The notes beneath the pieces are model-generated. The model searched no databases and was not told the DNA's origin. It worked only from the letters and a program-made list of their open reading frames with translations. Shown piece by piece: positions 1-8,873 of a stretch of DNA of 8,873 nucleotides. The position numbers were made by a program, and so were the translations under genes. The number at the start of each line of letters is the position of its first letter. Position 1 is the first letter of the stretch. The DNA is from a virus. Taxonomy: Duplodnaviria > Heunggongvirae > Uroviricota > Caudoviricetes. Location of the stretch: IMG/VR virus record IMGVR_UViG_2663763220_000006; one strand, written 5' to 3'.

Positions 1-42
1 CAGATGGCTGCTTAAAAAAAGAACAAATGGTAGTGTCCGCTA

Positions 43-366
43 TTGCCAGTACACCTCAAACTACTCATTGCCAGATGGGAACTGACCGCAGAACAGGCTG
101 TCGCACAGCAGTTAAAAAATCAGGTGTCAAAAGGAAATCTTATCGATACCGGATTTTGTATTTTTGCCCTTAGTAAGCTGGCGATGGCTTTATCCAGTAC
201 GCTTGACTCCATTCCTTTGTCCATGCAACGACAGTTCCCGGATTTAACGCCGCGTCATATTGATCATCTGAAAATCCTTATTGCTAAGGGAGCGAATCAG
301 TGCGCGCGTGCGGGGGATAAATTACCGGATTTACTCGATGAATATATCAGAACAACAACTGAGTAA
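43..366 (+). CDS. Nu1: Terminase small subunit (lambda Nu1-like), C-terminal ~107 codons only; upstream reading frame closed by in-frame stops at 13-15 and 31-33
   Basis: Translation (…RWELTAEQAVAQQLKNQVSKGNLIDTGFCIFALSKLAMALSSTLDSIPLSMQRQFPDLTPRHIDHLK…LLDEYI…) aligns with the recalled C-terminal half of lambda Nu1 (…RHRLTRAQADAQELKN…TAFCTFVLSRIAGEIASILDGLPLSVQRRFPELENRHVDFLK…LLSEYIEQSG). The stop at 364-366 overlaps the start of the downstream gpA-like gene, as in lambda. The first in-frame start is a TTG at 43; there is no convincing N-terminal region in any frame within the window. Confidence 0.7.
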   Translation: MPVHLKLLIARWELTAEQAVAQQLKNQVSKGNLIDTGFCIFALSKLAMALSSTLDSIPLSMQRQFPDLTPRHIDHLKILIAKGANQCARAGDKLPDLLDEYIRTTTE

Positions 367-2248
367 TATGATGGTGGCAGTCACTATCGCACTGCAGCCA
401 CTGGTCAGGGTATTGCCGGTGACGGCTGTAGAATGGGCCGATCAAAATTATTACCTGCCTAAAGAATCGTCATACGGTGAGGGGGAATGGAAAACGCTGC
501 AGTTTCAGGTCGCCATCATGAACTGCATGGGCAATGACGAGATTCGTACAGTTAACCTGATTAAATCTGCCCGTGTTGGTTATACAAAAATGGTGCTTGG
601 TGTGATCGGGTATTTTATTGAGCACAAATCCCGCAACACTCTTCTTTTTCAGCCGACGGACTCAGCTGCTGAAGATTTTATGAAGTCTCACGTGGAAGCA
701 ACAATTCGTGATGTTCCTTGCCTGAAAAAACTTTCTCCCTGGCTGGGCCGGAAACACCGGGATAATACGCTCACACTGAAGCGTTTTTCCTCTGGTGTGG
801 GGTTCTGGTGTTTGGGTGGTGCTGCTGCCAAAAACTACCGTGAAAAATCTGTCGATGTGGTCTGCTATGACGAACTCTCCTCGTTTGAACCGGATGTGGA
901 AAAAGAAGGTTCGCCAACACTGCTTGGCGATAAACGTATTGAAGGTTCGGTATGGCCAAAATCCATACGCGGTTCAACGCCAAAAATTAAAGGCTCCTGT
1001 CAGATTGAAAAAGCTGCGAATGAATCTGCGCATTTCATGCGGTTTTATGTCCCTTGCCCTCATTGCGGGGAGGAGCAGTATCTGAAGTTTGGCGATGATG
1101 CGACGTCGTTTGGCCTGAAATGGGAGAAGGGTAAACCGGAAACGGTGTATTACCTGTGTGAACATAATGGCTGCGTGATCCGTCAGTCTGAACTTGATCA
1201 GACCGGGGGGCGCTGGATTTGTGACAATACCGGGATGTGGACGTGTGACGGTCTGACGTTTTTCAGTGCTTCGGGTAATGAAATTCCGCCGCCGCGCTCC
1301 ATCACTTTCCATATATGGACGGCGTACAGTCCGTTCACCACCAGGGTACAGATAGTCTGTGACTGGCTGGATGCACTGAAAGATCCCAACGGCGTGAAAA
1401 CTTTTGTGAACACCACGCTGGGTGAGACCTGGGAAGAGGCCGTGGGCGAAAAACTCGATCACCAGGTACTGATGGATAAGGTTGTGCCTTACACGGCAAC
1501 GGTGCCTGTCCGGGTGGTTTATCTGACGGCGGGCATTGACTCGCAGCGAAACCGTTTTGAGATGTATGTCTGGGGGTGGGCTCCGGGAGAGGAAGCCTTT
1601 CTGGTGGATAAAATCATCATCATGGGACGTCCTGATGAGGAAGAGACGCTGTTACGTGTGGATGCGGCGATCAATAAAAAATACCGCCATGCAGACGGTA
1701 CCGAAATGACCATTTCCCGTGTCTGCTGGGATATCGGGGGGATCGATGGCGAAATCGTGTATCAGAGGTCAAAAAAACACGGTATTTTCCGGGTACTGCC
1801 GGTAAAAGGTGCCTCTGTCTATGGCAAGCCGGTGATCACCATGCCGAAAACCCGCAATCAGCGGGGTGTGTATCTGTGTGAGGTGGGGACGGATACCGCA
1901 AAAGAAATTCTCTATGCCCGAATGAAGGCCGATCCCACCCCTGTGAATGAGGCCACATCGTATGCCATCCGCTTTCCTGATAATCCGGAGATTTTTTCGC
2001 AGACAGAGGCACAACAACTGGTGGCGGAGGAACTGGTGGAAAAGTGGGAAAAAGGAAAGATGCGTCTGTTGTGGGATAACAAAAAGCGGCGTAACGAAGC
2101 GCTGGACTGCCTGGTGTATGCCTATGCGGCATTACGTGTGTCCGTGCAACGCTGGCAACTTGATCTGGCTGTGCAGTTGCATCCCGCAAGGATGCAACTG
2201 CACAACCGACCCTTGAAGAACTGGCAGCGAAGCTGTCCGGAGGAGTGA
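338..2248 (+). CDS. A: Terminase large subunit (lambda gpA-like; ATPase/translocase plus nuclease)
   Basis: ATG at 338 gives MNISEQQLSN…, matching the recalled lambda gpA N-terminus MNISNSQVN…. Long conserved blocks follow (TAVEWADxNYYLPKES, FWCLGG-AAKNYREKSVDV-YDEL, GDKRIEGSVWPKSIRGSTPK, CPHCGEEQYLKFGD, FVNTTLGETWE, YLTAGIDSQ, KKRRNEALDC). Length ~636 aa versus 641 in lambda. The start overlaps the Nu1-like stop. The C-terminal ~25 residues diverge (see finding). Confidence 0.93.
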   Translation: MNISEQQLSNMMVAVTIALQPLVRVLPVTAVEWADQNYYLPKESSYGEGEWKTLQFQVAIMNCMGNDEIRTVNLIKSARVGYTKMVLGVIGYFIEHKSRNTLLFQPTDSAAEDFMKSHVEATIRDVPCLKKLSPWLGRKHRDNTLTLKRFSSGVGFWCLGGAAAKNYREKSVDVVCYDELSSFEPDVEKEGSPTLLGDKRIEGSVWPKSIRGSTPKIKGSCQIEKAANESAHFMRFYVPCPHCGEEQYLKFGDDATSFGLKWEKGKPETVYYLCEHNGCVIRQSELDQTGGRWICDNTGMWTCDGLTFFSASGNEIPPPRSITFHIWTAYSPFTTRVQIVCDWLDALKDPNGVKTFVNTTLGETWEEAVGEKLDHQVLMDKVVPYTATVPVRVVYLTAGIDSQRNRFEMYVWGWAPGEEAFLVDKIIIMGRPDEEETLLRVDAAINKKYRHADGTEMTISRVCWDIGGIDGEIVYQRSKKHGIFRVLPVKGASVYGKPVITMPKTRNQRGVYLCEVGTDTAKEILYARMKADPTPVNEATSYAIRFPDNPEIFSQTEAQQLVAEELVEKWEKGKMRLLWDNKKRRNEALDCLVYAYAALRVSVQRWQLDLAVQLHPARMQLHNRPLKNWQRSCPEE

Positions 2249-2452
2249 ATGGTTACAGTCGCTGAACTGCAGGCGCTGCGTCAGGCGCGCCTTGATTTAT
2301 TAACCGGTAAACGGGTTGTGTCGGTACAGAAAGACGGTCGCAGGATCGAATATACGGCAGCGTCCCTGAATGAGCTTAACCGTGCGATCAACGATGCGGA
2401 GTCGGTTCTGGGTACGACCCGACGCCGCCGACCGCTGGGAGTGAGGTTATGA
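2249..2452 (+). CDS. W: Head-tail joining / head completion protein (lambda gpW-like)
   Basis: 67-aa product MVTVAELQALRQARLDLLTGKRVVSVQKDGRRIEYTAASLNEL… matches recalled lambda gpW (…[27 protein letters not shown]…). GGAGG Shine-Dalgarno at 2238-2242. The stop overlaps the portal ATG (ATGA). Confidence 0.88.
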   Translation: MVTVAELQALRQARLDLLTGKRVVSVQKDGRRIEYTAASLNELNRAINDAESVLGTTRRRRPLGVRL

Positions 2453-4042
2453 AACGAACGCCTGTCCTGATTGATGTGAACGGCGTTCCGCTTCGTGAGA
2501 GTCTCAGCTACAACGGAGGCGGCGCAGGATTTGGCGGGCAAATGGCAGAGTGGTTACCACCGGCGCAGAGTGCCGATGCGGCCCTGTTGCCTGCATTGCG
2601 TCTGGGGAATGCCCGGGCAGATGATCTGGTGCGCAATAACGGTATCGCGGCTAATGCGGTGGCCCTGCATAAGGATCATATCGTCGGGCACATGTTTCTT
2701 ATCAGCTACCGTCTGAACTGGCGTTGGCTGGGGATGCGGGAGACCACGGCAAAAAGTTTTGTCGGGGAGGTGGAAGCAGCCTGGTCGGAATACGCAGAAG
2801 GAATGTTTGGCGAGATCGACGTGGAAGGGAAACGCACGTTTACGGAATTTATCCGTGAAGGGGTGGGCGTGCATGCCTTTAACGGCGAAATCTTTGTGCA
2901 GCCGGTCTGGGATACGGAAACCACGCAGTTATTCCGTACGCGTTTTAAAGCCGTGAGTCCGAAACGGGTGGACACGCCAGGACACGGTATGGGGAACCAC
3001 TTTCTGCGGGCCGGGGTTGAGGTCGATCGGTATGGGCGGGCGATTGCGTACCATATCTGTGAGGATGATTTTCCGTTCTCTGGTGCCGGACGCTGGGAGC
3101 GGATCCCGCGTGAGCTTCCCACCGGGCGTCCGGCCATGCTGCATATTTTTGAGCCGGTGGAGGACGGGCAGACCCGTGGGGCTAATCAGTTTTACAGCGT
3201 AATGGAGCGGATGAAGATGCTGGACTCCCTGCAGGCCACGCAGCTTCAGTCGGCCATTGTGAAGGCGATGTATGCAGCCACAATCGAAAGTGAACTTGAT
3301 ACCGAAAAGGCATTTGAATATATCGCGGGGGCACCGCAAGGTCAGCAGGATAATCCGCTTATTAATATTCTGGAGAAGTTCACCCGCTGGTATGACACGA
3401 ATAACGTGACGCTGGGCGGTGTTAAAATTCCGCACCTTTTTTCCTGGCGATGCGCTGAACCTGCAGACAGCGCAGGATTCAGACAATGGATTTTCGGCGC
3501 TTGAACAGGCGCTGCTGCGGTATATTGCAGCCGGTCTTGGCGTTTCCTACGAACAGTTGTCCCGTGATTACTCGAAGGTCAGTTACTCAAGTGCCCGCGC
3601 CTCCGCCAATGAGTCGTGGCGCTATTTTATGGGGCGGCGAAAATTTATTGCGGCCCGGCTGGCCACGCAGATGTTTTCCTGCTGGCTGGAAGAGGCGCTT
3701 CTTCGGGGGATTATTCGTCCGCCACGGGCGCGTTTTGATTTTTACCAGGCGCGTTCAGCCTGGTCACGGGCAGAGTGGATTAGCTCCGGAAGAATGGCCA
3801 TTGACGGGCTCAAGGAGGTCCAGGAATCGGTGATGCGCATTGAGGCCGGACTGAGCACGTATGAGAAAGAACTGGCACTGATGGGCGAAGATTATCAGGA
3901 CATTTTCCGCCAGCAGGTCAGGGAATCCGCAGAGCGCGAAAAAGCCGGACTCTCACGTCCGGTGTGGATAGCCCAGGCGTATCAGCAGCAGATAGCGGAG
4001 AGTCGCAGGCCGGAAGAGGAGACAACATCACGTGAGACGTAA
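2449..4042 (+). pseudogene. B: Portal protein (lambda gpB-like) disrupted by a +1 frameshift at a T6 run (3437-3442); N-terminal part 2449..3504 and C-terminal part in the other frame to 4042
   Basis: The frame starting at 2449 matches recalled lambda gpB through …LGGVKIPHL (lambda …LGGAKVPHL), then reads 21 unrelated codons and stops at 3504. Similarity resumes in another frame immediately after the T-run (FFPGDALNLQTAQDSDNGFSALEQALLRYIAAGLGVSYEQLSR… versus lambda MPGDSLNLQTAQDTDNGYSVFEQSLLRYIAAGLGVSYEQLSR…) and continues to the stop at 4040-4042. The two parts total ~530 aa, close to lambda gpB at 533. Confidence 0.8.
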
Positions 4043-5595
4043 TCTTTCACATATTATCGCTGCGGCATTCAATGAGCCGCTGCTTCTGGAGCCCGCCTAT
4101 GCGCGGGTTTTCTTTTGCGCGCTCGGGCGTGAGATGGGCGCAGCAAGCCTTTCGGTACCGCAACAGCAGGTACAGCTTGACGCTCCCGGGATGCTGGCTG
4201 AAACGGACGAGTACATGGCCGGAGGCAAACGACCTGCCCGTGTTTACCGGGTGGTGAACGGTATTGCTGTACTGCCGGTGACCGGCACGCTGGTACACCG
4301 GCTGGGTGGCATGCGGCCATTTTCCGGAATGACTGGCTATGACGGCATTGTCGCCTGTCTTCAGCAGGCAATGGCGGACACTCAGGTACGGGGCGTACTG
4401 CTGGACATTGACAGTTCTGGCGGGCAGGCCACCGGCGCGTTTGACTGCGCTGACATGATTTACCGTCTCCGGCAGCTGAAGCCTGTCTGGGCACTGTGCA
4501 ATGACACGGCCTGTTCAGCCGCCATGTTACTGGCATCGGCCTGCTCCCGACGGCTGGTTACCCAGACATCCCGTATCGGCTCCATTGGGGTGATGATGGG
4601 CCATGTCAGCTATGCCGGTCATCTGGCACAGGCCGGTGTGGATATCACGCTGATTTACGCCGGATCGCACAAGGTGGATGGCAATCAGTTTGAATCCCTG
4701 CCAGCAAAGGTTCGCCAGGACATGCAGCAGCGCATTGATGCGGCGCGCCGGATGTTTGCTGAAAAAGTGGCGATGTATACCGGTTTATCTGTGGATGCGG
4801 TTATGGGAACAGAGGCCGCCGTTTTTGAAGGTCAGTCCGGTATTGAGGCCGAACTGGCGGATGAATTAATCAATGCGTCGGACGCCATCAGCGTGATGGC
4901 TGCGACGCTGAACACACACGATACAGGAGGCACTATGCCGCAATTAACTGCAACGGAGGCTGCCGCGCAGGAGAACCAGCGAGTGATGGGGATCCTGACG
5001 TGTCAGGAAGCGAAAGGACGTGAACAACTGGCCACGATGCTGGCAGGGCAACAGGGTATGAGCGTTGAGCAGGCCCGGGCGATTCTGGCCGTGGCGGCAC
5101 CGCAACAATCTGGTGTATCTGCGCAGAGTGAAGCCGATCGCATTATGGCATGTGAAGAGGCGAAAGGACGTGAACAACTGGCGGCAACGCTGGCGGCGAT
5201 GCCGGAGATGACGGTGGAAAAAGCCCGTCCGATTCTGGCTGCTTCACCGCAGGCGAATGCCGGACCCTCACTTCGTGATCAGATTATGGCCCTGGATGAG
5301 GCAAAAGGGGCAGAGGCGCAGGCTGAAAAACTGGCGGCCTGTCCGGGGATGACCGTGGAGAATGCCCGGGCTGTACTGGCGGGGGGCCCCGGNNNNNNNN
5401 NNNNNNNNNNNNNNNNNNNNNNNNNNNNNNNNNNNNNNNNNNNNNNNNNNNNNNNNNNNNNNNNNNNNNNNNNNNNNNNNNNNNNNNNNNNNNNNNNNNN
5501 NNNNNNNNNNNNNNNNNNNNNNNNNNNNNNNTGGCGTGCCACAGACGTCAGCAGACGGTGATGCGGACGTGAAAATGCTCATGGCCATGCCATGA
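4032..5595 (+). CDS. C: Prohead protease / minor capsid protein (lambda gpC-like, ClpP/S49-type fold) with C-terminal scaffold domain; interrupted by the assembly gap 5393-5531, so the 3' end and true length are uncertain
   Basis: Product …AAFNEPLLLEPAYARVFFCAL…NGIAVLPVTGTLV…SGMTGYDGI…GAFDCADMI…KPVWALCND…RRLVTQTSRIGSIGVMM…TLIYAGSHKVDGN…AYTGLSV…TEAAV… matches recalled lambda gpC nearly motif for motif. The only in-frame start after the upstream stop is a GTG at 4032, overlapping the portal stop. After the N gap the lambda-like C-terminus (…SADGDADVKMLMAMP, compare lambda …SDAVNDLLNTPV) is in a different frame and ends at 5593-5595; the continuing frame would stop at 5561. Confidence 0.8.
4935..5595 (+). 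CDS. Nu3: Nu3-like scaffolding protein, nested in-frame within the 3' third of the gpC-like gene (internal translation start)
   Basis: In-frame ATG at 4935 preceded by AGGAGG at 4925-4930 (4-nt spacer). The downstream sequence (…NQRVMGILTCQEAKGRE…) corresponds to the recalled lambda Nu3 region (…NSRIMGILNCEEAHGRE…). Lambda expresses Nu3 from an internal in-frame start in C. Exact start not verifiable; the 3' end is affected by the gap. Confidence 0.4.
4980..5392 (+). repeat. At least three degenerate tandem repeats (~138-150 nt, ~46-50 aa each) within the scaffold-coding region, abutting the assembly gap
   Basis: Identical 22-mer gcgaaaggacgtgaacaactgg at 5010-5031 and 5160-5181 (150-nt period). 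Protein-level units: MGILTCQEAKGREQLATMLAGQQGMSVEQARAILAVAAPQQ / IMACEEAKGREQLAATLAAMPEMTVEKARPILAASPQA / IMALDEAKGAEAQAEKLAACPGMTVENARAVLAGGP. The third unit runs directly into the Ns. Confidence 0.75.
5393..5531. other. Assembly gap (139 N)
   Basis: Uninterrupted run of n characters; the length is not a multiple of 3 and the coding frame differs on the two sides, so the gap size is probably an estimate or placeholder. Confidence 0.98.
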
Positions 5596-5631
5596 AGTCA
5601 GTGCTGACCATCAATATGAGGTTTTTACAAT

Positions 5632-5979
5632 ATGGTAACGAAAACCATCACTGAACAGCGTGCGGAAGTACGTATTTTTGCCGGTAATGATCCGGCCCAT
5701 ACCGCCACAGGCTGCAGCGGGATTTCCTCGGCAACACCGGCTCTGACGCCCCTGATGCTGGATGAGGATACCGGGAAACTGGTGGTCTGGGACGGACAGA
5801 AGGCAGGCCATGTGGTTGGCATACTGGTACTGCCGCTTGAAGGTACAGAGACGGTGCTGACGTATTACAAGTCGGGGACCTTTGCGACGGAGGCCATCCA
5901 CTGGCCTGAGAGAGTGGATACACACAAAAAGGCGAATGCCTTTGCCGGCAGTGCCCTGAGTCACGCAGCGCTGCCGTAA
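5632..5979 (+). CDS. D: Head decoration protein (lambda gpD-like)
   Basis: 115-aa product with …GNDPAHTAT…ATPALTPLMLDEDTGKLVVWDG…VGILV…YYKSGTF…AFAG… matching recalled lambda gpD (…GNSDPAHTAT…[21 protein letters not shown]…GILA…FYKSGTF…AFAG…). GAGG at 5618-5621 upstream of the ATG at 5632. Confidence 0.88.
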   Translation: MVTKTITEQRAEVRIFAGNDPAHTATGCSGISSATPALTPLMLDEDTGKLVVWDGQKAGHVVGILVLPLEGTETVLTYYKSGTFATEAIHWPERVDTHKKANAFAGSALSHAALP

Positions 5980-6036
5980 CATTTTATCAGGTCACTGCGG
6001 TAGCCTGACTGATTTCTGAATGAAAGGAACTGATTT

Positions 6037-7065
6037 ATGGGATTGTTTACGACCCGCCAGTTACTCGGTTATACCGAACAAAAAGTTAAATTTCGTGCGC
6101 TGTTTCTGGAGCTGTTTTTCCGCCGTACGGTGAATTTCCATACCGAAGAGGTAATGCTGGACAAAATTACCGGAAAAACGCCGGTGGCGGCCTATGTCTC
6201 CCCGGTTGTTGAAGGAAAGGTGTTGCGTCACCGTGGCGGTGAAACTCGTGTACTGCGCCCGGGCTACGTTAAGCCGAAACACGAATTTAATTACCAGCAG
6301 GCGGTGGAGCGTCTTCCCGGTGAAGATCCGGCCCAGCTGAACGGCCCGGCTTACCGTCGCCTGCGTATCATCACCGATAACCTCAAACAGGAAGAGCACG
6401 CCATTGTCCAGGTGGAAGAGATGCAGGCGGTGAATGCCGTGCTGTATGGCAAATACACCATGGAAGGAGAGCAGTTTGAAACTGTTGAGGTCGATTTTGG
6501 CCGGTCGGTGGGAAATAACATTACGCAGGCAGGAGGGACGGAGTGGAGCGCTCAGGACCGCGATACCTTTGATCCGACGCATGATCTGGATGCGTACTGT
6601 GATTTTGCTTCCGGCACCATCAATATTGCCATTATGGATGGTAAGGTCTGGCGTCTGCTGAATGGCTTTAAGCTGTTCCGCGAAAAACTGGATACCCGTC
6701 GTGGCTCAAATTCACAGCTGGAAACGGCAGTGAAAGACCTGGGGGCGGTGGTGTCCTTCAAAGGGTATTATGGTGATCTGGCAATCGTGGTGGCAAAAAC
6801 GTCCTATGTGGCAGAGGACGGTACCGAAAAACGTTATCTGCCGGACGGCACACTGGTACTGGGAAATACGGCCGCAGAGGGTATTCGTTGCTACGGTGCC
6901 ATTCAGGATGCGCAGGCATTGTCTGAAGGCGTGGTGGCGTCTTCCCGTTATCCGAAACACTGGCTGACCGTGGGTGATCCGGCGCGTGAATTCACCATGA
7001 CGCAGTCCGCGCCGCTGATGGTGCTGCCGGATCCGGATGAGTTTGTGGTGGTGCAGGTGAAATAA
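6037..7065 (+). CDS. E: Major capsid protein (lambda gpE-like)
   Basis: 342-aa product (lambda gpE is 341 aa) with extensive identity to the recalled lambda sequence: PGYVKPKHE, RLP-EDPQ, VEEMQAV-AVL-GKYTM-GE-F, ITQ-GGTEWS, KEKLDTRRGSNS-LETAVKDLG, GDPAREFTM-QSAPLM-L-DPDEF. AAGGA Shine-Dalgarno at 6024-6028, ATG at 6037. Confidence 0.95.
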   Translation: MGLFTTRQLLGYTEQKVKFRALFLELFFRRTVNFHTEEVMLDKITGKTPVAAYVSPVVEGKVLRHRGGETRVLRPGYVKPKHEFNYQQAVERLPGEDPAQLNGPAYRRLRIITDNLKQEEHAIVQVEEMQAVNAVLYGKYTMEGEQFETVEVDFGRSVGNNITQAGGTEWSAQDRDTFDPTHDLDAYCDFASGTINIAIMDGKVWRLLNGFKLFREKLDTRRGSNSQLETAVKDLGAVVSFKGYYGDLAIVVAKTSYVAEDGTEKRYLPDGTLVLGNTAAEGIRCYGAIQDAQALSEGVVASSRYPKHWLTVGDPAREFTMTQSAPLMVLPDPDEFVVVQVK

Positions 7066-7072
7066 TCCGTGA

Positions 7073-7097
7073 GCGGGAGCTAAATGCTCCCGTTTTT
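7073..7097 (+). terminator. Intrinsic-terminator-like hairpin immediately after the major capsid gene (7-8 bp GC-rich stem, 5-nt loop, U5 tail)
   Basis: gCGGGAGC (7073-7080), loop taaat (7081-7085), GCTCCCG (7086-7092, exact reverse complement of CGGGAGC), then ttttt (7093-7097); it begins 8 nt after the E stop codon at 7063-7065. Confidence 0.45.
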
Positions 7098-7116
7098 CAT
7101 TCAATCAGGAGCGGGT

Positions 7117-7503
7117 ATGGCTACGAAAGAAGAAAACCTGAAACGTCTTTGTGAGCTGGCTGAGAGGCTGGGGCGTGAACCGGATGTCTCCGGTAGTGCG
7201 GCAGATATTGCGCAGCGAGTGGCGGAACTGGAGGAAGAGCTTGGAGATGCGGGGGAGGTCGCAGAGCCGGATACGTACTCACCATCGAAAGATGATCCGA
7301 CCGCGCATAAAGGCGAGTCAGTTCCTGAACAGCCAGGCATTGTTACCGGAGACGAAACGGGGCAGGTTACGGTGGTGGCACTGGCGACACTGCATACAAA
7401 ATGTAATGGTTCAGTGATATTTGTTTCACCGGGAACGTCGTTTCGTGTTTCTGCTGAGGTGGCTGCCAGCATGGCGGCAGGTGGTCTGGCAAAAAGGCAG
7501 TAA
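7117..7503 (+). CDS. FI: DNA-packaging / head assembly protein FI (lambda gpFI-like)
   Basis: The C-terminal half (…VTVVALATLHT…VSPGTSFRVSAEVAASMAAGGLAKRQ) matches recalled lambda FI (…VTVVALVKLHT…VLPGTAFRVSAGVAAEMTERGLARMQ), as does the N-terminal …RVAELEEEL. ATG at 7117 with AGGAG at 7107-7111. The tracked ORF start at 7084 lies inside the terminator loop and lacks an RBS, so 7117 is preferred. Confidence 0.83.
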   Translation: MATKEENLKRLCELAERLGREPDVSGSAADIAQRVAELEEELGDAGEVAEPDTYSPSKDDPTAHKGESVPEQPGIVTGDETGQVTVVALATLHTKCNGSVIFVSPGTSFRVSAEVAASMAAGGLAKRQ

Positions 7504-7514
7504 CAGGAGATGTC

Positions 7515-7892
7515 GTGGACGGTTTCGATAATCTGTTTGATGCTGCGCTTGCCGGTGTCAATGAAGTCATTCTCCGTGATATGGGGATCAGCGCCGTCAT
7601 TACGTCCGGAGAACTTGAGGGGACACACCTGACAGGGGTTTTTGATGATCCCGAAAGTATTTCTTTTGTTGCCGGGGGGATCCGGCTTGAGGATTCCTCA
7701 CCGTGCCTGTTTGTGAAAACGGCAGATATATCGCAGTTACGCCGTCAGGATACGTTAACTATCGGGGATGATTCTTTCTTTGTGGATCGTATTACTCCGG
7801 ATGACGGGGGATGCTGTTATATCCGGTTAAGGCGGGGCAGTCCTGCCCCACAGAATAATGCCAGAATGAGGCGATATGATGAAGGGACTTGA
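7515..7892 (+). CDS. FII: Head-tail joining protein FII (lambda gpFII-like)
   Basis: GTG start at 7515 with AGGAG at 7505-7509. Product (M)DGFDNLFDAA…GVFDDPESISF…LRRQDTLTIGDDSFFVDRITPDDGG… matches recalled lambda FII MADFDNLFDAA…GVFDDPENISY…LRRGDTLTIGEENFWVDRVSPDDGG…. Confidence 0.88.
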   Translation: MDGFDNLFDAALAGVNEVILRDMGISAVITSGELEGTHLTGVFDDPESISFVAGGIRLEDSSPCLFVKTADISQLRRQDTLTIGDDSFFVDRITPDDGGCCYIRLRRGSPAPQNNARMRRYDEGT

Positions 7893-8463
7893 GAATGCCA
7901 TCCGCAATCTGAACAGCCTCGATACCCGCATGGTGCCACAGACCAGCGCATGGGCGGTAAACCGTGTGGCGGCAAAGATTGTTTCTGTCGCCACACGGCA
8001 GGTTGCGCAGAATACCGTTGCCGGGGATAACCAGGTGAAAGGTATTCCCCTGAAAACGGTCAGGGAGCGTGTCAGGCTGCTTAAAGCCAGCCCCTCAGGA
8101 AAAATGTATGCCCGCATGCGTGTTAACCGGGGTAACCTGCCCGCCATTAAGCTGGGTACCGCACAGGTCAGACTGGCCCGCTCCCGGCATGGCAGCAACT
8201 CACGTCATCGTGGCAGCGTACTGAAAGTGGGGAAATACCTTTTCCGGGATGCGTTTATTCAGCAACTGGCGAATGGTCGCTGGCATGTGATGCGGCGTAT
8301 TGACGGCAAAAATCGTTACCCCATTGATGTGGTGAAAATCCCGATGTCCGGACCGCTGACACAGGCATTTGAAGATGCCCGCGACCGCATCATTGCTGCG
8401 GAAATGCCGAAACAGCTGGGGTATGCCCTGAAACAACAACTGAGGTTACATCTGAGTAAATGA
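7876..8463 (+). CDS. Z: Tail assembly / tail completion protein Z (lambda gpZ-like)
   Basis: Product MMKGLENAIRNL…VNRVA…AFIQQLANGRWHVMRRIDGKNRYPIDVVKIPM…LGYALKQQLR… matches recalled lambda gpZ (MAIKGLEQAVENL…INRVA…AFIQQLKNGRWHVMQRVAGKNRYPIDVVKIPM…LGYALQHQLR…). GAGG at 7868-7871. Start could be the ATG at 7876 or at 7879. Overlaps the FII 3' end by 17 nt. Confidence 0.88.
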   Translation: MMKGLENAIRNLNSLDTRMVPQTSAWAVNRVAAKIVSVATRQVAQNTVAGDNQVKGIPLKTVRERVRLLKASPSGKMYARMRVNRGNLPAIKLGTAQVRLARSRHGSNSRHRGSVLKVGKYLFRDAFIQQLANGRWHVMRRIDGKNRYPIDVVKIPMSGPLTQAFEDARDRIIAAEMPKQLGYALKQQLRLHLSK

Positions 8464-8861
8464 ACCGACACACACAAATCCGTCAGAGCGTGCTGGCACG
8501 CCTTCGGGAACAGTGTGGAGACAGCGCCACGTTTTTTGACGGGCTTCCGGCATTTATTGATGCGCAGGAACTGCCCGCCGTGGCGGTGTGGCTGAGTGAT
8601 GCGCAGTACACCGGAAAAATGACGGATGAGGACGACTGGCAGGCTGTTCTGCATATTGCCGTTTTCGTCCGTGCACAGGCGCCGGATTCTGAGCTGGATA
8701 CGTGGATGGAGAACACCATATTTCCGGCCATGAAGGATATTCCGGTGCTTTCCGGACTCATCGACACCATGATCCCACTCGGTTTTAACTATCAACGTGA
8801 TAATGAGATGGCCACCTGGGCGATGGCGGAAATCACGTACCAGATCACGTACACGAATTAA
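8460..8861 (+). CDS. U: Tail terminator protein U (lambda gpU-like)
   Basis: 133-aa product with …ATFFDG-PA…PAVAV-L…YTG…W…LHI-VF…AQ-PDSELD-WME… matching recalled lambda gpU (…ATFFDGRPAVFDEADFPAVAVYLTGAEYTG…LHIEVFLPAQVPDSELDAWMES…). The ATG overlaps the Z stop (ATGA). Confidence 0.88.
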   Translation: MNRHTQIRQSVLARLREQCGDSATFFDGLPAFIDAQELPAVAVWLSDAQYTGKMTDEDDWQAVLHIAVFVRAQAPDSELDTWMENTIFPAMKDIPVLSGLIDTMIPLGFNYQRDNEMATWAMAEITYQITYTN

Positions 8862-8866
8862 GGAGG
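8861..8866 (+). promoter_or_regulatory. Strong Shine-Dalgarno (AGGAGG) for the next gene, whose start would be an ATG at 8872-8874 completed just beyond the window (expected: major tail protein V homolog)
   Basis: aAGGAGGtggtaAT at the 3' edge directly after the U stop codon (8859-8861). Lambda synteny puts V after U. Confidence 0.4.
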
Positions 8867-8873
8867 TGGTAAT

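What the first reader, a model, noticed from the sequence alone, without database searches (positions are those of the whole stretch)
1..120. Small terminase gene lacks its N-terminal DNA-binding half; in-frame stops at the window edge
Similarity to lambda Nu1 begins only around position ~70 (RWELTAEQAVAQQLKN). In that frame there are stop codons at 13-15 (taa) and 31-33 (tag), and no other frame in 1-70 shows Nu1-like sequence. The region also contains an A7 homopolymer (14-20). Either the Nu1-like gene is truncated or frameshifted here (a defective prophage, or another homopolymer error), or a recombination junction lies at ~40-70 with a different upstream module. The N-terminal domain of Nu1 is the cosB-binding part, so its loss would abolish packaging specificity.
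Basis: partly seen in the sequence, partly recalled or inferred. Interest (0 to 1): 0.45.

Follow-up and report, generated by a model that had tools for sequence, protein, structure and literature searches.

The report
IS600-bounded deletion truncating prophage small terminase
The small-terminase gene at the window edge really has lost its DNA-binding half, because an IS600 insertion sequence sits next to a 2.5-kb deletion in a decaying Shigella flexneri lambdoid prophage, which is an ordinary kind of prophage decay.

Summary
The frame-1 stops (TAA 13-15, TAG 31-33) and the A7 run (14-20) are there, and lambda-Nu1 similarity starts at nt 73.

Window 1-58 is the last 58 nt of IS600, an IS3-family insertion sequence. 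TAA 13-15 is the IS600 transposase stop codon. The A7 run is native IS600 sequence.

From nt 59 the window is nu1 codons 68-169, 99.9% identical in DNA to an intact 169-aa gene in E. coli FDAARGOS_943.

The same junction occurs in 12 Shigella flexneri-type assemblies, including 2457T. In the ten with upstream sequence, the complete 1264-bp IS600 is flanked on its left by the lysis gene Rz, cut at codon 134. It has no 3-bp target duplication (GGG versus AAC), whereas two control copies have one.

Against a colinear intact E. coli prophage (RMDEC364), 2542 bp are missing. They hold the Rz/Rz1 3' ends, a ParDE-like pair, a KilA-N gene, the cos site and nu1 codons 1-67.

No N-terminal Nu1 coding remains within 10 kb. 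A conserved 40-mer from the lost part is absent from a collection that holds two complete genomes carrying the junction.

The large-terminase and portal genes are also frameshifted.

Verdict: a known kind of IS-driven prophage decay, not a sequencing error. Interest is low.

The parts
1..58 (+). Right (3') end of IS600, an IS3-family insertion sequence. It holds the last four transposase codons, the stop TAA at 13-15, the native A7 run at 14-20, and the imperfect right inverted repeat (about 30-58) ending ...ACACCTCA.
   Evidence: Megablast hits lie under 'IS3-like element IS600 family transposase' in thousands of E. coli records. The alignment with two independent IS600 copies is identical through window 58-59 (through ...ACACCTCAA) and diverges from window 60. 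In the source genome the full element is 1264 bp (L010 8458-9721), with TGAGGT... and ...ACCTCA ends, and is 99.4% identical to the E. coli copies.
58..59 (.). Junction between the IS600 end and nu1 nt 202 (codon 68). The position is ambiguous by one A.
   Evidence: The right flank is AAC and the left flank in the source genome is GGG, so there is no 3-bp target duplication. Control copies have AGC/AGC and AAT/AAT.
59..366 (+). nu1 remnant: codons 68-169 of a 169-aa lambda-type small terminase, plus the stop at 364-366. This is the self-assembly and TerL-binding half only. It has no native start codon.
   Evidence: Pfam PF07471 Phage_Nu1, profile positions 85-163 of 164, E 5.6e-19. DNA is 99.9% identical to the intact FDAARGOS_943 gene from nt 58. 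tblastn covers residues 68-169 at 99%.
43..366 (+). Mechanical 107-aa ORF that starts at a TTG inside the IS600 inverted repeat. Several Shigella assemblies call it as a gene. It is probably not a real translation unit.
   Evidence: ORF list. Called at L008, L009, L011 and L012 9706-10029 and L014 177-500 (107 aa), and as a shorter 94-aa ORF at L013 308-592, with a PF07471 hit. No promoter-like site in 1-500. No Shine-Dalgarno-like sequence is visible upstream of 43.
338..2248 (+). Large terminase gene (gpA type). A -1 frameshift at about 2175 replaces the last 30 residues with 24 unrelated ones, giving 636 aa instead of 642.
   Evidence: Pfam GpA_ATPase and GpA_nuclease. Indel and C-terminal comparison with three intact relatives.
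2449..4042 (+). Portal gene split into two ORFs (2449-3504 and 3419-4042) by T6 at 3437-3442, where intact relatives have T5.
   Evidence: The same split is called in S. flexneri 2457T and other finished genomes, so it is a real mutation and not a read error.

Best explanation
The window starts 58 nt before the right end of an IS600 copy inside a lambdoid prophage of Shigella flexneri. IS600 lies in the same orientation as the phage late operon. It is bordered on the left by the lysis gene Rz, cut after codon 134, and on the right by nu1 codon 68. The roughly 2.5 kb that separate these two points in intact relatives are gone. That interval held the Rz/Rz1 3' ends, accessory genes, the cos site, and the nu1 promoter-proximal region with its start codon and codons 1-67, which encode the winged-helix DNA-binding domain. 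The IS copy has no target-site duplication. So the lesion is not a simple insertion. It is an IS600-associated deletion, arising either by an adjacent deletion from one inserted copy or by recombination between two directly oriented copies, one in Rz and one in nu1. The remaining nu1 piece is a pseudogene without a start codon. With cos and the TerS DNA-binding domain lost, the prophage cannot recognise or cut its own DNA for packaging. Shown here: the identities, junctions, missing interval, absence of duplication and conservation across strains. Inferred: which of the two deletion routes occurred, and the functional consequences.
For: 1. Window 1-58 is the IS600 end. TAA 13-15 is the transposase stop: the CDS ends at L010 9678, which is window 15.
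2. nu1 homology starts at 58/59 against intact 169-aa genes, at 99.9% identity in FDAARGOS_943 and 98.8% in RMDEC364.
3. Source loci L005-L012 (S. flexneri, including 2457T AE014073.1) show the gene order holin, endolysin, Rz/Rz1, IS600, nu1 remnant, terL. IS600 occupies 8458-9721 with flanks ...GACGGG and AACTAC....
4. Control IS600 copies carry 3-bp duplications, AGC and AAT. This copy carries none.
5. In E. coli RMDEC364 both flanks are colinear, at 99.2% and 97.4% identity, with 2542 bp between them (L015 1858-4399). That interval contains the Rz 3' end, ParD/ParE-like genes, a KilA-N gene, two small ORFs, a cos-like site (ACGGGGCGGGAGCGGCGCAGAATTTCACTATTTATGAAAATTTT, compare lambda cosN) and nu1 nt 1-201.
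6. blastn with the deleted interval finds nothing in 11 Shigella-type sequences apart from an unrelated Rz fragment. tblastn with four Nu1 types finds no N-terminal coding in any of 13 Shigella-type sequences.
7. A 40-mer from the lost nu1 part, invariant in three relatives, has zero matches in the species-representative genome collection. That collection contains two complete genomes with this exact junction.
8. No protein of the form expected for an N-terminal fragment running into IS600 was among the 18 hits to Nu1 residues 1-67, and no named hit is from Shigella (several hits carry no source name).
9. The lost part maps to the lambda Nu1 DNA-binding region through PHROG 57 and PDB 1J9I/6HN7.
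10. Other lesions in the same module are the terL C-terminal frameshift and the portal frameshift.
11. IS600 is one of five insertion sequences that have expanded in all Shigella species and contribute to gene loss there (PMC7373316).
Against: The whole source genome could not be searched. Absence of the lost segment elsewhere rests on 10-kb flanks and on one exact 40-mer taken from relatives. The size and content of the lost interval are inferred from relatives whose accessory genes differ: FDAARGOS_943 has other genes between Rz and nu1. The last base before IS600 (G) differs from the relative (A), so the left breakpoint is uncertain by one nucleotide. The structural check of the lost domain was not significant. 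A single-sequence AlphaFold model had pLDDT 74, and the best Foldseek hits were MerR-type winged-helix proteins at E of at least 0.12. No expression or packaging data exist here.
Confidence: 0.9

Rival explanations
1. IS600-mediated inversion or translocation. The IS copy is a recombinant between two distant copies, and the missing Rz 3' end, cos and nu1 5' segment survives elsewhere in the chromosome.
For: The IS copy has no target duplication. Shigella genomes carry hundreds of IS insertions (PMC7373316). The left side of this prophage is arranged differently in different strains.
Against: Both flanks are colinear and in the same orientation as in the intact relatives, only 2.5 kb apart. The 40-mer from the lost nu1 part is absent from a collection that holds two complete genomes with the junction. 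No hit named as from Shigella appeared in the protein search.
Confidence: 0.05
2. Simple IS600 insertion into an otherwise intact nu1. The N-terminal half and cos would lie just beyond the IS, 1.26 kb upstream of the window.
For: From the window alone this is the default expectation for an IS end abutting a gene fragment.
Against: In every source locus the sequence left of IS600 is Rz codon 134, not nu1. There is no 3-bp duplication. No Nu1 N-terminal coding lies within 10 kb.
Confidence: 0.01
3. Sequencing or assembly artefact. A homopolymer error in the A7 run, or a misjoin at a contig edge, would break an intact nu1.
For: The window comes from a draft-quality assembly. It holds a run of 139 N at 5393-5531 with poor-looking sequence beside it.
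Against: The A7 run is identical in unrelated IS600 copies. Window 1-5382 matches the finished 2457T genome with one mismatch and no gaps. The junction is present in 12 independent assemblies.
Confidence: 0.01
4. Mosaic phage recombination. A different but functional N-terminal or small-terminase module lies upstream, or the N-terminus is intact but too divergent to recognise.
For: The nu1 N-terminal module is variable. E. coli TB4328 has another N-terminal type joined near the same position. Intact relatives' N-termini show no BLASTP or Pfam similarity to lambda Nu1.
Against: The upstream sequence is IS600, with two in-frame stops and no phage coding. Beyond the IS come lysis genes directly.
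Confidence: 0.01

Closest known systems
IS600 (IS3 family) insertions and IS-bounded deletions in Shigella genomes
   Same: The element is 1264 bp with TG...CA ends and imperfect inverted repeats. It has HTH_Tnp_1 plus rve ORFs with a programmed frameshift, and is 99.4% identical to annotated IS600 copies. It interrupts and deletes genes, as described for Shigella genome degradation (PMC7373316).
   Different: This copy lacks the 3-bp target duplication seen at the control copies. It therefore marks a deletion or recombination, not a plain insertion.
Lambda gpNu1 / phage 21 gp1 small terminase (Pfam PF07471)
   Same: Residues 73-167 of the intact relative are 44% identical to lambda Nu1 86-180. 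The gene overlaps the start of the gpA-type large terminase gene as in lambda.
   Different: Only the C-terminal 102 codons remain here. In intact relatives the N-terminal domain belongs to a different sequence type from lambda's, detected only by PHROG 57 and PHROG 7289. The cohesive-end region also differs from lambda's GGGCGGCGACCT.
Intact lambdoid prophages of E. coli RMDEC364 and FDAARGOS_943, and phage PhiR12_1
   Same: Same late-region gene order. Identity to the window is 97-99.9% for the two E. coli prophages and 89% for phage PhiR12_1.
   Different: They keep cos, the full 169-aa nu1, a 642-aa terL and an undivided portal gene.

Membership tests
IS600 (IS3 family insertion sequence) | Near-identity to reference IS600 copies over the full length of about 1264 bp | tested here: met
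   Window 1-58 is identical to the 3' end of annotated copies. The full element in the source genome is 1264 bp and 99.4% identical to two E. coli copies.
IS600 (IS3 family insertion sequence) | Terminal imperfect inverted repeats with TG...CA ends | tested here: met
   The left end is TGAGGTAGCC...GGACACT. The reverse complement of the right end is TGAGGTGTAC...GGACACT.
IS600 (IS3 family insertion sequence) | orfA (HTH) and orfB (DDE rve) joined by a programmed -1 frameshift | tested here: met
   Pfam HTH_Tnp_1, HTH_21, rve and rve_3 on the called genes. RefSeq notes 'programmed frameshift'. NCBIfam IS3 transposase hits orfA below its cut-off.
IS600 (IS3 family insertion sequence) | 3-bp direct target duplication flanking a simple insertion | tested here: not met
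   The flanks here are GGG and AAC. Control copies have AGC/AGC and AAT/AAT. This fails for 'simple insertion', not for the identity of the element.
Functional lambda-type small terminase (Nu1, PF07471) | C-terminal oligomerisation and TerL-binding region | tested here: met
   PF07471 profile positions 85-163, E 5.6e-19. 45% identity to lambda Nu1 86-180.
Functional lambda-type small terminase (Nu1, PF07471) | N-terminal winged-helix DNA-binding domain | tested here: not met
   Codons 1-67 are absent in every frame of the window and within 10 kb in the source genomes.
Functional lambda-type small terminase (Nu1, PF07471) | Native start codon and translation signals | tested here: not met
   The only upstream in-frame start is a TTG at 43 inside the IS600 repeat. 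It follows stops at 13-15 and 31-33. No promoter-like site was found.
Packaging-competent cos-type lambdoid prophage | cos site about 200 bp upstream of the small terminase gene | tested here: not met
   cos-like sequence is present in relatives at about L015 3970-4010, L002 2570-2610 and L001 2605. It is absent from all Shigella loci.
Packaging-competent cos-type lambdoid prophage | Intact large terminase and portal genes | tested here: not met
   terL has a -1 frameshift at about 2175. The portal gene has a +1 T at 3437-3442.

The most novel reading that the evidence does not exclude
The nu1 domain boundary (nt about 201-219, codons 67-74, 'EEKLLIAR') may be a recurrent breakpoint for prophage-inactivating rearrangements. 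The Shigella IS600 junction is at nt 201/202. Three independent E. coli remnants have large deletions starting at nt about 211, 214 and 219, joined to J or to the D/E region. One has a microhomology deletion starting in the same codons. The mosaic boundary between alternative N-terminal DNA-binding modules also lies here. If real, this would point to a recombination-prone site where packaging specificity is exchanged or destroyed. It may equally be detection bias, because the query covered only residues 1-67.
Probability: 0.12. Interest if true: 0.4.

Novelty: already known. Interest (0 to 1): 0.1.

Why it matters
It matters little beyond annotation. It shows that this S. flexneri lambdoid prophage is a packaging-dead remnant. 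It has no cos, no TerS DNA-binding domain, a damaged TerL C-terminus and a split portal gene. The 107-aa 'Phage_Nu1' ORF called in several assemblies should be treated as a pseudogene fragment fused to an IS end. It is one more documented case of IS-driven genome decay in Shigella. It is also a reminder that stops and a homopolymer at a gene edge can be the native end of an insertion sequence rather than sequencing errors.

Tried and rejected
- PDB sequence search with the intact relative's Nu1 found nothing. Lambda Nu1 was used instead to define the solved N-terminal domain.
- Pfam and NCBIfam gave nothing significant for the N-terminal 70 residues of the intact relative: only a sub-threshold Sigma70_r3 hit at E 0.048. 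Only PHROGs linked them to small terminases.
- The single-sequence AlphaFold model of an N-terminal fragment (P0007) had moderate confidence. Foldseek against the PDB gave no significant hit, although the top hits were MerR-like winged-helix proteins and excisionases. This is treated as suggestive only.
- The protein search with Nu1 residues 1-67 returned only 18 short fragments and no full-length proteins, so it cannot serve as an unbiased census.
- Neither the phage, the plasmid nor the complete-E. coli collection holds the IS600-nu1 junction. It was found only through exact-protein and exact-pattern look-ups.
- The Rz fragment on the opposite strand in L008/L009 was considered as the 'missing half'. 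It was rejected: it is only 92% identical and is a separate, longer Rz/Rz1 copy.

Full report
**Observation.** Frame 1 of window 1-120 reads QMAA*KKNKW*CPLLPVHLKLLIARWELTAEQAVAQQLKN. TAA lies at 13-15, TAG at 31-33 and an A7 run at 14-20. The other two forward frames hold nothing Nu1-like. BLASTP and tblastn similarity to lambda Nu1 begins at window nt 73, where lambda R86 aligns.

**What window 1-58 is.** Megablast of the window edge against phage and E. coli collections splits at nt 58.
- Positions 58 onward match terminase small- and large-subunit genes.
- Positions 1 to about 60 match a repeat present up to 43 times per genome, lying under 'IS3-like element IS600 family transposase'.
- Aligned with two independent IS600 copies, an E. 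coli chromosomal one and one in an Stx2a phage, the window is identical through ...GTACACCTCAA (window 59). The three sequences diverge from window 60; the IS end is placed at 58 from the 1264-bp length and the TG...CA ends.
- The A7 run and both stop codons are therefore native IS600 sequence.
- TAA 13-15 is the transposase stop. The CDS ends at L010 9678, which equals window 15.

**What follows the junction.** From nt 59 the window is nu1 from codon 68.
- Intact relatives carry a 169-aa gene: E. coli FDAARGOS_943 (99.9% DNA identity over window 58-1200), RMDEC364 (98.8%) and phage PhiR12_1 (89%).
- The remnant hits Pfam Phage_Nu1 only at profile positions 85-163.
- tblastn with four Nu1 types finds residues 68-169 only.

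**Source and upstream context.** An exact-protein look-up with the window's large terminase returned ten loci from Shigella flexneri assemblies, including 2457T (AE014073.1). All contain the window's first 200 nt. Two further complete genomes carry the junction 42-mer.
- In the eight loci with 10-kb flanks (L005-L012) the gene order is antiterminator Q, holin, endolysin, Rz/Rz1, IS600, nu1 remnant, terL, W, portal and onward.
- In 2457T the IS600 is 1264 bp (L010 8458-9721), with TGAGGT... and ...ACCTCA ends.
- Its left neighbour is Rz codon 134. The IS's own TGA supplies the stop, so Rz loses 21 residues and Rz1 loses its last few.
- The 3 bp flanking the IS are GGG on the left and AAC on the right. 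Two control IS600 copies have perfect 3-bp duplications, AGC and AAT.
- This is therefore not a simple insertion.

**What is missing.** In E. coli RMDEC364 both flanks lie colinear in one prophage. The left flank is 99.2% identical and the right 97.4%. Between them are 2542 bp (L015 1858-4399). That interval holds:
- the Rz 3' end;
- a ParD/ParE-like pair, a KilA-N gene and two small ORFs;
- a cos-like site about 200 bp upstream of nu1 (ACGGGGCGGGAGCGGCGCAGAATTTCACTATTTATGAAAATTTT, compare lambda ACGGGGCGGCGACCTCGCGGGTTTTCGCTATTTATGAAAATTTT);
- nu1 nt 1-201.

The accessory genes vary between relatives, so the exact ancestral content is inferred.

**Deletion or rearrangement.**
- Apart from an unrelated, 92%-identical Rz fragment, none of the interval occurs within 10 kb in any Shigella locus.
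- A 40-mer from the lost nu1 part, invariant in three relatives, has no exact match in the species-representative genome collection. That collection contains two complete genomes with this junction.
- A protein search with Nu1 residues 1-67 found only short fragments; those that carry a source name are labelled E. coli. None has the form expected for a fragment reading into IS600.

The parsimonious reading is a deletion bounded by IS600. It arose either as an adjacent deletion from one copy or by recombination between two directly oriented copies. The data do not decide between these two routes.

**What the lost part does.** Intact relatives' residues 1-67 show no BLASTP or Pfam similarity to lambda Nu1. 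They do match PHROG 57 ('terminase small subunit') at profile positions 12-86 (E 1.4e-11). Lambda Nu1 1-85 matches the same region, 11-91 (E 4e-31). Lambda residues 1-68 are the solved N-terminal fragment 1J9I. From established knowledge, this is the winged-helix cosB-binding domain. A single-sequence AlphaFold model (pLDDT 74) gave only non-significant Foldseek hits. Nearly all of the top hits were MerR-type winged-helix proteins and excisionases. I treat that as suggestive.

The target site, cos, is lost as well. The remnant has no native start. The 107-aa ORF from TTG 43 starts inside the IS repeat, and no promoter-like site was found.

**Further decay.** In the window and in finished S. 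flexneri genomes alike:
- terL carries a -1 frameshift at about 2175, which replaces its last 30 residues;
- the portal gene is split by T6, where relatives have T5, at 3437-3442.

These are real mutations, not read errors. IS600 is one of five insertion sequences that have expanded in all Shigella species and contribute to gene loss there (PMC7373316).

**Comparison and novelty.** The element meets the IS600 criteria except for the target duplication. The nu1 piece fails the criteria for a functional small terminase. The prophage fails those for a packaging-competent cos phage. IS-bounded deletion in a cryptic Shigella prophage is a well-known kind of event, and this junction has sat in public genomes since the 2457T sequence. 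Interest is low.

**Side observation.** N-terminal Nu1 fragments in several E. coli remnants end at nt about 211-219. There they join J or the D/E region, or show a microhomology deletion. A mosaic boundary between alternative N-terminal modules lies at the same place. This may be a breakpoint hot spot or a search bias, and I could not test it without bias.

Noticed in passing
window 5393-5531: There is a run of 139 N, an assembly gap, inside the 3' part of the S49 peptidase/scaffold gene. Odd sequence (GGCGGGGGGCCCCGG) lies just before it. The window therefore comes from a scaffolded draft, and the mechanical ORF 4032-5561 reads through the gap.
   Followed up: yes
window ~2175 (terL 338-2248): A -1 frameshift lies within a short divergent patch (GTGC-AGTTGCATCC versus GTGCTGGCGGCATCC). 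The last 30 TerL residues are replaced by 24 others, and the usual overlap with gene W is lost. The same change is present in finished S. flexneri genomes.
   Followed up: partly
window 3437-3442 (portal 2449-3504 + 3419-4042): T6 stands where intact relatives have T5, which splits the portal gene into two ORFs. The same split is called in 2457T and other finished genomes, so it is a true mutation.
   Followed up: yes
L019 4001-4273, L022 4001-4270, L024 4001-4300; P0001-P0005: Independent E. coli prophage remnants keep only the Nu1 N-terminal module. It breaks at nu1 nt about 211, 214 and 219 and joins directly to J or to the D/E region. P0001 is an in-frame KLLIA/KILIA microhomology deletion. 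All lie within 20 bp of the Shigella IS600 junction. This may be a hot spot or a search bias.
   Followed up: partly
L025 1318-1797 (E. coli TB4328), compared with L001 and L015: The nu1 N-terminal DNA-binding module is mosaic. TB4328 has a different N-terminal type, and DNA similarity to the window's type begins near the 'EEKLLIAR' codons. The cohesive-end region of the RMDEC364 and FDAARGOS_943 prophages also differs from lambda's GGGCGGCGACCT.
   Followed up: partly
L015 2065-2599: The intact E. coli relative carries a ParD-like/ParE-family toxin-antitoxin pair and a KilA-N gene between Rz and cos. FDAARGOS_943 has other genes there (DUF4406 and hypotheticals), so this is a variable accessory-gene slot.
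   Followed up: no
L005 4432-5853; L012 about 7526-8828; L016 and L017: Some S. flexneri strains have a group II intron-type reverse transcriptase (RVT_1 plus GIIM) between Q and the holin gene. Others have a second IS inserted inside this IS600 copy. The left side of the prophage is arranged differently between strains.
   Followed up: no
PHROG 1790 (114 aa) and PHROG 7289 (91 aa): Separate PHROG families exist for the C-terminal and N-terminal halves of this Nu1 type. This suggests that split or truncated copies are common in the phage and prophage genomes used to build PHROGs.
   Followed up: no

What the first reader, a model, noticed from the sequence alone, without database searches (positions are those of the whole stretch)
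3419..3504. Portal gene broken by a single-base expansion in a T6 homopolymer
The gpB-like portal reading frame changes exactly at tttttt (3437-3442). Upstream the frame starting at 2449 is lambda-like through …GGVKIPHL; downstream the lambda-like sequence (FFPGDALNLQTAQD…) is in the next frame. Removing one T would give one ~530-aa portal ORF (…PHLFPGDALNLQ…). A portal is essential for a functional phage, so this is either a homopolymer sequencing error in a draft assembly (an N gap lies nearby), an inactivating mutation marking a defective prophage, or a phase-variable tract. This is the clearest coding anomaly in the window.
Basis: partly seen in the sequence, partly recalled or inferred. 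Interest (0 to 1): 0.55.

Follow-up and report, generated by a model that had tools for sequence, protein, structure and literature searches.

The report
Real portal pseudogene in Shigella prophage
The portal gene of a phage-21/lambda-like prophage really is broken by one extra T, but this is a genuine mutation shared by every Shigella flexneri genome examined, in a prophage that carries other lesions, so it is an ordinary, already-deposited pseudogene and not an assembly error or a switch.

Summary
A T6 run at 3437-3442 splits a lambda-gpB-type portal gene into ORFs 2449-3504 (351 aa) and 3419-4042 (207 aa). Deleting one T gives a 530-aa portal that aligns over its full length with lambda portal protein B (PDB 8k38, E 4e-213).

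It is not a sequencing error. The exact 351-aa truncated product occurs on at least 1000 contigs (2587 index blocks). It is deposited from Shigella flexneri 2a 301 and from AE014073 (strain 2457T). All 22 distinct S. flexneri assemblies I fetched have T6. The nearest E. coli prophages (99.8-99.9 % identical) have T5 and an intact portal, and none of 5426 complete E. coli genomes has this allele with T6.

The prophage is multiply defective:
- An IS600 end (window 1-58) truncates the small terminase gene Nu1.
- The large terminase carries a second frameshift at 2172-2184. This is a quasipalindrome template-switch mutation, found in 15 of the 22 assemblies, so it is younger than the portal lesion.

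Phase variation is not supported: exact T4, T7 and T8 products are absent. Programmed frameshifting is not supported: homologues have a single ORF.

One loose end remains. An exact T5 version is deposited from S. flexneri on 19 contigs, and I could not inspect those contigs.

Verdict: ordinary prophage decay, low interest.

The parts
1..58 (+). Right end of an IS600 (IS3 family) copy. The transposase ORF ends at about window 15 and the terminal sequence ...CAGTACACCTCA ends at 58.
   Evidence: Window 1 corresponds to L004 7553. L004 6347-7620 is 99.2 % identical to an annotated 'IS3-like element IS600 family transposase' copy in E. coli. Homology to the intact E. coli prophage starts at window 58.
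59..366 (+). 3' remnant of the small terminase gene (Nu1), about residues 68-169. The first ~67 codons are missing from the window.
   Evidence: The Pfam Phage_Nu1 match covers only profile positions 85-163 of 164. Window 58 aligns to L002 3609, 201 nt inside the intact 510-nt gene at L002 3408-3917. In this haplotype the stretch from Rz through the cos region to the 5' half of Nu1 is deleted.
338..2248 (+). Large terminase gene (gpA type), frameshifted near its 3' end. The last 30 ancestral residues are replaced by 24 unrelated ones. The ancestral stop would be at 2263-2265.
   Evidence: The window product is 636 aa, ending ...LDLAVQLHPARMQLHNRPLKNWQRSCPEE*. L002, L003 and phage 21 give 642 aa, ending ...LDLAVLAASRKDATAQPTLEELAAKLSGGVNGYSR*. 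The ancestral tail is still readable in another frame of the window. Pfam finds GpA_ATPase and GpA_nuclease.
2167..2207 (.). Inverted repeat created by the terminase lesion. The perfect 13-nt arms are 2172-2184 (TGCAGTTGCATCC) and 2190-2202 (GGATGCAACTGCA), with loop CGCAA. The ancestral left arm was TGCTGGCGGCATCC.
   Evidence: the repeat finder reports 18-nt arms at 94 % complementarity in the window, against only 6-nt arms in the ancestral-type L005. The arms were also compared directly. Three substitutions plus a 1-nt deletion turn the left arm into the exact complement of the right arm.
2249..2452 (+). gpW-type head-tail joining gene, intact (67 aa).
   Evidence: ORF list. Pfam gpW is recorded for the identical gene in the S. 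flexneri loci. It is annotated in L002 and L003.
2449..3504 (+). 5' part of the portal pseudogene. The ORF is 351 aa; residues 1-331 are portal sequence and the last 20 are out-of-frame.
   Evidence: Translation. Pfam PF05136 profile positions 2-288 of 354. The exact product is deposited as AAN42336.1, AAP16213.1, ABF04804.1 and ADA73063.1, 'head-tail preconnector gp5 [Shigella flexneri]'.
3437..3442 (+). The T6 run. The ancestral state is T5 (CAC CTT TTT CCT = H L F P), and the extra T shifts the frame by +1.
   Evidence: The run is T5 in E. coli CFSAN029787 and FDAARGOS_943, T4 in phage 21, and T6 in 22 of 22 S. flexneri assemblies.
3443..4042 (+). 3' part of the portal pseudogene (199 codons plus the stop). 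The mechanical ORF begins at GTG 3419.
   Evidence: Translation. Pfam PF05136 profile positions 288-354. It aligns with lambda gpB from about residue 335 to 530. It is deposited as AAN42337.2 and AAP16214.1.
4032..5561 (+). Head protease/scaffold gene (lambda C/Nu3 type, S49 peptidase). It overlaps the portal 3' end by 11 nt and contains the scaffold gap 5393-5531 (139 N). This is context, not part of the lesion.
   Evidence: The gap stands for 91 nt in the complete genomes. The 10 bases before it (5383-5392) disagree with those genomes.

Best explanation
The window comes from a defective lambdoid prophage of Shigella flexneri with a phage-21-type head module. Replication slippage added one T to a T5 run in the portal gene (codons His-Leu-Phe-Pro). 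That gave T6 and a +1 frameshift after residue 331. The product is a 351-aa fragment that lacks the last 199 residues of the portal, including the most conserved block shared with lambda gpB. A full-length portal can no longer be made, so no phage head can be assembled from this copy.

The mutation is real and appears fixed. It is shared by both haplotypes of this prophage in S. flexneri, so it arose before they diverged.

It is one step in ordinary prophage decay:
- An IS600 inserted into the small terminase gene Nu1. Both haplotypes share this.
- In the window's haplotype, the region from Rz through cos to the 5' half of Nu1 was then deleted.
- Also in that haplotype, a quasipalindrome template-switch mutation frameshifted the last 30 codons of the large terminase.

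Shown: the lesion, its distribution, the T5 state in the nearest intact relatives, the other lesions, and their nested distribution.
Inferred: slippage as the mutational mechanism, loss of portal function, and the order of events.
For: Sequence and frames:
- The T6 run and the two reading frames are as described.
- The nearest intact relatives are 99.8-99.9 % identical over the gene, occupy 1593 nt against 1594 here, have T5, and are annotated 'phage portal protein'.

Distribution:
- The exact 351-aa product is listed in 2587 index blocks. The sequences are named from S. flexneri 2a str. 301 and S. flexneri. AE014073.1 is S. flexneri 2a 2457T (table in PMC2790909).
- T6 is present in 22 of 22 distinct assemblies.
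- No complete E. coli genome among 5426 has this allele with T6.

Other lesions and their order:
- The terminase lesion is in 15 of the 22 assemblies and the ancestral allele is in 7. All 22 carry T6, so the portal lesion is older.
- The IS600 end truncates Nu1. In L005-type genomes it is a simple insertion, and in the window's type a further deletion has occurred.

Identity of the gene:
- The repaired protein matches PF05136 across the whole profile and lambda portal protein B (8k38) at E 4e-213 over residues 5-527.
- The two ORFs split the Pfam profile at position 288.
Against: - The exact repaired (T5) protein is also deposited from S. flexneri (QBQ21922.1 / WP_134799197.1) on 19 contigs. 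Fixation is therefore not absolute. These may be ancestral-type strains, revertants, or homopolymer errors in those assemblies. I could not inspect them.
- Loss of function is inferred from the truncation and was not tested.
- A very low level of +1 slippage on the U6 run could still yield traces of full-length protein.
- The other head genes in the window (C, D, E, FI, FII, Z, U) are still intact, so the decay is recent or incomplete.
Confidence: 0.96

Rival explanations
1. Homopolymer sequencing or assembly error in a draft genome. On this reading the true sequence is T5 and the portal is intact.
For: - The window is a scaffolded draft with a 139-N gap.
- The 10 bases at the gap edge (5383-5392) disagree with all complete genomes, so this assembly does contain local errors.
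- A T5 version of the same allele exists in 19 S. flexneri contigs.
Against: - Identical T6 is present in 22 of 22 independent assemblies, including records of 4.4-4.7 Mb such as AE014073.1, CP000266.1, CP001383.1 and CP012735.1.
- The exact truncated product is on at least 1000 contigs.
- Outside the gap edge, the window differs from L004, L006 and L011 by one synonymous SNP in 5382 nt.
Confidence: 0.01
2. Phase-variable (contingency) tract. On this reading, T-run length switches reversibly and turns portal production on and off.
For: - The frameshift lies in a mononucleotide run.
- Both T6 (common) and T5 (19 contigs) versions of the same S. flexneri allele are deposited.
Against: - The tract is invariant in the 22 assemblies read.
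- Exact T4, T7 and T8 products are not in a collection of about 15 billion proteins.
- The run is short (6).
- The prophage also has an IS600-disrupted Nu1 gene and, in most strains, a frameshifted terminase. Switching the portal back on could therefore not restore phage production.
- E. coli relatives keep T5, or T4 in phage 21, with an intact gene.
Confidence: 0.02
3. Programmed recoding. On this reading, +1 ribosomal frameshifting or transcriptional slippage on the U6/T6 run yields a functional full-length portal from the split gene.
For: A +1 shift of tRNA-Phe from UUU (3439-3441) to UUU (3440-3442) would give exactly the ancestral ...PHLFPGD... sequence. This follows from reading the sequence.
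Against: - The site is not conserved. Every homologue listed from the 1877 E. coli genomes with a match (40 rows shown) spans 1593 nt and is annotated as a portal gene, and the phage records listed over the full query also span 1593 nt.
- Read directly from the sequence, there is no Shine-Dalgarno-like stimulator upstream (AAAATTCCGCACC), and the next zero-frame codon is UCC, which is not a stop codon.
- A run of six is short for appreciable transcriptional slippage (general knowledge).
- The lesion sits in a prophage with other knock-outs.
Confidence: 0.01

Closest known systems
Portal protein of phage 21 (gp4) and lambda gpB; Pfam PF05136 Phage_portal_2; solved lambda portal 8k38
   Same: The repaired 530-aa protein is colinear with lambda gpB (E 4e-213, residues 5-527) and covers the whole Pfam profile. 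At DNA level it is 93.5 % identical to the phage 21 portal gene. The gene order is the same: Nu1, A, W, portal, C/Nu3, D, E, FI, FII, Z, U.
   Different: Here the gene is split by a +1 frameshift after residue 331, so it is a pseudogene and not a functional member.
Intact sister prophages in E. coli CFSAN029787, FDAARGOS_943, RMDEC364, VL46 and VL40
   Same: They are 99.8-99.9 % identical across the portal gene. The CFSAN029787 portal protein differs from the repaired window protein by one residue, G445 against S445.
   Different: They have T5 and an intact annotated portal. Nu1 and the large terminase are also intact in the two that I fetched.
The same locus in finished Shigella flexneri genomes (2a 301; AE014073 = 2457T; and CP000266, CP001383, CP012735)
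   Same: They have an identical T6 and an identical 351-aa product. The window differs by one synonymous SNP over 5.4 kb from L004, L006 and L011.
   Different: Nothing essential differs. The window is a draft copy with an N gap and a few wrong bases at the gap edge.
Quasipalindrome-associated template-switch mutations in E. coli (e.g. PMC7202029)
   Same: The second lesion, in the large terminase, is a cluster of three substitutions plus a 1-nt deletion. Together they convert an imperfect inverted repeat into a perfect one, which is the signature of this mechanism.
   Different: It was seen here as a natural mutation carried by 15 of 22 assemblies, not in a reporter assay. The mechanism is inferred from the sequence signature only.

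Membership tests
Lambda-family phage portal protein (Pfam PF05136; lambda gpB / phage 21 gp4) | Match to the family profile above the curated cut-off | tested here: met
   Scores were 326.5 bits for the repaired protein, 228.7 for the 5' ORF and 80.4 for the 3' ORF, against a cut-off of 32.9.
Lambda-family phage portal protein (Pfam PF05136; lambda gpB / phage 21 gp4) | Full-length colinearity with an experimentally solved portal | tested here: met
   The repaired protein matches 8k38 'Portal protein B' at E 4.4e-213, residues 5-527 against 7-530.
Lambda-family phage portal protein (Pfam PF05136; lambda gpB / phage 21 gp4) | Position in the head-gene order, between W and C/Nu3 | tested here: met
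   The gene order matches annotated phage 21 and the E. coli prophages.
Lambda-family phage portal protein (Pfam PF05136; lambda gpB / phage 21 gp4) | One uninterrupted reading frame that encodes the whole protein | tested here: not met
   The frame shifts at T6 (3437-3442). The two ORFs split the profile at position 288. It is a pseudogene derived from a member.
Defective (cryptic) prophage | Several independent inactivating lesions in genes essential for particle production | tested here: met
   The lesions are the portal frameshift, the Nu1 gene cut by IS600, the loss of the stretch containing the cos region in this haplotype, and the terminase C-terminal frameshift.
Defective (cryptic) prophage | No particle or plaque production on induction | not testable with these tools
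   This needs mitomycin C induction of an S. flexneri strain.
Phase-variable contingency locus (homopolymer switch) | Tract length varies among closely related isolates | tested here: not met
   All 22 assemblies have T6. Exact T4, T7 and T8 products are absent. T5 occurs on 19 contigs, against at least 1000 for T6. The exact-match look-up would miss variants that carry another substitution.
Phase-variable contingency locus (homopolymer switch) | Switching restores a working function | tested here: not met
   Nu1 is disrupted by IS600 in both haplotypes, so an intact portal alone could not restore packaging.
Programmed +1 ribosomal frameshift or transcriptional slippage site | The frameshift site and two-ORF arrangement are conserved among homologues | tested here: not met
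   Homologues in E. coli genomes and in phages have a single 1593-nt ORF.
Programmed +1 ribosomal frameshift or transcriptional slippage site | Stimulatory elements are present (an upstream SD-like sequence; a stop or rare codon in the A site) | tested here: not met
   This was read directly. The upstream sequence is AAAATTCCGCACC, and the zero-frame codon after UUU is UCC, which is not a stop codon. No frameshift assay was possible.
Quasipalindrome template-switch mutation (terminase lesion) | A cluster of changes that makes an imperfect inverted repeat perfect, with the other arm as the template | tested here: met
   The ancestral arm TGCTGGCGGCATCC became TGCAGTTGCATCC, the exact reverse complement of GGATGCAACTGCA at 2190-2202.

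The most novel reading that the evidence does not exclude
The 351-aa N-terminal portal fragment might not be mere debris. It is kept unchanged across a very large number of S. flexneri isolates. It could act as a dominant-negative decoy that poisons portal-ring or prohead assembly of incoming lambdoid phages, which would be a form of prophage-encoded exclusion. A milder variant is that the T5/T6 run reverts occasionally (T5 on 19 S. flexneri contigs), so that an intact portal gene is available for recombination with superinfecting phages. Nothing here supports either reading beyond the fragment's conservation, and the clonal youth of S. flexneri explains that conservation by itself.
Probability: 0.02. 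Interest if true: 0.5.

Novelty: already known. Interest (0 to 1): 0.1.

Why it matters
It matters little. The result shows that this coding anomaly is a true lineage marker and not a draft artefact. It should be annotated as a pseudogene and not 'corrected'. Prophage-prediction tools that count a portal hit here could overrate the completeness of this S. flexneri prophage.

Two minor points have some practical value:
- The nested distribution of the two frameshifts (portal in all assemblies, terminase in a subset) gives simple markers for S. flexneri sublineages.
- The terminase lesion is a clean natural example of a quasipalindrome template-switch mutation.

Tried and rejected
1. Assembly error. 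I compared the window with complete E. coli genomes and at first found only T5, which could have suggested an error. The exact-protein look-up then showed T6 throughout S. flexneri, so I rejected this.
2. Phase variation. I looked up the exact products expected for T4, T5, T7 and T8. Only T5 exists, on 19 contigs.
Look-ups with the lineage-specific terminase and the Nu1-remnant proteins returned only T6 loci.
4. Literature. Searches for a description of this pseudogene or prophage found nothing specific. The S. flexneri 301 genome paper is not held. PMC2790909 served only to confirm that AE014073.1 is strain 2457T.
5. Other homopolymer indels as a sign of poor sequence. The G6 at 7674-7679 differs from G5 in E. 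coli FDAARGOS_943, but there it is the E. coli copy that is annotated as frameshifted. The remaining indels against the E. coli relatives are an intergenic TT at about 5622, a frame-compensating pair at 5111/5117, and indels in divergent mosaic segments.
6. I recall that chromosomal ipaH effector genes of S. flexneri sit at the ends of lambdoid prophage remnants, and this prophage may be one of them. I could not walk far enough downstream to test this, so it is not used as evidence.

Full report
**1. The observation**

The window reads ...attccgcaccTTTTTTcctggcg..., with six T at 3437-3442.
- The ORF from ATG 2449 ends at 3504. It translates as a portal-like protein up to ...GGVKIPHLF and then runs into 20 unrelated residues.
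- The next frame, open from 3419 to 4042, carries ...FFPGDALNLQTAQDSDNGFSALEQALLRYIAAGLGVSYEQL....
- Deleting one T fuses them into a 530-aa protein.
- Pfam's lambda-family portal profile (PF05136) is split between the two ORFs at profile position 288. The fused protein covers the whole profile at 326 bits.
- The fused protein aligns with the solved lambda portal protein B (8k38) over residues 5-527 at E 4e-213.

**2. What the window is**

The window holds the head module of a phage-21-type lambdoid prophage. The gene order is Nu1 remnant, large terminase, W, portal, C/Nu3, D, E, FI, FII, Z, U.
- The portal region is 93.5 % identical to phage 21.
- It is 99.8-99.9 % identical to prophages in five complete E. 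coli genomes, where the gene occupies 1593 nt and is annotated as an intact portal.
- Base-by-base alignment shows that the only indel within the portal gene is the extra T, T6 against T5. Phage 21 has T4 at the same place, because its Phe codon is TTC.
- The ancestral state is therefore T5, and the window has a +1 expansion.

**3. Error or real**

No complete E. coli genome among 5426 carries this allele with T6. Taken alone, that could have suggested an assembly error. The exact-sequence look-up settles the matter.
- The 351-aa truncated product is listed in 2587 blocks of the collection, on at least 1000 contigs. It is deposited as AAN42336.1, AAP16213.1, ABF04804.1 and ADA73063.1. The names given are 'head-tail preconnector gp5' from Shigella flexneri and S. 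flexneri 2a str. 301.
- One carrier is AE014073.1, which is S. flexneri 2a 2457T (table in PMC2790909).
- I fetched this locus from 22 distinct assemblies, most of them chromosome-sized records of 4.4-4.7 Mb. All 22 have T6.
- Apart from the bases next to the gap, the window differs from L004, L006 and L011 by one synonymous, private SNP (position 1423) in 5382 nt.
- From my own knowledge, strains 301 and 2457T were finished by Sanger sequencing, and the NCTC records are PacBio assemblies. The allele is therefore independent of platform.

The draft does contain errors: the ten bases before the gap (5383-5392) disagree with all complete genomes, and the gap length of 139 stands for 91 nt. The T6 is not one of those errors.

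**4. Other lesions**

(a) IS600 in Nu1.
- Window 1-58 is the right end of an IS600 copy.
- Only residues ~68-169 of Nu1 remain.
- In L005-type genomes the IS600, later joined by further IS copies, sits inside Nu1 with both halves retained.
- In the window's haplotype (the 2457T type), everything from the 3' end of Rz through the cos region to the 5' half of Nu1 is gone.

(b) A second frameshift, in the large terminase.
- At 2172-2184 the window has GTGCAGTTGCATCC, where all intact relatives have GTGCTGGCGGCATCC.
- The last 30 residues (LAASRKDATAQPTLEELAAKLSGGVNGYSR, conserved in phage 21) are replaced by 24 unrelated ones.
- From my own knowledge of lambda and phage 21 terminases, the extreme C-terminus of gpA is the prohead (portal) binding domain.
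- The change is three substitutions plus a 1-nt deletion. It makes the left arm the exact reverse complement of GGATGCAACTGCA at 2190-2202, turning a 6-nt stem into a perfect 13-nt one.
- This is the signature of a quasipalindrome template-switch mutation (PMC7202029), so it is a single event.
- The allele is present in 15 of the 22 assemblies. The other 7 (including CP000266.1) keep the ancestral sequence, yet all 22 have T6. The portal frameshift is therefore the older lesion.

(c) One strain (CP178302) has a further break in the terminase gene.

**5. Mechanism**

The most likely history is as follows.
- A phage-21-like prophage became trapped in an ancestor of S. flexneri.
- Replication slippage in the T5 run produced T6 and truncated the portal after residue 331.
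- IS600 disrupted Nu1.
- Later, in one sublineage, an IS-associated deletion removed the stretch containing cos, and a template-switch event frameshifted the terminase.

The truncated portal lacks the C-terminal 199 residues, including the block most conserved with lambda gpB. Loss of function is inferred, not shown.

**6. Rivals**

Phase variation is not supported.
- The tract is short and invariant in the genomes read.
- The exact T4, T7 and T8 products are absent.
- Reversion could not rescue a prophage whose Nu1 is disrupted.

Programmed +1 frameshifting would regenerate the ancestral peptide, through tRNA-Phe slipping from UUU to UUU. However:
- The site is absent from all homologues I saw.
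- No stimulatory elements are visible in the sequence.

One loose end remains. The exact T5 (repaired) protein is also deposited from S. flexneri (QBQ21922.1 / WP_134799197.1) on 19 contigs.
- These could be ancestral-type strains, revertants, or homopolymer errors in those assemblies.
- Two further look-ups with lineage-specific proteins returned only T6 loci.

**7. Comparison and novelty**

By every sequence test, the gene is a pseudogenised member of the lambda gpB / phage 21 portal family. The lesion has been present in public S. flexneri records as two adjacent ORFs, and no product is listed for this interval in several other S. flexneri genome records. I found no paper that discusses it specifically. 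It is nevertheless an ordinary case of prophage decay in a genome rich in insertion sequences.

**8. Verdict**

Interest is low (0.1) and the novelty rating is 'already known'.

Noticed in passing
window 2167-2207 (core 2172-2184 / 2190-2202): A second frameshift, in the large terminase gene. Three substitutions plus a 1-nt deletion turn an imperfect inverted repeat into a perfect 13-bp one, which is the quasipalindrome template-switch signature. The last 30 residues are replaced. It is present in 15 of 22 S. flexneri assemblies.
   Followed up: yes
window 1-58 and 59-366: The window starts inside an IS600 copy whose right end abuts codon ~68 of the small terminase gene Nu1. The listed ORF 43-366 (TTG start) is an artefact that begins inside the IS. 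In sister haplotypes both halves of Nu1 flank a nest of IS elements; here the 5' half and the cos region are deleted.
   Followed up: yes
window 5383-5531: The ten bases before the N gap (GGGGCCCCGG) disagree with all complete genomes (CAGCCTCAGG). This looks like a low-quality contig end. The 139-N gap stands for only 91 nt of real sequence inside the C/Nu3 gene.
   Followed up: partly
window 8576-8813 (gene U): A dense patch of 22 SNPs in 238 bp separates the window, L004, L006, L008 and L009 from 2457T (L011) and the L005-type genomes, which are otherwise nearly identical. It looks like a gene-conversion tract from another lambdoid prophage. It does not follow the terminase-allele split.
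   Followed up: partly
window 7674-7679 (gene FII): There is a G6 run here where E. coli FDAARGOS_943 has G5. In this case the window's gene is intact (125 aa) and the E. coli copy is the one annotated as frameshifted (it also carries an IS4-family insertion).
   Followed up: partly
window 1423: A single private difference (T, where all 21 other loci compared have C). It is in the third position of a Gly codon in the terminase gene, so it is synonymous. It is either a strain-specific SNP or a base-call error.
   Followed up: partly
P0047 (QBQ21922.1 / WP_134799197.1); not in the window: The exact T5 (repaired) 530-aa portal is deposited from S. flexneri on 19 contigs, the longest 4.66 Mb. These may be ancestral-type strains, revertants or homopolymer errors. 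The contigs could not be fetched.
   Followed up: partly
L009 / L029 (CP178302.1), locus L029 4596-6506: In this strain the terminase gene is further split, into 201-aa and 397-aa ORFs. This is an additional strain-specific lesion that shows continuing decay.
   Followed up: no
L004 2321-3742 (WACK01000005.1), upstream of the window's region: A group II intron reverse transcriptase/maturase ORF (RVT_1 + GIIM) lies between the Q antiterminator gene and the holin gene in this strain's copy of the prophage. It is absent from the other loci.
   Followed up: no

Follow-up and report, generated by a model that had tools for sequence, protein, structure and literature searches.

Triplicated 'Tri' modules in the scaffold region of a lambdoid head gene of the phage 21 type, with a predicted helical fold and a putative contact role

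Background

The window analysed in this study (8,873 nucleotides of a tailed-phage record, IMGVR_UViG_2663763220_000006) contains a head gene in which a tandem array of related protein modules runs directly into a run of Ns. This arrangement raises the question of what the repeated modules are, and whether the gap conceals further copies, as the initial annotation of the locus suggested. In our reading, which we hold with considerable confidence, the array is the 'Tri' triplication carried by the scaffold domain of a lambdoid head gene of the phage 21 type, to which a helical-hairpin fold and a role in scaffold contacts may be ascribed.

The protease-scaffold gene and its nested start

The gene containing the array (positions 4032-5595, plus strand) starts with a GTG codon, has its reading frame split by the N run and ends with a stop codon at 5593-5595. 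Its translation identifies an S49 prohead protease whose C-terminal part is a scaffold domain, equivalent to gene 5 of phage 21 and resembling gene C of lambda. The O121 homologue, which is 98% identical, matched PF01343 Peptidase_S49 (E=2.1e-35, residues 146-293) and phrog_53 'head maturation protease' (E=8e-226). A precomputed PF01343 hit is also available for P0094, a 501-aa protein that differs from the 453 pre-gap residues of the window at few positions; on both sides of the gap, the window shares 99.7-99.9% DNA identity with contigs encoding this protein. The ORF map of the window and the annotation of syntenic relatives show that, within the head operon, the gene is flanked by the portal gene on one side and by the genes of the decoration and major capsid proteins on the other. 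The portal gene is frameshifted, and this prophage copy is therefore probably defective, which suggests that no heads are made from it.

Within the same frame, an ATG at position 4935 opens a nested scaffold gene (4935-5595, plus strand), the equivalent of phage 21 gp6 and lambda Nu3, whose intact product would comprise approximately 200 aa. This codon aligns with the position at which phage 21 gene 6 is annotated to begin. It is preceded by a ribosome-binding site read from the sequence (AGGAG, 4925-4929, plus strand); the ribosome-binding sites annotated in M81255 (gene 6) and in OL657228 (nested scaffolding-protein gene) lie ahead of the same start codon. Proteins of 199-200 aa starting with MPQLTATE have been called in public data (P0003 and P0004). 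The nested internal start and its ribosome-binding site are thus present, and a separate scaffolding protein sharing the C-terminus of the protease is predicted. The initial placement of the array in a gpC/Nu3-like scaffold domain was correct.

Three diverged repeat units

Three in-frame, diverged tandem modules of 40-44 aa each span positions 4974-5392 (plus strand) of the C-terminal scaffold domain: (i) U1 (4974-5105; aa 315-358; NQRVMGILTCQEAKGREQLATMLAGQQGMSVEQARAILAVAAPQ), (ii) U2 (5133-5252; aa 368-407; ADRIMACEEAKGREQLAATLAAMPEMTVEKARPILAASPQ) and (iii) U3 (5274-5392; aa 415-454; RDQIMALDEAKGAEAQAEKLAACPGMTVENARAVLA...), the last few codons of which are corrupted or lost in the gap. The DNA copies are in register, with spacings of 150 and 141 nt and 66-76% identity. 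Aligned as proteins over 36-37 positions, the units have 19-24 residues in common (53-65% identity), and 17 alignment columns are invariant across all three. The modules recognized in the initial annotation are real, since the unit-versus-unit local alignment scores were 14-20 SD above those of shuffled sequences, and none of 500 shuffles reached the observed score.

The longest exact repeat within the array is a direct repeat of 23 nt (GCGAAAGGACGTGAACAACTGGC, encoding EAKGREQLA), with copies at 5010-5032 and 5160-5182 (both on the plus strand). The spacing of 150 nt given previously is correct, and the length, reported as 22 nt, has been revised. Tandem Repeats Finder reported no array in the whole window, because the units are too diverged. 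A profile HMM of the unit gave three hits in the 501-aa forms of the protein, and in the C-terminal region of approximately 200 residues common to both products the three units are followed by a unique, non-repeat tail of about 47 residues.

The units correspond to a feature that has already been annotated. The GenBank entry for the phage 21 head operon (M81255) contains, within genes 5/6, three repeat_region features labelled 'function unknown', namely the Tri1, Tri and Tri3 boxes, which align without gaps, by offset, to positions 5002-5105, 5142-5252 and 5283-5396 of the window, respectively. The equivalent ORFs in OL657228 are annotated as a capsid protease/scaffolding protein and a nested scaffolding protein. 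Judged by this alignment, the three units are the Tri boxes of phage 21. A full-text literature search for the Tri boxes of phage 21, or for phage 21 together with Nu3, returned nothing useful, and the statement that the feature was known before therefore rests on the feature table of M81255. We take this entry to belong to the phage 21 head-gene paper of Smith & Feiss (Gene, 1993). The initial annotation considered the array novel unless the same arrangement should prove common in lambda-like phages; it does occur commonly among lambdoid phages, and its annotation in phage 21 dates back decades.

Distribution, copy-number variants and selection

Of 5426 complete E. coli genomes, 1867 matched a 693-nt query, at a total of 2917 places; in 1865 of them (approximately a third of the total) a single place covered at least 80% of the query. 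Matches at the DNA level were obtained with 19 phage records, and 20 (Gifsy-1 included) covered at least 80% of the scaffold protein. The three-unit arrangement is present in phage 21, ev017, 4A7, D2, the PhiR phages and Gifsy-1. The wider family comprises 476 representative proteins matching the unit profile; inspection of 139 of these revealed one copy in 127, which shows that members of the family typically have one copy.

Several length variants of the protein were identified: (i) two-unit forms of 451/452 aa, (ii) a 482-aa form with a 19-aa deletion that removes half of U2 and (iii) a rare four-unit form of 551 aa. The junctions of the variants fall inside repeat units. The 451-aa relatives have a 150-nt deletion with its junction within the stretch of the 23-nt repeat (in P0175, ...CQEAKGREQLAATLAAMPEMT...). 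The 482-aa variant is the most widespread form, found on at least 1000 contigs, which argues against a strict need for three intact units. At the level of the major capsid protein, one two-unit locus and one four-unit locus share 99.4% identity.

Lambda and these forms can be arranged in an allelic series of one unit (lambda), two, 'two and a half' (482 aa), three and, rarely, four units; the capsid proteins of the head operons concerned are nearly identical.

Variation of this kind would suit an array that is a recent, unstable product of slippage or recombination without a function of its own, its copy number being neutral noise in a tolerant linker. The junctions inside units, the abundance of a form lacking half of unit 2 and the near identity of the capsid proteins at two-unit and four-unit loci all speak in favour of this interpretation. 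The units themselves argue against it. U1, U2 and U3 are 80, 72 and 68% identical to the same-position units of Salmonella prophages, compared with 53-65% between paralogous units, and these identities show that units at the same position in the prophages of E. coli and Salmonella are orthologous. Synonymous divergence in this comparison is saturated (dS 1.6-2.7), and the triplication must therefore be old. The dN/dS ratios of the individual units were 0.03-0.12 against phage 21 and 0.08-0.18 against Gifsy-1, similar to those of the protease domain (0.10-0.16), in contrast to 0.43-0.60 for the tail past the array. These ratios show each unit to be under purifying selection of the same strength as the protease domain. 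Together with the 17 invariant columns, these data make neutral noise an improbable explanation of the array.

The N gap

The run of 139 N (5393-5531) begins directly after the end of U3, and to this extent the earlier observation that the array touches the gap is accurate. Beyond it lies the 3′ end of the gene (5532-5595, plus strand), which reads (G)GVPQTSADGDADVKMLMAMP followed by the stop codon. The 10 bases preceding the gap (5383-5392, plus strand) are probably corrupted: alignments revealed GGGGGGCCCC(GG) in the window versus GCAGCCTCAG in every relative, and these bases look like the poor-quality end of a contig. The 35 bases leading up to the gap had no exact match in a scan of genome contigs.

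The initial annotation considered that the true copy number might be larger, and that the repeat had caused the assembly to break. The strain would then carry four or more units, collapsed or broken by the assembler. The position of the gap at the end of U3 fits this proposal, as do variants in public data with four units (551 aa) or an even greater length (657 aa), and the many partial S49 peptidase proteins that begin or stop inside the array in draft assemblies. The sequences of close relatives point in the opposite direction. Among the 22 draft contigs encoding the same protein, six (L007-L012), 99.7-99.9% identical to the window on both flanks, contain 81 nt of unique, non-repeat sequence in the place of the 139 N. 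This fill (CAGGGCAGAACCGGTTTCTGCATCCACAACCGCCATGTTTGAACATTTCATGGCGAACCATTCACCGGCAGCGGTACAGGG) encodes a non-repeat tail, ...RAEPVSASTTAMFEHFMANHSPAAVQG, and completes a gene of 1506 nt, whose 501-aa product contains exactly three units. Genes of 1506 nt are also carried by all the close complete-genome relatives (O121, RMDEC364 and FDAARGOS_943).

Even were the length of the N run exact, subtraction of the 81-nt tail would leave only 58 nt, too short for a unit of 141-150 nt. That the run is an exact-length mask was ruled out: its length breaks the reading frame, and therefore differs from the true length, and the extra 58 nt match nothing in any relative. What the N run replaces is most likely 81 nt of the unique tail rather than further units, a conclusion drawn from near-identical relatives rather than from the source strain.

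It is also unlikely that the array broke the assembly, because its longest exact repeat is only 23 nt. A collapse would call for units nearly identical over read or k-mer lengths, and for more copies at the gap in gap-free close relatives; the units are only 66-76% identical, and these relatives have three in total. The array was assembled unbroken in the six short draft contigs compared, and the bases at the gap edge (GGGGGGCCCC) disagree with all relatives. Furthermore, the four-unit forms amount to two singleton clusters, and in P0092 (locus L013), the one of the two examined at the DNA level, the additional unit consists of a perfect duplication of 150 nt that is joined at an N and may be artefactual. 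Hidden units are thus a very improbable explanation of the gap. The practical lesson of this locus is that such a gap should not be taken for a hidden repeat expansion.

Possible DNA- or RNA-level role

The least probable explanation, that the Tri boxes work as DNA or RNA elements rather than as protein modules (for instance by binding CII or a different regulator, or as a signal for packaging or translation in cis), takes its support from their annotation as DNA repeat_regions in M81255, from two CII-pattern sites marked on the minus strand of the gene in OL657228 and from the CII pattern at 4940-4953 and 5174-5187 of the window, but hardly deserves credence, given that only one of these two sites lies inside a unit, that the array is devoid of promoter- or terminator-like sites (scan of 4700-5700) and that synonymous sites change freely between orthologous units while the amino acids are kept, a signature of constraint at the protein level. 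CII-binding sites in the array were rejected, as the pattern occurs at chance frequency (2 found versus 1.58 expected; 90 of 200 shuffles reached 2). The same scan detected one promoter-like and one terminator-like site, both downstream of the gap (5604-5673).

Predicted fold and proposed role of the units

The AlphaFold2 model of a single unit, based on a three-sequence alignment, had a pLDDT of 77 and consisted of a helix (residues 3-27), a turn and a second helix (31-41). The model of the whole 199-aa scaffold domain was all-helical but of low confidence (pLDDT 55), and was left out of the fold search. We infer from the single-unit model that each unit forms a helix-turn-helix hairpin. A Foldseek search of the PDB with this model gave no match with E≤0.001. 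A profile search of PDB sequences yielded only sub-threshold noise and designed tandem-repeat proteins, matched via short, low-scoring stretches; the latter were rejected as relatives, their similarity being ascribed to convergent helical-repeat composition. Neither Pfam nor NCBIfam offers a family for this module, and the weak HHH and HTH hits were far below the cut-offs.

According to the proposed mechanism, a single frame would yield two products, the full-length S49 prohead protease (phage 21 gp5, lambda gpC) and the scaffold initiated at ATG 4935 (gp6, lambda Nu3). The scaffolds of P22 and phi29 contain helix-loop-helix modules, and by analogy with these the units may be scaffold contact modules. 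The contacts could be of the types recorded for lambda, i.e. Nu3-Nu3, Nu3-E, Nu3-B and Nu3-C (PMC3224144), where the roles of Nu3 comprise scaffolding, portal incorporation and protease targeting (PMC3224144). With three copies, the scaffold arm would then be multivalent or increased in length, and the copies would bring the protease into the procapsid. That the number of units tunes the valency or length of the scaffold, and hence the fidelity of procapsid assembly, or is driven by a host defence sensing the protease/scaffold protein, is a speculative and rather doubtful extension of this mechanism.

The discovery value of the array is small, as the module has long been annotated in phage 21 and a large share of the prophages of E. 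coli and Salmonella carry it. Public genomes nevertheless provide a ready-made series of scaffolds with one, two, three and possibly four units beside nearly identical capsid genes, which could serve to ask how valency affects lambda-type procapsid assembly.

Comparison with known systems

Scaffolding proteins containing helix-loop-helix modules are known in P22 and phi29 (PMC3185693). The unit predicted here resembles the C-terminal coat-binding domain of P22 gp8, and phi29 gp7, in being a short helical hairpin of a scaffolding protein. It differs from them in that no sequence or fold homology is detectable, and in that their scaffolds have neither a fused protease nor three tandem copies. 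Since Foldseek found no significant structural relative, this likeness is one of analogy only.

Lambda gpC/gpNu3 (genes C and nu3 of NC_001416) share with the window the S49 protease domain and the nested scaffold gene. As the initial annotation had stated, and as reading gpC/Nu3 from NC_001416 confirmed, lambda has one copy of the module (ENSRIMGILNCEEAHGREEQARVLAETPGMTVKTARRILAAAPQ), which is 57-63% identical to each unit of the window (consensus IMGIL..EA.GRE....LA..PGMTV..AR.ILAAAPQ). The segment of approximately 50 residues ahead of this module and the tail are both unlike those of the window, the internal start is located further upstream, inside the protease region, and gpC is shorter (439 aa versus 501 aa for the window type). 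By its number of modules (three versus one), the gene of the window is of the phage 21 gp5/gp6 type and not of the lambda type.

STM2605 of Gifsy-1 and related gpC homologues of Salmonella prophages contain three units in the same order, each being closest to the same-position unit of the window, and the notes of the Gifsy-1 record cite similarity to phage 21 gp5/gp6. Over the scaffold domain, the Gifsy-1 protein is only 54% identical to the phage 21-type scaffold P0003, and its C-terminal tail has diverged.

Phage 21 itself, whose genes 5 and 6 are described as head-tail preconnector / capsid protease-scaffold, differs from the window by point substitutions only, apart from the frameshifted portal gene and the N run of the window copy. 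The two share (i) the gene order (portal, gene 5 with nested gene 6, decoration protein and major capsid protein), (ii) identical positions of the internal start and of the three units, without indels, (iii) approximately 90% DNA identity over positions 4700-5380 and (iv) a protein length of 501 aa, which is matched by the gap-free, near-identical copies of the window.

Repeat units of the gpC-like gene

The ORF map and the syntenic relatives identify the window as the head region of a lambdoid prophage. Genes for the terminase large subunit, a gpW homologue and the portal protein are located, in this order, upstream of a gpC-like gene (4032-5595; GTG start at 4032, stop codon at 5593-5595). 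Downstream are a decoration gene (5632-5979), the major capsid gene (6037-7065), and the head-completion and tail genes. One run of 139 N (5393-5531) breaks the gpC-like ORF, which beyond it reads (G)GVPQTSADGDADVKMLMAMP in the correct frame up to the stop codon; the length of the run is therefore not frame-preserving. The N-terminal part of the encoded protein is an S49 peptidase (PF01343, E=2e-35), and its C-terminal part is matched in three stretches by PHROGs: (i) head maturation protease, (ii) scaffolding protein and (iii) capsid assembly protein.

Translation of this gene confirmed the tandem array reported in the initial annotation. It contains three units: U1 (aa 315-358; nt 4974-5105), U2 (aa 368-407; nt 5133-5252) and U3 (aa 415-454; nt 5274-5392). 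Their DNA copies are in register, 150 and 141 nt apart, and 66-76% identical; the identity of the encoded units is 53-65%. The alignment scores of the units lie 14-20 SD above those of 500 shuffles, none of which reached the observed score. The exact repeat is present as reported (5010-5032 and 5160-5182), although at its longest it comprises 23 nt, rather than 22. Tandem Repeats Finder detected no array in the window, since the copies are too diverged. The gpC/Nu3 of lambda (NC_001416) carries one copy, in line with the initial annotation. Thus, the observation itself was correct, while the interpretation placed on it is supported only in part.

Identity with the Tri boxes of phage 21

A megablast search of phage records with region 4700-5392 matched phage 21 at about 90% identity. 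The feature table of M81255 (phage 21) lists three repeat_regions within genes 5 and 6 (protease-scaffold and nested scaffold), the "Tri1 box", "Tri box" and "Tri3 box", each carrying the note "function unknown; putative". M81255 aligns with the window without indels throughout the array, and the three boxes therefore map to 5002-5105, 5142-5252 and 5283-5396, respectively.

The triple-unit feature is already known. The arrangement is widespread among lambdoid phages and E. coli prophages, which removes the implied novelty by the initial annotation's own reasoning. The 693-nt query matched 1867 of 5426 complete E. coli genomes, at up to five places per genome; in 1865 of the matching genomes at least 80% of the query is covered at one place. 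The scaffold protein is matched over at least 80% of its length in 20 phage records, including phage 21, ev017, 4A7, Lambda_4C10, D2, 1W, 3W, the PhiR series and Gifsy-1.

Age and constraint of the array

U1, U2 and U3 share 80, 72 and 68% identity, respectively, with the units at the same positions in Salmonella prophages. Each unit is closest to its positional counterpart (paralogous units, 53-65%), and the triplication is therefore older than the split between the copies in these E. coli and Salmonella prophages. The dN/dS values per unit are 0.03-0.12 against phage 21 and 0.08-0.18 against Gifsy-1; elsewhere in the gene they are 0.10-0.16 (protease domain) and 0.43-0.60 (post-array tail). 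An origin of the array by recent, neutral slippage is improbable, given both the positional orthology of the units and their low dN/dS.

The assembly gap

P0094, an S49 peptidase of 501 aa, has been recorded in Shigella flexneri and E. coli, and its cluster comprises 205 sequences. It deviates from the 453 pre-gap residues of the window at only a few positions. We read 22 contigs carrying P0094 and retrieved six (L007-L012), four of which were compared by BLAST; in these four, both gap flanks are 99.7-99.9% identical to the window. In L007 and L008, the two contigs aligned across the gap, the place of the 139 N is occupied by 81 nt of unique sequence encoding part of a non-repeat tail (...RAEPVSASTTAMFEHFMANHSPAAVQG...); their gene contains three units and no more. 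The 1506-nt gene is also present in the closest complete genomes (O121 201805972, RMDEC364 and FDAARGOS_943). The length of the N run, if exact, exceeds the 81-nt tail by just 58 nt, which is too short for a whole unit and not divisible by three. It is thus very unlikely that the gap hides further copies, and the suggestion that the copy number could be larger is not borne out by these near-identical contigs. The gap would in this way be filled by proxy, from near-identical relatives rather than from the window's own source record. Immediately before the gap, bases 5383-5392 read GGGGGGCCCC, where every relative has GCAGCCTCAG. Over about 450 array bases preceding 5383 the match to the closest relatives is near-perfect (O121 prophage, 100% identity; L007, one mismatch), and 5383-5392 looks like a degraded contig end.

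The initial annotation had also attributed the assembly break to the repeat. With units that are 66-76% identical and exact repeats of at most 23 nt, the array is a poor candidate for this, and it is unbroken in the six short draft contigs. Many "partial" S49 peptidases of draft assemblies start or end within the array (P0002, P0014, P0045, P0062, P0069 and P0205 are large clusters of this kind, with about 100-385 member sequences each), so draft E. coli contig ends often fall there. The cause is probably the presence of co-resident prophages differing in array and tail.

Several other differences from relatives were observed. A frameshift near 3437, caused by a 1-nt insertion relative to FDAARGOS_943, divides the portal gene (2449-4042) into two ORFs that overlap (2449-3504 and 3419-4042). 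None of L007-L012 has a portal gene call. L007 shows the identical split (2389-3444 and 3359-3982), which is therefore a real defect of the prophage lineage and not a sequencing error of the window. At 2174-2178, the window lacks one nucleotide present in L007 (99.8% identical) and differs from it by a cluster of three mismatches. As a result, the final ~25 codons of the terminase large-subunit gene are out of frame, and its ORF stops at 2248 instead of about 2265; this change, specific to the window, may reflect a local error in the sequence, as with the pre-gap bases. Within 8576-8873, about 22 mismatches to L007 occur in 240 nt, as against about 1 per 1000 nt before this point; this is a mosaic boundary within the tail gene cluster. 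Another locus, L006, also diverges, beyond about 7834, where it carries an ISEc60 insertion.

Copy number and variants

A search of 1.84 billion representative proteins with the three-unit profile (E<=0.001) yielded 476 matches. A single copy is present in 127 of the 139 inspected, and one copy is therefore the norm. It is usually located ~50 residues from the C-terminus of protease-scaffold proteins of 350-580 aa, or otherwise in small stand-alone scaffold proteins. The multi-copy matches are mostly phage 21- or Gifsy-type proteins or their fragments; further matches were P0212, from another lineage with three units, and the distant proteins P0228 and P0327, with two units each.

Among the best 120 full-length homologues, the following variants were distinguished: (i) a 482-aa form lacking 19 aa within U2 (TLAAMPEMTVEKARPILAA), the most widespread allele (66 of 120 clusters, P0120 and 65 others, one on at least 1000 contigs), (ii) a 451-aa form with a U1/U2 hybrid plus U3, whose junction lies inside EAKGREQLA, encoded by the 23-nt exact repeat, (iii) a 452-aa form with U2 deleted (one cluster annotated E. 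coli O157:H7), (iv) a 551-aa form with four units (two singletons) and (v) a single 657-aa form (P0091, encoded on a 5.59-Mb contig) with a 156-aa duplication that takes in the internal scaffold start. In P0092 (551 aa; L013, 6001-7656), the sole four-unit locus examined at the DNA level, the additional unit is an exact tandem duplication of 150 nt whose junction contains an N, and for this reason it may be an artefact. P0091 and P0092 reflect either true duplications of recent origin or errors of assembly. The major capsid proteins of a two-unit and a four-unit locus are 99.4% identical, and the head operons are otherwise intact.

Two further proteins are aberrant. In P0341 (258 aa), a Gifsy-like scaffold, V, I/M, L/F, F and Y systematically take the place of A, T, P, S and H, respectively, which fits translated C-to-T (bisulfite-type) converted DNA; it is therefore a database artefact and not a real variant. 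In P0211 (270 aa), a scaffold domain with three units is fused to an N-terminal fragment that resembles a DNA methyltransferase and contains a DPPY motif; the protein probably stems from a rearranged prophage remnant or from a chimeric gene call.

Predicted fold and role

AlphaFold2 modelling of a single unit from the three-sequence alignment (pLDDT 77) predicts helices at residues 3-27 and 31-41, separated by a turn that coincides with the (P/Q)GM motif. When the entire scaffold of 199 aa was modelled, the prediction was helical throughout and each unit was given two to three helices, but at pLDDT 55. No match to the unit was found among solved structures and curated families. Helix-loop-helix structures occur in the scaffolds of P22 and phi29 (PMC3185693), and lambda Nu3 interacts with portal B, protease C, capsid protein E and itself (PMC3224144). 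Each Tri unit may act as a helical-hairpin contact module; three copies would create a multivalent or longer scaffold arm, which could carry the fused protease into the procapsid. According to the model, the deletion in the 482-aa form would remove the turn of unit 2 together with its second helix. Since this form is abundant, the gene persists without a strict need for three intact units. Public genomes offer a natural copy-number series for experiments on the role of the Tri units.

The constraint on the units acts at the protein level, not at the DNA level. A DNA-level role, e.g. through the CII sites marked in OL657228 (complete genome of phage 21), is barely credible, since matches to the CII pattern (TTGYN6TTGY; minus strand, 4940-4953 and 5174-5187, corresponding to the protein_bind features of that record) occur at chance frequency (2 found, 1.58 expected) and synonymous sites change freely. 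In OL657228, the long ORF is annotated as a capsid protease/scaffolding protein and the nested ORF as a scaffolding protein, with a ribosome-binding site preceding the internal start. The window has the equivalent elements: AGGAG (4925-4929) at the matching position and an in-frame ATG (4935) corresponding to the start of the nested scaffold of phage 21.
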